NCBI GenBank assembly: GCA_963787445.1
Contig: CAWBCT010000005.1
Coordinates: forward strand, 256,001 to 320,000
Origin: an uncultured archaeon
GTDB taxonomy: Archaea > Micrarchaeota > Micrarchaeia > Micrarchaeales > CABMGC01
Direction of reading: 5' to 3'
Length of the DNA: 64,000 bases
Shown here: positions 1 to 64,000 of the stretch, one piece after another
Layout of the letters: every line of letters begins with the position of its first letter
Position numbering within the stretch: the stretch's first letter is position 1
Position numbers and translations under genes: made by a program
The notes under the pieces: model-generated
Told to the model about the DNA's origin: nothing
The model's database searches: none
The model's input: only the letters and a program-made list of their open reading frames with translations

Positions 1-1191
1 CGCGAGGATCGCCTCGCGGAGCTCCTCCTTTGTCTGCTCGTAGTTGCCTATGTCGTCCAGGGTCTCGTGGGTGCCGGAGGTGAGGTCCTCAAACGCATCG
101 CCGAAGGTGCTGATGAAGTCCTGCTTCATCACGTCCAGCGCGCGGACTATGTCTATGCCGTTTATCTCAAGCAGGAAGAGCGCAAGGGGCGTTATCACGA
201 AGCCGAGCACCACGTAGTTGCTGAACGCCTGGCCGGTGAGCAGGGTCAGCCCGAAGTACACCCCCAGTATTATGAACGAGAGGAGGCTGGCGCCGGAGCC
301 CTTGAACCCGGAGCGGCTCTTTATCGCGAAGCTCACCATCGCGAAGACGGTCACGAGCCAGACGGCCAGCTGCACCGCGACGGTTGTGAGGTTGAGGGTG
401 AGGGCAAGGGCGCAGAGGTAAAGCAAGTAAGGGATCTGGGCGGGCAGGGAGAGGAAGCTGATGAACGACTGGCCAAACGCGGAGGGGAGCGCGCCCAGGG
501 CTGGAACCGCCTTGAAGCCCGAGAGGTATGGGGAGAGGGTCGAGGCCCCGACTATCTTGGCGAAGCCGGCGACGTTGTAGGCTATCGGCGCAGCCAGGGG
601 GAGGTTTGTGAGGGTTGCAAGGACCGGGAGCACGACTATCGCCACGGCGACCGCCAGGGCACCGCGCTTCAGGCCTATATACAGTATGCCTATCACGAGC
701 GCGGGTATCTCAAGGAAGAAGCCGAGGAAGGAGAAGGGCAGGGCTATCAGCGCGAAGGCGAGGGTGATGAAGCGGTAGTGCTTGTAGCCGAAAACCAGGG
801 AGAAGGTGAGGAACAGCACGTAGAGCAGCGCGAGCAGCGGGGCCTGGAAGATGAGCGGAGGCAGTGAGATGAACAGCAGGGCCATCAGGCCGGCGAGCGG
901 GTGGAAGCGGGTAAGCAGGAAGGCGATGACTGCCAGGACTATTATTACATAAATAGGATAGAACGGGAAGGCGATGCAGACGCTTACGAGCGCGAAGAGG
1001 ACGAGGATCGAGTCGGGAAAGTACTTGTTGCTGGCGAACTCCTTGAGGGTCTCCTTCAGCCAGTAATAGGTGAGGGGGGTTGAGATTGCCTGCTTTCTTC
1101 TCTTGGTCAGCTCCTCATCGCTGGGTGCTTTTTGCCCTTTCTTCTGCACTGCGGCCTTGGCGCTCCCGCCAGAAGCTGGTTTTCCGGGCAT
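1..1191 (-). CDS. Polytopic membrane protein fused to an AAA+ ATPase (CDC48/Vps4-like), truncated by window edge
   Basis: Not in ORF track. Manual translation from ATG 1191: MPGKPASGG..., about 10 hydrophobic helices, then ...THETLDDIGNYEQTKEELREAILA, which matches the DIGGLEEVKEELRE start of AAA modules. Walker A lies outside the window. Confidence 0.75.
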   Translation of the reverse strand, partial: MPGKPASGGSAKAAVQKKGQKAPSDEELTKRRKQAISTPLTYYWLKETLKEFASNKYFPDSILVLFALVSVCIAFPFYPIYVIIVLAVIAFLLTRFHPLAGLMALLFISLPPLIFQAPLLALLYVLFLTFSLVFGYKHYRFITLAFALIALPFSFLGFFLEIPALVIGILYIGLKRGALAVAVAIVVLPVLATLTNLPLAAPIAYNVAGFAKIVGASTLSPYLSGFKAVPALGALPSAFGQSFISFLSLPAQIPYLLYLCALALTLNLTTVAVQLAVWLVTVFAMVSFAIKSRSGFKGSGASLLSFIILGVYFGLTLLTGQAFSNYVVLGFVITPLALFLLEINGIDIVRALDVMKQDFISTFGDAFEDLTSGTHETLDDIGNYEQTKEELREAILA

Positions 1192-1250
1192 AATTTTTAT
1201 AGGTAACATATCCTTATATATAAATGTTTTGAGTAGAATATCGACATAAA

Positions 1251-1356
1251 CCCGCTGTAGCTCAATGGCAGAGCGATCGACTGTAGTCTGTGAAGCTTCT
1301 TGCAGTTTTTCAAGAAGGATATCGATAGGTTGGGAGTTCAACTCTCCCCAGCGGGA
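1251..1356 (+). tRNA. tRNA-Tyr(GTA) with 34-nt intron at 37/38 (1287-1320)
   Basis: Acceptor CCCGCTG/CAGCGGG (C1-G72), anticodon stem ATCGA/TCGAT, CT-GTA-G, T arm GGGAG-TTCAACT-CTCCC. Confidence 0.95.
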
Positions 1357-1373
1357 GACATAAAAACTAGTTT

Positions 1374-2054
1374 TCAGGAGCCGAAGCGCTTCTTGAGCAT
1401 CAGGAGACCTATGTTCACACCATAGCCCAGCTTCGACTTCGCCAGCTTCGAGACTCCGTGCCCCCTTTCGTAATATTCTATGCCTATCTCGCGCACATCG
1501 TAGCCGCGCTTGGCCAGCTCAATGGCAAACATCCCGCTGCCGGCGCGGTAGGCGGCCACGTCGCGCATGTCGTTGAACGCCTGCCTCGTCATCACAAAGA
1601 GCCCGGTGAGTATGTCGTGCATGCGCGCGCCGTAAAGCATGCTGAAGATTCCGCTGATAGCCGCGTTGCCGAACTTCAGGTAGGGTGACATCGACCCTTC
1701 CTGCAGGCCCGCAAGCCTGTTGCCCATCACCAGGTCAGCCTTCCCTGATTTAACCAGCCTGACTGCTTCTGTCAATCCCTCCAGCTCGTGGGTGTCATCC
1801 GCATCTATGCTCATCAGGATCCTGCCCCTGGCGCTGCGGAAGCCCAGCATCAGCGCGTTCTCCACCCCGCGGTCCTTCTGCCGCAGTATCGTCACGCCGG
1901 TCGCCTTGAGCCTCCGGTAGTAGGCCTCGCCGCTCTTGTCAACAATTATTATCTCAAGACCCTTGCCGAACATCGTCCTCAGCCTGCCTATCATCTTGAA
2001 AAGGCTCTCCTCCTCTATGTTTGGGATCACGATGCTTAACTCTGGAGATGGCAT
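1374..2054 (-). CDS. GT2 glycosyltransferase (polyprenol-phosphate mannose synthase-like)
   Basis: SIVIP, IIIVD, IDADDTH, GNR and D..TG motifs. Confidence 0.85.
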   Translation of the reverse strand: MPSPELSIVIPNIEEESLFKMIGRLRTMFGKGLEIIIVDKSGEAYYRRLKATGVTILRQKDRGVENALMLGFRSARGRILMSIDADDTHELEGLTEAVRLVKSGKADLVMGNRLAGLQEGSMSPYLKFGNAAISGIFSMLYGARMHDILTGLFVMTRQAFNDMRDVAAYRAGSGMFAIELAKRGYDVREIGIEYYERGHGVSKLAKSKLGYGVNIGLLMLKKRFGS

Positions 2055-2100
2055 TTAATCACTGATACATGGTTGCATTCTTTTTTATACGTTGCCGAAC

Positions 2101-2661
2101 CTACGGAAGTTGGGACTTGAGTGATTGGGCGAACTCCTCGAGGCGTGTCCCGACCAGGACCGCGTTTGCACCTCCCTTTATGTCCTTGACGGTGCTTAGA
2201 TAGCTCGCCTGGCAGAGCCACCCGCCCCAGATCTTCCTCGCCTCCTCAAAGAACTCCTCCTTGGGAAAGCCCGTGTCGATGTTTCTCTCGTTCCAGACCG
2301 CCTTGGTGTCTCGCGGGAGCTCGCTAAGCTGCTGGAGGGTGTTCGGCTCTATCATCAGCATATCAGGATAAATCTGCGGAACCCTTCCCACCACAAGAAC
2401 GTAGTCTGCGCCCGCCTTCACCGCCCGTATTATCTCGCTGTCGTACTGGTGGATGCCCTTGGCGAGTATCGGCTTGTTTGTCATGCCCTTTGCCTTGCTT
2501 ATCAGGTCAAAGGAGCCCTCCCATCTCGGGTCGGTATGCACGGAGATGATATCGCCTACCTTGTTCGCAATCTCGAATAGCTCCTCCCAGCTCTTTTCGG
2601 AGTGGTATCCGTAGGGCGAGGCGGTCTTGACCTCCGCGATTATGGTTATCCTGCCGTACAT
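2101..2661 (-). CDS. Short indole-3-glycerol-phosphate synthase (TrpC)-like TIM barrel
   Basis: IIAEVKTASP, ISVHTD, PILAK, GADYVLV, NERN, GANAVLVGT motifs; lacks the usual N-terminal extension. Confidence 0.75.
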   Translation of the reverse strand: MYGRITIIAEVKTASPYGYHSEKSWEELFEIANKVGDIISVHTDPRWEGSFDLISKAKGMTNKPILAKGIHQYDSEIIRAVKAGADYVLVVGRVPQIYPDMLMIEPNTLQQLSELPRDTKAVWNERNIDTGFPKEEFFEEARKIWGGWLCQASYLSTVKDIKGGANAVLVGTRLEEFAQSLKSQLP

Positions 2662-2670
2662 AAGCGTGAT

Positions 2671-2838
2671 TTACTCTTGGGGGATCGAGTATCGGTTTGC
2701 TCCGCCCCCTCTGTGCTCCTTTCTTTCAGCGCAGGTGCATCCGCAGGAGCAGTTGACTTTGCATTTGCAGCCGCCGTAGCAGCCACAGCTGCATCCGCCG
2801 CCGCATTCGCAACCTCCGCCTCCACCTTGATTTGCCAT
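2671..2838 (-). CDS. Metallothionein-like Cys/Gly-rich peptide (55 aa, 11 Cys)
   Basis: Manual translation MANQGGGGGCECGGGCSCGCYGGCKCKVNCSCGCTCAERKEHRGGGANRYSIPQE*. GGGGA SD-like motif upstream; fills the gap between two minus-strand genes. Confidence 0.75.
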   Translation of the reverse strand: MANQGGGGGCECGGGCSCGCYGGCKCKVNCSCGCTCAERKEHRGGGANRYSIPQE

Positions 2839-2886
2839 CTTATCCCCTACAATAATACCAGGTTAGTCTTTTTCAGGCTTTCGGAT

Positions 2887-3750
2887 TCACTCGGTTTTCG
2901 CGTGGATTATCCCCACATACATTGCGGCTCCGCTTTTGTAGTAGACCTTTCGGGGCCTTGTATGGGTGACCCTGAAACCCGCGTCGGTTAGCTTCTTCTC
3001 AAGGTCAAGGTAGCCGTAGTGATATTCTATCATCATCGAGTCGAATCGTTTCAGCACGCTTGCTTCCGAATTCAGTAGCGCCTGGTACTCGTAACCTTCG
3101 CAGTCCATCTTCAGGACCAGGCCTTTTCTGCTGCCCGCAATGCTTTTCAGGCTCAACAGTTCAATCCTTTTCCCGCCTTTCTTGTACTCGACGGCATTGC
3201 CGCCGAAGAAGCTTTTGGATTCATCGACGGACATTACGGAGTCCCTGACGGCTATCCCTTTGTTGTACAGGCTTACCCTGCGGCCCAGATTGTTCAATTT
3301 GATGTTCTTTTTGGCCACGCCGTAGGAGTAGGGATGTGGCTCATAGGCATCGACGTGCCTTGCCCCGTTTAGGGCGAAGTATATCGCCGTGTCGCCTATG
3401 TTTGCGCCTATGTCTATCACGTCCTTGCCATGAACATCAAGCCCGGCATACTCGCCGCCGCGCATGAAGATCTCGCTTATCGCATAATAGGTGCTTTGGA
3501 GCTGGTTCTGCGAGTCAACATGGAATTTGATGCTGTGGTTTTTGAACCTGACAAGAACGGTTTTGCCGCTTATCTTTATTCCTGGATGCTCCCTGAGCCT
3601 GAGGGTGGTTTGTTTTGCCAGCCCCAGCCTCCCGAACACTATGTCATACCAGTTCTGATACGCCCACATCAGGTTTTTTAGGTCCCCTAGCTTGTTGAAG
3701 GGCGCAAATAGGCCATCCAACTGGGAGATGTTCGGCTGCGGATTTGCCAT
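2887..3750 (-). CDS. FkbM family methyltransferase
   Basis: VIDIGANIGD, YEP, LKMDCEGYE, IEYH. Confidence 0.9.
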   Translation of the reverse strand: MANPQPNISQLDGLFAPFNKLGDLKNLMWAYQNWYDIVFGRLGLAKQTTLRLREHPGIKISGKTVLVRFKNHSIKFHVDSQNQLQSTYYAISEIFMRGGEYAGLDVHGKDVIDIGANIGDTAIYFALNGARHVDAYEPHPYSYGVAKKNIKLNNLGRRVSLYNKGIAVRDSVMSVDESKSFFGGNAVEYKKGGKRIELLSLKSIAGSRKGLVLKMDCEGYEYQALLNSEASVLKRFDSMMIEYHYGYLDLEKKLTDAGFRVTHTRPRKVYYKSGAAMYVGIIHAKTE

Positions 3751-3763
3751 GCTATCCCATCAA

Positions 3764-5002
3764 TCAGACGTATTTCAGAAGCCCGTTCACGGTGCGGTAC
3801 TCGAGCTTGTCCTCCATCACCTTCACCGCCATCTCATAGAGGGAGTTGGGCTTTATCGCCTGCAGGCAGAGGTTGTTGGTGCAGCGGGACTCCTTGTGGT
3901 TATACGCCGAGATGCACGGGCTGCAGTGATAGTAGCTGTAGGCTATAACGCAGTTGCCCAGCGGGCCGTACATGGTCGGGGCGTCGGTGCTGAAGAGCGC
4001 TAGCGTCCTGGTGCCCGTGGCCGTCGCAAAATGGGCGGCGCCGCTGTCGTTTGTTATCAGAAGGTCGGACATGCTGAGCAGCTCGAAAAGGTCTGACATG
4101 ACTGGCGTGTCGCCGCAGAAGTTTGCGCACCTCTCGTCGCCCACTTTGTCAACAATATAGGATGCGGTCTCACGGTTTCCCTTGGTCCCTATCAGAAGGA
4201 CTCGCGACTTTGGATACTTCGCAATGAGCTTCCTTATCACATCGACGAAGCTGTCGCGCGGGTAATTCCTCATGCTGAGGTTCTTGCCAACGTCATGTGA
4301 AACTAGTATCAGCTTCTCTCCCGCCTTGAGGTGCGCCTTCTCCATCAACGCCTTCCTTGCGGCAGGGTTGGATTTGTAGGTCGGCACCACGAGCTCGCTG
4401 TTCTCCACCCGCCCCTTGTAGTTCGGGTACTCGTGCTCCACTTTCACTGCGGTCTTCGTGAGCCCCAGGAAGTTCTTCGCTATGTGCGTGTTCTGGTTGA
4501 ACTGGCACCGCTGGGAGTAGAAGTCCCCTTTGTACAGCCCCTCCATCTCGTAGCCCCAGAAGCCCGCCTTGAATTTTGCGCCTATCATCCCCGACATCAC
4601 GGATGAGATGCGCATGAACAGCTCATAATCTATTATCAGGTCCATCCCCTGGGCGCGCAGCCGCGCCATGGCCGAGAGGCCGGTGCGGATGAAGCTCCAC
4701 AGGTTGGTGTCGTCTATGGTGTAGATGTTCTCCTTGGGCACCAGGCCGAGCATCTCCCAGGTGCTCCTGATGCTCTTGGCGGTCAGGCAGTAGAGCTCGC
4801 ACTCCTTGACATTCTTCTTTATGTACTGCAATGAAGGATACAGCATGATGGTGGCGCCCATCTCAAACAGCTCGATCACGAGCACCTTCTTGATCCGCTT
4901 GTCACGCGGCTTGGGCACGAAAAAGTACGCTCCTGAGAGCAGCAGGCAGGCTGGGATGCCAACGACACGGTCCAGCATCCTGAGCGTGTGCGAGCTTTTC
5001 AT
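3764..5002 (-). CDS. Glycosyltransferase family 9 (heptosyltransferase-like)
   Basis: LLITNDSGAAHFA..G...LALF and C-terminal CSPC...C...C typical of GT9. Confidence 0.85.
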   Translation of the reverse strand: MKSSHTLRMLDRVVGIPACLLLSGAYFFVPKPRDKRIKKVLVIELFEMGATIMLYPSLQYIKKNVKECELYCLTAKSIRSTWEMLGLVPKENIYTIDDTNLWSFIRTGLSAMARLRAQGMDLIIDYELFMRISSVMSGMIGAKFKAGFWGYEMEGLYKGDFYSQRCQFNQNTHIAKNFLGLTKTAVKVEHEYPNYKGRVENSELVVPTYKSNPAARKALMEKAHLKAGEKLILVSHDVGKNLSMRNYPRDSFVDVIRKLIAKYPKSRVLLIGTKGNRETASYIVDKVGDERCANFCGDTPVMSDLFELLSMSDLLITNDSGAAHFATATGTRTLALFSTDAPTMYGPLGNCVIAYSYYHCSPCISAYNHKESRCTNNLCLQAIKPNSLYEMAVKVMEDKLEYRTVNGLLKYV

Positions 5003-5108
5003 GGTTATCTTCTTTTAATTATAATCGCAGCCTTATAAGGTTTTGTGTGCCCGAATTCCGGGTTTAGACGAAGCAAAGTTGTTATATGTTCACTTCCTAT
5101 CTTTTGCC

Positions 5109-5993
5109 ATGAACCATCTGGTCATGGCCGTACCCAATGACCCGGAGCTTGCGGCGTGGATCGGCAAGAAGGGCAGCGTGAACGGCATCACTTTCTACAA
5201 CCGGAGGCTGGAGGAGACGATCCTTACCGTGCTTACGCCTACGAGCCTGGAGGATAAGTTCTACGCGCTTCCAGAGGTGATCAGCCTCGGCGGGGTGGTG
5301 GTGATAAGCACCAGGGAGATCAACGCGAACTTCGGGGAGGCGGTCATCGCGGTCGACGCTGATGAAGAAGCGCGTCATCCTGACGGACGACAACGACGTC
5401 AGCGGCATCATAGGGAAGCTGGGCCTAAAGTACGAGGTAATGAATCGGAGCGGGATGCTGGAGGCGCTGCTCAAGGCAGCAGGGAAGAGGGAAAGGGCGA
5501 GCTTAGGATAGCTATTGACAAGGCGTTTCCGGTCAAGGGAGTAGGCACAGTGCTTCTGGGAGTAGTCCAGAGCGGGATAGTCGGCGCGCATGACAAACTG
5601 TTTCTGGGCAGCGGGAAGGAGCTGCAGGTGCGCTCGATACAGGTGCAGGATGAGGACTGCCAGTCCGCGGCAGAAGGCGCGCGCGTCGGGCTTTCAGTGA
5701 AGGGGGTAGACGACAAGGACCTGGAGAAGGGGGAGGTGCTAGCAAAGCACCCGATAAAGCCGGTCGGCGAGTTTAATGCATCCCTTGCCCTGAGCCCCAT
5801 GCAAAAGGAGATCTCGGCCGAGACCCAGTACACCCTGGTGACCGGCTTCGCAGATGCGCCGTGCAAGCTCCTGAAGGAGGGAGACCGTTACGTTGTAAAG
5901 CTGGGGAAGCCCATTCAGATGGAGAAGGGCCAGCGATTCATAATCATCAGGGAGAAGAGCCCGCGCGTACTGTGCGGCGGAGAGGTTTTGTGA
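5109..5993 (+). CDS. Archaeal SelB/EF-Tu-like translation-factor domain protein (degenerate G domain); compensating frameshifts about 5350-5490
   Basis: IDKAFPVKGVGTVLLG, VRSIQ, GARVGL (EF-Tu domain II). The middle segment reads sensibly in another frame (KKRVILTDDNDVSGIIGKLG). Confidence 0.8.
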   Translation: MNHLVMAVPNDPELAAWIGKKGSVNGITFYNRRLEETILTVLTPTSLEDKFYALPEVISLGGVVVISTREINANFGEAVIAVDADEEARHPDGRQRRQRHHREAGPKVRGNESERDAGGAAQGSREEGKGELRIAIDKAFPVKGVGTVLLGVVQSGIVGAHDKLFLGSGKELQVRSIQVQDEDCQSAAEGARVGLSVKGVDDKDLEKGEVLAKHPIKPVGEFNASLALSPMQKEISAETQYTLVTGFADAPCKLLKEGDRYVVKLGKPIQMEKGQRFIIIREKSPRVLCGGEVL

Positions 5994-5997
5994 GTCC

Positions 5998-7581
5998 ATG
6001 AGCGGAGAAGCAAAAGAAAGGGAGCGGCCTTCTGTTCAAGATTGCGCTACTAATGATTGCCTGCTATTTCGTCTACTTTGCCTTCCTCCTCGCGCACCTG
6101 TACGGCGTATTCCATGAGTACAGCGACTTCGGAATAGCGGTCACAAGCCTGTACTTCAACACCCACCTGCCGCAGATAGCGCACGGTTTGCAGCTTCTCA
6201 CCCTAGGCGAGCATCTCTCTCCAGATGCGTTGGCAATCATGGGCATGTACTACCTCGCATCCTCGCCGATAACGCTGCTGATTGTTCAGGATGCGGTAAT
6301 CTCCCTGACCGGCCTGCTGATCCTTCTGGCCGTGAGGGATCTCACCAAGAATGACGTCCTCGCCTTCGCCTTCTGCCTGGCCTTCCTGATAAATCCAGGA
6401 ACATTGGGGCAGCTGCTGTTCGACTCGCACATCGAGTTCCTGATAACTCCATTTTATGTACTCACATTATACTATTACCTCAAGGGCAGTCTCAAGGGAT
6501 TCATCATCTCCGCTATCCTACTGCTGGGCACCGCCGATGTGACGCCGTTCATAGCCCTCACCTTGGGCATTGGGCTCATTCTTTACGAATTTATCTACAA
6601 CAGGAAGAGACAGATAACACAGAGCGACGTCCGTCTCGCCGTCTTGCTTGTTGTGTTTTCGTTGGTGGCCATAGGTTTATACGCTGCAGCCACCTCGACG
6701 CTTGCGCAGAGCTATGCAACAGCGTACCCGGGACTGCCGCCTGACCTATATGTCACCAACGGCGCACAAAGCCTGATTGGCCCATCGCTTACGTCGCTGC
6801 TGCATAACCCAATCGGCCAATTGGGCGGCGAGATTAAGCCTGTACCTGACAAGCTACAAGGTCGAGCTTATTTATGCGGTACTGCTGGTGGTCTTCGCGT
6901 TCGGCCTGACCGCCATAGCCGACCCGCTGGTTGCCGTGGTGCTCTACATCCCATGGCTCGCCGGCGCATTCGTCGTCGGATTCCCCGCTTTCCTCTTCCC
7001 AACATCCCAGTACTTTGGGTATGCGGTGGGCCCGGCATTCGCAGCCTCGCTGATAGGCCTGATGATAGTCTGGAACAAGAAGGGATGGGTGTGCAACCTG
7101 CTAAAACAGGTTAAGTGGAATACTGAAAAAGTTATAATGATAACCGCGGTTGTCCTGCCGATTTTATTCTCAATCGTCGGCCCAGCGGCCTACCTGCTGG
7201 TCTCAACGCCCCTCAGCGCGTACCACAGCATAAGCACGAGCAACGTGGGCCAGCTGCTGCTCTTCGAGTCAAACTCTTCGCAGGCGGCGGCCTACGCGCA
7301 GCTATATTCTGTGCTTGCGCAGGTCCCGCCCAATGCCTCAGTCCTGACGAACTACTTCATCGTCGCGCACCTGTCCGAGCGGGGCCAGGTGGAGAATTTG
7401 GGCGCCGGGGCATACTACTTCAACCCAGACTACATCCTTGCGGACGAGAACCTGAACATAAGCAGCAATGCCTGCAATGCAGCGCTCGACAACTGCACCG
7501 AGTTGAACAGCATCATGAGCCACCGGGAACTACACCACATATTTCAGGAATGGAACCGCAGTTCTTTACAAAGCTAAGTGA
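5998..7581 (+). CDS. DUF2079-like membrane protein (GT-C-like), frameshifted
   Basis: D.G, GEHLSP, LLIVQ, FDSH, VPPNASV..HLSER motifs split over ORFs 6053-7114 and 6777-7577. Confidence 0.7.
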
Positions 7582-7607
7582 CTTTACTTATTTGCTTGTG
7601 CAGTTTT

Positions 7608-8003
7608 TTAAATTAATCCTCTAAACAACTTCCTTATTGGACCAATTCTTTCCGTTTTGGTTTGGTTGTCACTTGTATATACCACAACCTTCACAAACGC
7701 AACATCGATGTCGGGTTTGTCGCTGATGAGTAGAGCAGATCTTGGGCTAACCATCATGGACAGAGCATCTCCTTCGTTATTGCCTACTTTAAACCATCTC
7801 CCCACAATTGAATTGAATTGGTTAGGATTTTCATTAAATGCTGCTTCGATTTCTGATTTAGTTAGCAATCTACCCCCTCGGGACTCTGCAAACTCATTTG
7901 ACTGCTTAAAATCTATGTGCATTCCGCGGGGCAACTCCCCTATTTCTATCTTTAATGCCCCAGAACTACTAATTTCTCTTCGAGCAATTGTTTTAGTTAC
8001 CAT
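7608..8003 (-). CDS. Hypothetical protein (AT-rich)
   Basis: 131-aa ATG-initiated ORF with AT-rich promoter region upstream. Confidence 0.55.
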   Translation of the reverse strand: MVTKTIARREISSSGALKIEIGELPRGMHIDFKQSNEFAESRGGRLLTKSEIEAAFNENPNQFNSIVGRWFKVGNNEGDALSMMVSPRSALLISDKPDIDVAFVKVVVYTSDNQTKTERIGPIRKLFRGLI

Positions 8004-8154
8004 ATTACCACTAAATATTATTTATGGGTTTTATGATATATATGCTTAATCTTTAGGTTGTACTTTAGTACGTATTTGATGTCTTTTTCTTACAAATCCG
8101 GTCTGTTTTTAACGCTTAAATATCTGAAAAACGATAATTTAATACAGATATTAA

Positions 8155-8841
8155 ATGGCAACTGTGGCACGCAGTAAGAGCATAATCATCGGCCCTGACG
8201 AAGGGGTAAACTTCGATGGCAGACAGACGCCAAGCGGAAGGCTGGCCGTGGAGAAGGCCGTAGAGGTCTACCGGAAGGGAAGAGGCGAGGTCATACTCTT
8301 CTCGGGTTTTGGAAACCAGCATGCTTTGGACAGGGTCAAGGTAACAGGTGCCATGGCATCAAAGCAGTACGCGATAGAGCTAGGGGTGAGACCAGAGGTC
8401 ATATGGACTGATGAGCAGGGGAAAGACGCTCTGGGCGAGGCATATTTCTGCAAGCAGGTCGTTGCGCCTATGGGTTTCCGGAAGATCACACTGGTTGCCG
8501 GGCCGTGGCATATGGAGAGGACCGCCTACGTATTTGAGATGGCTTTCGGTTCAGGTTACGATATAACGCAGGTGACATCGGACCGGAACGGCTTCCGGGA
8601 GTCAGAGATTGCAGACTTGTTTAAGGCAGAGAAGGTCTCTTTGGAGCTGTTAAAATCTTACTTTAGGGAGTTTGAAGTACAGCCTGGGGACGAGGCGGGA
8701 ATCAGAAAGGTATTCGAGAGGAAATATAAGATATACACGCCAAACCCGCAGCTCACAGAGGAGCAACAGAAGATGATCGCGGAGTTGGGGCCGTTAAGAA
8801 GGAGGGTGCCTTTGGTGAGGGAAAGTTCAGCTAGCTGGTAA
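8155..8841 (+). CDS. YdcF/DUF218 (ElyC/SanA) family protein
   Basis: ILFSG, ITLVAGPWHMERT, GKDALGEA. Confidence 0.8.
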   Translation: MATVARSKSIIIGPDEGVNFDGRQTPSGRLAVEKAVEVYRKGRGEVILFSGFGNQHALDRVKVTGAMASKQYAIELGVRPEVIWTDEQGKDALGEAYFCKQVVAPMGFRKITLVAGPWHMERTAYVFEMAFGSGYDITQVTSDRNGFRESEIADLFKAEKVSLELLKSYFREFEVQPGDEAGIRKVFERKYKIYTPNPQLTEEQQKMIAELGPLRRRVPLVRESSASW

Positions 8842-8862
8842 GGCTAGTGCAGCTAATTTTGA

Positions 8863-9846
8863 TTAAAGCATCAGGACTTTCATGAAGTTCTTCACGTCGA
8901 AGAGCTGCACATTGTCATTGCATGCGCTGATAAACTCCGGCTCCTTGCCAGGGTTTACCGACTCAAGCTGCCGTAGATCGTACGCACCATTGTTCTGGCG
9001 TATGTTGGCGCCTAGGAAGTTCCAGTCTATCGCAGGATAGATGTTCCCGAAGTTGTCTAGAAACAGGACGCGCTTGAACGGCTTGTCCTCAAAGGCGCGC
9101 TTGCCCGTTTTTATGAAGTGCCTTAGCATCTTGAAGTACATTACCTGTGCGATGTCCAGGGCGTTTGTTGCCGGGCCCCTGCGCTTGGTGTACTCCCTAA
9201 GCTCGGTGAGCGAGAGCTCCTTGTCCGGCGCGAGGTTCGTCTGCTCATTGTAGTAATAGATGTCCGAGTTCTGGAACAGGTTTATGTGGAAGCGCTTGTA
9301 ATCGATGAACGGCAAAACCTTCTTGGCCTCCTCGATAGTCTCAATCAGGTGGCCCTGGTTCGTCTTGGTCATGGTGTAGCCGAACATGAAGTGAAAGTTC
9401 TTGTATTTCGCCTCCATCTCGCGGAACGCAGCGCCGAGCTCTGTCGCGCGCTTGAAGTGGTCCGGGATGCCGCGCTGGATTGCGTCGATTGCGGGCGGGC
9501 CATCAAGGCTGATGGTAACATAAGTGTAAGGGATCTTCAGCTGGGCTATTTCATCAAACTTCCTTAGGTAGAGCTCCTTGCCCATAAGGCTGTTTATCGT
9601 GGTGTTGTAGTACTTGATCTTGTTGTACTTCTGGAATATCTTCAGTATCTCTACGTGGTCAGACCTTAGGAACGGCTCGCCTCCGGAGAGGTCTATCCAG
9701 TTGAACTGCCCTGCGTTAGCCTTGGCGAAGTTCTCTATCTCCTCTAGCGTAAGCTCATTCTGTGGGCGGAGCTGCCAGATGTTGCAGTGAGTGCAGCGAC
9801 TCTGGCACTTCTGGGTTATGCTGAATACTATCTTCTTCATTGGCAT
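8863..9846 (-). CDS. Radical SAM protein
   Basis: CQSRCTHC, SGGEPFLR, ISLDG. Confidence 0.9.
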   Translation of the reverse strand: MPMKKIVFSITQKCQSRCTHCNIWQLRPQNELTLEEIENFAKANAGQFNWIDLSGGEPFLRSDHVEILKIFQKYNKIKYYNTTINSLMGKELYLRKFDEIAQLKIPYTYVTISLDGPPAIDAIQRGIPDHFKRATELGAAFREMEAKYKNFHFMFGYTMTKTNQGHLIETIEEAKKVLPFIDYKRFHINLFQNSDIYYYNEQTNLAPDKELSLTELREYTKRRGPATNALDIAQVMYFKMLRHFIKTGKRAFEDKPFKRVLFLDNFGNIYPAIDWNFLGANIRQNNGAYDLRQLESVNPGKEPEFISACNDNVQLFDVKNFMKVLML

Positions 9847-9977
9847 GCTTGATTCCCTCCTATTAATAATCACTATTCTGGTTTATAAAGCTTTCAGGAG
9901 GCCTGGTTTAGGGCATTAGAAACAATTATATTGGTACTACGGCAAGATTAAGACAAATAGAAGCAGATGCGGATTTT

Positions 9978-10994
9978 ATGAAAATTATCCAGATCGGCAT
10001 CCAGCACGGGAGATACGACAAAAACCTGTACGAGAACACAAAGGACAATGATCAGGGCATCTCCATATCGCGTATCTCGATGGGGCGTTCATCGGTACTT
10101 GGCGGGGCGCTTCCTCTGACATTCAGGACGTTGCTTAGAAGGTTCGGAGAGTATGACATAGTGCATAACCTTTCCGGGTACCCATTTTTCCCTCTGAAAA
10201 CAGGGCCCGTCTTTGCCTCAACTGCTCATGAGATGCAGGTGGTCCTGTACCCAGAGCTTACGCCGTTGCTTACAAAATCCTTCAAGGACCTCCTGTGGAA
10301 CAAACTGATAGTCGACATCGGGCTCCACACTCAGCTTGCATGCGATTACATATTCGCGAACTCGCAACTAACTGGTGAAGGTCTTGTGAAGGCGGGCTTT
10401 CCCAGGTCCAGAATATTCGTGACACCGCTTGGGGTTGACAGGAGGTTCATGACGCCGGTGAAAAAACACAAAGAGGGTAGGATATTCACGGTGGGATCGT
10501 TGGGGGGCCTTAGCGTGCAGAAGAACGCGGCACTTGCGATAGCAGGATTCAGGAAAGTGGAGGATCGTAACATAAGAATGGAGGTGTGGGGGAGGAACTA
10601 CTACGGCGATGCCCTAAATGGGATGGTCGGTGATTCTCCGCAGATAAAGGTCATGGGTCCGGCACCTGAAGATAAGCTTGTCAGCATCTACGATTCATTC
10701 GACGCGTTCATGTTTACTACGAGGTTTGACGGATTTGGGCTGCCGATACTTGAAGCGAAGGCGCGCGGGCTTCCAGTGATAGTATGGAAGCATGGGCACC
10801 TCTCACCCGAAGTAAAGCGATACTGCATTGAGGCTGAGGACGAAGAGCACATTGCACAGATTATAGAGGAGTTGAAGCAGAACGGCTACAACGAGAAGCA
10901 GAGAAAGAAGGCCATGGATGACGCAAGGAGCTTTACCTGGGAAAGAATGGCAGACCAGACGCTTAGGGCATACAAAAAGATGTACAGCGCGTGA
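9978..10994 (+). CDS. GT4 glycosyltransferase
   Basis: DGFGLPILEAKARGLPVI, FTWERMA. Confidence 0.9.
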   Translation: MKIIQIGIQHGRYDKNLYENTKDNDQGISISRISMGRSSVLGGALPLTFRTLLRRFGEYDIVHNLSGYPFFPLKTGPVFASTAHEMQVVLYPELTPLLTKSFKDLLWNKLIVDIGLHTQLACDYIFANSQLTGEGLVKAGFPRSRIFVTPLGVDRRFMTPVKKHKEGRIFTVGSLGGLSVQKNAALAIAGFRKVEDRNIRMEVWGRNYYGDALNGMVGDSPQIKVMGPAPEDKLVSIYDSFDAFMFTTRFDGFGLPILEAKARGLPVIVWKHGHLSPEVKRYCIEAEDEEHIAQIIEELKQNGYNEKQRKKAMDDARSFTWERMADQTLRAYKKMYSA

Positions 10995-11716
10995 TTACTT
11001 TTGCCTTTCAGCATAGATGAAGCCGTGCTTGTCGTACGCCTTCATTACTTCCTTCCTGACGCTGAAGCCCTTTGAGCGAAGAGTCTTCTCGACTATCTCG
11101 GCGCAATTTGGCACCTCGCCATGATATTCTATTTGAAGCAGGTATACCTCGCTAAGGTCTGCATTATTGAAGATGTAGGACTCGGCACCCTCGCAATCCG
11201 CCTTTATTGCGACCCTCTTCTTTCCTTTTAGAACCTCATTCAGAGGTATTACGGATACGCCCTTACCCTCCTTTATTTCTAATGGCGAAGTCCATGGGGT
11301 GCCTTGCGATTTCTCAGACACTGAGATCTCACCCTGCTTGTCCGAGATGGCGCTGTTAAAGAGCACTATCTTGTCGCCGTATGGGGAGAGCGCTATGTTC
11401 TTCTTCGCCTCCTGGTAGGTTGTGGTCATCATCTCGTAGGCATAGATCTTGTGCACGTTATCTGATGCCCCGAAGTATATTGCAGTGTCCCCAACATAGG
11501 CGCCTATGTCTATGATGGTTGTTCCGGGCTGAAGTTTCTTGTACATCCATAGGTACTGCTGCTCTATGAACACCTCTTTGAAGACAGAGTAGTCCAGGTA
11601 GTTTCTCCTGATCCCAGGACCGTGAAGAACTGCTCCGTTATCATGTGGGGTATCGCCAGTGTTATGAAGTTGTATATGTTCTCCGCATGCAGTTTGTCCT
11701 TCAAAGGCCTCGTCAT
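10995..11716 (-). CDS. FkbM family methyltransferase (frameshift near 5' end)
   Basis: IIDIGAYVGD, IKADCEGAE, IEYH; N-terminus lies in another frame from ATG 11716. Confidence 0.8.
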
Positions 11717-12347
11717 TTCTTCACCAGTTTAGAGATCTTCCTTATGTTCTTGGTTATGTCATCGCCGTAAAATAACTCCATGTTCGGTCTATCACCGACT
11801 TGGCAGATTCCACCACTTCAGCTTCTTCAACGCATCCCTTGTCTTCTTGTCGAACCTGAAGTAAAGCAGCTTTGCAGGTGATCCGCCGTATACCCCGTAG
11901 TCCTCAAGCCTCTGCTTTGAGGTGACCAGGCTCTTCGCGCCAGCACTACGCCATCCCCTATGGTGCACCCTCCCAAGAGCATGACATCGCTGCCGATCCA
12001 GCAGTCGTTGCCTATGCTTATGTCGCCGACCACAAAAGATTGATCCGGCGAAAGTTTACGGAATCTTCGGAACGGGTAGGTGGAGATTGAATCGGCCCTG
12101 TGTCCTGAAGACATCATTATCTCGAGCCGGTGGCCTATGCTCGTGTACTTTCCGATCTTCAGGGTCTGTCCCTTGTTCGCCACAACGCTTATTATGCCCG
12201 AGTAGGTGCCCTCTAACCAGGACCCTGCAGCTGGGCTTGTCCGAGAAGTACACATAGGGCCAGCTGCCTAGCGCAGCTTGTAGCTCAGCGATTCTGAGAG
12301 TATGTGGGCTCTTCGCCTTACCGCGTCAAGGAGTTCTCTGTGGCTCA
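11713..12347 (-). CDS. CatB/Vat-type hexapeptide acetyltransferase, frameshifted
   Basis: LKIGKYTSIG, ISTYPF, IGNDCWIG, IGDG; downstream KLKWWNL in another frame. Confidence 0.75.
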
Positions 12348-12391
12348 TCTTATCAGGTATGAAGTAATCGTTTTATTGCTTTATATGGCTT

Positions 12392-13302
12392 TCAGTCGGC
12401 TTCAGCAGATGCCCAGACCGGCGTGACTTCTTGAACTTGTAATCGAAGAGTATCCTGCTCAGAAGCCCGCCGCGTCCCCCGCCTCGCTCAGGCCGCCGAA
12501 GCTTCCGCTGATCTTCGAGCCTATCTTGAACTCTACGTACTTGCTGCGCGCCTCTGTGAGCATCAGTGAGAGCGAGGCATTTCGGACAATTTATGAATAT
12601 CTCATCGTGTATTTTGCCCTTGGCGAAGGTGCTGGCGATGAACTCCCGGACAGCACGAAGAAGTCCTCGGTATCGATGAACCTCTTTTCATTCTTCATGA
12701 ACAGGGATCATGCGGGGGCTTGAACGGCCCTACAGAAGCACGTAGTCGACGCCGAACCTGCAGAGCGTTTCGTAGACTTTCTTCTTGAAAGGACCCTCAA
12801 GAATGCGCAGTACTCCGAGGCTGGCTCATCTAATCAGATGTATGTAATGGCAGTGGTGTTGCTCCGGCTCCGGGTTAATCCAGACAACATCGACCTTGTC
12901 TTCTTCGGTCTTTAGCAGTTCGTCCTTGAGGATCTTGGGGTCGTCTATCTCATACATGTCATCATTCGCCACTATTATCCACTTTGGCGAGTGGCGCATG
13001 GCGGCGGCGACCCCAGGTTCGTATTATGCGCATAGTTGAATAGCGGATCGCGGCCGCTCTCGACCATCACGATATGGAATCCGGCAAAGATCTTCCTGAA
13101 GTTCTTGGCGTGCTCCCCGTTCCGGTCTATTACAGGTACCACGGCTATGATGCTCTTGTCGCCCTCGAACTCTACTACCTAGGTTCATTGTGGGTGCTCT
13201 TTTTCGAGAACTCAATCAGCTCCTGGTGGTTTTGAACTTGGAGTAGAAGGTGAATATGTCCTTAGGGTCCTTGCTGGTGTACAATACCTCGTTTTCATCC
13301 AT
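12392..13302 (-). CDS. GT-A-fold glycosyltransferase-like protein, multiply frameshifted
   Basis: Fragments IIAVVPV, VESG..FNYAHN.NLG, KWIIVANDDMY. Confidence 0.55.
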
Positions 13303-13306
13303 TACA

Positions 13307-14431
13307 TTACTGCCTTGCTGCTTTCTTGTAAGATTTCAGTGTCTCCTTCACCACGTTCTCCCAGGTGAACCCGCGGGCCTTATGAAGCCCTTCTTTTTGA
13401 GCAGCTCGCGCTTCTTCTTGTCTTTCGACAGCTCGTAGACCTTCTTCGCCCACTCCTTGAGTCTGCGGGTTTGTCAACGAGCAACGCGGCCCCGCCTGCA
13501 GCCTCAGGGAGCGCGGATGCCCTGGAGGTTATTACAGGTGTGCCACAGGCCATCGCCTCTATTATCGGGAACCCGAGGCCTTCGTATATGGAGGGATAAA
13601 CTGAAAGAAGGGCACAGCCGTAGAGAAGCTGGAGGTCCTTGCCGTACACCCAGGTAAGTCCGATAACGTCCTTTCCTTCCTCAAGCTTCAGCTCCTTGAG
13701 CCTGGGCGCCAGCTTGACCATGTCGACGCGCGTCAATACCAATGGCATTGTGGAGTTGTACTTGTGTTTTAGTATGGACCACGCGCGCAGCATCGTGTCG
13801 GTGTTCTTGTTGGAGGCCATTCCTCCGCCAACATATATGACGTAGTCCGATGGTCCGAGCTTGTATCTCTTCCTTACGTACGCAGGACCTGTGCGTCTGT
13901 CCTTCGCGTTAACCGGGTGGAGGCTTCAACCCCAAAGTATGTGACGTCGATGCGGTTGAGCGGGAAGCCGTACTTCTCGTGGATCTCGTGGCGCTGCGTG
14001 TCGGATACGGAGATTATGCGGTCTGCAAAGCGGGCAGCGGTCCTATAGTTCAACAGCCAGTAGGCGGTCTCCTTCAGAGAGAAGTTGAAGTACTCCGAGT
14101 GGAGGCCGTGGAAGGTTGAGACCAGGGCCACCTTGCGCAGTGACTTCGGCACCAGCGGCAGCGTGTAGGCCATGGAATGGTACACGTCTATCTTGTCCCG
14201 GTCCAGCAGGTCGGTAAACAGCTTGGTTCGCCAAAGGGGATAGGAAAGGTTTACCTTTCGCACCGTATAGTTGCCGGTGAAATTGAGCTTCGGGACCTGG
14301 TTCTTGTTCACGTATATGACGTACTCGTTCTCCTTGTCATTTTTTAGCAGATGCTCAGTGAGCTCGAAGGAGTACTTGACTATGCCGCTGCCCGGCTTGA
14401 GGAAGATTCTGCCGTATAGGCCAATTTTCAT
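13307..14431 (-). CDS. GT4 glycosyltransferase, frameshifted
   Basis: ORFs 13874-14449 and 13380-13820; YPSIYEGLGFPIIEAMACGTPVI. Confidence 0.85.
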
Positions 14432-14610
14432 CTTATTCACATTCAACAAAGTGCGCAGAAAGGCAAGTGCGCCATAATCAAATAATAAGTATGAGGCAGT
14501 ATTTATTAATTACTTCGCAATACCCGCAGTTCCGACGACTATGGTGGTTAAGTTTGTGTATAAAAAGGTTTAGTTGCTAGTTATTATCATAAAAGTGTTG
14601 GACGATTCAA

Positions 14611-15600
<990 letters not shown>

Positions 15601-16822
15601 GAGTTTACAGGCCTGCCTCCCTTTTTGAGATACCAACTCATCTTCTTCTTTTTCCGTAATCCATATTAGTTCCAGGCTCCGACTATCAGGTAGTCGGGCA
15701 TGTCGCTTCTGATGAACCGCTCGTGCTTTACGAGTATGTTCGCCTTTGGGATGTGGCGGCCTATCTTCGCAGGAGTGTAGTCATATGCATACTCTATCTG
15801 CTCGTTGGTTATCTCGCAGAAGTTAAGCAGCGTGGCGATCTTTGCCGGCGCCATCCAGATGGAAACGCGCTTCCCGTTCCTGTTCAGAGAGCCTATCAGC
15901 TTCCTGATCTCCCGCTTTCTCTGGTCGGCCTGTTTCTGGAGCCCCCTTCATCGTCTTGAGATCGTATAATCCGGACTGCTTCTCCAGCAGCATGAACCTT
16001 TTCAGCGGGCCCTCCTTTCCGTGCTTCCTTCCGGAGCACGCGGACCGAGCCGCCGAGCTGCTTCGGAAGGTACCTCACATCCACAATCTTGAGCCCGCAG
16101 CTGTGCGCAAGCCTGGTAAACGCCCTGATGTTCGCAAGACGTAGTAGTGCTCGGCGTAGATGGTGTCTATCTGGAAGTTCTTGACGAAATCCTTCAGCCA
16201 GTGGACCTCTATGGAAATGGTTCCCGTCTCTCCCGCAAGCCTCTTCATCCCCAGCAGCATGTCCCGGGGATCTGGGATATCGGCAAACCAGTTTGTTCGC
16301 CATTACAAGGTCTGCCGTGCCGTACTTGGTCGCCATGGAATCAGCCAGCTCGCTGCCGAAGAAGCTGTTTATGGTCTTGTGACCGTTGCTGTTGGCAAGC
16401 CGGGCCATGTTCTTCGTGGGTTCCACACCTATGACCTGCTTGAATCCTCCATGTTTCTTGAGCAGTGCTATCTCTGTGCCATCTAGTTGGAGCCCACCAC
16501 CACCGCAAACTCTCTGCGCTTCAGGTTCTTCTTCATTACAGAAGCCAGCGCCTTGAGATGATCAACTCGGGGCGTTATCCTTGATACTGAATAGGTGTAG
16601 TGGCTGTTGAATAGTTCTGACCTATCCACCAGCTCGGCCTGCTGGAAAAATGTGCAGTCTTTGCACCAGTAGCACACCAGCGGGTAGCTCTTCACCCTCT
16701 TTTAAGCTGCTGCTTGGTGAGAAACCCGTTGGCATTCGGCATGCTGCCCAGGTCGAGCACCTTGACCAGATTGTTGCTGCCACATACTTTGCACGAGTAA
16801 TCCAAAATATCACATCTATGCT

Positions 16823-17371
16823 TCAGTCTCTGCGTCCTGAAGCTTCGGCCAGCCTTTGTCCGAATAAGACAGTACCGGTTCGGCCAGAAGAGGAGCACGG
16901 TTATTCCCAATGCGGGGTCATTCCCCAGTACTCCCCTGCTCCACTCCTTTGAGTACTCCTTTGTCGTCCTATAAAGGATGGCCGTGTTGTCTTCAAGAGC
17001 CATGAAGCCATGCGCAAATCCTTCCGGGACCCACAGCATCCGGGGCTTGTCAGATGAAAGCCCCACTCCCTATCCATTTTGAATATGTTGCAGAGCTTTT
17101 CCTGATATCAACCACGACGTCGAATATGCTTCCGGAGAGAACCGTAACCAGCTTTCCTTGCTGCGCCGGTTTCAGCTGGTAGTGCAGACCGCGCACCACA
17201 TTTTTCCTTGACTTTGAGATGCTCTCCTGTGCAAAAGTCTGGGAAATGCCGTTGGCTTCAAACTCGGAGTGCTTATACATCTTCGATAAATGAGCCCTTG
17301 TTGTCAGGATGCGAGTCGCAGTCCACCAGCAGCACATCAGGGATGCCCAGTTTGGTGAATTTAAGTGTCAT
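16823..17371 (-). CDS. rmlC: dTDP-4-dehydrorhamnose 3,5-epimerase, frameshifted
   Basis: VVRGLHYQ, QGKLV, IFDVVVDIRKSS, LWVPEGFAHGF. Confidence 0.9.
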
Positions 17372-18135
17372 CTACTCGTGCTCACTTTTGCGACTTTTGG
17401 TAGATACATGTTCTTTGCCAGCTCATTGGCTTTGAACAGGGACTCAAACGTCCCAGTTGTCACGTCCACTCGGATTCTATTATCTTGTAATCAAGCTTCC
17501 CTTCATTAAGGTACATATTTATGAGATCGGTCATCTCCAGCTCTCCGCGCGCAGATGGCTTCAGCTTCTTTATCCTGCCGAATGCAGTATCATCGATCAG
17601 ATACATGCCGGTGAGCGCATAGTTCGACTTTGGCACCTTGGGCTTCTCCTCGAACGCAACAATCCTATTGCTTCCATCAAAGGCAGGAACACCAAAGCGC
17701 GCAGGGTTCTCCACCTGCTTGAGGAATACCATTGCACCCTTCTTTTTCTCGAATTCGGCGATGCTTGAGCGTATCATCTCAAACTCTGAATCGGTGAAAT
17801 TGAATATGTTGTCACCCAGAATAACTACCACATTCTCTCCTTTGAACACGCCAAGCGCAAGACTGAGCGCATGTGCTATGCCAAGAGAACCTTCCTGAAC
17901 CTTGTAGGTGATATTGACCCCAAACTCGTGTGCCACTTCCCAGCAATCCTGCAAAACTTCCGGTGTGATCCTTTCCGGTAACCACAAGAAGGTCGGTTAT
18001 CCCAAAACTTGCCAGCGCTGCTATGGCGTAGTAGATCATGGGTTTGTTGAATATGAGATTAAGGTTCTTGTTGGTCACTTTTGTTATTGGACGCAGGCGC
18101 GTGCCTTCTCCTCCCGCAAGTACTACTCCTTTCAT
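17372..18135 (-). CDS. rmlA: Glucose-1-phosphate thymidylyltransferase, frameshifted
   Basis: GVVLAGGEGTRLRP, LGDN, FEEKP, LKPSARGELE. Confidence 0.9.
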
Positions 18136-18209
18136 ATTTAACCCCAGAATACCTCATTTTTAGATTGGATTACGCTGATATTTAAACGTAATGCTCGTAT
18201 AAATCCAAC

Positions 18210-19086
18210 ATGGACAAGCTGCTTGTTGTAGGGGGTAGCGGCCTTCTTGGAAGCAAGCTTTTGGAGCGCTGCAAAGGCACGTTTTCCGTGTTATCCACCT
18301 ATAAAAACACACGCGTTGGAAGGCAAAGGCTCATTCATGCTGGACGTGACTGACAAGGAAGCAACCGCAAAGCTGATTGGGAAGATTAAGCCCGATTATG
18401 TCATAGATACGCATGCGCTGACGAATTTGGACTACTGCGAGATGCACAAGGAAGAGGCCTGGGAGGTCAACGTCGTGGGTGCGCAGAACATGGCCAAGGC
18501 GTGCAAAAAACTCGGTTCCAAATATGTCTTCCTCTCGACTGACTCGGTGTTTGATGGCAAAAAGAAAAGCTATGTGGAGGAGGACAGTACCAACCCGTTG
18601 AACTATTACGGGAAGACGAAACTTGCAGCCGAGCAGGCGATAGAAGCAACCTGGGAGGATTGTATCATAGCCAGAACCTCGGTCATTTACGGAAAAGGAG
18701 GCATGAACAAGGTGAACTTTGCTTCGTGGCTTATCGAGAAGCTATCCAAGGGCGAACGGGCAAATATCGTCGTTGATCAGTATAACAATCCTACCCTGGT
18801 TGATAACCTGGCTGACCTCCTGTTGAGGCTCATTGAGAAGGACGCAACGGGCCTGTTCCATGCCACTGGAAAGAATTGCATCAGCAGGTATGATTTTTCC
18901 TTGCAGATAGCAGACACCTTCGGCTTAAATAAGAAATTGATAAACTCCATCACCACATCGGAACTGAACCAGATAGCAAAAAGGCCGCTGAGGGTGGATA
19001 TGTGCGTCACAAAGGCAGAGCAGTCCTCGGGGCTAAAGATGCTCACTACTAATCAGGGTCTACGGGAGCTAAGGAAACAGAAGTAG
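18210..19086 (+). CDS. rmlD: dTDP-4-dehydrorhamnose reductase, frameshift near 5' end
   Basis: MDKLLVVGGSGLLG from ATG 18210; STDSVFDG, YGKTK, DQ..NPT. Confidence 0.9.
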
Positions 19087-19114
19087 GCACTTCTGCGCAC
19101 TATTTTCAAATGGT

Positions 19115-19957
19115 CTAGGCAGTCCTATGGCAAAACAGGTTGCCGCCGGCTTTGTCGACTATGTGCATATTGTCTATTGTGAAGCCAGAGTCCGTTATCT
19201 TCTTTAGGAGCTCTTTCCCGGCGCTGGGATTCTTTTGGATTATGTCTGAATTGTACTCCACCACCAGGTACCTGCACCGGGCAAGGGTGCTTTTTGCGCC
19301 GTTTATAGCATCAAGTTCAGAACCCTCAATGTCCATCTTATTATGGTGATGTCCAGTCCGTTATTAGGTTGTCTAGGGTGTTGGTCTTCACCGATTGAAT
19401 TGGCTTGCGGCCGTCTGAAATGAGGGAGTTTGCGCCGGCCCATTCCTGATCACCATACAGATGGCGCGTGCTCTCCGTGGACGAGATTGCAGACGGGCTT
19501 AGCACAACATTCTTGCAGTTGTTTCTCTTTACTTCCTCTTTAGTATGGCCCTGGTAGAATCGTTTGGCTCAAATGAATACACTTTATTTGCCAGTTGGGA
19601 CATTAGCACGGTAAAGTAGTCAATGTTTGCGCCGGCGTCTATGGCAACGCCCTTGTGCTTGTGAAGCGCATCTGAGATGGATTTTGGAATATCAGGCTCG
19701 TAGATGCCCCCGCTCCTTAAAAAAGAAAGGCTATCGTGCTCGTCTATTTCAAGGGCCGCCCCATAATCTGTTGTAATTATTTTGCCTTTGGCTAAGCTGC
19801 TCACCCATTTCTCCGCGCCTTTTCCACCATTGGGATATTGCCCAGCTTGGAACCTTCCAGTGAATTGTACAAGAAGTTGTAGATCTTTTGTGAAATGCTC
19901 ATTTACTCACTTTCCCGTTGGCGTGGCTTTCGCCGTTGCCACACTCCGTCAAACCAT
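19115..19957 (-). CDS. FkbM family methyltransferase, frameshifted (start approximate)
   Basis: IDAGANI, SFEP, KMDIEGSE in separate frames. Confidence 0.75.
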
Positions 19958-20020
19958 AGCGTGCAATAATATATACTATGAGGTTTTTATAGTGTGGCGA
20001 GCGAGTCGCCTTAGAAAATC

Positions 20021-20815
20021 GTGGTTAATTTGAACTTCATCCAGAGAAGCAGCAAGGTTATGCGTGAAGAGGGGATTGGCGGGTTCCTGCGCAATATCTA
20101 TGCGTATGCAACATCTGTGGCATTGCAGACGTACGACGCTCTCGTGCTAACCGTTGCAACACCGCAAGTCATCGCCTCTTTCAAGACCCAATCAGAACGG
20201 GTTAGGGGCCTAAAGGGGCTGGTAGAATTCTCATACAGATTCAGCTTCCTGGGCTTTTCGTTCAAACCAGTACAGTTGCGCAGCGAGATAACTGAACTGC
20301 TCAACATCCTTCAGAAGCGCAACATTCACGCAATGCTTGAAATAGGCACGGACAGTGGCGGGACACTATTTCTGTTCTCCCACGTCTCAGCACCAGATGC
20401 AAAAATCATAAGCATCAACCTCCCATGGAGCACGCTTAATGAGTACTGCATGCGATACCGCAATATTCTCTATAAGAATTTTGCGACTCAAAGGCAGCAG
20501 ATGAACTTGCTTACCGAGAATTCTCACGAACAAGCCACCCTAACAAAAACGCACAAGCTTTTGAAGGGGAATAAATTGGACTTCCTGTTCATAGACGGCG
20601 ACCATAGCTATGACGGTGTGAAACAGGACTTTGAGATGTATGCACCCTTAGTGAGGAAAGGAGGGGTCGTGGCGTTCCATGACATAGCAATGGCGCCGGA
20701 GAGCAAATCCAACCCAGTGTATAAATATTGGATGGAGCTTAGGGCGAAGCACGGGAACAGGAGTTCGGAGATAGTGCACAGTGACAGGTACGGGATCGGG
20801 GTCATTTATCTCTAG
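20021..20815 (+). CDS. Class I SAM methyltransferase (Methyltransf_24-like)
   Basis: LEIGT..GG, DFLFIDGDHSY, GGVVAFHD. Confidence 0.85.
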   Translation: MVNLNFIQRSSKVMREEGIGGFLRNIYAYATSVALQTYDALVLTVATPQVIASFKTQSERVRGLKGLVEFSYRFSFLGFSFKPVQLRSEITELLNILQKRNIHAMLEIGTDSGGTLFLFSHVSAPDAKIISINLPWSTLNEYCMRYRNILYKNFATQRQQMNLLTENSHEQATLTKTHKLLKGNKLDFLFIDGDHSYDGVKQDFEMYAPLVRKGGVVAFHDIAMAPESKSNPVYKYWMELRAKHGNRSSEIVHSDRYGIGVIYL

Positions 20816-21852
20816 CATGCAGCCGGTGGTATCGTTCTATAATCAGTTTAATCAGCAGGTCTATGCCTTGTTTTTTCTTTCCATACTTTTCGTTTAGCGA
20901 AACTATCGTGCTCTCCTTGTCCAGAGACAGAAACTCGGTTATCCCGATATCATTCACTATTTTCGAGATCTCGAACTCTTTCGCGCTGTCCGGTCTCTTT
21001 TTTAGTCGCTGCATTCGTTTAACATAGGCATTGACGCCAGCCGGAAGCGCAGGCAGGGTTTGGATGCTGCGCAGGGTAAATATGTACCCAAGGGTCTTAA
21101 CGTAGCAATATACCCAATAATCAAAGCTTGAGAGCTCCTGATCCGGCTGTTTGGATGAGACCTGTTCGTAAAATCCAGTACAGAAAGTACTATCCTGCCC
21201 CTCAGCGTGCTTCTCACCTGGGCACTGTCCTTGACAGAGATCTTTGCCAGGTATTCCAGCATGCGCTCGTTGTACATGCCGTAGCTGAGCCGGTCGAATC
21301 GCTCTATTTGGGAGTATTCGGCTGCGCTCTTCGTCCTGAGCTCGTTTCGATGCTCTAGGTGGTATGGCTCCTCGAGCTTTTCGGTCACTCCGCTAACGAT
21401 CGGCTGCTCGTGCAGGAGGCCCTTGTAAAGCACCTTTGACTTCCTGAAAAGGCGCGTCTGCCAGGTGAACACGTTGCCTCTGCCCTCAGAGCTCACCAGC
21501 TCGTAACGCCTTATTGCAAAAGCATCGCATTTTCTTTTTATTATTGAGGAAAGGTCTTCCTTGAAGCTCTCGCACAGACGTTCGTCCGTATCAACCAAAA
21601 AGACCCATTCGTTCTTGCACTTGCTGAGCCCGTACATGCGGAGCGGGTCCGGATATCCGAGAGCCGGAACCCTGTACACCTTAAGGTTTGCAGGGCCCTT
21701 GGCCTTCATCTTCCTGAGCATCTTGTCATGCAGACGGAATTGCTGGAATCCATCAGGATTATCTCGCCCGCTACCGTTTTCATCTCCTCAATCAACGACC
21801 ACGCGTTGTCCAAATCATTTCTTGAGAATATGAGAAGTGAGATTTTGTCCAT
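20802..21852 (-). CDS. GT2 glycosyltransferase, frameshifted
   Basis: EIILMDSS, WVFLVDTDER, RLFRK..Y.G.LHEQP. Confidence 0.8.
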
Positions 21853-21860
21853 TTCTACAC

Positions 21861-23048
21861 CTATACGGAGTCAAGCATGCGTCTTATCCTGGCGACTATT
21901 ACCTTGTCAGAGTACGCCTTGAGCACATAGCTACTAATCTTTCCCCTGAGCCTCTCGTATGCCTTCCTATCCGAATGCCATAGATCATAATAGTTCAGTA
22001 CCGAACGGGCGAAGGCCTCAACATCGAATGGGCTGACAAGTGCGCCCTGAAAACTCCTTCTTCATGATATCCTTAGGACCCTTCACATTAAAGGCAACGA
22101 CTGGCAGGCCATAGGCTTGGGCCTCTATGAGGGACAGCCCGAAGGACTCGAACCTTGAAGGGAACACCAGAGGCTGGCCGAGTTGTACTCCTTGCTTAAT
22201 TCATTGTCATCAAGGAAACCAGGCCACGCAACATTGCCGTGATGCCTATCAACAATAGACCTGACAAGCTCCTCACCGTCTCCACCGGAACCAAAAATTC
22301 GAAACTTTATCTTGTTGTTCTCCGAAAGCACCCTGTCTATGACCTTATTGAGCAGGTCTATGCCCTTATGATTCACATTGAGTCTTCCGGCAAAGACCGC
22401 TACAAAACTCTTGTGGTTTAATTGCTTCTGCTTTTGATGGATCACAAAGTTAGGTATTTGATAAACTCTGGCGTTGGGATAGTTGCTTCTAACCAGCCTC
22501 GCGTCCTCATCGTTTATTACGTGAAAGGCCTTGACCTTGCGCAAAGAGCTCTTGTACCTTGCCGAAAGGTGCCCATAGACACCCGGCTGACTCTTGAAGA
22601 TGTTCGCGAAAAGCGGGTTGTGGGCCCCGAAAATCAGCTTCTTGTTCATCTCCGCCGCGAATCGCACTGAAAGCGTGAAGAGAACCGGATTAAAGCTAAG
22701 CAAATATATAACGTCCGCCTCGCTTATCGCCTTTCTGAGCCGCAGGATAGAGCCAGGCAGAAGTATTGCCAGGGTGAAGGGTTCCTCTCCGAAGGCAGTC
22801 CGCGTTAACCCGAGACCCTTGAGCGTGATTATCGATTTTGGACCTAGGCCGTACTGCTTTGCTATGTACTCCTGGGTGATCCGGCTGGTGCCGTGCTGGG
22901 AGACATAGTGCAGCATGCTTATCTCGTACGCCTTGCCGAGCCGCTTCGCTGTCTCTAGGGCCCACCTCTCCCCTCCCCCAAAGGAGTAGAGGGTGTTTGT
23001 TATGAAAAGCACGCGCTTTTTGCTCGGCAGAAACAACACCTTGTACAC
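21861..23048 (-). CDS. GT4 glycosyltransferase, frameshifted near 3' end
   Basis: GGGERW, FAGRL..HKG; PSRFESFGL..IEAQAYGLPVV in another frame. Confidence 0.85.
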
Positions 23049-23151
23049 TAGATATCAATATCAAGTTTTATAAGCAGTTGCGATTTCCCTCTGCTCGCCA
23101 CTTTCTGCGCAAAGTCCCAGCCCACCAAAACACATATAATATAATGTTTTG

Positions 23152-23167
23152 TAATGTTATAACATTA
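23152..23167. promoter_or_regulatory. 16-bp perfect palindrome TAATGTTATAACATTA, putative operator
   Basis: Self-complementary, with extra AATGTT/AACATT half-sites on both sides, just upstream of the start at 23185. Confidence 0.35.
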
Positions 23168-23184
23168 TATAACATTGTGATTGC

Positions 23185-23862
23185 GTGGAACTGCTCATCG
23201 TGCGGCATGGCGAGACGGTCGCGAATACGAAGAACCTCATCCAGGGCCAGACCCACGGGAGCCTGACGGAAAAGGGCGAGGCCCAGGCGAGGCTGGTGGC
23301 GAGAAGGCTGAGGAGGAAGAAGATAGATGCGATCTTCTCGAGCGACCTGAAACGGGCGAGGGACACGGCTAGCACCATAGCCGAATACCATGAGACACCG
23401 GTGTACCACATCACCTGGCTGCGGGGAAGGGCCTCGGGCAGGTATGAGGGGATGCGGTGGGAGGATGTGGTTGCCGAGCTTGGCCAGGAGAGGGCGTTCA
23501 ACAACACGAGGTACAGGTTCGGCGAAGGCGGGGAGAGCCTGCTGGACATGAGGAAGCGGATGCACGCTTTCGTAAATGCGGTCAAGAAGATCAACCCGGA
23601 CGGCACCGTGGTGGTCTGCACCCACAGGCACTGCGTCATGATACTCCTGAGCGTAATCTTCGATGTCCCGCTAAAGCAGGTGCTTGCCGAGATGAGGAAT
23701 GTGAAGGACGCGCAGATCATAGAAAACAGCGGCGTTGTCCGGATACTGCTGGGCGAGGGCGGGGCGAGATATACCGGAGGCAACGTAACCATAAAGCGGA
23801 TAGCGGCCCTTGGGAGGAGCCATCGGAGGAGCCAGCGTGCGCTCTCGCTGGATAGTCTATAA
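23185..23862 (+). CDS. Histidine phosphatase family protein
   Basis: VRHGET, SSDLKRA, GGES, VCTH. Confidence 0.9.
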   Translation: MELLIVRHGETVANTKNLIQGQTHGSLTEKGEAQARLVARRLRRKKIDAIFSSDLKRARDTASTIAEYHETPVYHITWLRGRASGRYEGMRWEDVVAELGQERAFNNTRYRFGEGGESLLDMRKRMHAFVNAVKKINPDGTVVVCTHRHCVMILLSVIFDVPLKQVLAEMRNVKDAQIIENSGVVRILLGEGGARYTGGNVTIKRIAALGRSHRRSQRALSLDSL

Positions 23863-23901
23863 ACTTTGCCGTAATAAGCTAATTGTCGAGAAGTGTAGAG
23901 C

Positions 23902-25008
23902 ATGCGCATCGCATTTGTTTATGACGTACCATACCCCTGGCACAAGGGAGGGATAGAGCACATCCTCGCCACAGAGGCCCAGGAGCTCGCCAAGGAGCAC
24001 GAGGTCCATTTCTTCACGCTTCGCTGGCCGGGCATGGAGCGTTCATTCGTTTACAAAGGGGTGCATTACCACACCTTTGGGGAGGCCAACGAGGCCAACA
24101 CCTACAGGCACGGGCGCCGCTCGATCAGGGAGGCCCTTATGTTCGGGATCTACTCGTTCTCGATTTTCGGCTCAAGGTTCGATGCCATCATAACCGACGA
24201 GTTCCCGGTCCTGCACCTTCTCCCCATCCGCATCTACGGGCTGCTTGCCGGATGCAAGTTGGTAATACGCGTGGACGAGGTATGGGGCAGGGAGTATTGG
24301 GTTAGTTACCTGGGCGGCATTTTTGGCGGGATAGCCGCATTCTACTCAAATTTGGTGCTTAACTCAAAAAAGGCATTCTACGTGACAAACTCAAGCGCAA
24401 CATCGCGCAAACTTGGCGAGGTTGGGATCTCCAGGGACAGGATCAGGATCTTTGCGCCGGTATTGGAAAACAAAACGCTCGCCGGCATAGTGCCAAAAGC
24501 GCAGCGGAGAGTAATCTTCTCGGGGCGTTTCATAAAGGAGAAGAGACTTGACAAGTGGCTTGGCGTATTCAAGAAGGTATCCAGATCTGACCACTCGGTC
24601 AGGGCACTTCTGGTGGGCGACGGTCCGGACAGGGCAAACATAGAGGCGACCGTTAGGAAGCTTGGGTTGCAGGGTCGGGTGAAGATAAGGGGATTTTATG
24701 ACAACAAGAAGGAGCTTTATTCTGCAATCGCAAACTCCTCCCTCTTTTTGCACATGTCAGAACGGGAAGGGCTAAGCATAATCGCGCTTGAGAGCCTGGC
24801 CCTGGGCACACCGGTGGTGCTGCCGGACTATTCGCCCATACCATCGGAGGTGAGGTCCATGTGCATCGTCGCCACTGAAGGGCAAACAGCGTCAAGGGTG
24901 GCAGCAATCCTGAAAAGCGGCGACAAGGCTAGGTACATTAAAAATGCCCGGAACCTCAGAATGTTCTCATCAGAAGGAGTCAGGGAGTTCTACAGGGAGA
25001 TACTTTAG
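23902..25008 (+). CDS. GT4 glycosyltransferase
   Basis: YPWHKGG.E, GRFIKEKR, SEREGLSIIALESLALGTPV. Confidence 0.9.
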   Translation: MRIAFVYDVPYPWHKGGIEHILATEAQELAKEHEVHFFTLRWPGMERSFVYKGVHYHTFGEANEANTYRHGRRSIREALMFGIYSFSIFGSRFDAIITDEFPVLHLLPIRIYGLLAGCKLVIRVDEVWGREYWVSYLGGIFGGIAAFYSNLVLNSKKAFYVTNSSATSRKLGEVGISRDRIRIFAPVLENKTLAGIVPKAQRRVIFSGRFIKEKRLDKWLGVFKKVSRSDHSVRALLVGDGPDRANIEATVRKLGLQGRVKIRGFYDNKKELYSAIANSSLFLHMSEREGLSIIALESLALGTPVVLPDYSPIPSEVRSMCIVATEGQTASRVAAILKSGDKARYIKNARNLRMFSSEGVREFYREIL

Positions 25009-25797
25009 CTACTTCCCCTTTCTGGGCTCCTGGAAGTGCTTCGTATCAGCGAGTATCATGTGGTGGTCGTTGTCGAACCCTATCGCAGCCTTGAACGCAT
25101 CATGGTCGATGGTTATCGTGTTGTCAGAGTAGGGGTCGTTGATGTAGAACGCATCCTTGTCGTAGCCCTTGACCACAACCCAGTGGGGTGACGGGTCCAA
25201 ATATGAGTTTATGAGGTTCGCATTCACCAGGACTATCGGGACATAGCTGGCAGAGAGAGCCTTCTTGATCGACTGTGTAGAGATCGTGTTGTGCTCCTCT
25301 TCTACGCCTAGCTCCAGAGACCTTCCCTTTACCTCGTTGTAGGATGAGGTTAAAGTATCAAGATTTACGTTCTCGTAGACTGCTATCTTGCGGTCGTAGC
25401 CCTCGTCCTTCGTGTTGCTTACGATGCCGACCTTTGCTCCGCGCTTTGCCAGGGAGTAGGCGACCCCGTACTTTGAGCCGTGCCAGACGCTGCCGCTTAC
25501 CGCCTCCTGCCAGATGCTGTACTCGGTCTCCTTCTTAAGCTTGAATTCAGGGCTTACGTACTTCAAAACCATCATTGCGCATGCGGCCGAGCTGGTGAAG
25601 TCCTCGCTCTGCGGGTAGTGAGGGATCTCGAACATCGCCTTGTCCTTCATCTTTATCTTCTTGAGCCTGCCCAGGAACTTGTTCTTCTGGGGTGCAGCCT
25701 TGGGCCTAGACCTAGCTTTCGCCTTTGCCTTGTGCTTCGCCTTGCTAGCTGTCTTTAGTCTCTTAGTCGCCCTTTTCTTGTTTGAATTTTTTGCCAT
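25009..25797 (-). CDS. Peptidase C39-like (DUF3335-like) protein with Lys/Ala-rich N-tail
   Basis: YPQSEDFTSSAACAMMVL, PHWVVVKGYD, INDP. Confidence 0.75.
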   Translation of the reverse strand: MAKNSNKKRATKRLKTASKAKHKAKAKARSRPKAAPQKNKFLGRLKKIKMKDKAMFEIPHYPQSEDFTSSAACAMMVLKYVSPEFKLKKETEYSIWQEAVSGSVWHGSKYGVAYSLAKRGAKVGIVSNTKDEGYDRKIAVYENVNLDTLTSSYNEVKGRSLELGVEEEHNTISTQSIKKALSASYVPIVLVNANLINSYLDPSPHWVVVKGYDKDAFYINDPYSDNTITIDHDAFKAAIGFDNDHHMILADTKHFQEPRKGK

Positions 25798-25817
25798 TTA
25801 CTGCACCATTTTTGATG

Positions 25818-25915
25818 TGCAGGGGGAGAGATTTGTTCAGTTTTATTGAACTCCCGTAGGCCTAAGCCAACAGATCTTGAGTCTGTCGCATTTGACCAGG
25901 CTCTGCCACCCCTGC
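25818..25915 (-). tRNA. tRNA-Leu(CAA) with 13-nt T-loop intron at 58/59 (25833-25845)
   Basis: GCAGGGG/CCCCTGC acceptor, ACAGA-CT-CAA-GA-TCTGT, long variable arm, T loop TTCAA[TAAAACTGAACAA]AT. Confidence 0.92.
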
Positions 25916-26141
25916 AACATCTACTAATTGCAACATATTACATATTAAAACATATGATATACAATGTAAGATAATTTATCCTGATATTTAAAGGTATCGT
26001 TATTTGTTTTACGATGATATAATTGATTTTTGACGTCGGTGGGATTTGTACTTGCGTTGCCGACTGCGAAGATTTTTACATATGTTCAGACCATATTCAC
26101 TGTGTAATCGAGCATTGTTACGTAAGGCTTTAGATGGTAGG

Positions 26142-27581
26142 ATGGAGATCTCAAAGATATCTGATGTTAAATTTTCAATAGCGAAGGGAGCCCAGCCCGG
26201 AATGAATGGCGGAGTGGTCGTCTATGCCACGGAACCCATGCTGGAGAAGATGAAGGGAGATACTACACTTCAGCAGGCGATGAATGCGACAACCCTTCCG
26301 GGACTTATTGGAAACGTCTTGGTGATGCCCGATGGCCACCAAGGCTACGGCTTTCCGGTCGGTGGAGTTGCGGCATTTGATGCGGAAAACGGGATAATCT
26401 CACCGGGAGCGGTGGGCTTCGACATCAATTGCGGCGTACGCCTGATAAAGACAAACCTTACGGAGAAGGATTTGAAAGGAAATATCACTCAACTCTCCGA
26501 TGCACTCTTCAAGAATGTGCCAACGGGCGTTGGCAGCAAACTAAACCTAGGATTCACGCAGAGCGACCTTGAGAAAGTTGCACACGAAGGGGCAGAGTAC
26601 GCCATAGGCAAGGGCTTCGGGATGGAAAGTGACACGGAAAGCATAGAAGAGAACGGAAGACTTGCCGGGGCGGACTTCAAGGAGGTTAGCAAAGAGGCCA
26701 AGTCAAGAGGCCTGAACCAGTTGGGAACCCTAGGCGCAGGCAACCACTTTCTAGAAGTCCAAAAAGTAGAGAAGATATTTGATGAAAAGATTGCAAAGGC
26801 GTACGGGCTTGAGGAAAACCAGGTAGTGATAATGGTGCACACCGGCTCTCGCGGCTTCGGGCACCAGATCTGCAGCGACTTCCTGCGCACCCTGGTAACC
26901 TACCAGCAGGAGCACAACATAAGCATCGTTGACAAGGAGCTGAGCTACGCGCACATCGGCAGCAAGGAGGCGAACAGCTACATAAAGGCGATGAACTGCG
27001 CAGTCAACTTCGCTTTCACCAACAGGCAGATGATAACCCACCTCGTAAGAAAGAGTTTCTCGGAAGTGTTCGGCAGGAGCGCAGACGCGCTTGGCATGGA
27101 GCTGCTTTATGACGTTGCGCACAATATCGCAAAGCCCGAGATGCACACTTTTGAAGGAAAGAAGCGCATGCTTTACATACACCGCAAGGGCGCCACGCGC
27201 GCGTATCCAAAGGGCCTGGCTGAGGTACCTAGGAAATACCGCGCAGTTGGGCAGCCGGTCATAATACCGGGAAGCATGAGCACCGGAAGCTACGTCCTAT
27301 GCGGGATGGAGGGCTCGATGACGGAGTCTTTTGGCTCTGCCTGCCACGGTTCCGGCAGGGTGATGTCTCGCCACCAGGCGATGCGCGACATTCCGGCATC
27401 AAAGACATTTGAGTCGCTCAAGGCGAAGCACATTGAGATAAGGGTAAAGACACGGAAGCTCATAAGCGAGGAGGCGGAGTGGGCCTACAAGAACCCGGAT
27501 GACGTGGTCAGCGTCGTTGAACGGGCGAATCTTGCAAAGATCGTGTCAAAGAACAAGCCGATGATAGTGATAAAGGGATGA
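26142..27581 (+). CDS. rtcB: tRNA-splicing ligase RtcB
   Basis: MPDGHQGYGFPVGG, DINCGVR, GNHFLEVQ, HTGSRG, HN, HRKGAT, CHGSGR. Confidence 0.97.
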   Translation: MEISKISDVKFSIAKGAQPGMNGGVVVYATEPMLEKMKGDTTLQQAMNATTLPGLIGNVLVMPDGHQGYGFPVGGVAAFDAENGIISPGAVGFDINCGVRLIKTNLTEKDLKGNITQLSDALFKNVPTGVGSKLNLGFTQSDLEKVAHEGAEYAIGKGFGMESDTESIEENGRLAGADFKEVSKEAKSRGLNQLGTLGAGNHFLEVQKVEKIFDEKIAKAYGLEENQVVIMVHTGSRGFGHQICSDFLRTLVTYQQEHNISIVDKELSYAHIGSKEANSYIKAMNCAVNFAFTNRQMITHLVRKSFSEVFGRSADALGMELLYDVAHNIAKPEMHTFEGKKRMLYIHRKGATRAYPKGLAEVPRKYRAVGQPVIIPGSMSTGSYVLCGMEGSMTESFGSACHGSGRVMSRHQAMRDIPASKTFESLKAKHIEIRVKTRKLISEEAEWAYKNPDDVVSVVERANLAKIVSKNKPMIVIKG

Positions 27582-27585
27582 CTGG

Positions 27586-28419
27586 TCAAAGGGCTGTCTT
27601 TTCCTTGAACCCCTTTATGCTTCTGAGCAGATAACCGCTCATTGGCATGTTGATGCTGGTCGAGAGTGCTTCGAGTATTGTTATTGCATCGTCAAACTCC
27701 TTTTTCTGCGCCAGCATTCTGGCCGCGTAGTAGGCCGCGCCGGGTTCGCCGGCATTCAACAGAGGCCGTATGAACTGGATTGAATCGGGGCTCTTTGCGT
27801 TTACGGCATAGGCCATATTCGCATAGGACCTGGCAAGCCCTCCGGTCTGTATCTTATTGAGCTGCTCTAGGGCCCCGTGGGCTTGGAACATCCGGCCTAA
27901 TTTAATGTTGCAAAGGATATCCGTGTACACTAGAGAGGTGATGTCTTCTGCGTGGTCTACGTGCTGAATTACGTCAAGCGCCTTGTAGAAGTACTCCTTT
28001 GACTTTGATGCGAGGTCCAAGGATGCGCGGATGTTGTCTGAGTTCTGCTCCATGAAATCTTCAAGCGCGTAGTTGAGTCCTGCATACTTTGATGAGGATG
28101 CAGCCCAGTAAAGAGTTCCAATGCCGTAGAACACCAATGGATTTGGTGCTTTACTTTTTGTCTCATCCGCAAAGGAGTCAATAGCTTTGGTTTCACCTTT
28201 AATCGCCTCGGCATTAAGGGTCGCCATATTTTTGGTGCCATCTGCAGAGACTTTAGACTTTTGGAAATAGGATTCGCAGAAGTTGCAGACCGTCTCATCT
28301 GGCAGAACGCCCATGCTGAATGCGCCGCAGTAGGGGCAGGCTGTGCCGTAGGCCTTTCTGACCGCCTCGATCTGGTCCAAACACTGCTTTACAAGGCTTT
28401 GCAAATACTCATCCAACAT
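27586..28419 (-). CDS. Hypothetical protein with Zn ribbon (CPYC..CNFC) and TPR-like helices
   Basis: Paired CxxC motifs; helical C-terminal region. Confidence 0.65.
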   Translation of the reverse strand: MLDEYLQSLVKQCLDQIEAVRKAYGTACPYCGAFSMGVLPDETVCNFCESYFQKSKVSADGTKNMATLNAEAIKGETKAIDSFADETKSKAPNPLVFYGIGTLYWAASSSKYAGLNYALEDFMEQNSDNIRASLDLASKSKEYFYKALDVIQHVDHAEDITSLVYTDILCNIKLGRMFQAHGALEQLNKIQTGGLARSYANMAYAVNAKSPDSIQFIRPLLNAGEPGAAYYAARMLAQKKEFDDAITILEALSTSINMPMSGYLLRSIKGFKEKTAL

Positions 28420-28420
28420 T

Positions 28421-29080
28421 TTACTCTTTTTTGAAAACGACAAAACTGTGCATCTTGTCAAACGGCTCTATGTTTATCTGCTCCACCTGCCTGAGCTCCC
28501 TGCCCACCTGGTCGGTAAATTCCCGAAAAACCTCCTGGGGCCTTCTGGAGACATCAATGCTCTGTGATTTTATCGCAACGTAGGCATAGCCGCCCTTCTT
28601 TAGCAGAGTTGCATTCCTCAGGAACATCTCGGCCTGGTCCGGCGCTGAGACGTCCTGGTAGAGTATGTCCACGGTTCCGACGTCGTCGGCGTAGGCCTCT
28701 ATCTTCCTCGCATCTTCGAAGATGGGAAACATGTTCTCCCTCTTTTCGCAGACGTTGAGCAGGTCCCGCATGCTGCGCTTGGAGATCTCCACACAGTAGA
28801 CGCTGCCGCTCATCTGGACTATGTCGCTTACATGGCTTGAGGTGGTGCCAGTGGCTGCACCAAGGTAAAGCACTGAAGAGCCTCTCGCTATCTTCATGGT
28901 CTTCAGTTTGTTCGACAGGGCGGCGGCGAGCTTGCTCCGGTAGGGATTCCATAGACGGTACTCCGTTCCACCCACTGTCTTGAGCTCCTCATCGTACACC
29001 CGGTTGCCCGGCACAAGGTTCCTGGTGGCCAGCTTGCCGTCCAGCTTGAATACGCCATCGAAGAGTTCTGTCAGGGTCAT
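28421..29080 (-). CDS. flpA: Fibrillarin-like rRNA 2'-O-methyltransferase
   Basis: YRLWNPYRSKLAA, VLYLGAATGTT.SHVSD, YQDVS.PDQ. Confidence 0.97.
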   Translation of the reverse strand: MTLTELFDGVFKLDGKLATRNLVPGNRVYDEELKTVGGTEYRLWNPYRSKLAAALSNKLKTMKIARGSSVLYLGAATGTTSSHVSDIVQMSGSVYCVEISKRSMRDLLNVCEKRENMFPIFEDARKIEAYADDVGTVDILYQDVSAPDQAEMFLRNATLLKKGGYAYVAIKSQSIDVSRRPQEVFREFTDQVGRELRQVEQINIEPFDKMHSFVVFKKE

Positions 29081-29145
29081 ACGAACACAAGTTTTTATAG
29101 TTGATATCCTTATGGAGTTATTGAATATTCCATTCTGGTAATAAA

Positions 29146-31396
29146 ATGCTTTCCGTTGAGGCGATTCTGGAGCACATGCTTAAGATAAGCAGCGACGCCT
29201 CCGGCACCGCCCCTCTCATAAGCGGCTTTGCGGCGCAGCTGAAGGACTCCCTGAAGGCGGACGAGGCACGCTCCAACGGTCTGGACTCGAAGGGCAGCAA
29301 GCCAAACGTCGCGGAGGCCTTCGCGCTGAACACCGGGAAGCCCTACCTTGACAACAGCCTGAGCGGCTACTCCGCCTTCCCGGAGCTGATAAACTACTTC
29401 AACAACGGGTTCAGGAGCTGCCTCCTGATACCGGTGAAGTCGGACAGCAAGGGATTCGGCGCGATAACCCTTCTTTCGCGGAACGAGGCCTTCTTCAGGG
29501 AGGACGAGGTGGCGACGATACGTTTCCTGAGCAACCTGGTCGGGAGGGAGTGCGAGACGGTGAGTGAGAGGGACAGGAGGATAGCGCTCGCGCAGTACTT
29601 CGACGCCTCCTTCGAGAGCGCGGCGCCGCAGTGCGTCGTGGACAGGCAGGGCACGGTCATCCGGGCGAACAGGAGCCTGCTGAACCTGCTGGGCCTGGAG
29701 GGGAAGCAGCTGGAGGACGAGAAGCTCACCCACTTTCTTGACTTCAAGGCGAGCATGCTGGAAAAGTCGGAGGGGTCGCCTATCGAGGTCTCGAGCAAGT
29801 TCGGCAGGAGGCTCTCCATAAACTCAAAGGCCATAAACGGCGAGCTGTTCCATCTCCTCGTAAGGGACGTGACGGAGCTGGGCACCCTGAGGGGACGCGA
29901 GGCCTTCTTCTCCTACGGGACAGAAGAGGGCTTCCTGCTTCTCGATCCCAGCACAAGGATATACTGGGCAAGCCCGAACATGGCAAGGGCGTTCAGATGT
30001 GGAGCCCGACTATCTTGTCGGCAAGAAGCTCCTTGACCTGGTGAAGAATAGGGAGGTCCTCTCTGGACTGGGCGCCATCGGCGCTGGTCAGCCTCCGACC
30101 TACGAGCTTGACATCAAGCTTGCAAACGACATCAACGCCAATGCGAAGGCGACCATCCTGAAGAACGAGTACGGCTTTGGAGTTATACTGGCAAGAAACA
30201 ACGAGCGCTTCGTGAGCAACATGCGCCGCGGCCTCGACGAGCTGATGCGCGTCTCGAGCGACATGGTGATGATACTCGACAGCCTAGGCTACATAAGGAG
30301 CATAAACCGGAGCGCCGAGAAGCTGCTCAAGTACAAGGGGGAGGAGCTGAACGGCCTCTCGATCTCCTCGCTGTGCGCCGACTCGGAAAGCCAGATGCGC
30401 ATAAGCAACGGCCTGAACATAGCGAGGACGAGCGGGATCGTCACGGACATCTTTGTGAACTGGAACGCGAAGGGCGCGCCGGCGCCGCTTCCGGCTCAGC
30501 AGAACATACGCCCGATGTACGACGAGTCGAACCGGCTTTCGGGCTACATGCTGGTCGGGAAGGAGCTGGCGACGAAGAACACCATAGCGAGGCTGGAGGA
30601 GCTCTCGGGGAAGAACGAGAAGGACATGAGGAAGTACAAGGAGGAGAGCGAGCGCAAGACGGATTTCATAAACAGCATCTCGCACGACCTGAAGACCCCG
30701 ATAACCAGCATCTCGGGCTTTGCGAAGCTGATGCTCGAGGACAGCTCCTACGGTAAGCTAAATGAGGAGCAGGAGAACACGCTGAAGATAATAATAGACG
30801 AGGCGAAGAGGCTCTCCTTGCTGATAGAGCGCATACTCGACGTGGCGAAGCTCGAGGCGAACAAGATAAAGCTTGACCTGCAGCAGGTCAACTTCAACGA
30901 GCTCAGCCAGAACGCGGGCATAAAGTCGTTGGAAGGCGCGGCCACGCAGAAGGGCCTGTACTTCAGGTTCATCGTAGAGTACGATGTGCCGGTGATAGAG
31001 GCCGACCCGAACCGCCTGATACAGGTGTTTGTGAACCTGGTAGGCAACGCGATAAAGTTCACGGAGAAGGGCGGGATAACAGTGCACGTCACCAGGAACG
31101 GGAAGAAGAGCAAGAGGGTGAGGATCGGCGTGAAGGACACGGGCATAGGGATAAGCAAGGAGGACAAGGCGAGGCTGTTCAAGAAGTTCTTCCAGATAAA
31201 CAAGGACGAGGCGCTGAGAAGGGGCGGCTCGGGCACAGGGCTGGGGCTCACGATAGCGAAGGAGCTGGTGAACCTGCACGGAGGCAGCATAGGCATAGAG
31301 GCGGAGCCGGGCAAGGGGAGCGAGTTCTGGTTCACGCTGCCGGTAAGCGGCCCGAAGAAGAAGGGCGCGCTGGCTTCGGAAGCCAAGGCCGCGTAA
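29146..31396 (+). CDS. GAF/PAS sensor histidine kinase (one frameshift about 29995)
   Basis: ISHDLKTP H-box, NLVGNAIKF, DTGIG, GSGTGLGL; GAF/PAS N-terminus in ORF 29146-30036. Confidence 0.9.
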
Positions 31397-31525
31397 AACA
31401 AAAACCTATTTATTTTCGGGCCGACACTACCGCATGCTGCTTGGAGTAGAAGGGACTAGTGCTGCTGAGAAAAGATTCCTAGGAGAGGTAAAAAACGGGT
31501 TCATCCTGGAAGAGGAGAATCCGAG

Positions 31526-32299
31526 CTACAGCTTCTGAAGCTTTATCAACTCATCGGCCACTGCGAGAATCTGCCTGGGCTGCATCTTGAAGACGCGCTC
31601 ATTATCGGGAAGGCGCCCCAGGAACTGCCTGAGCTTTGGCTCTCCGATGTTTAGGCCGTGGCGCGCATCGTGCAGGGCGGTCTTGAGGGTCTTCTTCTTG
31701 TGCTGCATTATCAGGTTTATCACTTCGTCCTGGGAGTGTGACAGGCCTTTCCCTACGGGCTTCATGAAGATTACGGCGGAGTCGATGGACGGGGCAGGCC
31801 TGAAGTACCTCCGCGGCACCTTCATTATCTCGACTATCCTGAAGGAGAGGGCGCAGGTGACGCTGAGCCTTGAGTAGCTGTCGCTGCCTGCGGGCGCCAT
31901 CATGTGCTCAACGAACTCCTTCTGCAGGCAGAGGACGGCCTCCTTGTTGTTGTCACGGAGCCAGCCGATGGTCTTGCTTGAGAGGCTGTAGGGAATGTTG
32001 GCAATCACTATGTCTATCTGCGCCGGATCTATCTCGTGGGGTTCAAGCTTGAAGAAGTCGCCGGGAATCAGGGTCAGGTTGTCGAACTTCAGCATCACGT
32101 CAAGGAAATCATACAGCTTCGGGTCCTTCTCCACCGCGATTACGCTCTTCGCGACAGCGCAGAGCCTCTTCGTGAGCATCCCGCGGCCCGCCCCTATCTC
32201 AAGCACGCGCTTGCCGTTCGCATGCGCTGCCTCGGCCTCGGCTACCCCCGTATTTGTCAGGAAGTTCTGGCCCAGACGGCGTCTGGCTTTGTGACCCAT
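31526..32299 (-). CDS. rsmA: 16S rRNA dimethyladenosine transferase
   Basis: LGQNFL, VLEIGAG.G, ANIPY, FRPAPSIDS. Confidence 0.95.
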   Translation of the reverse strand: MGHKARRRLGQNFLTNTGVAEAEAAHANGKRVLEIGAGRGMLTKRLCAVAKSVIAVEKDPKLYDFLDVMLKFDNLTLIPGDFFKLEPHEIDPAQIDIVIANIPYSLSSKTIGWLRDNNKEAVLCLQKEFVEHMMAPAGSDSYSRLSVTCALSFRIVEIMKVPRRYFRPAPSIDSAVIFMKPVGKGLSHSQDEVINLIMQHKKKTLKTALHDARHGLNIGEPKLRQFLGRLPDNERVFKMQPRQILAVADELIKLQKL

Positions 32300-32354
32300 A
32301 AAATCATTATAAATATTGCACAGACCTATATAAATCTTCAAAAGGTGCAGGCCA

Positions 32355-32969
32355 ATGAACATGACTTCAACGCTCTCATCCTTGCTGGGATTGGGTTCGG
32401 TAAACACATTCATCTTGCATTATGGCTACCTAGCCATACTCGTGCTTATGGCCCTAGAGGCCGCCTCCCTGCCAATACCGAGCGAGGTGATACTTCCAGT
32501 GGCGGGATATTTCATCGCACAGGGAACCCTGACTTTTCTAGGCGTGCTCGTTGTCGCACTCGTGGGCGAGATCATAGGTATGTCGATAGACTACTTCATA
32601 GCCTACTACCTGAACAAGGCCGTGGTTTACAAGCACCTTGGGTTCTTCCACCTGACGGCATCAAGACTTGACGCGTTCGACAGGTGGTTCCAGAGGAACG
32701 GGAGCTTTGCGGTTTTCTCACTCAGGCTTGTGCCCATAGTCAGGGGTCTTATAAGCTTCCCCGCGGGCTTCGCAAAGATGCCGAAGAAACAGTTCTACTT
32801 CTACTCCATACTGGGCTCTCTGATCTGGAACATGCTTCTGATCGGGTTCGGCTACTACGCGCTCAGCCAGAGCAGCATAGGCCTGGCGGTGATCCTGATG
32901 GCTGTGCTAGGGGTGTTTCTTTACATATTCTACGAGATCGTGGTCAGAAAAATAAGAAAGCGCGCCTGA
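32355..32969 (+). CDS. DedA family membrane protein
   Basis: LE...PIPSEV, RLVP..R..ISFPAG. Confidence 0.92.
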   Translation: MNMTSTLSSLLGLGSVNTFILHYGYLAILVLMALEAASLPIPSEVILPVAGYFIAQGTLTFLGVLVVALVGEIIGMSIDYFIAYYLNKAVVYKHLGFFHLTASRLDAFDRWFQRNGSFAVFSLRLVPIVRGLISFPAGFAKMPKKQFYFYSILGSLIWNMLLIGFGYYALSQSSIGLAVILMAVLGVFLYIFYEIVVRKIRKRA

Positions 32970-33305
32970 TTACTCCTCTTCCTTCTTCGGTTTCTCTATG
33001 ATGTACTTCTCGACTATCTTGATTACCTGGTCGATGGAGCGCTTGATGTCCGCCTCGGTCTTCGAGCCTGCGCAGATCACCTTCCCGTTCTTGAACAGAA
33101 GCAGGGCGGTCTTCGGGTCGGCTATCTTGCAGATCGCGCCCGGGAACTGCTCGGGCTCGTAGTCCACGTCGGGCGAGTTCTTCGCTATGGCGTAGAGGTC
33201 CAGCTCGACGCCCAGGTCTGCGCTGGCTACGATGTTGACTATCTTAAAATCAGGGTGAAGCAGCGCCTTCATGTTCGGCTTCTTTGGCTTCGGTTTCGCT
33301 ACCAT
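32970..33305 (-). CDS. Single-repeat TATA-binding-protein (TBP) domain protein
   Basis: IVNIVASADL..LDL, YEPEQFPG, LLFKNGKVICAGSK: exactly one TBP repeat in 111 aa. Confidence 0.9.
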   Translation of the reverse strand: MVAKPKPKKPNMKALLHPDFKIVNIVASADLGVELDLYAIAKNSPDVDYEPEQFPGAICKIADPKTALLLFKNGKVICAGSKTEADIKRSIDQVIKIVEKYIIEKPKKEEE

Positions 33306-33404
33306 GGTGATCCTTTATAAACCTTTATAAATAGACGTGAAAGGTATATATATGTTTTTCTGTCAAACTATCTTGAGCTATTTATCTATCAGCGGAGGAG
33401 CTAC

Positions 33405-33698
33405 ATGACCCAGCGTTCACACGGATTGTTCTCAGGCAGAAGCAGGCACCTTGCCCGCCACAACATGCCTTCCAAGTTAGGCATAACCAAGAAGATCAAG
33501 CAGTTCGAGATAGGGAGCAAGGTGCAGGTGATGCCCAAGGGCAACTTCAGGAACATCCCGCACCCCAGGTACAGGAACAAGATAGCAACAGTCATAGGCA
33601 AGCGGGGAGAGGCCTACGTCGTAGAGATAAAGGTCGGCAAGTCGATAAGGCGAAGGCTGATAGTGCCGCAGATACACCTGGACTACTTCTCCGCATAG
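33405..33698 (+). CDS. rpl21e: 50S ribosomal protein L21e
   Basis: F..GSKV, PHPRY, GKRGEAY.V, LIV.QIHL. Confidence 0.93.
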   Translation: MTQRSHGLFSGRSRHLARHNMPSKLGITKKIKQFEIGSKVQVMPKGNFRNIPHPRYRNKIATVIGKRGEAYVVEIKVGKSIRRRLIVPQIHLDYFSA

Positions 33699-33733
33699 CT
33701 TTCGGCAGTTCTAGAAAAAAATAGGGCTTAGCC

Positions 33734-34531
33734 TTAGCTGAAGGTGAGCGACTGGGTTGCGGAGCAGCCCTTTAGGAACATGGCATTGACGGTCAGGCTT
33801 GTCGGGGTGGAGGCGGTTATGTAGGTGGTCGCTGTGCCGTTCGCATTCGAGAGAGTATAGGAGGGGGCGATCACGCCGAGAGCGCTCGAGGAGGTGAAGT
33901 TCACCGTCGCACCGGCTATGGTGGTTCCGCCGTAGGCTATTATCGCGGTGAGCATGTCGGGGGTGCCGTGCACAGGGGTTGCCGTTGCGGCGGTGAGGCC
34001 GATGCTGCAGGTGGAGATGGCGGTGTACGGGCCTGTGCGGGTTGAGAAGGTGCCGTTAAAGCTCTCAAGGACGTTTGCGGTGCAGCTTGCAGTCCCGATC
34101 TGGGTGCAGACGGTCTGGTTGTAGACCATGAAGCCGGTGAGGGTTGTGCCTATGGTGAACGGGCTGGCACCTGTTGCGTTGCAGATTACCGAGCCGCCGC
34201 TTAGGACGAAACCCGGGCCGCAGCGGGTGCGGATGTTGCCGTAGGAGCTGACGTTGATGTATAGGGTGGGATTGACTATCGCATAGTCCTGCCCGTTTGT
34301 TATGAATACCTGGTAGATGGAGTTCGCGGTGTTGGAGGTTATGACTATGTCGCTGCACGGGACTGCGACCGAGAACGTGCATTGGGAGGGCACGGCAACA
34401 AGCAGCTCGTTGAGCAGGAAGTAGACCACCGCCATGGCGCCGACTATTATTATGATTGCCCAGCTGTAGGTGGTGAGAAATTCCACCGCGGACTGGCCGC
34501 GCAGGGCCTTGCTCTGAGCCTCGTTGTCCAT
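33734..34531 (-). CDS. Type IV pilin-like surface protein with Ig-like C-terminus
   Basis: Class III signal LRG/QSAVEFLTTYSWAIII. Confidence 0.85.
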   Translation of the reverse strand: MDNEAQSKALRGQSAVEFLTTYSWAIIIIVGAMAVVYFLLNELLVAVPSQCTFSVAVPCSDIVITSNTANSIYQVFITNGQDYAIVNPTLYINVSSYGNIRTRCGPGFVLSGGSVICNATGASPFTIGTTLTGFMVYNQTVCTQIGTASCTANVLESFNGTFSTRTGPYTAISTCSIGLTAATATPVHGTPDMLTAIIAYGGTTIAGATVNFTSSSALGVIAPSYTLSNANGTATTYITASTPTSLTVNAMFLKGCSATQSLTFS

Positions 34532-34584
34532 CGCATCCTATCGGGACTAAGTCCTTTTAACGCTTTTGGAATAGCGAGAAGTAT

Positions 34585-34605
34585 GTGGGCCCGGAGAGAT
34601 TTGAA
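34585..34605. repeat. Duplicated tRNA-Ile 3' end (att-like), T-loop to past discriminator
   Basis: Identical to 35161-35181. Confidence 0.9.
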
Positions 34606-34612
34606 TCTTTTA

Positions 34613-34990
34613 TTATTTTCTGCTCTCTTTATTCTCAATTCTTTTTACAAATTGACAGTTCATACAAAGAACTTGATATCTGTTTGGATAGTTATTGTTT
34701 CTAAGCCACCTGTAAAATGGGTGTCCTGACGATAATGTGTTTCCTAATTCCTTGCGTTGCTCTGCACCATTCCCGTACACATGATCAATTGTTAATACTC
34801 TTATGTCTATTATTGGGCTTTCTAAAGGAAAATATTTGTGATGGAGTGCACATTTGATATTATTATTACTATAATGCATTAAAACTTCTTTTTTAACTTT
34901 TATAACATATTCTTTGTGAAGAGAATGACGGTGTGTAGCAGTTCTAATACGATATTTCTTCATGTAAGCTCTTTTGTTTTCCAATTCCAT
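34613..34990 (-). CDS. HNH-family endonuclease-like protein
   Basis: LTIDHVYGNG...FYRWL.NNNYP..YQVLCMNC, phage-type HNH motif with basic N-terminus. Confidence 0.8.
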   Translation of the reverse strand: MELENKRAYMKKYRIRTATHRHSLHKEYVIKVKKEVLMHYSNNNIKCALHHKYFPLESPIIDIRVLTIDHVYGNGAEQRKELGNTLSSGHPFYRWLRNNNYPNRYQVLCMNCQFVKRIENKESRK

Positions 34991-35109
34991 CACTTCATTC
35001 TTCTAATTATAACATAGTCTCCATTCTTTATTTTGGAGCTCGCAGGTATAGTTATCAAGAGTTGTCCATTAGACTTATTTTTCCAAACTTTCATTATTAT
35101 TCTCTCCAT
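34990..35109 (-). CDS. 39-aa AbrB/MazE-like DNA-binding peptide
   Basis: Manual translation MERIIMKVWKNKSNGQLLITIPASSKIKNGDYVIIRRMK*; GQLLITIP and GDYV motifs; TGATG overlap with HNH start. Confidence 0.65.
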   Translation of the reverse strand: MERIIMKVWKNKSNGQLLITIPASSKIKNGDYVIIRRMK

Positions 35110-35161
35110 ATTTTAATATTAATTAATATTAAACTAAATACTTTTCTATTGAATGTTTAGG

Positions 35162-35298
35162 TGGGCCCGGAGAGATTTGAACTCTCGGCCTCCCGATTTC
35201 CGCGTTGAAAAGAATCAACACATATCAGTCGGGTGCTCCAACCAGACTTTCAGCCTTGCACAATAATCTAAGTTACTGTACAAGAAAGCTACGGGCCC
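35162..35298 (-). tRNA. tRNA-Ile(GAT) with two introns: 37 nt at 13/14 (35249-35285) and 25 nt at 37/38 (35198-35222)
   Basis: Removing both gives GGGCCCGTAGCTTAGTCTGGTTGGAGCACCCGACTGATAATCGGGAGGCCGAGAGTTCAAATCTCTCCGGGCCCA. Confidence 0.92.
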
Positions 35299-35365
35299 AC
35301 TTCTTTTACTCAGAAGGAGCAGTAGTATTTAGTAATAAAAACCTCTTTATGCATATCGTATGTGA

Positions 35366-36856
35366 TTATTCCGCATGCGAAGTAACCTTGTTTACGATGC
35401 AGTAGCCGTTCATAACCCCATGCAATATATTCGGGTTGGCAAAGTAGGTGACAGGCAGATATTTCCAAGCAGATTGTGAGGCACAGTTGCTGGATATGAT
35501 GGATGAGTAGGGCACTACGAAATAGAAGTCCACCAATGAGTAGGTGCTGTTTGAGAGCAGGTAGGGGATTGTGGTGTTGTAAACCAGGAAGGCCGTGCCG
35601 TTAGAGTAGAGATACTTGGCATAGACCGTGCTGGTGCTCCCCAAGAACTCAAACGTTGCGCTCGCCGTGCCGGGGCTCTGCAAAGACTCCGGAAGCGGGG
35701 AGCCGGCGTAGCCAACATAGGCCAGAATGGATGCGCTGAGCGTGTTATTCTCTATTGTCAGCGTTGTGCTGGTGCCGCTTCTGGACACGAATGTTGAAGG
35801 ATACCCTGGAAGCGTGAGCAGTGAGGTCTGCAGACCCGCCATTAGCGATGTGGATCCCGTACTGTATCCAGTATTCAGCAGGTAGGGGGAAACGTAAACC
35901 ACGTTCGTATAATTTAGGGTGAGAAGCAAATAGGCAAAAGAGAACGCGATCACAGCAGCCAGGAAGGGCGTCATGTAACTCGCTCTTGCCTGGTTTTTCC
36001 TTTGGCTGCGCTTGAGTTCAAGGCCGTATCTCTTGAGGAGCAGCACCATCAGGACTATCACTACATAGAAGACGATTATCCCTGCAAAAAGGTGCAGAAG
36101 GGACAGGGCGGAGCTTGGGCCGTAGGCTATCCAGAGCGCTGCAATAAGGCTCATCCTGGCAAGGTTGAGCACGAAGAATAGTACAATCGCGCTGAGGATC
36201 CACAGCGCTTTGCGTTTTATCTCTCCGTCAAAAAGATAGGCCAGAGGCAGAAGCAGCATCACCGTCGCCAGGAGAAGGCCCACTCCTACGCAGCTCTCAC
36301 CGATTCCTATCCTATAACCGGCTGCAAGGATGGTTATTGGCGGGGAGTAGGCGATGTGCGGGACTGCTGTGCTGAGTATGTAATAAACAAGCCGGGTGTT
36401 AGCCGATGCGAAGGCGGCGTTTAGGTTTAGGAGTGGCGTAAGAAGCAGCGGTGAGGCGAAGAGCGCATAGATTAGAAGCGGCGCGAAGCGCTTGAGGGCT
36501 TTTGCCCCGAATATCAGGCATATCAAAGAGGCCAGAAGGATCGGCATCAGCAGGAGGTCAACTCGGTAGCTGAAGAAAAGGTACGAGAGTGTCAAACGCA
36601 GGAAAAAGTACGCAAGCAGAAAGGCGGCGAAAAGCCCTATGCCTATTGCAAGGTCCTGCGCCTGGGCGTCCGCCTCCGGCGGCTTGCGCAGGTAGAACAG
36701 CGCAAAAAGAGGCAGCATCAGCAGAGGTATGACTGCGTAGGTGGATGGGTCGGTGTCGCTGATGGTGAGCGGCGTCAGGAAAAGGGAGCTCGCGAGCACC
36801 ACGGCCATGAGCACCGCAAGCAGCAGAACTCCGATAGTTGCGCGATCGTGCCTCAC
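35366..36856 (-). CDS. Exosortase/archaeosortase family protein
   Basis: Multi-TM with ESCVG (Cys), NLAR (Arg), LHLFAG (His) triad; extra C-terminal soluble domain. Confidence 0.8.
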   Translation of the reverse strand: MRHDRATIGVLLLAVLMAVVLASSLFLTPLTISDTDPSTYAVIPLLMLPLFALFYLRKPPEADAQAQDLAIGIGLFAAFLLAYFFLRLTLSYLFFSYRVDLLLMPILLASLICLIFGAKALKRFAPLLIYALFASPLLLTPLLNLNAAFASANTRLVYYILSTAVPHIAYSPPITILAAGYRIGIGESCVGVGLLLATVMLLLPLAYLFDGEIKRKALWILSAIVLFFVLNLARMSLIAALWIAYGPSSALSLLHLFAGIIVFYVVIVLMVLLLKRYGLELKRSQRKNQARASYMTPFLAAVIAFSFAYLLLTLNYTNVVYVSPYLLNTGYSTGSTSLMAGLQTSLLTLPGYPSTFVSRSGTSTTLTIENNTLSASILAYVGYAGSPLPESLQSPGTASATFEFLGSTSTVYAKYLYSNGTAFLVYNTTIPYLLSNSTYSLVDFYFVVPYSSIISSNCASQSAWKYLPVTYFANPNILHGVMNGYCIVNKVTSHAE

Positions 36857-36870
36857 GGTTGCACCATTTT

Positions 36871-36928
36871 GTCCTCCGTCGATATAGGCTTCATCAAGTA
36901 TCAGCAGTTACTCTTGTCTTCACAGGAC
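36871..36928 (-). ncRNA. C/D box guide sRNA (double guide)
   Basis: GTCC-TG-TGAAGA(C)-12nt-CTGA(D')-TACT-TGATGA(C')-12nt-CGGA(D)-GGAC; terminal stem; TTTATA about 25 nt upstream. Confidence 0.75.
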
Positions 36929-36976
36929 GGTATTTATACTCCTTACGCCTATAAAGACTTTATCTTGGGTTTGGAG

Positions 36977-37417
36977 ATGGAGAAGCGATTCAGGTACATT
37001 CCACACACGGCGGACATAGGCTTCATAGCCTACGGCAGGACTTTCGGCAAGGCTATTGAGAGCTCAGTCTTGGCCATGATAACCATCATGTTCGACATGA
37101 AGAAGCTGGACAAGCACAAGGCGAGGGTGAAAAGCATCACGATAAAGGAGAAGGCCAAGTCGGAGGAGGACCTGGTGTGGTTCACCTTGCAGAGGGTTTT
37201 GCAATCAATCCAGATTAAATCACTAAGTCCTTTGGAATTCAAGGTCGGGTCAGTCAAGAAATCAAAAGAGGGCCTGCAACTAAGTGGAAAGCTTCTTTAC
37301 GCGGCTACGGACAGTGAAAAGTACGGTTTGCTGGAGGTGAAGGCAGTAACGCCGCACGAGCTCTCGGTAACCAGGAAGGATGGCATGTTCAGGATAAAGG
37401 TAATCGTCGATATTTGA
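36977..37417 (+). CDS. Archease (RtcB cofactor)
   Basis: FRYIPHTADIG..AYG, EVKAVT.H, C-terminal IVDI. Confidence 0.93.
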   Translation: MEKRFRYIPHTADIGFIAYGRTFGKAIESSVLAMITIMFDMKKLDKHKARVKSITIKEKAKSEEDLVWFTLQRVLQSIQIKSLSPLEFKVGSVKKSKEGLQLSGKLLYAATDSEKYGLLEVKAVTPHELSVTRKDGMFRIKVIVDI

Positions 37418-37426
37418 TGTGATTTC

Positions 37427-37927
37427 TTGGACGAGAAAGATGTAATTGCAAAGATTAAGGAGCTTGGAAGAAAACTGCCAAAGTTCCCTGATGGAAGAAT
37501 AAATTATAGGGATACAGACTACGCCCCAGTAATAAATGTTTTCATCGCTTATGGCGATGAACTGCTGATGTTCAAGAGAAGTGACAAGGTTGGGACATAT
37601 AAGGGAAAGTGGAATACAGTTGCAGGTTATCTTGATAGGCCAGAACCTCTAAGGAATAAGGCACTTGGAGAACTTAGAGAGGAAACAGGAATCACGATTG
37701 ACGATATATCACTTCTGATCCAAGGGGAGCCTCATGAGGATTATGACGAGGAAATCTACAAGACCTGGCTCGTTTGCCCCTTCCTAGTTGAACTCACTAA
37801 GAAACCAGATGTGAAACTTGACTTTGAGCACACAGAGTGCAAGTGGGTGAAGGTTAATGAGCTTCATAAATTAGATCTGGTGCCTGGAATGGAACAGAGC
37901 TACAGGATGCTTTTGGGTAAAAAGTAG
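37427..37927 (+). CDS. NUDIX hydrolase
   Basis: AGYLD...ALGELREETGI, EHTECKWV. Confidence 0.9.
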   Translation: MDEKDVIAKIKELGRKLPKFPDGRINYRDTDYAPVINVFIAYGDELLMFKRSDKVGTYKGKWNTVAGYLDRPEPLRNKALGELREETGITIDDISLLIQGEPHEDYDEEIYKTWLVCPFLVELTKKPDVKLDFEHTECKWVKVNELHKLDLVPGMEQSYRMLLGKK

Positions 37928-37929
37928 GT

Positions 37930-38460
37930 TTAAACATCAAGCTCTTTTAGGATGAAGTTTACTCTTTCCGGAACTGGAAGTTTGGGCACTGGAACTATCT
38001 CGTATCCAGAATCAACATATGCATTTTTCATATGCCTAGTTATTGTAAGCGCCAGGCTAAAGGGCTCCTTGCGCTCAGCATCGTTGGCGTATATCTCTTC
38101 CCATGGCTCTGTAAAGAATACTTTTTTGTTGAAACGGTATTTTTTGACAGTCTCGATAAGGCGTGGGAACGGCGGGATGTTGGAGCTATGGAGATAGCCT
38201 ATGTTGTCCACAAAGCTCCTGTCAAGAAAGCAGATGTCCTCAGATGCCGATAAATACTGCTTAACCTGCCGTTCAAGAAGTAGCTCGTTGAATGAGAGCA
38301 GGTCTATCCACGGAAGGGATTTGCTATTCGCTTCCGTGAGTTCTTTTATCAGTATTCGGCTCTCTTCTGGAAAGCATTTGAACCCTTTCTCCATGAGCCC
38401 GTTGAGTATGGAGGTTTTGCCTCCGCCCGGGGCGCCGGTTATTACAAAGACGTTGCTCAT
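37930..38460 (-). CDS. AAA_28-type P-loop kinase/ATPase
   Basis: ITGAPGGGKT, FLDRS, IYANDAERKE. Confidence 0.85.
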   Translation of the reverse strand: MSNVFVITGAPGGGKTSILNGLMEKGFKCFPEESRILIKELTEANSKSLPWIDLLSFNELLLERQVKQYLSASEDICFLDRSFVDNIGYLHSSNIPPFPRLIETVKKYRFNKKVFFTEPWEEIYANDAERKEPFSLALTITRHMKNAYVDSGYEIVPVPKLPVPERVNFILKELDV

Positions 38461-38467
38461 CCAATCA

Positions 38468-39727
38468 TTAGGTGCCTTCTTTCCAGCTGGACTGGTACTT
38501 TATCTGCTCAGCTGTCTGCGTGTCTATCTTGATTCCCATGGCCTGGAGTTGGAGTTCGGCAATCTGGTCATCTATCTCAACAGGCAGGGTGATCACGTCT
38601 GGCTTGAGAGTGGATTTGTTTTTTACTAGGTACTCGCAGGCGAGCGCCTGGCCGGCAAAACTGGTAGCCATGACCTCGCTTGGGTGCCCTTCGGCGGCTG
38701 AAAGGTTTACGAGCCTGCCTTCGGCGCACACATAGATCCGGTTCTTGCCAATTGTGTATTCGTCCAACGCGGGTCTTATCCTCCTTTTCTTTCCAGCCTT
38801 GTTGAGACCGAGGACGTCTATCTCGACGTCGAAATGCCCGGAGTTCGCGACTATCGCGCCATCCTTCATCAGCTTTGCGTGTTCGGTCGTTATGACATTC
38901 TTGTTTCCGGTCACCGTTATGAATAGGTCTCCGAGTTTTGCTGCATCGGCCATTGGCATTACCCTAAATCCATCGAGCGCTGCCTGGAGTGCCTTGAAAT
39001 TGTCTATTTCGGTGACTATCACATTTGCGCCCAGGCCCTTGCCTCGCAGCGATACCCCCTTGCCACAGCTGCCATAGCCCGCGACCACCAGCGTTTTCCC
39101 TGCTATTAGGACATTGGTCGCTCTAAGAACACCGTCGAACGTGGACTGGCCAGTACCATAATAATTGTCCAGCAGATGCTTCGTCAAGTTGTCATTGACG
39201 GCGATTACAGGGTACTTTAGATCTCCTTCGCGCTTCATCGAATGGAGACGTATTATGCCGGTGGTTGTCTCTTCGCACCCGCCAATTATACCACTTATCT
39301 GCCCTTGATGCTTTGTGTGGATTCGCGTTACAAGATCGCATCCATCGTCAATGGTGATGTTGGGCTTTTGCGCAATTACGTTGTCTATGTAGCGGTAGTA
39401 ATCTTCGACTGTCTCTCCCTTATACCCATAGACGCTGATGCCCTCTTTTGCAAGGGCTGCTGCTACGTCATCTTGTGTGGAAAGCGGGTTGCAGCTCGCT
39501 ATCGCAACGTTTGCACCGCCAGCTCGCAGCGTTTTTACCAAAACGGCGGTTTCCTTGGTCAGGTGGAGCGCCATTCCTATGGTTAGACCCTTGAAAGGCT
39601 TCTCCTTTGCAAACCGGTCTCGTATCTTCATGACTATTTGCATCCTGCTCTCAGCCATCTCTATATTCAGCTTGCCCTGCTCTGCGAGAGAGAGATCTTT
39701 AACCTCATAACTAGCGTTCTTGTCCAT
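38468..39727 (-). CDS. ahcY: Adenosylhomocysteinase
   Basis: SCNPLSTQD, EETTTG, KHLLDNYYGTGQS, GHFDVEID, GHPSEVM. Confidence 0.97.
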   Translation of the reverse strand: MDKNASYEVKDLSLAEQGKLNIEMAESRMQIVMKIRDRFAKEKPFKGLTIGMALHLTKETAVLVKTLRAGGANVAIASCNPLSTQDDVAAALAKEGISVYGYKGETVEDYYRYIDNVIAQKPNITIDDGCDLVTRIHTKHQGQISGIIGGCEETTTGIIRLHSMKREGDLKYPVIAVNDNLTKHLLDNYYGTGQSTFDGVLRATNVLIAGKTLVVAGYGSCGKGVSLRGKGLGANVIVTEIDNFKALQAALDGFRVMPMADAAKLGDLFITVTGNKNVITTEHAKLMKDGAIVANSGHFDVEIDVLGLNKAGKKRRIRPALDEYTIGKNRIYVCAEGRLVNLSAAEGHPSEVMATSFAGQALACEYLVKNKSTLKPDVITLPVEIDDQIAELQLQAMGIKIDTQTAEQIKYQSSWKEGT

Positions 39728-39805
39728 TATATCACAGCGAATTTATTTGGTTACATAAAGGCTAAATAACAATATCTCCGTTGGAAAATTTTACTCTGAA
39801 ATATA

Positions 39806-39876
39806 AGCCAGGAGAGGGAATCGAACCCCCCTTTTCCGCTCTGCAGGCGGACGCATAGCCTATCTGCCATCCTGGC
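39806..39876 (-). tRNA. tRNA-Cys(GCA)
   Basis: GCCAGGA/TCCTGGC, TCCGC-CT-GCA-GA-GCGGA, U73. Confidence 0.95.
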
Positions 39877-39956
39877 GTTATTGTTACTTATTAGAAGATT
39901 CAGATTAACATAACTATTTAAACATAAATATCTACACATATCTGTTGGTGACTTTT

Positions 39957-41096
39957 ATGAAGATAGCATTTGAATCAGTACCCAGTGAATTCGTCTCGGA
40001 AACCTCTTTTTATGATTACAAAGTTCCTGTAACAGAGTCTCTTGCGAGCATAAGCAAGAACGGCTCGGTGGTCGTGACAAAGGATGGCGAGTACTTCGGC
40101 GTGGTGGACAGCAGAACCGTGGGCAGGAAGGGCGTGAAGATAGGAAAGGGCTCCACGATAAGCAAGTTCGCGGTGAAGGTGCCGGTGATCGACAGCAGCA
40201 CGAGCATTGAGAAGGCGGTGTACCTGTTCTACCACTCGGGCTCGAAGGCGCTCCCGTTCTACGAAGGGAAGAAGATAACAGGAATAGTGAAGCGCGAGAC
40301 GATCCTCAAGGCTGTCCTCTCGCTGCACCTGCTTTCAGATTACAAGGTAAGGGAGATAATGTCTACGCCGATAGTTGCGGTCTCGCCGCAAACCCAGGTC
40401 ACCCAGGCGCTCTCGATAATGAACAAGGGGAACATCAACAGGCTGGTCGTCATGAACGGCGACAGGGCAGAGGGGATGGTCACCTACAGGAGCATACTCC
40501 AGGAGACAGGTGGACTTGAGAACCGTTCCGCTGACCGGAAGGACAGGGTGGGAAGGAGCCAGGAGGTGGGCCAGATCATAGAGAACGAGCCGATCTCCAT
40601 AGACCAGGACAAGGGAGTGGACGATGCCATAAGGGAGCTCGTGGAGAAGGATATCTCATGCCTTCTGGTTAGGAAGGTTGGAAAACCGATAGGAATGCTT
40701 ACCATAAGGGACCTCTTTGAGGTTGTCACAAAGGGATCGGCCGCGGGCAGCGACGAAAACATAGTCATCTCGGGCCTCGACGACTGGACAACCGAGTTCA
40801 AGGATGACATCATGGAGGAGCTCAAGAAGCTCGAGGAGAAGATCAACAGGTTCAACAAGCTCGATGTGGAGAGCATAAGCGCCAACGTCAAGAGGCACAG
40901 GGCCAAGAACTACGAGGTAAAGCTCCGCGTCTGGCTGAAGCGCCGGGGCGTCGTCTCAGCGGCATCGTCGGGCTTCACGCTCAACAAGACGCTTGATGAC
41001 ACGATCAGCAAGGTCTACAACTCCATAGTGGAGAAGAAGGAGATAGTCTACAGCGAGCAGCGGGGCTCGCGCGGGGAATACGATGATACCGAGTAG
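39957..41096 (+). CDS. Tandem CBS-domain protein with C-terminal HPF/RaiA-like domain
   Basis: Repeated CBS motifs (VREIMSTPIV, GMLTIRDL), then ISGLD..I..NVK..YEVKLRV..F.L...LDD. Confidence 0.75.
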   Translation: MKIAFESVPSEFVSETSFYDYKVPVTESLASISKNGSVVVTKDGEYFGVVDSRTVGRKGVKIGKGSTISKFAVKVPVIDSSTSIEKAVYLFYHSGSKALPFYEGKKITGIVKRETILKAVLSLHLLSDYKVREIMSTPIVAVSPQTQVTQALSIMNKGNINRLVVMNGDRAEGMVTYRSILQETGGLENRSADRKDRVGRSQEVGQIIENEPISIDQDKGVDDAIRELVEKDISCLLVRKVGKPIGMLTIRDLFEVVTKGSAAGSDENIVISGLDDWTTEFKDDIMEELKKLEEKINRFNKLDVESISANVKRHRAKNYEVKLRVWLKRRGVVSAASSGFTLNKTLDDTISKVYNSIVEKKEIVYSEQRGSRGEYDDTE

Positions 41097-41565
41097 CATC
41101 CGGCAGGAAAAAAGGGGCCAGTCAAGCTTCGAGCTACTGATAACGCTCTCGGTGGGGCTTGCGATCCTCCTTCCGCTGGTCATAATAGCGTTCATCCAGC
41201 TCAGCAACGCGAACATCTCGGCAACGACGATCGAGGCGCAGCAGGCGGCGAGCAAGCTCGGGAGCGTCGCGGGCATACTCGGCAGCGAGGGGGCGCTCTC
41301 AAAGCAGTTCGTCCAGATACAGGTGCCTCCGGGGGTGCAGAACATCTACATCGGGGGCCTGAACAACACGCTGGGCCACTCCATCATCTTCGTGCTGCGG
41401 GCGCCGGGCGGGCCGAGCTACGTGACCGAGTACACAACCGTGAACGTCAGCGGCAACATCGGAAGCCTGGTGAATCCCGGAACCTACCTGGTGAACCTCA
41501 CTGCGCAGGGGGCATGCCCAGCGAACACGAACTACTTCTGCGTGTACATGCTGCCGGTCATATAG
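41083..41565 (+). CDS. Type IV pilin-like protein
   Basis: KRG/QSSFELLITL class III signal. Confidence 0.8.
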   Translation: MIPSSIRQEKRGQSSFELLITLSVGLAILLPLVIIAFIQLSNANISATTIEAQQAASKLGSVAGILGSEGALSKQFVQIQVPPGVQNIYIGGLNNTLGHSIIFVLRAPGGPSYVTEYTTVNVSGNIGSLVNPGTYLVNLTAQGACPANTNYFCVYMLPVI

Positions 41566-41577
41566 CGCAGGGATGCC

Positions 41578-44500
41578 ATGAAACTCCAGATAGCGTTGGA
41601 ATTCGTAATAATGCTTGCGTTCATAACCGTGGTGTTCATCTTCCTTTTTGACGTGATAGCGACCCAGACCTCCCTCGTGATCAACCAGCAGGACTTCTCC
41701 CAGCTGCAGCTGATCGCCCAGAACATCGCGCAGCAGATAAACGTAGCCGCCAGCGCCGGCAACGGCTACTATGCCAACGTCCCACTGGTCGGGACTGTAG
41801 CCGTGCCCGTTTACAGCGTCAACATAACAAAGAACGGCGTGCTGACCGTGGGCACGCAGATCGGGTTGCAGACAACCTACGCCACGGTGTACACGAACGC
41901 CCGCAACATACTGTTCCAGGGCCCGGTGATCTCGAACTCGTTGAGCGCGAACTACATTGCCATTCAGAACTACTACGGCGCCATCTGCATCGACTACTCC
42001 TGCCCGCAGAACCAGACCCAGGTGGCGAGGTTCGGTGGGAGTGCGGGAGCCGGAATCATCAGCACCGGAGTGACCCTGATCCCCAACACCGCCACCCAGT
42101 TCTCTGTCTCGTTGTGGGTGAACCCCACGGCGAGTAGCCTGACAAGCGAGGGAATCCTGGCGGGTGAGAATACGGGCGTGGCAGTGACGGGTTATGGCGT
42201 ATTCGCTCTGGATGACGGCAGCGGGATAGTCTACTGTGGGCATGTTGGATACTCAAACGTTAATTCGGGTGCCAACACCCTAACGCCAGGAACCTGGTAT
42301 AACCTGATTTGCACCTGGTCCAGCACCGCGGCCACGTTGTACCTTAACGGCAGGGTTGTGGGCACGTCTACATTCACGCTGGGTTATCCAAACCTGCCAT
42401 TCACCATGGGGGCGGCAACGGGCCTGTCCGACTTTTTCAACGGTTCGATAGCGAATGTTCAGGTCTACAGCACCGCCCTATCTTCAACGCAGGCGTCACA
42501 GCTCTACCAGGGAGGCATTGCGAGTAGCCCAGTCAGCAACGCGATCCTCGCCGGCTGGTGGCCGCTGAACGGAAATGCGAACGACTACAGTGGCAACAAG
42601 AACAGCGGCGTTGTTCAGAACGCGTACTTCGAGCCCGCATTGCAGGCCAGCCTGGTTGGCTGGTGGCCGCTCAGCCAGAACTACGGCAGCAAGGCCTACG
42701 ACCTCAGCGGCTACAATAACACGGGATTCCTGACGAACACGGCGTGGTCCTATCCGCAATACGTTGGAAATTTCAACGGGACTAGCGGATATATTAGTGT
42801 TGCAAATAATGCGAATTTGCATTTTTCAGGACCTTTTACGGTTTCGGCGTGGGTTTACATACCGGCTTCGCAGGTGTATAACGCGATGAGCGCAGACCCC
42901 ATGATCATCGGTGACTATAATGGCGAGTGGGAGGGGTATAAATTATCTATAATCTCAGGTAGAATCCCGTATTTCGAAGTAGGTAGACTGAGTGACCATA
43001 CTGTTAGCGGGGTGTATCAACCGTCCGAACCGTTAGCATTGAATACTTGGTATTATATTGTCGGCGTTTATAATGGGACAGGACCAAGCATCTTTGTTAA
43101 CGGTGTGAAAGTTGCGGGAGCAACTTACTCGCCCATACAAGCTGAAGTTTCAGGTACGACTATTGGAAAGGCACAGTGGTATAGCTCATATTTCAATGGT
43201 TCCGTAGCAAATATTCAGTTGTACAATGCGGCCCTTACCAACAACCAAGTGTACAGCCAATATAAGGCTGGAATTTCGGGTGCCCCTATCGGTGGTGTAG
43301 GAAACGTAGCTTGGTGGCCACTTAACGGCGATGCAAAGGACTACAGCGGATACAATGACAATGGAGTGACTAATGGTGGTGCTTACTTTGCTCAACCGAA
43401 CTTGGCTTTGACCAACCCGAATACAACAACCTTCTCTGCGGGCGTTTTCAACGGTGTGAACAGCTATGTGAGCACTGGCACAAATGGTTTGCCGCTTGGC
43501 TCTGCCCCGAGGTCCGCTTTTGCCTGGATATGGATAGCTGACTCTGCAGAGCATAACGTTTTTACCTATGGAAGTCAGGCAACGTCCGGATGGGTCGCGC
43601 TTGAAATTCTGGCTTCCGGAGGCGGCCTAACCTTCAACGAATACAGCTACGCGTTTACGAGCGCGTTGGTACCCACAATAGGTGCATGGCATTTTGTGGG
43701 CTACACTTACTCTGGAGGGACTTCTGTAACACTTTATCTTGATGGCCAATCTCAAACGGGAACAATAAATACGCTAAATACGGTCTTGGGTTCAGATCCC
43801 TCAGACATAGGAAAAATATCGAATAACTACCCGGGCCCTTATTGGTTCAAGGGCCTTATCTCCAACGTCCAAATCTACAACACCTCACTATCCGCAAGCC
43901 AAACAAAGCAACTGTATAATGAAGGTATTCAGGGGCCTCCTGTGCCTGGTGCAGGATTAGTGAGCTGGTGGCCATTGACCGGAAGCGCGGCGGATTATGG
44001 ACTCCGTGGGAATAACGGCGCTGCGACTAACGTGATATACGGCTCTTACTCGCTTCCGCAGCCCGGACTGCTTCAAGGTTCTCTGGCGGGAAGCGGCGCA
44101 AACTTCAACGGTGCGAACAGCCTCATGAACCTTAAGCAACCGCAGAACGATGAACCGACCAATGCCATGACTCTATTCGCTTGGATAAAGCCCGCGTCCA
44201 CGGCAGTAGGGACAATCATCTCAAGAAATGGGCCGTTCTATCTCGCCTTCGGAAATTCCCAGATCGGTGGTTCAGATTGCGTTGGAGGAGGCGTATACAC
44301 CGGAGTCTGGACATGGCTGTGTGGAAATACCAAAATACCAATAAATACCTGGTCTCAGGTTGCTGTAACCTACAATGGCGCTAAAGAGGTTGTGTACCTA
44401 AATGGGATTGCAAACGGTGCAGTATCCGTTCCGGGTTCGACATGCGGGGGCCTATGTCCTACTGGCTCGGTTCTTTGGATTGGTTGGGGTGATCCCGGTT

Positions 44501-45591
44501 ACAACCAGTACTTCAACGGCTCGATAGCGAACGTCCAGATGTACGATACCGCGCTCTCGCCACTCCAAATATATGCACTATACAAGGGTGCGATTCTCTC
44601 GCCAAACACACCCTCGGGCAACAAGGCGATATACACGGTGCCGATAGAGCTCACAAACTCCCAAACGTCTGCGACAGGCGGCGACTTCCAGCAGATGCTT
44701 ACGGTAAACAGCCTAGCCTACCAGAACTATATAACTCCGGGCTGGACGAACGTCGAGTTCACGACCGGGCCGCAGGCGACCGGTGCCGTGTTGCAGGCGT
44801 GGGTTGAATCTAATGCAACCAACACCGCAAAAAACACGATTGTCTGGGTCAACGTCTCGGGAGGCATCCAGGCAAGCTCTAGCATCGTGATATACATGAA
44901 CATTATGGCGAACCCGGTGATGTCTGCGCAGGGCCCGACGGGAGAAGCACCTCAGCTTTCTTTGATCTATGGGCAGAACGACAACGGCGCTGGTGTCTTC
45001 AACTTTTACGATGACTTTGCCGGAAGCTCCCTAAATCCGAGGTGGTCAAGCGTTGGCTCGTTCAGTGTGAATAACGGTTTAACACTAACCTTAGGCGAAG
45101 GGGAGTACGCGGCCATTGCCCCAAACGCTGCAGGCATGATTTTGGAGTCAAACTACAAAGTCGGTGTGGTTTCAACCGACACGGATTATGAAATTGGGCT
45201 TGGCTTTGGCGGAGTGACCAGCGGATTTCAGACGAGTGGATATTCAGGATATAACTTCGGGTCGGCATCTGACAACGTTCAGGGCGAGCTGAAGTATCTT
45301 GGTGGTCAAAACGTGGTTAGCTCGTCGACCACACCGACTCCGACGAGTGGCATCACCTATAAAAGTACTTTCCAGTGGGCTGGAAGCACGCAGACAGGCA
45401 CTCTCACAACTCCGACGAATGTGTATTCGTCGTCAGGATCAGACTCGACTTACACACTCGGACAAGTGACAACGATCTATCTTATGCAGTACGGCATAGG
45501 AAGCCCGAGTACCACTACCTATTGGATTAGAGCCAGAGCCTACCCGCCCAACGGAGTGATGCCCACAACAACCTTCATCGCAAGCTCCTAG
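41578..45591 (+). CDS. Large pilin-anchored adhesin: 4 LamG/ConA-like domains + DUF2341-like C-terminus
   Basis: MKLQIALEF N-terminus; repeated FNGSIANVQ.Y..AL and GWWPLNG..DYSG; FQQML..NVEFT..FYDDF.G..WIRARAYPPNG. Confidence 0.85.
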   Translation: MKLQIALEFVIMLAFITVVFIFLFDVIATQTSLVINQQDFSQLQLIAQNIAQQINVAASAGNGYYANVPLVGTVAVPVYSVNITKNGVLTVGTQIGLQTTYATVYTNARNILFQGPVISNSLSANYIAIQNYYGAICIDYSCPQNQTQVARFGGSAGAGIISTGVTLIPNTATQFSVSLWVNPTASSLTSEGILAGENTGVAVTGYGVFALDDGSGIVYCGHVGYSNVNSGANTLTPGTWYNLICTWSSTAATLYLNGRVVGTSTFTLGYPNLPFTMGAATGLSDFFNGSIANVQVYSTALSSTQASQLYQGGIASSPVSNAILAGWWPLNGNANDYSGNKNSGVVQNAYFEPALQASLVGWWPLSQNYGSKAYDLSGYNNTGFLTNTAWSYPQYVGNFNGTSGYISVANNANLHFSGPFTVSAWVYIPASQVYNAMSADPMIIGDYNGEWEGYKLSIISGRIPYFEVGRLSDHTVSGVYQPSEPLALNTWYYIVGVYNGTGPSIFVNGVKVAGATYSPIQAEVSGTTIGKAQWYSSYFNGSVANIQLYNAALTNNQVYSQYKAGISGAPIGGVGNVAWWPLNGDAKDYSGYNDNGVTNGGAYFAQPNLALTNPNTTTFSAGVFNGVNSYVSTGTNGLPLGSAPRSAFAWIWIADSAEHNVFTYGSQATSGWVALEILASGGGLTFNEYSYAFTSALVPTIGAWHFVGYTYSGGTSVTLYLDGQSQTGTINTLNTVLGSDPSDIGKISNNYPGPYWFKGLISNVQIYNTSLSASQTKQLYNEGIQGPPVPGAGLVSWWPLTGSAADYGLRGNNGAATNVIYGSYSLPQPGLLQGSLAGSGANFNGANSLMNLKQPQNDEPTNAMTLFAWIKPASTAVGTIISRNGPFYLAFGNSQIGGSDCVGGGVYTGVWTWLCGNTKIPINTWSQVAVTYNGAKEVVYLNGIANGAVSVPGSTCGGLCPTGSVLWIGWGDPGYNQYFNGSIANVQMYDTALSPLQIYALYKGAILSPNTPSGNKAIYTVPIELTNSQTSATGGDFQQMLTVNSLAYQNYITPGWTNVEFTTGPQATGAVLQAWVESNATNTAKNTIVWVNVSGGIQASSSIVIYMNIMANPVMSAQGPTGEAPQLSLIYGQNDNGAGVFNFYDDFAGSSLNPRWSSVGSFSVNNGLTLTLGEGEYAAIAPNAAGMILESNYKVGVVSTDTDYEIGLGFGGVTSGFQTSGYSGYNFGSASDNVQGELKYLGGQNVVSSSTTPTPTSGITYKSTFQWAGSTQTGTLTTPTNVYSSSGSDSTYTLGQVTTIYLMQYGIGSPSTTTYWIRARAYPPNGVMPTTTFIASS

Positions 45592-45594
45592 AAT

Positions 45595-46293
45595 CTACTT
45601 CCGTGCCTGGCGCTTCTTGGGCTTCTTGTCAATCTTGGCGTAGAGCTTCTTCACTTCGTCCTCGTCGGGCCCGTCCTGCTTCTTTTTAGACATGAACATG
45701 CCGAAGACGAGGACGAAGATCGCGGCTATGAAGAGGAGCGCAGGGGCGATGCTGCCCTGGAGCGAGGTCTGGAGTCCGGAACCGGCAACCGACGAAAGAG
45801 GTATTACGGTGTAGGAGTAGCTGACGTTTACAGGAACGGCCCTGGCATTCGCGAAGAGGAAGTAGTAGGTTCCCCGTAGGAGGACGCTGGAGTTGCCGCT
45901 TGAGAACGTTGGAGGCGCAATCCCGTAGGAGGAGTAATTGGACACGTAGGGGGTGCTGCCCTTTGTTGCGTTAAGGGTCGCACTGATAAGGCCAGGTACG
46001 CTCAGGTTCTGTGAAACCCGATAGTACAGCGAACCCGCCCCCTGGGCGGTCAGGTAGTTTGCGCCGGATGAGTTGAGCAGGTAGAAGTTTATCGTGTTTG
46101 ACGAGGCGTAGGAGAGGACCAGCAGGCTGGACTGGTTAAGGGCTACCTGGCCGGAGGCGTAGCCGTTTGACGCCACTGAGACGGTGGAGCTGGAGGTGGC
46201 ATTGAACGTCGGGAGCGAAGGTGCCGATGATACCCCCCAGAGAAGCGAGGCTAGGATCATAAGCACGCCTAGCGCGAGTACTCTCCTGTCCAT
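45595..46293 (-). CDS. Secreted/membrane-anchored hypothetical protein
   Basis: Signal peptide, Ser/Asn-rich body, C-terminal TM plus basic tail. Confidence 0.7.
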   Translation of the reverse strand: MDRRVLALGVLMILASLLWGVSSAPSLPTFNATSSSTVSVASNGYASGQVALNQSSLLVLSYASSNTINFYLLNSSGANYLTAQGAGSLYYRVSQNLSVPGLISATLNATKGSTPYVSNYSSYGIAPPTFSSGNSSVLLRGTYYFLFANARAVPVNVSYSYTVIPLSSVAGSGLQTSLQGSIAPALLFIAAIFVLVFGMFMSKKKQDGPDEDEVKKLYAKIDKKPKKRQARK

Positions 46294-46366
46294 GCATTAT
46301 CACGAGTATACTACCATGTAAAGCATAATAAATTATACGCACACTAAAGTATGTTTGTGTGTTCCC

Positions 46367-47518
46367 ATGCCTTCCGCTAAAGAAAACCCACTGCGCAGCC
46401 TGTACAAAAAAGAGCCGCAGCTCATTAACTACGGGATAATAGCCCTCGCCCTTGTGGTAGTGGCGGTGGTGCTCACTTTCGCCCACGGGGGCGGAGCCGG
46501 GGTGGGCCAATGCAACGGGATCCTGCTTTCCTCATATCGGTACGGGTGCCTAGGCGCCCTTGCTATCTCGTCCAACAACTATACGCTGTGCAGCGGACTC
46601 CCGTCGCAGTACTCCGACGCATGCTTCACTGCAATAGCGCAGAACACGGAGAACCAGACGCTATGCAACAGGCTCTCGACTCCGCAGGGCTCTTACAATT
46701 GCGCGTACGGGATCGCCAACGAGACCGGCTCCTACTCCGCGTGCACATCCCTTTCAGGAGGATCGGAGGACAATTGCCTCACATCCATCGGCGTCGCAAA
46801 GGCAGACGTAAACGCGTGCAACGACATTACAAACGCCTCGAACTCAATGGCCTGCAGATACTCCGTAGAGTTGCGCTCGGCATTGACGGCGGGCAGCCCG
46901 ATGGGATGCATACAGGTGACCAACAGCACCAACTCCTCCCTGACCGCAAGCGTGGCAGCCTACTCCGGCATATACCAATACAGCGGCGCCTCGGGGCGGA
47001 GTTCCGGCCTCGGCGGGGCGCTCTCCTCTTTCCAGCAGTCCGCAGACTACGTGCAGTTTCTGCCCAACGTGTCCTACAGCCCGCGGGACCTCTGCTATCT
47101 TTATTTTGCATCGGCAACAGGGAACGCCACCTACTGCGGCCGCGTCCCGAATTTCACAGTTTCAAGGCTGTGCAACGAGAGCGTCGAGTCGCAGCTGGCG
47201 CAGGAGATAACGCAGTCGAACCTTGGAGGTAAAGTCGGGGTCAACTCGACCGCCCTAGGCAATCTGACCAACATATCGGCCGCAGAGTGCGCAAACCTTA
47301 CGCTGTCAAAAAGTACCTGCAACGCGCTTTCGAAGATCTACAACGCGGTCTCCACGCGAAACCAGAGCGCCTGCGCGGCCCTTGCCGGAACGTACCAGTA
47401 CCAGTGTTACTCGTCCCTGGCGAGGGCCTACCAGAACTCAACCTACTGCGGCTACATAAGCAACGCCAGCGCGAACGGCGCGTGTGTCGACGATGTATAT
47501 TACAATAATACAATTTGA
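46367..47518 (+). CDS. Cys-repeat extracellular protein
   Basis: N-terminal TM then repeated C-x9-C-x12 units with many N-glycosylation sequons. Confidence 0.75.
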   Translation: MPSAKENPLRSLYKKEPQLINYGIIALALVVVAVVLTFAHGGGAGVGQCNGILLSSYRYGCLGALAISSNNYTLCSGLPSQYSDACFTAIAQNTENQTLCNRLSTPQGSYNCAYGIANETGSYSACTSLSGGSEDNCLTSIGVAKADVNACNDITNASNSMACRYSVELRSALTAGSPMGCIQVTNSTNSSLTASVAAYSGIYQYSGASGRSSGLGGALSSFQQSADYVQFLPNVSYSPRDLCYLYFASATGNATYCGRVPNFTVSRLCNESVESQLAQEITQSNLGGKVGVNSTALGNLTNISAAECANLTLSKSTCNALSKIYNAVSTRNQSACAALAGTYQYQCYSSLARAYQNSTYCGYISNASANGACVDDVYYNNTI

Positions 47519-47527
47519 GCGGATTGG

Positions 47528-48928
47528 ATGCATGCGGTAGTCAGTTGCATAAAGCAGGTAGGGGGAGGCAGGCGCTATTACTGCGTGGCCTCCGATGGGA
47601 GCAGCATAAGGACGCTGGAGATAGCCTGCGCGGCGGAGCTGAAGCTGGGCGACCTTGTGGATGTATTTGAGGAGGGCACCGGGAAGTACCTGGCGGAGGG
47701 CTACGCCGAGGCGGCGGAGATTCTCAGGTCTGTTGACAAACTGCTGAAGGAGACGATGAAGGTACGCCCCTACAGCTCGGGAATTGGGAATGCTGACCCG
47801 GTGATAAAGGCGATGTGGCCGCAGCTGACCCTGGGCGCCCAGCTCCTGCTGAGGAAGCTCGTGCTTGGCATCCCGATCATCGTCAGGTTCCACAACGACG
47901 CGGACGGGGCTACCGGGGCATATGCGCTGTACAAGGCGCTGCTCTCCCTGCAGCAGGGTGGAGCCGTCTCTGGAAAGCACAACATCCGCTGGCTGATGCA
48001 CAAGAGCGTGGTCTACGACACGACCGACGCAAGCTATGACATGATGGCGCTGAACGACTACTCTGCGCTGGAGAAGCCGCTGCTGACGATCATAGACTTC
48101 GGCACTTCGGAGGGGAGCAACAGGGGGATCAAGGTCCTGGAGGGCAGGCCCGAGGTGCTGTGGCTTGACCACCACCCGATAGAGCAGGGGTTCATCGGCC
48201 CCACGCTGCAGTACTACATGAACCCGTGGCAGTTTGGGGGCGACTCAAACATAACAGCGGGTTTCCTTGTGGCGGTCTTCGCAAAGACCTTCTCAAACAT
48301 CGATACGAAGGAGATAGAGAACGCCTCATTCATAGGCGATTACAGCTCCTACGCTGACAAGCGCGCGCCCGGGGCGGAGCTCTCCGCGTTTCTTGACATG
48401 GTCACTAGCGACGTCCGGATTGCGGTGGGGGGCACCTCCAAGAACATAACGCCGAGCGAGATAGACGCCATAGTCTCGGACAGGGCAAGGTACGCCGAGC
48501 TCCTCGAGTACGCAAGAGGCAAGATGGCCGAGGCGATAGAGAATGCGAAGAAGGAGATGAAATCCCATAACGCGGGCGCCGGAACCATCTACGTCTCCGA
48601 CTTCGAGACCCTGCGCGATGACAGCACGCGCTATCCGCTTCCGGGGAGGTTCTCCTCAAAGCTCCTCGAGGCGCTTAGCCTGGAGAGCAGCAAGCCCTGC
48701 GTCCTGCTGCTCCACTTTGGCTCCTTCATCTCCGTGCGGGTGGACAACCGGATCTCCGAGAGGGTGAACATACTCCAGATAATCTCAGGGCTGAAGGAGA
48801 CCCATCCGGATGAGATAGACAGCGGGGGCGGGCACAGGAGCGCGGCGAGCATAAAGCTGGTGGAGGGGACGGACAAAAAACAAGCTATAAAAGAGCTTGT
48901 TTCCATAATAAAGTCGAAGCTCGGCTAG
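47528..48928 (+). CDS. RecJ-like DHH/DHHA1 phosphoesterase
   Basis: HNDADG, IIDFG, LDHH, SGGGH..AAS. Confidence 0.85.
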   Translation: MHAVVSCIKQVGGGRRYYCVASDGSSIRTLEIACAAELKLGDLVDVFEEGTGKYLAEGYAEAAEILRSVDKLLKETMKVRPYSSGIGNADPVIKAMWPQLTLGAQLLLRKLVLGIPIIVRFHNDADGATGAYALYKALLSLQQGGAVSGKHNIRWLMHKSVVYDTTDASYDMMALNDYSALEKPLLTIIDFGTSEGSNRGIKVLEGRPEVLWLDHHPIEQGFIGPTLQYYMNPWQFGGDSNITAGFLVAVFAKTFSNIDTKEIENASFIGDYSSYADKRAPGAELSAFLDMVTSDVRIAVGGTSKNITPSEIDAIVSDRARYAELLEYARGKMAEAIENAKKEMKSHNAGAGTIYVSDFETLRDDSTRYPLPGRFSSKLLEALSLESSKPCVLLLHFGSFISVRVDNRISERVNILQIISGLKETHPDEIDSGGGHRSAASIKLVEGTDKKQAIKELVSIIKSKLG

Positions 48929-48946
48929 TCTGGTGAAAGTGATACG

Positions 48947-49786
48947 ATGAGTGAGGAAGTCGCACAGGTGAACAAGCAGAAGAGGCGCAGGAGGGAGGTC
49001 TATGTGGCAATTCTGGCCATCATAGTCATAGTCGCAGCGGCGCTCATACTTACGCAGCAGCAAAAGGTCGACATCCAGGCGGCGAGCTATGATAATCTCC
49101 TGGTGCCGAGCGGGTTGCTCGCGCAGCTCAACATCTCCAACAGCATGGCCAACCAGGTGGGCATAGGCACGGCAAACTACGAGGGACTGGTAAGGATAAG
49201 CGGGAAGAACCTGACTACGCTCAACGGGAAGCCGGAGATACTTTACCTTGGTGCAGATTACTGTCCGTTCTGTGCTGCTGAACGGTGGGGGGTGGTGATA
49301 GCCCTGATGCGCTTCGGCACCCTGACGAACCTCCACTTCATGACCTCCTCGGCAACCGACTACTCGCCCTCAACCCCGACCTTCACCTTCTACAACTCGA
49401 GCTACTCAAGCCCGTACATCTCTTTCGTGAGCGTGGAGCAGACCACGAACCAGCCGCAGGGCAACAACTATGCGCCGCTGCAGCAGCCGAACCAGTCTGA
49501 ACTCAACCTTGCCGCTGTCGGCGGCTATACGGGCAGCATCCCATTCATAATGTTTGCGAACCGGTCGGCGATAACACTCTCCAACTACGACCCGCTCACC
49601 GTGCTCGGAGGGAAGAACTGGACGACCATAGCCCAGGATCTCTACAGCCCGGGCTCGCTCCAGTCAAGCTCGATAATAGGGACCGCGAACCTGATCACGT
49701 CGCAGATCTGCAGGGCCACGAACGAGACGCCTGCGTCCGTCTGCGACCAGCCCTATGTGACGCAGATACAGAAGCTAGTGGGATAG
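48947..49786 (+). CDS. DUF929 family membrane-anchored thioredoxin-fold protein
   Basis: GADYCPFCAAERW, PTFTF, SIPF. Confidence 0.9.
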   Translation: MSEEVAQVNKQKRRRREVYVAILAIIVIVAAALILTQQQKVDIQAASYDNLLVPSGLLAQLNISNSMANQVGIGTANYEGLVRISGKNLTTLNGKPEILYLGADYCPFCAAERWGVVIALMRFGTLTNLHFMTSSATDYSPSTPTFTFYNSSYSSPYISFVSVEQTTNQPQGNNYAPLQQPNQSELNLAAVGGYTGSIPFIMFANRSAITLSNYDPLTVLGGKNWTTIAQDLYSPGSLQSSSIIGTANLITSQICRATNETPASVCDQPYVTQIQKLVG

Positions 49787-49796
49787 GGACGAGCGA

Positions 49797-50213
49797 ATGG
49801 CAATAAAAGTAAAACACGTAATGATGGTCCTGGCGGTGCTGGGGCTGCTGGTCTCAGTCTACCTCACGCTCTACCACTACGCGGGAATACCTCTGCTCTG
49901 CTCGGAGAGCGGGATTATTAACTGCAATAACGTGCTGAACAGCTCCTACTCAATACTTTTTGGCGTGCCGATAGCCGTCTACGGGATAGTCTTCTTCGTT
50001 GTGGAGATCCTCCTGCTCCTCAAGCTCCACAGCAGGCTGAAGGACAAGGACCTGATTGTCATATACAACACGCTCGGCATAGCCTTCGTGGTCTATTTCG
50101 TCTACACCGAGTACGTCATAGGCAACGTCTGCATCTTCTGCACAGCAGTTCACGTGATAACGGTAGCCCTGTTCATCCTCTCATTCTTCGAGAACGAGCG
50201 GATCCTGCTATAG
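49797..50213 (+). CDS. Vitamin K epoxide reductase (VKOR) family protein
   Basis: C....INC..VL.S.YS..FGVP, CIFC. Confidence 0.92.
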   Translation: MAIKVKHVMMVLAVLGLLVSVYLTLYHYAGIPLLCSESGIINCNNVLNSSYSILFGVPIAVYGIVFFVVEILLLLKLHSRLKDKDLIVIYNTLGIAFVVYFVYTEYVIGNVCIFCTAVHVITVALFILSFFENERILL

Positions 50214-51758
50214 GGTGTGCTGGCTGTTGGAGGCGGGGACGGGATTCTTCAGTGCAAGCGCCCGGTTTGCGGAGCGTATCAGCTCCATCATCCTGAGCTC
50301 CCTGGTGCGCGAGATCTGCAGGTACACCTCATCCTTCGTGTTCCTCGCAATCAGTATGTAAACATCACCGTCCCGGAAGCGGCCTGTTCGCCCCTTTCTC
50401 TGTATGTTGCGTATCTCGTTCGGGATGGGCTCGTAGAAGATGACCGCGTCGACGCTGGGAATGTCAAGGCCCTCTTCGGCTATGGAGCTGGCAATGAGTA
50501 CATCGAAAACTCGGTTGCGAAAATCTGTTATTATTCCTTTCTGGATCTCCTGGGTTACACCTTCTCCCTTCCCTATGAACGGCCTTGCCCTGAAGCCGTT
50601 GTTTGAGATGAACTCGGTCAGCATCTTCACCGTGGAGCGGTACTGCGCGAAGACTATCACGCTCTTGCCGCGATACTGGCGGAGCGTGTCCAGCACTGCA
50701 AAGACCTTCGAGTGCTCCTCACCGCGTTCAATCGCAGCCTTCGCCAGGGCGCGCGCCTTGACTAGGTTGGGGGTCTTGAGCAGGTTCTCGATGCCGCGGC
50801 TCTTCTTCTCCCTCTTCTCAAGGCCGTCGAAGTAGAGCGAGAACGGGTAGATGCCCTCGCTGCGAAGCAGGTCGTAGGCGTGCGTCAGGTTAAGCAGGCG
50901 GGTGTAGCTGAACATCGCGCCGTAGCGGTAGTTTATGTCGCGTATCTTGCATATCTGGTCGCCCGCCTGGAGTATCCGGCCTTTCGGTATGGTGTCAAAG
51001 TTCCTGAAGCGGAGCAGTCCTACCTTGTTCAGGCTCCTCAGGCTCTGCTCTGCCTCCGGCGCCAGAAGGGCTGAGATCTCGCGTATGCTGTCGTTAAGGT
51101 CCACGTAGGCGGTGTGGATGTTGTGCGCCATCACGTACGGAGCAACGTCAGGGTCGCTGGAGATCTTCACCTCGATGTAGCGGATGTTCAAAGAGGCCAC
51201 CAGCGCGTCTATTCTCTCCTTCTTGCTGCCGGGAGAGGCAGTAAGGCCGACTATCTGCACACTGCGCAGGGTGCACTCATTTGCTATGTAAGTATAAGCA
51301 TAGCGCCCTACTGCGCGGTGGCACTCGTCAAATATCACGCAGCCGAACTCCTCAAGCGAGACGGTCGCGTCTTTGAGGTCGTTTGCGAACGTCTGCGGCG
51401 TTGCTATGATGACTTTCGCGTTCTTTTCAAGCTCCTCGCGCTTCTTCTTGTTTACGCTGCCTATCAGAAGTAGCAGTTCCTCGGGCTTTATCTTCAAAAG
51501 TTTCGTAAAGGTAGTGTGATGCTGCTCTGCAAGGGGCTTGGTTGGCGCAAGGAAGAGCACCTTCTTCCCTTTTGAGAGCGTGATGGAGGCCATGATTGCT
51601 GCAATCATCGTTTTTCCAAGACCAGTTGGAAGCACGACGAGCGTGTTGCCGTGCGCGAGTATGGAGTTCACTATGTTCAGCTGGTAGATTCTGAGTTCTA
51701 TTCCCTTTGAATCAAGATAATGCGAGGCTGCACCAATTTTGCCCCATTCGTCGCCCAT
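50208..51758 (-). CDS. Hef/FANCM-like SF2 helicase (no ERCC4 nuclease domain)
   Basis: LPTGLGKT, DECHRA, GLTASPG, EEGLDI, QRKGRTGR. Confidence 0.92.
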   Translation of the reverse strand: MGDEWGKIGAASHYLDSKGIELRIYQLNIVNSILAHGNTLVVLPTGLGKTMIAAIMASITLSKGKKVLFLAPTKPLAEQHHTTFTKLLKIKPEELLLLIGSVNKKKREELEKNAKVIIATPQTFANDLKDATVSLEEFGCVIFDECHRAVGRYAYTYIANECTLRSVQIVGLTASPGSKKERIDALVASLNIRYIEVKISSDPDVAPYVMAHNIHTAYVDLNDSIREISALLAPEAEQSLRSLNKVGLLRFRNFDTIPKGRILQAGDQICKIRDINYRYGAMFSYTRLLNLTHAYDLLRSEGIYPFSLYFDGLEKREKKSRGIENLLKTPNLVKARALAKAAIERGEEHSKVFAVLDTLRQYRGKSVIVFAQYRSTVKMLTEFISNNGFRARPFIGKGEGVTQEIQKGIITDFRNRVFDVLIASSIAEEGLDIPSVDAVIFYEPIPNEIRNIQRKGRTGRFRDGDVYILIARNTKDEVYLQISRTRELRMMELIRSANRALALKNPVPASNSQHTL

Positions 51759-51832
51759 GCAACCACACAGCTTTTAATATTATAGAACATATACATTAAA
51801 GCCTAAATAGTTTAGATGGTAGGCACTATTGC

Positions 51833-51906
51833 GCCGCTGTAACTCAGCCCGGGAGAGTGTCCGGCTGAAGACCGGACTGTCGTCGGTTCAAATCCGACCA
51901 GCGGCA
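51833..51906 (+). tRNA. tRNA-Phe(GAA)
   Basis: GCCGCTG/CAGCGGC, TCCGG-CT-GAA-GA-CCGGA. Confidence 0.96.
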
Positions 51907-51923
51907 ATTATTTTATCTGCCCT

Positions 51924-52625
51924 TTACGTTGGCGTGTACGCAAAGGTTACCTGGACGGTTTCGGTAAGGGACTGCTTGCCTGAGAAGAACAGCGGGCTTG
52001 CCGATACCGCCGCAGAGGCGTAGTTGTTTATCCCTACCGGGTAGAAGATGCCGGAACTTACGGTTACGCCGGTTACCTTGAGCGTTGCGTTGTTCGTGAG
52101 CGCCTTGGCCTGGGCGGTCGCATTCTGCATCGCCAGCTGCAGCGCGGTGTTTGTCGCAGCGATTCTCTGAGCGGTGGAAAGCTGCGCGCTTGCGCCCGAC
52201 ACAAAGACGTTGTTGTACACGGCCAGCGCCTGCAGCAGCGGCGTGATCGAGCTTGCGCTGTTCAGGTTAACGGAGACGTACTCGCTTGCGCGGTAGAGGC
52301 TGCTGTTGTAGGCCTTCCAGAGCGAGTAGGACTGGGTGTTTATGCTGCTCGCGTTGGTGTACTGGATGAGGGTGTTGTTGACCTGCGCCAGTGTGGTTCC
52401 CAGGTTGCTGGTCGCCAGCGCTGCGGTGATGCCTGTCGCATTTATGTAGAGGGTTACGGTGCCGGCCTGCGGGGCGAGGCTTGAGCTTCCGGAGGCGCTT
52501 ACCATAAGCGTGGCCTGGTTGCTTGGGAGTATGCCGCTCGGGTATAATATTGGAAGTATGAGGACCGAGCCCATTATCAGGATGGCGAGCACTGCAATTA
52601 GATAAACTATGTGATCAGAGCGCAT
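51924..52625 (-). CDS. SIMPL/DUF541 domain protein
   Basis: N-terminal TM, VSASG..P, AL..A...A..QA..L, V.VTF end. Confidence 0.8.
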   Translation of the reverse strand: MRSDHIVYLIAVLAILIMGSVLILPILYPSGILPSNQATLMVSASGSSSLAPQAGTVTLYINATGITAALATSNLGTTLAQVNNTLIQYTNASSINTQSYSLWKAYNSSLYRASEYVSVNLNSASSITPLLQALAVYNNVFVSGASAQLSTAQRIAATNTALQLAMQNATAQAKALTNNATLKVTGVTVSSGIFYPVGINNYASAAVSASPLFFSGKQSLTETVQVTFAYTPT

Positions 52626-52731
52626 TGGATTACCGCGTATATAGTAAATGGAAAAACTTATAAGCGATGCGCAAATAACGAGAAGCCAAACCTTTATTTA
52701 TTTGCTTCTTTAATAACTACTTCAAACTCAT

Positions 52732-52804
52732 GCGAGCGTAGTCTAGTCTGGTAGGACTTTGCCTTGCCAAGGCAAGAACCCGGGTTCAAATCCCGGCACT
52801 CGCA
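52732..52804 (+). tRNA. tRNA-Gly(GCC)
   Basis: TTGCC-TT-GCC-AA-GGCAA; CCGGG-TTCAAAT-CCCGG; one C6.A67 mismatch. Confidence 0.95.
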
Positions 52805-52873
52805 CCTCTTCTTCAACAGGTTCGACAGGACAAGACTTTTAAATCAGTGTGTCCTTAGAGATAATGTGAGCAT

Positions 52874-53512
52874 ATGCTGTTCTGGGATGAGACAAGGAAG
52901 GCAATAGACATTATAACGCTCAAGAACAAGAGCCCCAAGGCGCTGAGCATCGGCGATGCCCTAAAGTTCTATTATAAGGCAACGCTGATACCCCTGGTGC
53001 TGGCCATAATCCTGGGCGCGATAGTTGCGGCCGTTGGCTCCCAATTCATCTCGCCGTTCTTCTCATTCGGCATCGCTGGCGCGGCCGCGTTAGGAATCTT
53101 GTCGCCCATACTCCTGATCTGGGTGTTCCAGCCCCTGGGCGCCCTGGTATTGGCGGGGGTGTACCATCTCTTCGGAAAGCTCTTCGGCCAGTTCAAGCAG
53201 GATTACACCAAGACGTTCAATGCACTTCTTTATGTTGAGTTCGTCACAGCGCTGGTGGCCTGGATAACGGTCATACCCATACTGGGATGGATAGTCCTGA
53301 TAGTTGCGTCGGTCTGGTCGTTCGTGAGCATAATCGTGTGGATCTCCAGATTCCAGAAGATAAGCCTCCTGGCTTCCTTCCTGGTGATAATAGGGACTGT
53401 GATAGTAATAGTGATAATAGTGTTCGCCGTGGTGTTTGCGATTGCAGCGGCGGTTCCGGGCTGGTTCCTGAGCCACTTCCCCAACGCTACCATGAACAGC
53501 ACCTATGGATGA
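52874..53512 (+). CDS. Yip1-domain membrane protein
   Basis: Five TM helices, HLFGKLFG..DY..TF, IPILG. Confidence 0.8.
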   Translation: MLFWDETRKAIDIITLKNKSPKALSIGDALKFYYKATLIPLVLAIILGAIVAAVGSQFISPFFSFGIAGAAALGILSPILLIWVFQPLGALVLAGVYHLFGKLFGQFKQDYTKTFNALLYVEFVTALVAWITVIPILGWIVLIVASVWSFVSIIVWISRFQKISLLASFLVIIGTVIVIVIIVFAVVFAIAAAVPGWFLSHFPNATMNSTYG

Positions 53513-53774
53513 CAAGGTTAAGGGCGGCAAAAATCGCCTTTACATCCCCACTCCCAACGGTGATGCAGAGCTGCTTTACGAGCTTGGCGGCGGGGTGATG
53601 CGCATCTACCACACATTTGTGCCGGAGCTGGAGCGCGGCAAGGGGCTTGCCGAAAGGCTTGCGCTGGCAGGATTTGAGCTTGCAGAGGAGAAGGGGATGA
53701 AGGTGAAGCCGGACTGTGACTACCTAAAGCGCTTCGTGGAGAAGCACAGCGAGCTCTCGGGAGCTTGCGTCTGA
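53505..53774 (+). CDS. Small GNAT acetyltransferase (YjdJ-like)
   Basis: HTFVP..RGKGLA..L, VKPDCDY. Confidence 0.88.
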   Translation: MDDKVKGGKNRLYIPTPNGDAELLYELGGGVMRIYHTFVPELERGKGLAERLALAGFELAEEKGMKVKPDCDYLKRFVEKHSELSGACV

Positions 53775-53863
53775 TTATAGATTTATATAGTAGTACATTT
53801 CTAGTATTTCAGATACCGGCAGATGCAGGATAACTGCCCTTGCGGTACTCGTCAGTTGATCAG

Positions 53864-55126
53864 ATGGGCAAATCCAATAAACCGCTTGCGCTCGCCTCGG
53901 CTGTGCTAATCGTCGTGCTGGCAGTCATGATCTATGAAGGCGGCGGGCTGCAGACAATGGTGAGCCACGGATACACCGTAACCACCGTCAACCAGACCCA
54001 GATAGGAGGAACATCGGCTACGCAGTCCGGTGGCAAAGTTTCGGTTTCAACATACCCAGTGATAGCTGGGACCGTGTCCGGAAGCGGAACCTACGCCGCA
54101 GGAACACACCTAATCATCTCGCAGACTCCTAACCACGGGTACGTGTTCAGCAACTGGAGCTGCACCGGCCAGGGTTGCTACAGCGGGACAAACTCTTCAC
54201 AGCCGTTGACGGTAAAAGACAACATCGTTGAGGTGGCAAATTACAAGGTCACGATAACCACCGGCACCTACCAGGGTGGAGGCGTCGTCTACGGCGGCGG
54301 CAACTACAGCTACAACTCATCGGATGTGATAATTCAGGCGGTGCCGAACCCGGGCTACAGCTTTTCCAAGTGGGTATGCGTGGGCATAGACTGCTACGCC
54401 GGAACTAATTCGACCGTCTCGCTGGGAACCCAGTTCCCGGTTAGCCAGATAGCGCAGTTCGTGCAGCTGCCTCCGCCCTACAACTACACCTCGGGAGGGG
54501 TGTACTCCATCCCCCAGGGCTTCAACTACGCAAGGCTCCACCTCAACGGGAACTACAGCGAGTACGTGTGTGGCGGGGCGAGCGGCGGGCCGAAGCTAAG
54601 TCCGGGAATAAAAAGCGTCTCCTGGATCCAACTCACATCGGTGCAGGGTTACACTTCTAGCGGAGTCAACTCAAACAGCACCTGCTTCATATACACCAAC
54701 CACAACGCAACAGACGCCGCGATTGTCGGGATAGGCGTTGATGCCAAGACCTACGGGCTGTACAACTACTCAACCGCGCCAAGGGCCTCGTTCTACCTCT
54801 CGGTCAACAACTCGCTGCTTGCGGTCATCGTAAGCGGACTCTACCACCTGACCCTCTCATCGAGCAACCAGAACGCATCTGCATTCAGCTGCGGCCCTGG
54901 CCTGCCGGATGCGTGCGGGAGGGGGCTCAGCTTCCCCGCGCCAACGATAGACTACCCGCAGCAGAGCAACTGCACGATAGCCCAGATCTCGAGCAACACG
55001 AACGGCAACAAACAGAGCAGCCTGGCCGAGATGTTCGTGTGCAACCCGGCGGTCAGCGGCGAGTATTCGGTGAACCAGTCGGTGCTCTATAACGGCTCGG
55101 TAACGAGTTACGTGTTCAATAAGTAG
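53864..55126 (+). CDS. Surface protein with two InlB B-repeat-like domains
   Basis: N-terminal TM; two G.G.Y...PN.GY.F..W.C.G..CY.GTN repeats. Confidence 0.75.
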   Translation: MGKSNKPLALASAVLIVVLAVMIYEGGGLQTMVSHGYTVTTVNQTQIGGTSATQSGGKVSVSTYPVIAGTVSGSGTYAAGTHLIISQTPNHGYVFSNWSCTGQGCYSGTNSSQPLTVKDNIVEVANYKVTITTGTYQGGGVVYGGGNYSYNSSDVIIQAVPNPGYSFSKWVCVGIDCYAGTNSTVSLGTQFPVSQIAQFVQLPPPYNYTSGGVYSIPQGFNYARLHLNGNYSEYVCGGASGGPKLSPGIKSVSWIQLTSVQGYTSSGVNSNSTCFIYTNHNATDAAIVGIGVDAKTYGLYNYSTAPRASFYLSVNNSLLAVIVSGLYHLTLSSSNQNASAFSCGPGLPDACGRGLSFPAPTIDYPQQSNCTIAQISSNTNGNKQSSLAEMFVCNPAVSGEYSVNQSVLYNGSVTSYVFNK

Positions 55127-55129
55127 AAG

Positions 55130-55203
55130 TGCGTCAACCGGGATTTGAACCCGGGTTATTGCCTTGGGAAGGCAAAGTCCTAACCAGGCTAGACTATTGA
55201 CGC
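55130..55203 (-). tRNA. tRNA-Gly(CCC)
   Basis: GCGTCAA/TTGACGC, TTGCC-TT-CCC-AA-GGCAA. Confidence 0.96.
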
Positions 55204-55223
55204 ATTAAAATTTTGTGGGACGC

Positions 55224-55736
55224 TTACGCTTTCTTCTCATCCTTCTTGTCGAGCAGGCGCTTGCCCAGCTCGGCCCTGCCTTTCAGGTCCCGGTCAACCT
55301 TCGCGAAGTCCTCCTTGCTGAGCACCTTTCCGAGTATGTACTCGGAGTAACTGACAGAGATGTTCGAGATGTCAAGAAGCAGGGACTGCATCTCGCTTAT
55401 CTTCAGCCGGAGGTCCTTTGTGGGCTTCAGTATCTCTATGCCCGCGGGTGCGAAGTTGAAGACCACGTTCACCATCGAGCCGAAATTCTTGAAGAGCAGG
55501 GTCAGCTGCGCGCTTGAGGAGTACACCTTCTCCTTCTGGAGGAGTATGGGCTCGTCTATGGCGCCGAAGCAGTACAGCACGCCAGGAGTCTTCAGCAGTC
55601 GGTTGTCGATCAGGTCGGTGAGCAGCGGCTGCAGCTCTTCGGATGACTCGCTCTGCATGTCGAAATACATCTGCGCTAGCAGCCCGCCATCGTTTATCGT
55701 CTTCTCGGTCAGTTCCTCCACTTCGCTCTTTCCCAT
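55224..55736 (-). CDS. Hypothetical protein
   Basis: 170 aa, coupled downstream of hisS; YSS...P.GIEIL.P motif. Confidence 0.7.
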   Translation of the reverse strand: MGKSEVEELTEKTINDGGLLAQMYFDMQSESSEELQPLLTDLIDNRLLKTPGVLYCFGAIDEPILLQKEKVYSSSAQLTLLFKNFGSMVNVVFNFAPAGIEILKPTKDLRLKISEMQSLLLDISNISVSYSEYILGKVLSKEDFAKVDRDLKGRAELGKRLLDKKDEKKA

Positions 55737-55740
55737 GGTA

Positions 55741-57015
55741 TCATTCTTTTAGTTGTTTTATGCACTCTTCAATGCTAAGAAGCTTCTCGTCCCCTGTCGA
55801 CATATCGCGGAGCTTCAGCTTCTGCGCCTCCCTTTCTATGTTGCCTATTATTATCGTGTAGGGTACGCCCAAGGAGTTTGCATACTCCATCTGCTTGCCG
55901 ATGTTCCTTGAAGTGAGATTGAGGTCAACGTACATGCCCGAGTTGCGCAGCGTGTTTGCAACCTGCGTCGCGTACTCCAGGTTCTCCTTCTTGATGTAGC
56001 CCACATAGACCTTTGCGTAGCTCTTCCTGCCCGCACCCCCCTTGATCACCTCGAAGATGCGCCCTACGCCAAGGGAAGAGCCGACCGCGGGTATGTCCTT
56101 CTTCAGGTAAATCCCGATCAGCTTGTCGTAGCGGCCGCCGGACCCGATGGACGGGAGGCGCTTTCCGTTTTCATAGGCAACAAACTCCCATACCGCGCCC
56201 GTGTAGTACTCAAGTCCGCGGGCGAGTGAGAGGTCAATCGTTATCGTGCCCCTAATTCCATAGGTGCCCAGTAGGGCAAGCAGCTGCTTGAGGGACTCGG
56301 TCTCCTGCTTTGCCCCCGGCAACGAGACCAGGAGAGAGTCAAGCAGTTCGCCGTTCTCTGCCTTGTTGGTTATGAAGCCGAGCAGCCCGTCGCAATCCTT
56401 CTGCGAGACTCCGAGCTTCCTCATCTGCGCTCCGACCTCTGCGGCGCCAATCTTTGCCATCTTGTCTATGGTGCGTATGGCCACGTCATGGGAGGCCTCG
56501 GGCACATTGAACAGGTTGAGTATGGCATTGAGCAGCGGTCTGCTGTTTATCAGTATTGAATAGTTTTCTACCTTGAGCGCGTCAAGCGCAAGCGCGGTGG
56601 CAGCTATCACCTCGGCCTCGCTGGAGATCTCCGTGCTCCCGACAACATCAACGTCGGCCTGCAGGATCTCCCTGGAGCGCATCTTCTGCGGCTCGTCCAT
56701 GCGCCAGACCTTTCCAATCTGATAGCGCTTGAACGGAAGAGGAAGGTCCTTGTTCATGGCTATGTAGCGGGCAAGCGGCACGGTAAGGTCGTACCTGAGG
56801 GCATCAACGCCCCCATCTATGACATAGAGTTCCTTCTTCGACTCCTCCCCGTACGCCTTTACGTCAAGGGTCTCGAGCAGTTCTAGAGAAGGAGAGTCTA
56901 TAGGATAGAATCCAAAGCGCTTGAATATCTCCTCGATTACAGCCTTTATCTCGCTGAGCGCGATGGCATCGCTTGGCCCGTATTCGGATACGCCTCGGGG
57001 AAGAGATAGTGCCAT
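55741..57015 (-). CDS. hisS: Histidine--tRNA ligase
   Basis: LRYDLTVP, RYQIGKVWR, LARGLEYYTG, GGRYD. Confidence 0.97.
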   Translation of the reverse strand: MALSLPRGVSEYGPSDAIALSEIKAVIEEIFKRFGFYPIDSPSLELLETLDVKAYGEESKKELYVIDGGVDALRYDLTVPLARYIAMNKDLPLPFKRYQIGKVWRMDEPQKMRSREILQADVDVVGSTEISSEAEVIAATALALDALKVENYSILINSRPLLNAILNLFNVPEASHDVAIRTIDKMAKIGAAEVGAQMRKLGVSQKDCDGLLGFITNKAENGELLDSLLVSLPGAKQETESLKQLLALLGTYGIRGTITIDLSLARGLEYYTGAVWEFVAYENGKRLPSIGSGGRYDKLIGIYLKKDIPAVGSSLGVGRIFEVIKGGAGRKSYAKVYVGYIKKENLEYATQVANTLRNSGMYVDLNLTSRNIGKQMEYANSLGVPYTIIIGNIEREAQKLKLRDMSTGDEKLLSIEECIKQLKE

Positions 57016-57032
57016 CAAATCAGCATATTTTA

Positions 57033-57347
57033 TCAGAGATTCTTCTCAAGCCACTTTCTGAAGGTTTCCTTCGGCAATGCGCCGACGGAGGTGGACTTGA
57101 CAATACCCTTGTCAAAGAGAAGCACCGTGGGTATACTCATTATGTTGTACTTTGTGGCTATGTTTGGGGCCTCATCGGTGTTTATCTTTGCGAACTTGGC
57201 CTTTGAACCCAGGTCTTTTGCCACCTCTTCTATGGTTGGAGAGAACATTCTGCAGGGGCCGCACCAGGGCGCCCAGAAGTCAATCACTACAGGAACGGTT
57301 GATTTAAGCACTTCGCTATCAAAATTACTTTCGGTCAGCTCTATCAT
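57033..57347 (-). CDS. trxA: Thioredoxin
   Basis: DFWAPWCGPC, IPT. Confidence 0.97.
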   Translation of the reverse strand: MIELTESNFDSEVLKSTVPVVIDFWAPWCGPCRMFSPTIEEVAKDLGSKAKFAKINTDEAPNIATKYNIMSIPTVLLFDKGIVKSTSVGALPKETFRKWLEKNL

Positions 57348-57431
57348 TAAAACACCATTGCTTTTTGGTATTTTGATTATTTATACCTTCTGATAAGTTC
57401 GAAGCAATAGTTTGTGATGTACTTTCTCCTT

Positions 57432-58172
57432 CTAAACGGCGACGCTCAATCTCTCACTTTTTCTTAGGAGTCGTGCATCTATAGCATCTTCGCTTGAATA
57501 CAAAGCACGACGGACACGCCATATAGATATGTGGAGTAATTTGGCTATCTGCTTGCGCTGCAATTTTGATCCAAGTGCTTTTATTTTTGCTTCGCGAGCT
57601 TTTCTTGCAGCCCGAACCTTTTGGAAGTAGGAGGCCGTTTTAGCCGTCACCTTTGCTCCCCTTAGGATTAGGCTAATTTGTTTGACAGATAGACCATAAC
57701 GTTTAGCCAGCTGCTTTTGTTCATAATCTGGTGCGTCTGCTAATATTCGCTCATTGCGCGCCTCTAGTTCCTCCTTCGTAGGCACTCGTCTATGTCCGTT
57801 CGCTATGGAAACCCTGCTTATCGTCTGTTGTGTTACGCCGACAGCTGCAGCTATTGTCGCTTGACCTAGTTGGTCTTTTCCGTTCCGTTTAGCAAGTTTC
57901 AATACTTCTGGCAGAGAGCCATTCACTCTAGGAAAGCCCATTCCAGAATCAATTAGTATGTTAGATATACTGCCTGTTGAGATGGCGCCGTTGAGCTCCT
58001 GATGTATCTGCTTCTCTTGATAATTCGCCTTCCTCAAACTTAGTACTATCGGAGCAAATTCAAGTGTTCTCGGAGAATAACCTTTGGCGCTTAATCTCGA
58101 TACAAGCGTGTCTACATTTGTCTTTAGGTTTGGAAGTGTTGGATGAGTAAGTCTAACCTTTGTATTTGACAT
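57432..58172 (-). CDS. Multi-HTH basic DNA-binding protein
   Basis: QATIAAAVGVTQQTISRV, QKQLAKRYGLSVKQISLIL, KQIAKLLHISIWRVRR. Confidence 0.7.
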   Translation of the reverse strand: MSNTKVRLTHPTLPNLKTNVDTLVSRLSAKGYSPRTLEFAPIVLSLRKANYQEKQIHQELNGAISTGSISNILIDSGMGFPRVNGSLPEVLKLAKRNGKDQLGQATIAAAVGVTQQTISRVSIANGHRRVPTKEELEARNERILADAPDYEQKQLAKRYGLSVKQISLILRGAKVTAKTASYFQKVRAARKAREAKIKALGSKLQRKQIAKLLHISIWRVRRALYSSEDAIDARLLRKSERLSVAV

Positions 58173-58212
58173 AAGATAAATTGTCGTCTGGTTAGGTATA
58201 AATGCCTGCCGA

Positions 58213-58241
58213 ATTAGTGGACAATTAGCGTGTCCACTAAT
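58213..58241. promoter_or_regulatory. 11-bp perfect inverted repeat (operator or terminator hairpin)
   Basis: ATTAGTGGACA-7nt-TGTCCACTAAT between the parvulin stop and the TATA of the multi-HTH gene. Confidence 0.5.
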
Positions 58242-58263
58242 CCCTCTTTTACGAGATTAATTG

Positions 58264-58539
58264 CTAGGCTAGTCGCTTTATTATATGATACCCGAACTGG
58301 GTCTTTACCAGGCCAGAGATCTCGCCGGGTTTTAGCTTAAATGAGGCCTCCTCAAAGGGCTTTACCATCATTCCGCGGCCGAAGGTTCCTAGATCACCTC
58401 CTCGTCTCCTTGATCCGTCTATGGAATACTGCTCGGCGAGCTTTGAGAAGCTCTCGCCAGCCTGCAGTTTTGCTAGGATTTCCTTCGCTAGAGACTCTTT
58501 CTCGACTAGGATGTGTGCGCAGCGAACTTGTTCTGACAA
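58264..58539 (-). CDS. ppiC: Parvulin peptidyl-prolyl isomerase
   Basis: [27 protein letters not shown]. Confidence 0.93.
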
Positions 58540-58547
58540 GAGATTAC

Positions 58548-58904
58548 CTACTTGTAAATAGACTTGTAGACGTTGTTAGAGTCGTCGGTTATTACGATGC
58601 ACTCGCCTTCGCACTCTATCAGGCAGGCCTGGCAGAGTATGCACGAAGGGCCGTTGACCGCGACAGAGATGCCTCCGCTGCCGCCCTCGAACTTCTCTGC
58701 GAAGTGGTGGTGCCCGTCCTGCACGTTGGCCCACTTGGCTGTCACCTCAGGTATGTGGGAGCCCTTCCACTTGGCCTCCTCTGGAGCGACGTCCGCGTTG
58801 ACATCAGGGCTTGCCCTGTCCTTCATCTCGAATACCGCCACCGGGCAGACGTCAAAGCAGTGCGCGCATCCGGTGCACTTCGGCTTGTCAACATACACTT
58901 GCAT
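58548..58904 (-). CDS. 4Fe-4S dicluster ferredoxin with long insertion
   Basis: CTGCAHC...CP and CILCQAC...C. Confidence 0.88.
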
Positions 58905-59053
58905 AATAACACCGTATAGTCGTAGAAAGATATCCACATAGCTATTTATAATATGCACTAGCGGAGTTCGGCATTACTGAAAGTTTTGGGGTTAAAATTG
59001 CCCCAGGGTCGTCCACAGTTAATATAATATATCTGGCAAAATAAAGGGAAATC

Positions 59054-59791
59054 ATGGAGGTCGTTACGAGAAGTGCTGCAACCCCTAAAAAGGTGTTTGG
59101 CGGGGTAGCCAGGCCGGGGATAGTGCCCAGAGATCCTGAAACAACCGTGGAGATAAGAGAGCATGACGTTCAGGAGCTAAGCGATAGGTTTCTAAGCTGG
59201 CGAAGAAGGGCAGGCATGAATGGCGTAGAAAAAAGCGCGCAACAAAAGCCAGCGCAAAGACCCGCACCCACATTCGAGAAACCGAGCCACTCTGAACTTT
59301 CGCCCAGGTTATTCTTTAGCGAGTTAAGGCCTTTGCCGGCGCCTGTCAGGCCCGCAACGCCGGAACCTTTACCCGTAAATACAATTCAGCCGGAGCCATG
59401 GAGAAAGAGAAAGATTATGCCTTCGGATAGACAGTATATCAAGGCACACAAAAATCCAGTTAGGCTTTCGCTCACCCAAGCGGGCAGGCTGCTGAACGTA
59501 AGCGAGACCACAGTATTTTTAAACTGGAAACGGCTTGGGCTTGCGCCGCACGGGCTGCTGCACCGGAAGGACGGCAAGAGCTGGCCTTCTGAACAGGAGT
59601 TCAGGCAGGCGAAGGAGGACGGACTCACCCAGAAAGAGGCGGCCATAAGGCTCGGCGTCAGCGCCGCGAAGGTGGGGGTTGTTTGGAGAGGCCCTAGGCT
59701 GAGTCCCAACTCCAGGAAAATCATGGCGGAAGAAAATAGGTGGTTGGCGCAGAAAAGTCTGGAGGGAGAAAGCTACCGAGCCCATGGCTAA
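59054..59791 (+). CDS. HTH-repeat hypothetical DNA-binding protein
   Basis: LTQAGRLLNVSETTV and LTQKEAAIRLGVS; Pro-rich linker. Confidence 0.65.
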   Translation: MEVVTRSAATPKKVFGGVARPGIVPRDPETTVEIREHDVQELSDRFLSWRRRAGMNGVEKSAQQKPAQRPAPTFEKPSHSELSPRLFFSELRPLPAPVRPATPEPLPVNTIQPEPWRKRKIMPSDRQYIKAHKNPVRLSLTQAGRLLNVSETTVFLNWKRLGLAPHGLLHRKDGKSWPSEQEFRQAKEDGLTQKEAAIRLGVSAAKVGVVWRGPRLSPNSRKIMAEENRWLAQKSLEGESYRAHG

Positions 59792-59883
59792 AAGACCGGA
59801 CGGGTTACCTGGTTTGGGCGGGCTTCAGTATGATTTATATAGCTTGGTTTTCAATTATAACTGGCTAATATTAAGGTATTGTG

Positions 59884-61839
59884 ATGGATGAAATAAATTC
59901 TAAGATTGGGGAAATCACGACTAATGGGATGACACAGAACGTAGTCATCGGGACGAAGGCGCCCACGAGAGAAGACATGCTGCTTGCTCCCTATCGCAGG
60001 ACCATAGAGGAGGTCTCTAAGATGCCTGTGCTGGAGCGCACAAAAACAGTTTGTCCGGAGTGCAAGCTCATAGTCGACGGTACTATTTACAAGGACGGCG
60101 ACAACGTGATGATCAGGAAGCAGTGCCCTGACCACGGATGGTCGATGGAGAAGTACTGGGAAGATTACGAGATGTACATGCGCATGAAGAACTACAACTA
60201 CTTCGGCCGCGGATTCGACAACCCGAATTATATTAACAAGGGAGAGAACTGCCCGTTCGACTGCGGAATATGCGAACGACACAAGTCGCACACAGGACTT
60301 GCAAACGTAGTCATAACAAACCGATGCCACTTAAGCTGCTGGTACTGCTTCTTCTACGCGAAGGAAGGCGAACCGATCTACGAGCCCACCCGTGCGGAGC
60401 TCAACAAGATCTTCGTTGAGTTGAAGAGCCAGAAACCTATCCCTGCAAACGCTCTCCAGATAACAGGAGGGGAGCCGCTTATGCGCAGCGACATAATTGA
60501 GATAGTCGGCATGGCTAAGAAGGCCGGTTTCGACCAGATACAGATGAACACAACCGGCATTATAATGGCCCAGAACCCAGAGCTTGCAGTCAAGCTAAGG
60601 CACGCTGGAGTCAGCACGCTTTACATGAGCTTCGACGGAGTGAGCAAGAGGGCAAATCCGAAGAACCACTGGGAAGCCCCTGCCACGTTCGATGCGGCAC
60701 GCAAGGCCGGAATCGGAGTCGTTCTAGTGCCCACAGTGATCAGGACGATAAACGACCACGAGCTTGCAGACATCATCAACTTTGCACTGAACAACAACGA
60801 CGTCGTAAAGGCGGTCAACTTCCAGCCTGTCTCGCTGGTGGGCAGAATGCCCACAAGGCAGAGAGAAAGGCAGAGAATCACGATACCTGGCGCAATTAAG
60901 CAGATAGAGGAACAGACGGGCGGCGTGATAACCAAGGACGACTGGTTCTCAGTGCCCTACGTCGGCGGAATCAACAAGTTCATCGAGGCTTTGACGGGAG
61001 AGTACAAGTACGACCTCTCGATACACTTCGCCTGCGGCGCAGGAAGCTACATCTTCCAGGACAAGAACAACAAGATAGTCCCGTTGACGAGATTCGTCGA
61101 TGCGGCTGGCCTGTTGGAGCACCTGCAGGAGGCGGTCAACGAGATGGGCGGAAAGTCCAAGTTCCAGCGCAGGCTGATCGCGCTGCGTGCGGTCACAGGA
61201 TTGCGCAAGTTCATAGACAAGGAGAAGCAGCCTGAGGGAGTGAACTTCAGCAAGCTGCTCATGTCCGTCATCTTCAAGCACGACTTCCAGACCATGGGAG
61301 CGTTCCAGCTGAAGAGCATGTTCCTTGGCATGATGCACTTCCAGGACGAGTACACCTACGACATCAAGCGCGTAGAAAAGTGCGACATTCACTATGCGAT
61401 GCCTGATGGACGAGTACTTCCGTTCTGCACGTTCAACGTCTTTCCGGAGGTCTACAGGGACAAAATCCAGAAGCAGTACAGCATCCCTTCAAACGAGTGG
61501 GAGAGCATGCACAACGACTGGACCTACCGAAGCGACAAGTACATGCGCAACGTGAAGGAACTGGAAGCCAGCGAACCTTACCAGCGCACCTACGTAAAGT
61601 CAACAGACTACTTCAAGCTGCCGGTGAATGTGGCAGAAGCGGCCTCGATCCGCGCGGCAAAGGCTGCGAGAACCGGAGTCGTTTCAGCGCCTACCGTACA
61701 GAACCTAGTTGCGGCTGCTGCAGCGCCCAAGCACTCCCATGGGGAGTCGGGCGAGGGCTGCGCATGCGGCAAGGGCGCGGGCTCTGAAGCAGGATGCGGC
61801 GGCAGCGGAGGCTGTGGCTGCGGAACAGGCGGAGTATAA
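59884..61839 (+). CDS. tes: Tetraether lipid synthase / GDGT-MAS (MJ0619-family radical SAM)
   Basis: N-terminal CPEC..CPDHG, CPFDCGIC..H, CHLSCWYC, VNFQPVS, H..CG, MHFQD..CDIHYA.PDG...PFC.FN. Confidence 0.85.
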   Translation: MDEINSKIGEITTNGMTQNVVIGTKAPTREDMLLAPYRRTIEEVSKMPVLERTKTVCPECKLIVDGTIYKDGDNVMIRKQCPDHGWSMEKYWEDYEMYMRMKNYNYFGRGFDNPNYINKGENCPFDCGICERHKSHTGLANVVITNRCHLSCWYCFFYAKEGEPIYEPTRAELNKIFVELKSQKPIPANALQITGGEPLMRSDIIEIVGMAKKAGFDQIQMNTTGIIMAQNPELAVKLRHAGVSTLYMSFDGVSKRANPKNHWEAPATFDAARKAGIGVVLVPTVIRTINDHELADIINFALNNNDVVKAVNFQPVSLVGRMPTRQRERQRITIPGAIKQIEEQTGGVITKDDWFSVPYVGGINKFIEALTGEYKYDLSIHFACGAGSYIFQDKNNKIVPLTRFVDAAGLLEHLQEAVNEMGGKSKFQRRLIALRAVTGLRKFIDKEKQPEGVNFSKLLMSVIFKHDFQTMGAFQLKSMFLGMMHFQDEYTYDIKRVEKCDIHYAMPDGRVLPFCTFNVFPEVYRDKIQKQYSIPSNEWESMHNDWTYRSDKYMRNVKELEASEPYQRTYVKSTDYFKLPVNVAEAASIRAAKAARTGVVSAPTVQNLVAAAAAPKHSHGESGEGCACGKGAGSEAGCGGSGGCGCGTGGV

Positions 61840-61883
61840 GTATTAAATACTCCGTGCTACCAAGCACTAATTAGGTAAAGCGC

Positions 61884-62591
61884 ATGGACCATAGAGAGAA
61901 TCAGGACCAAAATACTTACCAGAAGGAGCTTGAGCAGAGCAAGAAGGAGGACCCGAACAAGTATGACGACAAGGTCATGATTGACGGCCATCCGTTCCGA
62001 ATTCCCTACAAGATAATAAAGGAGGCCGTCTGGTCAGGCGTGAGCAAGGATGAGATGGTCAGCATGGAACATGCGGCCAGGATCCAGTACCGGTTGATGC
62101 TCCTCGAGCCCATAATCAGGGCCAAGATAGAGTTCATGAAGCAGAAGGTAACGATAATCTACAACCCCGACACTGCGGTGAATAGAAAAGAGAAGATCAG
62201 CATGGAGGAGCTGGTGAAGTTCATGGCGACAGAGGGGGTGAAGCTTGACCCGAACAAGGCCGAGATGCGCGACTTTGATTATGTTAACGAGATGTACAAG
62301 TACCAGTTCGACCCTCCGACAGTAAGGGAGAGACCGCCCTACGGCTATACCATGGAGGAGTGGAAGAAGATGAAGGGAGAGTACACCACCAAGATAAACG
62401 AGTCCAAGGTGGCGAGCGAGAGCAAGTTCAAGGGCTGGCAGGACAGCTATGCGGGCCAGCACCCGGAGGTCTTTGGCCAGAGTGTTGTTGCTGCGGCACC
62501 AGCAAAGAAGCCAACGCTGATGCAGAAACTTTTTGGCAAGAAAGATGGGAAGAAGAAAGACGAGAAGCAGTTTTGGTTCCACGGAGTCTAG
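61884..62591 (+). CDS. Hypothetical protein downstream of tes (possible HMA-like fold lacking CxxC)
   Basis: 235-aa ORF; A.RIQ..L...I..AKI......TIIYNP pattern. Confidence 0.6.
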   Translation: MDHRENQDQNTYQKELEQSKKEDPNKYDDKVMIDGHPFRIPYKIIKEAVWSGVSKDEMVSMEHAARIQYRLMLLEPIIRAKIEFMKQKVTIIYNPDTAVNRKEKISMEELVKFMATEGVKLDPNKAEMRDFDYVNEMYKYQFDPPTVRERPPYGYTMEEWKKMKGEYTTKINESKVASESKFKGWQDSYAGQHPEVFGQSVVAAAPAKKPTLMQKLFGKKDGKKKDEKQFWFHGV

Positions 62592-62624
62592 AATAGTTAA
62601 TTTAGTAATCTCTAGACGGCCTTA

Positions 62625-63038
62625 TCAGTTACCTAATAGTTTTGATAAATAACTTGTCTTAAATGTTTTAAGTTGAACTTTGTTGTCATAATCAAGATCA
62701 TTTGTCCAGATGCCATCGCAATTCAATGCGAGATAACAAGCAACATAGGGAACATCGGTTAAGTCGTTTCCCATTATTTCTTTGGCCTCTTCAATCTTGG
62801 CCTTGTAATCACTTAACTGTATTGTGCGGATTCTTTTTGACAGCAATATTATTAATAGGTCCAATTCTGTAACTGAGATTTTTGCTTTCTTAGCTATGTA
62901 GTTTTTATGTTTATCCAGTTCGTCGCGTATATAATCTGGTGAAATTAAAGTAAATTTGCCGCTAGTAATTATTTCCCTAGCTTTGCTATCTTTAATCAGC
63001 GCTGCAATTATACTATTTGCGTCTACAACAAGGATCAT
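62625..63038 (-). CDS. PIN-domain (VapC-like) toxin
   Basis: VVDANSI, D..DVPYVA, IWTND. Confidence 0.9.
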   Translation of the reverse strand: MILVVDANSIIAALIKDSKAREIITSGKFTLISPDYIRDELDKHKNYIAKKAKISVTELDLLIILLSKRIRTIQLSDYKAKIEEAKEIMGNDLTDVPYVACYLALNCDGIWTNDLDYDNKVQLKTFKTSYLSKLLGN

Positions 63039-63259
63039 AGTAACCCGTGTCGTTTGGCTATGCCTTCTTTTATTCTTCTACCAATTTCTAGGGCATCTTT
63101 TTCTGTTAATTTACTCTTTGAAAGTATTTCGTCCATAAGTTTTAGTTCTCCGGCCTTCTCTATCATCGCCTGCCTTGCGACTTCACTCCATTTTATTTCT
63201 TTGTGTTTTTTCATCACAGCAGTTAGCTCTGTGGGTATTGCTAAGGTCATATTTGTCAT
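63035..63259 (-). CDS. RHH/VapB-like antitoxin
   Basis: MTNMTLAIP.EL...MKKH.EIKWSEVARQA; ATGA overlap with PIN gene. Confidence 0.88.
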   Translation of the reverse strand: MTNMTLAIPTELTAVMKKHKEIKWSEVARQAMIEKAGELKLMDEILSKSKLTEKDALEIGRRIKEGIAKRHGLL

Positions 63260-63389
63260 ATCATCACTAGTGAATGTAATACGTAGAATAAGTATAAATA
63301 CTTATCTATGTGGGTCTATTGTTTCGGAGCAGGGACGACATATTTATTAAATCATCGTGAGAAGAGAGTACGTTACACAAGGCGTCAGA

Positions 63390-63911
63390 ATGAACGTAGC
63401 AGTACTCCTAACCCCTAAGGACTTCCGCGACGAGACCATGGCAAAGGCCATGGAGCTCATGCAGAAGTGGGACATAGGGATCTTCGTAGCGGGCTACAAC
63501 AAAGACGAGTGCGTCGGCTACCATGGCGCAGTCTACACCCCGAAGATTCTCGCTTCAGAGATAACCACGGACAACTTCGACGCAATGTTCATACCGGATG
63601 GGGCAGGGATAGAGACATTCAAGCTGTACGACCAGCGTGCTCTGCTGGACATCGTAAGGCACTTCAAGGAGAAGGGGAAGGTGCTCGCCTGCGTGAACAA
63701 CGCGATAAAGGTACTCGCACGGGCGAACGTCATAACGAACACCAAGATTGCCTGCGTGAAGGATGCAGAGACGGCGAGGCTGGTCCAGCTCTTCCACGGA
63801 AAGATAACGGCAAGCCCCGTCGAGTCGGACGGCAACATACTTACCTCGGCGAACAGCGAGAACACCTACGAGCTGATCGACCTTCTTCTGGACAAGCTCG
63901 GCGCAAGATAA
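63390..63911 (+). CDS. DJ-1/PfpI family protein
   Basis: DFRDE, FDAMFIPDG.G, VESDGNILTSA. Confidence 0.85.
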   Translation: MNVAVLLTPKDFRDETMAKAMELMQKWDIGIFVAGYNKDECVGYHGAVYTPKILASEITTDNFDAMFIPDGAGIETFKLYDQRALLDIVRHFKEKGKVLACVNNAIKVLARANVITNTKIACVKDAETARLVQLFHGKITASPVESDGNILTSANSENTYELIDLLLDKLGAR

Positions 63912-63945
63912 GGTTATTAAGTCTGCGTGGGGCAAATACTACTGC

Positions 63946-64000
63946 GCCGGGATGGCAGAATCCGGTATCGCGCCAGTAACATTTTGGCGAAACTCGAGAT
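63946..64000 (+). tRNA. tRNA-Ser(CGA), 5' part, with 15-nt intron at 30/31 (63977-63991); truncated by window end
   Basis: GCCGGGA-TG-GCAGAATCCGGTATCGC-G-CCAG[TAACATTTTGGCGAA]A-CT-CGA-GA-T; CGCC/GGCG helix with AG^T and AA^A bulges. Confidence 0.8.

Follow-up and report, generated by a model that had tools for sequence, protein, structure and literature searches.

TBP is regarded as a factor that all archaea and eukaryotes possess in a two-lobed form, and the textbook inference is that it arose by duplication and fusion of a homodimeric single-lobe ancestor. To our knowledge, no living example of that ancestral state has been known so far. Canonical archaeal TBP structures include those of P. 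woesei (1PCZ, 1AIS, 1D3U), M. jannaschii (2Z8U) and Sulfolobus (1MP9). From solved TBP-DNA complexes, we take the DNA contacts of each lobe to be an intercalating phenylalanine pair (F54/F71 in the protein described here) together with Asn and Val on strand S1 (N24, V26). From the TBP-TFB-DNA structures 1AIS and 1D3U, EYEPEQFPG in the C lobe of archaeal TBP is presumably the stirrup that binds TFB.

Three described systems come close to the locus analyzed here. In DPANN archaea with reduced genomes, a normally single-chain protein can be made from two unlinked genes. Such split genes are named in passing in the available text of one comparative paper (PMC8407392). Single-domain TBPs are also on record: according to the available text of Brindefalk et al. 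(2013, PMC3597702), these are haloarchaeal TbpA and a divergent group of ~95 aa in Thermococcales, each occurring beside a full-length TBP, with TbpA being non-essential and the Thermococcales group highly diverged from TBP. The third system comprises the haloarchaeal sets of TBP and TFB paralogues, in which a general factor has been duplicated and the paralogues may divide promoters among themselves; haloarchaeal plasmids carry many TBP copies.

The window examined in the current study is a stretch of 64,000 nt of archaeal DNA, and contains a gene for a half-sized TBP, termed A (table 1). A reading of this DNA from its letters alone (the sequence-only reading) had described a 111-aa ORF with one TBP repeat, the motifs NIVAS, YEPEQFPG and LLFKNGK..GSK and a basic N-tail, boxed in by the convergent dedA stop and the divergent rpl21e, with no second repeat hidden by a frameshift. 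The ORF and a single PF00352 stretch agree with this description, all motifs and the tail (MVAKPKPKKPNMK) are in the translation, the coordinates of the neighbors fit, and a six-frame PF00352 search of the whole genome (E <= 10) found no second repeat adjoining A.

Table 1. Positions of the half-TBP genes, their parts and the genes adjoining A (window positions unless a contig or locus is named).
Feature	Position	Strand	Basis and remarks
Half-TBP gene A	32970..33305	-	111 aa, single TBP lobe; stop codon 32970-32972 (ORF list and PF00352)
TBP repeat of A, residues 19-101	33003..33251	-	Pfam match; genome search gives the same span, C5:289003-289251
Contents of the A repeat	N24, V26, F54, L69, F71, stirrup Y49-G56 (YEPEQFPG), F71-K75 (FKNGK)		Invariant alignment columns and both lobes of solved archaeal TBPs
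Basic N-terminal tail of A, MVAKPKPKKPNMKALLHP	33252..33305	-	Translation; predicted contact with partner at residues 10-14 (model)
Short C-terminal tail of A, IIEKPKKEEE	32973..33002	-	Translation
DedA/VTT membrane protein gene	32355..32969	+	PF09335, E 8.2e-21; convergent, last base directly before the TBP stop codon
Divergent intergenic region A/rpl21e	33306..33404	.	Candidate promoter region, read from sequence
rpl21e	33405..33698	+	PF01157, E 1.2e-11; divergent, start 99 nt from the TBP start codon
Half-TBP gene B	C5:463677-463994 (L002:1447-1764)		105 aa, single lobe; PF00352 match C5:463731-463979

The PF00352 (TBP) match covered the whole profile (1-85/85) in one stretch over residues 19-101 of A, with an E value of 2.9e-28 and a score of 98 bits against a cut-off of 22.9, which places A in the TBP domain family. 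All ten NCBIfam full-length TBP models scored A at 66-91 bits, against cut-offs of 181-347, and matched with half of each profile, as a half protein should. A lacks the two tandem repeats in a chain of ~180-200 aa that define the NCBIfam PRK00394 models; its entire ORF is a single TBP domain, as in monopartite TBPs. By architecture A is outside the two-lobed TBP protein family. The basic N-tail was kept in a 98%-identical relative (P0090), and most single-lobe relatives have Lys-rich tails of varying sequence ahead of the lobe. All 92 single-lobe frames closed within 23 residues past the lobe.

Several findings are those expected of a working TBP lobe. N24, V26, Y49-I58 (YEPEQFPGAI) and F71-K75 (FKNGK) were invariant over 20 representative S, N, C and B lobes, and the same residues were conserved in the families of A (39 rows) and of B (38 rows), B being the second half-TBP gene of the genome. 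The DNA-contact residues N24, V26, F54 and F71 were invariant in three alignments; the YEPEQFPG motif was likewise present and invariant. A matched the two lobes of P. woesei TBP with 65.7 and 78.3 bits (E 8.6e-42 for the protein) and those of M. jannaschii TBP with 73.5 and 72.1 bits; its phenylalanines and stirrup were in register with both lobes of both proteins. A shares with canonical archaeal TBP the domain family, the motifs, the Phe pair, the N/V minor-groove residues and the YEPEQFPG stirrup motif, and it shares its genomic locus with the two-lobed TBP of related families. The difference is that the canonical protein has two lobes per polypeptide whereas A has one, so that a saddle needs two chains. 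In comparisons of orthologues pN was ~0.1 with pS at saturation, and the gene is under purifying selection.

The source genome (G000) is a 1.05-Mb assembly of 19 contigs, 82% complete and with 5.4% contamination. It contained exactly two PF00352 matches (six-frame, E <= 10), A and B, which lie 175 kb apart on contig C5 and are 51% identical (45/89 residues). No two-lobed TBP was detected in this 82% complete genome by the same search, and the lack of such a gene rests, because of that degree of completeness, on the relatives, closed genomes included. The core idea of the sequence-only reading, a real stand-alone half-TBP, was therefore upheld, and the rest of the genome, to which it had pointed for either a full-length TBP or a second half, yielded the second half and no full-length TBP. 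The B family kept every DNA-contact and stirrup residue, had a mean column identity of 73%, and showed family-specific invariant residues V27, H32, A33, F59 and I69. Several B-type orthologues are entered as "hypothetical protein" in NCBI records, and as TFIID/TBP at JGI; such genes are under-called by automated annotation.

All 41 genomes examined from the order (three families and 28 genera, G000 included) had unlinked single-lobe PF00352 matches only, each in its own frame and never adjacent. Two matches were found in 33 of these genomes and one in the other eight. Both copies were present, far apart, in the single-contig genomes G032 and G039, and every one of the 25 high-quality genomes of the order set had single-lobe matches only. 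The full TBP to which A might be accessory was found neither in G000 nor among the 41 order genomes.

In a sample of the whole phylum, a TBP domain was detected in 196 of 201 genomes, and 111 loci were fetched, of which 92 had one lobe per frame and 19 had two. The order and phylum counts include two unpublished genomes (G038, G214), on which no conclusion rests. The phylum is taken to be Micrarchaeota from the titles of records and the names of proteins, and some B-type loci come from records titled Micrarchaeaceae. Three states were observed. A two-lobed protein of ~190-220 aa was found in families f4, f5, f6, f8, f9, f13, f19 and f23. Family f3 and some members of f1 had two unlinked halves. 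A lone half was seen in other members of f1, most of f7, and f10-f12, f14-f18, f20, f22, f25 and f26. The one-half state was seen in closed (G060, G064) and near-closed (G013, G044, G106) genomes, and in genus g12 six of seven genomes had one match and the seventh had none.

Some loci of the sample deserve separate mention. On contig C1 of G122 (family f7) three unlinked single-lobe genes (L064, L065 and L066) were 79-97% identical, one pair having a pS of 0.02, indicating that half genes duplicate repeatedly in other lineages too. The only f2 genome (G025, 82% complete) had a single lobe on contig C8 (L010) without an rpl21e or glycosyltransferase neighbor; in the lobe trees this lobe grouped with f14/f25, outside the A and B clades, and EF-2 placed its genome as sister to f1+f3. 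Divergent two-lobed TBPs were present on short contigs (3.7 and 8.4 kb) of two half-TBP-order genomes (L255, G054:C77:1153-3695; L111, G159:C43:2493-3491). L255 grouped with non-Micrarchaeota outgroups in lobe trees and L111 formed a long branch; contamination may explain the two genes, or they may be mobile or foreign copies. A search of genome contigs for related loci gave 80 loci, of which nearly all had Micrarchaeota titles and none could serve as an outgroup; TBP genes of the same kind occurred in genomes titled Methanothrix, Iainarchaeum, Diapherotrites and Nanobdellati.

Gene neighborhoods were compared in 119 TBP-bearing frames (loci >1.7 kb; 118 loci, partly duplicates of one another). 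The rpl21e gene divergently adjoined 50 single-lobe and 22 two-lobed TBP genes, a glycosyltransferase gene adjoined 25 single-lobe B-type genes, and 16 single-lobe and six two-lobed genes had neither neighbor. Since rpl21e is common to single-lobe and two-lobed genes, A corresponds by position to the ordinary TBP gene, as its orthologue. The locus beside rpl21e, where A sits, is the ancestral TBP locus; the paralogue B occupies another locus that is conserved as well. The DedA/VTT gene downstream of A was kept in most loci of the same family. Full-length orthologues at this locus had been named by the sequence-only reading as a sign of local deletion or misassembly. Two-lobed genes do stand beside rpl21e in one clade of the phylum, but the change in repeat number is common to whole orders and the locus is reproduced by independent contigs, so that neither local deletion nor misassembly applies. 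Beside rpl21e, a 265-aa protein with a hydrophobic N-terminal segment (33734-34531, minus strand) had a weak Big_1 match (E 3.7e-06) below the cut-off, and upstream of KsgA a 465-aa ORF (29999-31396, plus strand) resembled a histidine kinase by eye; both are unrelated to the half-TBP finding.

That A is an artefact, whether a truncated pseudogene, a two-lobed gene broken by a frameshift or the product of misassembly, has a negligible probability. The TFB gene of the same assembly is frameshifted, so the assembly is not free of errors, and otherwise no support for an artefact was found. Against it, an independently assembled contig of 988 nt covered 32676-33663 with one mismatch and no indel, and another of 846 nt was identical over 32360-33205, which argues that A is not a misassembly (the contigs were assembled from four public runs, all belonging to a single study that may comprise the source sample). 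Moreover, a second repeat was absent from every frame, the 92 fetched single-lobe loci shared the architecture with proper starts and stops, and the gene is under purifying selection. It is likewise very improbable, if slightly less so, that the half-TBP is an accessory modulator or decoy, with a genuine two-lobed TBP that incomplete assemblies simply fail to show. Such a reading could draw on the 82% completeness and 5.4% contamination of the genome, and on the single-lobe proteins beside a full TBP that the available text of PMC3597702 records in Halobacteria and Thermococcales. It is contradicted by the 0 of 41 order genomes, closed ones included, with a two-lobed match, and by the 25 of 25 high-quality genomes of the order set with single-lobe matches only. 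A furthermore sits next to rpl21e at the conserved locus of TBP, and its sequence is near true TBP lobes (E 8.6e-42 to P. woesei TBP), which sets it apart from the divergent Thermococcales group. A role purely as TFB or promoter modulator, one option of the sequence-only reading, is unlikely, as there is no full TBP to modulate.

The general TBP of this organism is probably assembled non-covalently from two half-TBPs. A single lobe makes up half of the saddle, and no lobe protein other than A and B is present, so the active factor must be a dimer of lobes. A would be the subunit of the general TBP, with one lobe per chain. In the dimer, two S1 strands would run antiparallel across the dyad and rebuild the ten-stranded DNA-binding sheet, with each lobe supplying one intercalating pair (F54, F71) and one YEPEQFPG stirrup. 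A alone may act as a symmetric homodimer, as in A-only relatives, and in G000 it would mostly be paired with the unlinked B, a heterodimer restoring in trans the arrangement of two different lobes found in ordinary TBP. TFB and the BRE would give initiation its polarity. In archaea, according to the available text of PMC6640164, the binding of TBP to the TATA box is symmetric, and it is TFB that determines in which direction transcription proceeds. A symmetric TBP would be workable because polarity is already set by TFB/BRE. Dimerization, TATA binding, TFB recruitment and partner choice are inferred.

The complex of A and B was predicted from family alignments of 39 (A) and 38 (B) rows. The score was 0.74 in three runs and 0.00 for the best of three controls; among solved complexes 58 of 80 attain this mark, as do 2 of 110 mismatched pairs, counts that are rough here since own alignments were used. 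At least 90% of contacts agreed between the runs, and the partner pLDDT was 86. In the model, residues 20-29 of A lie antiparallel to residues 20-28 of B (25/25, 22/26, 26/22), and the C-terminal helices and N-tails also contribute to the interface, which we take to be the S1/S1' seam of ordinary TBP. A and B are thus predicted to pair via the canonical inter-lobe interface. A:B was the only pair run, so that it is not ranked against A:A or B:B, and because solved TBPs contain the same lobe-lobe interface, the passing score may mirror this likeness rather than pair-specific evidence.

A:B as the main species in G000 is slightly favored over separate homodimers. If A and B each homodimerized, each could be a general factor for its own set of promoters, in the manner of the haloarchaeal TBP paralogues, and we regard this as rather unlikely, while giving it far more weight than an accessory role. 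A works without B in the A-only relatives, and the homodimer competence of A is supported both by these genomes and by natural A-A fusions (see below). B retains all DNA-contact and stirrup residues and is highly conserved (mean column identity 73%), other lineages duplicate single-lobe genes (three copies with 79-97% identity in G122), and lobe-specific HMMs show no clear division of labor into an N-like and a C-like lobe, all of which would suit two homodimers. On the other side, the A:B model, the pair that was modelled, uses the canonical inter-lobe interface with high confidence, and the B-specific residues V27, H32, A33, F59 and I69 lie in or beside the modelled interface strand (18-33), which would fit adaptation to a partner. 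The sequence-only reading had offered both a homodimer and pairing with another half. Either may apply, the former being backed by A-only relatives, which argue that A can work alone, and the latter by a model that passes its controls. The resemblance of A and B to the haloarchaeal paralogue sets ends at the architecture, since the haloarchaeal TBP paralogues analyzed here are complete two-lobed proteins whereas A and B are single lobes that could combine.

The history of the lobes was reconstructed from lobe trees, based on 91 columns only, and from an unrooted EF-2 tree of 43 genomes and 714 columns. All B copies of f1 and f3 formed one clade (SH-aLRT 98 with 22 rows; 100/100 with 14 rows), and since this clade holds copies from both families the A/B duplication predates their split. 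In the EF-2 tree, A-only f1 genomes stood in two places among A+B genomes, G021 being sister to G000 (99) and G064, G060 and G013 being sister to G017. Given this nesting, B was lost at least twice, and A then suffices. Slower evolution of A in the A-only genomes was considered and dropped, as the EF-2 branches are shorter there too. The 13 two-lobed genomes all fell, with G157 (TBP state unchecked), into one clade (99); the one-lobe family f16 was sister to it (95), and the other one-lobe lineages lay outside.

Seven TBPs, drawn from haloarchaeal plasmids and from hits not resembling Micrarchaeota, served as outgroups; three were haloarchaeal, one was named Thermoplasmata and three were unnamed. 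The Micrarchaeota lobes, 54 in number and of all four kinds (S, N, C and B), lay on one side of a branch supported at 100/99.7, and the outgroup N lobes formed a clade of their own (96/80). Constraining N lobes with N lobes and C lobes with C lobes across the outgroups, as expected from an ancient N/C split, was 38 lnL units worse, with a marginal p-AU of 0.028 for a hypothesis named after the trees had been seen. With the haloarchaeal outgroups alone, a single clade of all N lobes was not rejected (p-AU 0.3). The quick LG+G4 and the careful C20 lobe trees were at odds over the placing of the N and C lobes, inside or outside the single-lobe group.

Within the two-lobed proteins of the phylum the lobes resembled each other unusually closely: in 15 of 19 they were 55-73% identical, whereas four haloarchaeal TBPs gave 32-40% and the Thermoplasmata TBP gave 52%. 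The synonymous divergence of N from C lobes (pS 0.31-0.70) did not clearly indicate gene conversion, because A and B of one genome also give a pS of 0.49. Two proteins of 195 aa from contigs of ~1 kb (P0001, P0002) were two-lobed, with lobes 86-90% identical within each protein. The N lobe of P0001 shared 88% identity with the A-only protein of G013, and each of the four lobes was placed among the f1 A sequences. These proteins are best read as products of a recent tandem duplication and fusion of the half gene. As they consist of two such similar A-type lobes, A-type lobes do pair with near-copies in a normal TBP chain. Judging from the sequences, repeat number is labile in the phylum, and its lobes either derive from one lobe or have been homogenised.

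The sequence-only reading had also proposed a split TBP, with an N half and a C half, and this found no support. B is nested among single-lobe sequences, as a paralogue from inside the single-lobe lineage, and the Micrarchaeota lobes stand apart from the outgroup N and C lobes; neither half maps clearly to N or C. The lobe-specific HMMs gave no N-type or C-type assignment, the C minus N difference being -9.8 bits for A and -3.0 bits for B. The likeness to the split genes of DPANN archaea is therefore that a one-chain protein is encoded by two unlinked genes, and the difference is that neither A nor B is an N or C piece of a single ancestral gene and that many relatives have one piece only. Tentatively, and with somewhat less than even confidence, Micrarchaeota may have passed through a one-lobe TBP stage and since replayed the origin of TBP several times. 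Most lineages would have remained on a symmetric homodimer, and the order of the window would have arrived at two different lobes in trans (A and B) by duplicating the half gene. A covalent two-lobed TBP would have been regained through tandem duplication and fusion of a half gene in one lineage at least (P0001/P0002), and possibly in the entire two-lobed clade.

The finding is real, conserved and biologically meaningful. Like the monopartite euryarchaeal TBPs, A is a stand-alone ORF with a single TBP domain. Those proteins, as far as the available text on them goes, coexist with a full TBP, whereas for A no two-lobed TBP was found and the protein is near true lobes and at the TBP locus. Single-lobe TBPs beside a full TBP are thus known, and single lobes that, from the genome sequences, appear to be the only TBP are new. 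No report of lineages with a single lobe as their only TBP was found in the part of the full-text literature that was covered, nor, within the same coverage, a report of Micrarchaeota or other DPANN archaea without a two-lobed TBP (including PMC8407392 and PMC11237513). The comparative DPANN paper counts TBP as conserved in its available text (PMC8407392), and a term search of papers on cultured or newly named Micrarchaeota (PMC8784108, PMC8561730) gave no mention of TBP or TATA. Since full-length models miss half-TBPs, and B is named "hypothetical protein", TBP could be scored as absent or partial in such genomes. Whole orders of the phylum appear to transcribe with single-lobe TBPs only, and a single conserved locus displays three states next to each other (one half, two unlinked halves, fused). 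The half-gene lineages are a natural model for the first origin of TBP, and they open to test directional initiation by a symmetric homodimer with TFB, the value of lobe asymmetry, and the ease with which repeat number changes.

The intergenic region between A and rpl21e contains a tandem 10-nt direct repeat (cctttataaa, twice, 33312-33331), which yields two TTTATAAA boxes, each a perfect palindrome, at 9-26 nt before the A start; boxes this close to the start codon would fit a leaderless transcript. A TATATATA stretch lies within 33345-33353, between the two genes, and GGAGG at 33393-33397 precedes rpl21e. TATA-like words were strongly enriched within 60 nt upstream of ORFs (866 crude ORFs); TTTAAATA occurred 30 times against 1.5 expected, with its reverse complement occurring 15 times; the palindromic TTTATAAA occurred 13 times against 1.2 expected, and TTTATATA was similar (13). 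A match between a symmetric TBP and palindromic TATA boxes was considered and is unsupported: the favored genomic word, TTTAAATA, is non-palindromic, and promoters therefore give no hint of a symmetric binder.

The genome has one TFB gene. This sole TFB/TFIIB gene of the assembly lies outside the window on contig C5 (~575677-576592; L205:1138-2053), in two overlapping frames. ORF1 (228 aa) contains the Zn ribbon and cyclin repeat 1, and ORF2 (85 aa) contains cyclin repeat 2. The frame changes at a short T run near L205:1805-1810, and either an error of the assembly or a genuine frameshift or split could explain the two-frame reading.

Follow-up and report, generated by a model that had tools for sequence, protein, structure and literature searches.

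Integration into archaeal tRNA genes leaves a known mark in the form of tRNA 3′ fragments, and the archaeal proviruses that occupy tRNA genes by means of tyrosine recombinases span 9-23 kb, with repeats of 44 bp in the case of PYG1 (PMC9897764). Among the cryptic integrated elements of Thaumarchaeota, the smallest measures 2.6 kb and has an integrase (PMC6563490), and some casposons target the 3′ ends of tRNA genes and carry HNH genes (PMC4779613, PMC6563490). An att core in the T-loop has a precedent in Ms6, whose attB lies within the T-loop of tRNA-Ala (PMC1762012). Free-standing homing genes have been described in phages, for instance T4 MobE, which is of the HNH type, and T4 SegB, which is located in a tRNA gene cluster (PMC2790892, PMC2330249). 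As for the nucleases themselves, one study covers 313 proteins with the endonuclease VII (Endo VII) motif, termed 'DHHRN', including T4 endonuclease VII, Hpy99I, and F-CphI (PMC6083498).

In the 64-kb stretch of archaeal DNA analysed here (the window), a tRNA-Ile(GAU) gene with two introns was located at 35162..35298 on the minus strand by reading of the sequence, by ARAGORN after intron removal, and by folding. The anticodon GAT is at 35226-35224, an intron of 25 nt interrupts the anticodon loop at about 35198-35222, and another of roughly 37 nt interrupts the D-arm at about 35249-35285, all on the same strand. Because of these two introns, the unspliced gene was called neither by ARAGORN nor by the Rfam tRNA model; the tmRNA model gave a partial match spanning the acceptor stem and the T-arm. 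When both introns were removed computationally, ARAGORN returned Ile(gat) in 515 of 9,900 removal combinations, which was the largest class. In the fold of the precursor (z = -6.1), each intron forms a hairpin and both the acceptor stem and the T-arm are present, and the exons aligned to the one-intron tRNA-Ile of a second Micrarchaeota genome (L001).

The 3′ end of this tRNA is present twice. The proximal copy of 21 nt (35161..35181, minus strand) runs from the first T-loop base to one base beyond the discriminator, and thereby comprises the T-loop, the 3′ half of the T-stem, the 3′ strand of the acceptor stem, the discriminator, and the base after it. This copy is attL-like and belongs to the working tRNA. 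The distal copy (34585..34605, minus strand) is identical, with a start-to-start distance of 576, and represents a displaced, attR-like tRNA 3′ end, the upstream T-stem partner of which was absent on reading of the sequence. When one mismatch was tolerated, the repeat grew to 24 nt. A search of the 64 kb with up to three mismatches returned these two copies and no others, and 0.00 matches were expected by chance from dinucleotide-preserving shuffles. Among the seven tRNA genes of the window, that for tRNA-Ile alone has a duplicated 3′ end. The exact duplication at a spacing of 576 bp, which the initial annotation had proposed, was therefore reproduced, and our base-by-base reading agreed with its description of the repeat as extending from the T-loop to just past the discriminator. 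The repeat, the tRNA, and both ORFs described below all lie on the minus strand, in correction of that annotation.

The two copies enclose an AT-rich insert of 555 bp (34606..35160, minus strand), which forms the body of the cassette. The insert has about 31% GC, as compared with 52.5% for the genome; in 200-nt windows its GC was 0.285-0.335 versus 0.55-0.64 in the flanks. The GC3 of the cassette genes was 0.28 (nuclease gene) and 0.35 (39-aa ORF), and the host mean was 0.674 (sd 0.125, n = 63). By base composition, the insert is foreign DNA. It holds a two-gene unit oriented like the tRNA, in which a 39-codon ORF (34990..35109, minus strand) and a 126-codon gene share bases at the stop of the former and the start of the latter (TGATG). 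The latter (34613..34993, minus strand) starts with GTG, or gives 125 aa from the ATG at 34990, and its stop is separated from the repeat by 7 bp. A near-perfect AT palindrome at 35109..35136, which has 14-nt arms with 93% complementarity and no spacer, shares base 35109 with the start codon of the 39-aa ORF, this being the first base of the codon; it is a candidate TATA/operator region. A sigma-70 promoter scan was set aside, the model being unsuited to archaea. Terminal inverted repeats were not found at the insert ends, no integrase, transposase, or Cas1 was found among 67 + 3 ORFs scanned in the 64-kb window, and the window held no further copy of the nuclease gene. A reading of the cassette as a casposon or an insertion sequence was ruled out, since it has neither terminal inverted repeats nor Cas1. 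Thus, the strong AT-richness between the copies, the ORF layout (39 aa and 125 aa, or 126 from GTG, with the TGATG overlap, the 7-bp gap, and the CMNCQ end), and the view of the insert as foreign, compact, devoid of an integrase, and carrying two intact ORFs were all upheld.

The 126-aa product was predicted from family motifs and an AF2 model to be a zinc-bound ββα-metal nuclease of the HNH/Endo VII type, its membership in the superfamily being supported indirectly. The protein itself matched no Pfam family at E ≤ 1 and no PHROG, NCBIfam, or PDB sequence; a PDB search with the family profile gave no matches, and Foldseek of the model against PDB gave none at E ≤ 0.001. The AF2 model (pLDDT 91.2) predicts a core of a β-hairpin and a helix, consisting of strands 67-71 and 106-110 and helix 111-120. 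In a BFVD fold search, three unnamed relatives were significant, and an HNH name was attached to 25 of the 50 matches listed, at E 0.08-1.6. Among 150 relatives, Pfam HNH (PF01844) was detected in 11 (best 5.2e-6) and HNH_5 in two; weak matches to Endonuclease_7 were obtained for six (best 1.7e-4), as well as for phage S-SRM01 at 0.0018. No match reached the curated Pfam cut-off. The tie of the 126-aa protein to curated Pfam HNH is therefore purely transitive, running via its relatives. The HNH label of the initial annotation had been a motif guess; the superfamily gained indirect support from the relatives' weak Pfam matches, the BFVD search, and column conservation, but the protein itself had no database match.

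The key residues of the protein are C48-x-x-H51, D70-H71, R80, N100, and C110-x-N112-C113-Q114, the C-terminus reading CMNCQ. Across 299 family domains, H71, the predicted catalytic His at the end of strand 1, was conserved in 293 and D70 in 282, and Arg was found at the position of R80 in 222 and Asn at position 100 in 205. The first zinc pair is CxxC in 227 of these domains and CxxH, as formed by C48 and H51 in the window protein, in seven. Position 73 is Tyr in the window protein and His in 16 of the 299. At position 114, where the HNH superfamily has a His or Asn that binds the metal, Asn occurs in 153 domains, Gln in 142, and other residues in four; Gln, which the window protein has, is accordingly a normal variant, and the CMNCQ ending is not the oddity that it had been taken for. 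The dN/dS between the window gene and its copy in the second genome was ~0.10, which means that the gene has evolved under purifying selection and that its function was kept.

The nuclease belongs to a very large, uncurated, and mostly virus-linked family, which comprises 11,266 clusters at 50% identity and is distributed over phages, one casposon, and many cellular genomes. The domain occurs as a tandem pair in 98 of 157 proteins examined, and the family motif is intermediate between those of HNH and Endo VII nucleases. The family is not covered by any curated model in Pfam, PHROG, or NCBIfam, and such a model would lead to better annotation of many genomes. At 14 other family loci, the gene was found 10 times as a lone gene among cellular or unannotated genes, three times in a prophage-like region, and once in a casposon; this last member (L007) is flanked by Cas1 and an OLD-type nuclease in the casposon region of Nitrosotalea. 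One family gene (L011) is located between phoH and ybeY, another (L004) behind carA, and a third locus (L014) adjoins a BrnA antitoxin gene. The GC of the family gene was usually lower than that of its own locus. None of the 14 loci had flanking direct repeats or a small partner ORF like that of 39 aa, and the 77 neighbouring ORFs that were scanned included no integrase.

The 39-aa ORF is predicted to encode a small β protein. Among 5.8 billion clusters, its sequence had an identical match only, on four contigs, and no longer relatives were found. It gave no Pfam, PHROG, or NCBIfam match with a meaningful E-value and no PDB sequence match, and neither PF04014 nor a related SpoVT/AbrB model matched it at E ≤ 1. 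The single-sequence AF2 model had a pLDDT of 80, and its best PDB folds were the dimeric RIFT-fold entries 8jvq and 8jvr (E 0.56-0.79, TM 0.60), which were non-significant. A weak lead in the Atlas pointed to MazE_antitoxin (rank 29, score 0.78). RIFT and AbrB barrels are kin, and, going by the model, the 39-aa protein is possibly half of a cradle-loop barrel of the AbrB/RIFT kind. The designation 'AbrB-like', a motif guess that can be traced to the non-significant fold match and to no sequence match, was thus not sustained. Neither was the notion of an AbrB-HNH pair as a conserved module, since the 14 other family loci all lack the pair and the second genome keeps only a 4-codon vestige of the small ORF.

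In the second Micrarchaeota genome, the cassette likewise follows a tRNA-Ile(GAU) gene but has diverged and, in part, decayed; the order is tRNA-Ile, AT-rich stretch, nuclease gene (70% protein identity), and repeat vestige. The vestige matches the repeat at 14 of 21 positions and lies 10 nt past the nuclease stop; its local alignment (12/15) has a score of 9, which was reached by 1.1% of 746 background windows. Decay is evident from an in-frame TGA in the nuclease gene, the truncation of the small ORF to four codons, and the degraded repeat. There was no synteny between the window and this genome, in which no ORF of at least 100 aa matched the window, and no helper or integrase was found among the six ORFs scanned there. 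The location of the cassette behind tRNA-Ile with unrelated flanks argues for a cassette-sized unit and against random prophage debris, in agreement with what the initial annotation had proposed. Synonymous sites were saturated between the two nuclease genes (pS 0.69). The window repeat is perfect and the other decayed despite this saturation, which points to separate insertions and to a long-lived unit; vertical descent from one old insertion may also account for the two copies.

Taken together, these findings lead us to favour, tentatively and with a probability of about 0.42, a reading of the cassette as a miniature integrative element that is bounded by att sites, is non-autonomous, and has a selfish nuclease as its payload; it resides in the chromosome of an archaeon, probably one of the Micrarchaeota. 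Site-specific recombination at the 21-nt core would have brought the unit into the tRNA gene, and a helper virus or plasmid would have provided the recombinase in trans, much as with cis-mobilizable elements (CIMEs) or integron cassettes. The nuclease may then ensure that the unit persists in the population, possibly through cleavage of DNA that lacks the cassette, and the 39-aa protein may control the operon via the AT palindrome at its own start. Against mobilisation in trans stands the result that no helper or integrase using this att site was found in the 64-kb window or among the six ORFs of the second genome, and the core, at 21 nt, falls short of the 44 bp of the PYG1 repeats (PMC9897764). 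The lone other copy is decayed and so offers no support for present-day mobility of the cassette. Of the original proposal of a minimal selfish cassette, what stood was a foreign, compact, integrase-less unit with a nuclease under purifying selection and a copy in a second genome; the AbrB label, the conserved pair, and the supposed peculiarity of CMNCQ did not.

Rather unlikely in our estimate, yet a serious rival, is a self-mobilising nuclease of the free-standing homing type, which would do without an integrase by cutting the cassette-free tRNA-Ile gene, whereupon break repair would copy the cassette in, with homology provided by the tRNA on the left and by the 21-nt duplicate on the right. 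The wider family does resemble free-standing homing genes, 10 of the 14 other loci being lone genes and the family-gene GC usually being below that of the locus; the absence of flanking repeats from all 14, together with that of nearby integrases, implies that att duplications play no part in the spread of the family, a pattern more in keeping with nuclease-driven homing. Homing is proven for F-CphI, a protein with the Endo VII motif (PMC6083498), the nuclease gene is under purifying selection, and the same tRNA is occupied in two non-syntenic genomes. However, break repair makes no target duplication, and hence the repeat would need another origin; it begins exactly at the T-loop edge, like integrase att cores, and 21 nt amount to scant homology. 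The Gln in place of Asn at residue 114 and the rare CxxH pair (7/299) also speak against homing. We consider quite unlikely the broader proposal that the nuclease cuts the tRNA-Ile gene of any cassette-free genome and that tRNA sequence on both sides guides the repair, whatever the neighbours. It would explain the presence of one sub-kilobase unit behind tRNA-Ile in two genomes without common flanks and, if true, would mean that tRNA genes of different species can be entered site-specifically with no recombinase. Unlikely as well, but likewise a serious rival, is an immobile leftover, in which a larger virus or plasmid at tRNA-Ile would have lost all but the gene pair between its att sites and been inherited vertically since. 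Decay to att-flanked remnants is well known and is part of the definition of CIMEs (PMC5704250), mobility genes are absent from the cassette, and the copy in the second genome has decayed in this way, with its in-frame TGA, 4-codon small ORF, and degraded repeat. Nevertheless, the two genomes have both boundaries in common but not the neighbours, and independent deletions would stop elsewhere; furthermore, one old event is hard to square with a perfect repeat and a GC3 of 0.28 versus 0.67 in the face of synonymous saturation, and the dN/dS of 0.10 shows a gene kept functional.

It is very unlikely that the two genes form a toxin-antitoxin, immunity, or defence pair, in which the nuclease would be neutralised or repressed by its small partner, and addiction or defence would be the reason for the retention of the pair. 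A small upstream gene overlapping the nuclease start is a typical arrangement of such pairs, the weak MazE_antitoxin lead and the family locus beside the BrnA gene point in the same direction, and loss of the small ORF accompanies the stop codon in the nuclease gene of the second genome, although plain decay explains this last pairing equally well. On the other hand, the 39-aa ORF has no relatives and no counterpart resembling a partner at the 14 other loci, its product is too short for a toxin-binding tail, and no toxin family in Pfam matched the nuclease. That the structure arose from misassembly, or that the repeat is due to chance, is scarcely credible: several split genes nearby hint at indel errors in the assembly, but the chance expectation was 0.00 matches, the independent assembly of the second genome has the same layout, the identical 39-aa ORF is present on four other contigs, and the two ORFs are intact.

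Should the cassette be mobile as a unit, it would be far below the 2.6 kb of the smallest tRNA-integrated archaeal element that we found in print (PMC6563490), and a lone selfish gene for a nuclease would be shown to occur within att-type duplications of a tRNA. In that case, we are aware of no earlier unit of this kind in the little-studied DPANN archaea; a full-text literature search, which is not proof of absence, returned no account of one.

Like CIMEs and integron cassettes, the cassette would require a recombinase in trans, and with integron cassettes it also shares the size of a single gene. Integron cassettes rely on attC hairpins and an integron platform, and we know of neither CIMEs nor integron cassettes at archaeal tRNA genes. 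The likeness to streptococcal CIMEs lies in the retention of attL and attR and the absence of integrase and transfer genes, whereas CIMEs derive from decayed bacterial ICEs/IMEs and are usually several kb long (PMC5704250). As with T4 MobE and SegB, a lone small nuclease gene is situated between conserved genes near tRNAs, with no intron or intein; those genes, however, spread in phage co-infection and make no target duplication, in contrast to an archaeal chromosomal cassette with a 21-nt duplication (PMC2790892, PMC2330249).

The nuclease family appears to resemble the DHHRN group (PMC6083498) in having a zinc site to which a Cys pair on the N-terminal side and a CxxC on the C-terminal side contribute, an Asp-His pair that ends strand 1, a conserved Arg between, an amide residue after the second CxxC, and a C-terminal motif as in the 'endonuclease clade'. 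Going by motif order, residues D40, H41, and R54 of DHHRN would correspond to D70, H71, and R80 of the window protein. The window protein differs in having Y73 and Q114 in place of H43 and N62, with the second His of DHDH absent, and in having CxxH instead of CxxC; in the family as a whole, Asn and Gln are nearly equal at the last position (153/142), and Asn 100 is common, as in true HNH.

Casposons differ in that the cassette lacks Cas1, a polymerase, and terminal inverted repeats; inverted repeats beside target-site duplications are missing from it, and its repeat is a 21-nt tRNA end (PMC4779613, PMC6563490). Compared with archaeal tRNA-integrated elements, the cassette is ~5 times smaller than the smallest cited, has no integrase, and has a shorter core, while sharing with them an intact tRNA whose 3′ end is repeated beyond the foreign insert (PMC9897764, PMC6563490). 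The geometry of this repeat matches that of T-loop att cores such as Ms6 attB (PMC1762012).

The final 21 nt of a tRNA-Ile(GAU) gene (35298..35162, (-) strand), beginning with the first base of the T-loop and reaching one base beyond the discriminator, are repeated without mismatch at 34585-34605, placing the second copy 576 bp downstream on the (-) strand. This duplication, reported in the initial annotation, was confirmed: with up to three mismatches allowed, the 21-mer had only these two copies (shuffles expect 0.00), and no duplicated 3' end was found at the other six tRNAs of the window. The 555-bp insert between the copies (34606..35160) is foreign in composition, with a GC of 0.285-0.335 against 0.55-0.64 alongside and 0.525 for the entire window. 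It carries two ORFs co-oriented with the tRNA, one of 39 codons (34990..35109; GC3 0.350) and one of 126 codons (34613..34993; GC3 0.276); the mean GC3 of window ORFs was 0.674 (sd 0.125, n = 63 of 70, leaving out the cassette gene and six ORFs shorter than 125 aa). The smaller ORF starts 52 nt past the repeat, beside a 14+14-nt AT palindrome, and its stop overlaps the start of the 126-codon gene (TGATG), which ends in TAATAA 7 nt short of the distal repeat. No inverted repeats were found at the cassette ends.

Pfam analysis of 67 further window ORFs indicated ordinary archaeal genes (TBP, L21e, fibrillarin, RtcB, archease, and sugar enzymes) and detected no integrase, transposase, Cas1, or virion gene. 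The immediate neighbours of the cassette encode a membrane protein of the exosortase family and a secreted protein that matches Big_1 weakly. Two repeats are the norm in archaeal TBPs; the TBP encoded here (32970-33305, (-) strand) has only 111 aa and one repeat (Pfam TBP, 2.9e-28, residues 19-101). A second AT-rich island (62501-63400; GC 0.36) contains a PIN_2 gene (62625-63038, (-) strand, Pfam) and, divergent to it, a 98-aa ORF without a Pfam match (63054-63350), with GC3 of 0.32 and 0.28 against the host mean of 0.67. The island may be a further toxin-type unit of foreign origin, and no flanking repeats of at least 14 nt were found there. At 13380-17337, several sugar-pathway genes recognized by Pfam seem broken into adjoining pieces: a glycosyltransferase (13380-13820/13874-14449), a GDP-mannose dehydratase-like gene (14611-14880/14979-15413), and a dTDP-sugar epimerase (17050-17337/16692-17066), reflecting either true frameshifts or assembly indel errors.

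The tRNA-Ile gene was read from the sequence: the acceptor stem (GGGCCCG/CGGGCCC), anticodon loop (CTGATAA), and T-arm (GAGAG-TTCAAAT-CTCTC) are broken up by two additional segments. ARAGORN called four other tRNAs and Rfam at gathering scores found six others, both missing this one; with relaxed thresholds, the sole Rfam match was a partial one to the tmRNA model over the acceptor stem and T-arm. When segments were removed by script from the D-arm (30-44 nt) and beside the anticodon (18-29 nt), ARAGORN called tRNA-Ile(gat) in 515 of 9,900 combinations, the largest class, nearly all after removal of a 25-nt anticodon-loop and a 36-44-nt D-arm segment. The precursor folded into the acceptor stem, the T-arm, and two intron hairpins (z = -6.1). 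Two further window tRNAs bear introns (1251-1356 and 25818-25915, Rfam), and genes for RtcB ligase (26046-27581) and archease (36848-37417) lie close by (Pfam). Micrarchaeota are rich in non-canonical tRNA introns (PMC3239211), in keeping with a host that is probably a member of this group.

The 126-aa protein had no match in Pfam, PHROGs, NCBIfam, or PDB sequences. Neither its 126-aa nor its 125-aa form was present in the protein collection; a word-indexed search yielded only seven relatives, the top two just 75% and 73% identical. An exhaustive search gave 11,266 representative clusters at E <= 1e-3, 1,929 of them at <= 1e-10. A tandem two-domain architecture was observed in 98 of 157 family proteins. 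Across 299 domain copies, numbered as in the 126-aa protein, the family motif comprises C48 (294), D70 (282), H71 (293), G76 (292), R80 (222), N100 (205), P103 (297), C110 (298), N112 (282), and C113 (276). The ending CMNCQ had been regarded as a departure from CxNCN; position 114 is N in 153 and Q in 142 copies, and CMNCQ is therefore a standard family variant. In 227/299 domains the first zinc pair has the form CxxC; the CxxH form, present in the 126-aa protein, accounts for 7/299.

The AF2 model was of high confidence (pLDDT 91.2) and consisted of a long N-terminal helix followed by strands 67-71 and 106-110 and helix 111-120. Foldseek returned no significant PDB match; against BFVD, it gave three significant unnamed relatives and behind them a tail, with 25 of the 50 rows listed being HNH-named. 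Pfam matched HNH in 11 (best 5.2e-6), Endonuclease_7 in 6, and HNH_5 in 2 of 150 family representatives, and a relative from cyanophage S-SRM01, whose deposited name is 'HNH endonuclease', matched Endonuclease_7 at 0.0018. Atlas neighbours belonged to clusters that were 94-100% viral. In F-CphI (PMC6083498), D40 and N62 of the Endo VII motif bind metal and H41 is catalytic; the motif order is the same in the 126-aa protein, which lacks the second His and, for this reason, was not assigned to the DHHRN family. Taken together, these features suggest a putative nuclease.

For the 39-aa ORF, a collection of 5.8 billion clusters contained only the identical sequence, on four other contigs, and no longer relatives; the libraries searched gave no meaningful match. 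A single-sequence model (pLDDT 80) was closest to two dimeric RIFT-fold proteins with non-significant E-values, and a MazE_antitoxin lead appeared in Atlas only at rank 29. The earlier description as AbrB-like is therefore a lead rather than a finding. The protein may be a regulator.

A genome scan gave 15 family loci, and at one of them, in a Candidatus Micrarchaeota assembly (L001), the cassette recurs at tRNA-Ile(GAU): a gene 70% identical at the protein level lies 78 nt behind the tRNA. This tRNA (5822-5924) has only the anticodon-loop intron and is otherwise alignable; the D-arm intron of the window (35249-35285) is absent, a case of a non-canonical intron gained in one relative or lost in the other. 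The L001 stretch is also AT-rich (GC 0.33-0.36 versus about 0.52). Its nuclease gene has an in-frame TGA, and the small ORF has shrunk to four codons while keeping the TGATG overlap. A vestige of the distal repeat lies 10 nt past the stop (14/21 matches); the score of its local alignment (12/15 matches, score 9) was reached by only 1.1% of 746 background windows. Since no L001 ORF of at least 100 aa matched the window, the tRNA and the cassette are all that the two have in common. The two nuclease genes have diverged under purifying selection (pS 0.689, saturated; pN 0.162; dN/dS 0.10), so the unit is old and its function has been retained; in the window, the repeat is perfect and the GC3 extreme, which argues for an insertion there much younger than the split of the two copies.

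Elsewhere, 83 of 152 neighbouring ORFs, those closest to each family match, were scanned, and no integrase was found among them. Three loci were prophage-like, with terminase (L003) or tail genes (L005 and L012). In Candidatus Nitrosotalea devanaterra, a two-domain member (L007, 5794-6558) has Cas1 on one side and an OLD-type ATPase/TOPRIM nuclease gene on the other, neighbours from which the region is probably casposon NitDev-C1; the excerpted description mentions the OLD nuclease and no HNH-type gene (PMC6563490). Ten loci were lone family genes amid cellular or unannotated genes, for example between nitroreductase and AhpC (L010), and in Acidobacteriaceae between phoH and ybeY (L011, 5869-6330) and directly behind carA (L004, 5821-6351). 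The latter two look like lone selfish-gene insertions; they share about 60 additional aa at the C-terminus. The GC of the family gene was usually below that of its own locus.

Because no recombinase was found and the same two boundaries occur in two unrelated contexts, we rank first a non-autonomous, CIME-like mini-element mobilised in trans, with a probability of 0.42. Homing driven by the nuclease itself ranks second and is rather unlikely; the family distribution resembles the behaviour of free-standing selfish nuclease genes, and no other family locus has repeats flanking the gene. Doubtful, and third, is an immobile remnant. A toxin-antitoxin or defence pair appears improbable; at the 14 other loci, no ORF similar to the 39-aa ORF abuts the family gene. 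An artefact is hardly credible.

Under trans mobilisation, a helper would supply the recombination function, and the cassette would enter through a recombination event at tRNA-Ile. Sublocation classes were reportedly described by Williams in 2002. A duplication from the T-loop edge to the tRNA end is the trace that site-specific integration leaves: attB of Ms6 sits in a tRNA T-loop (PMC1762012) and archaeal integration has left tRNA fragments (PMC9897764). As a non-autonomous element, the cassette may be likened to a CIME (PMC5704250).
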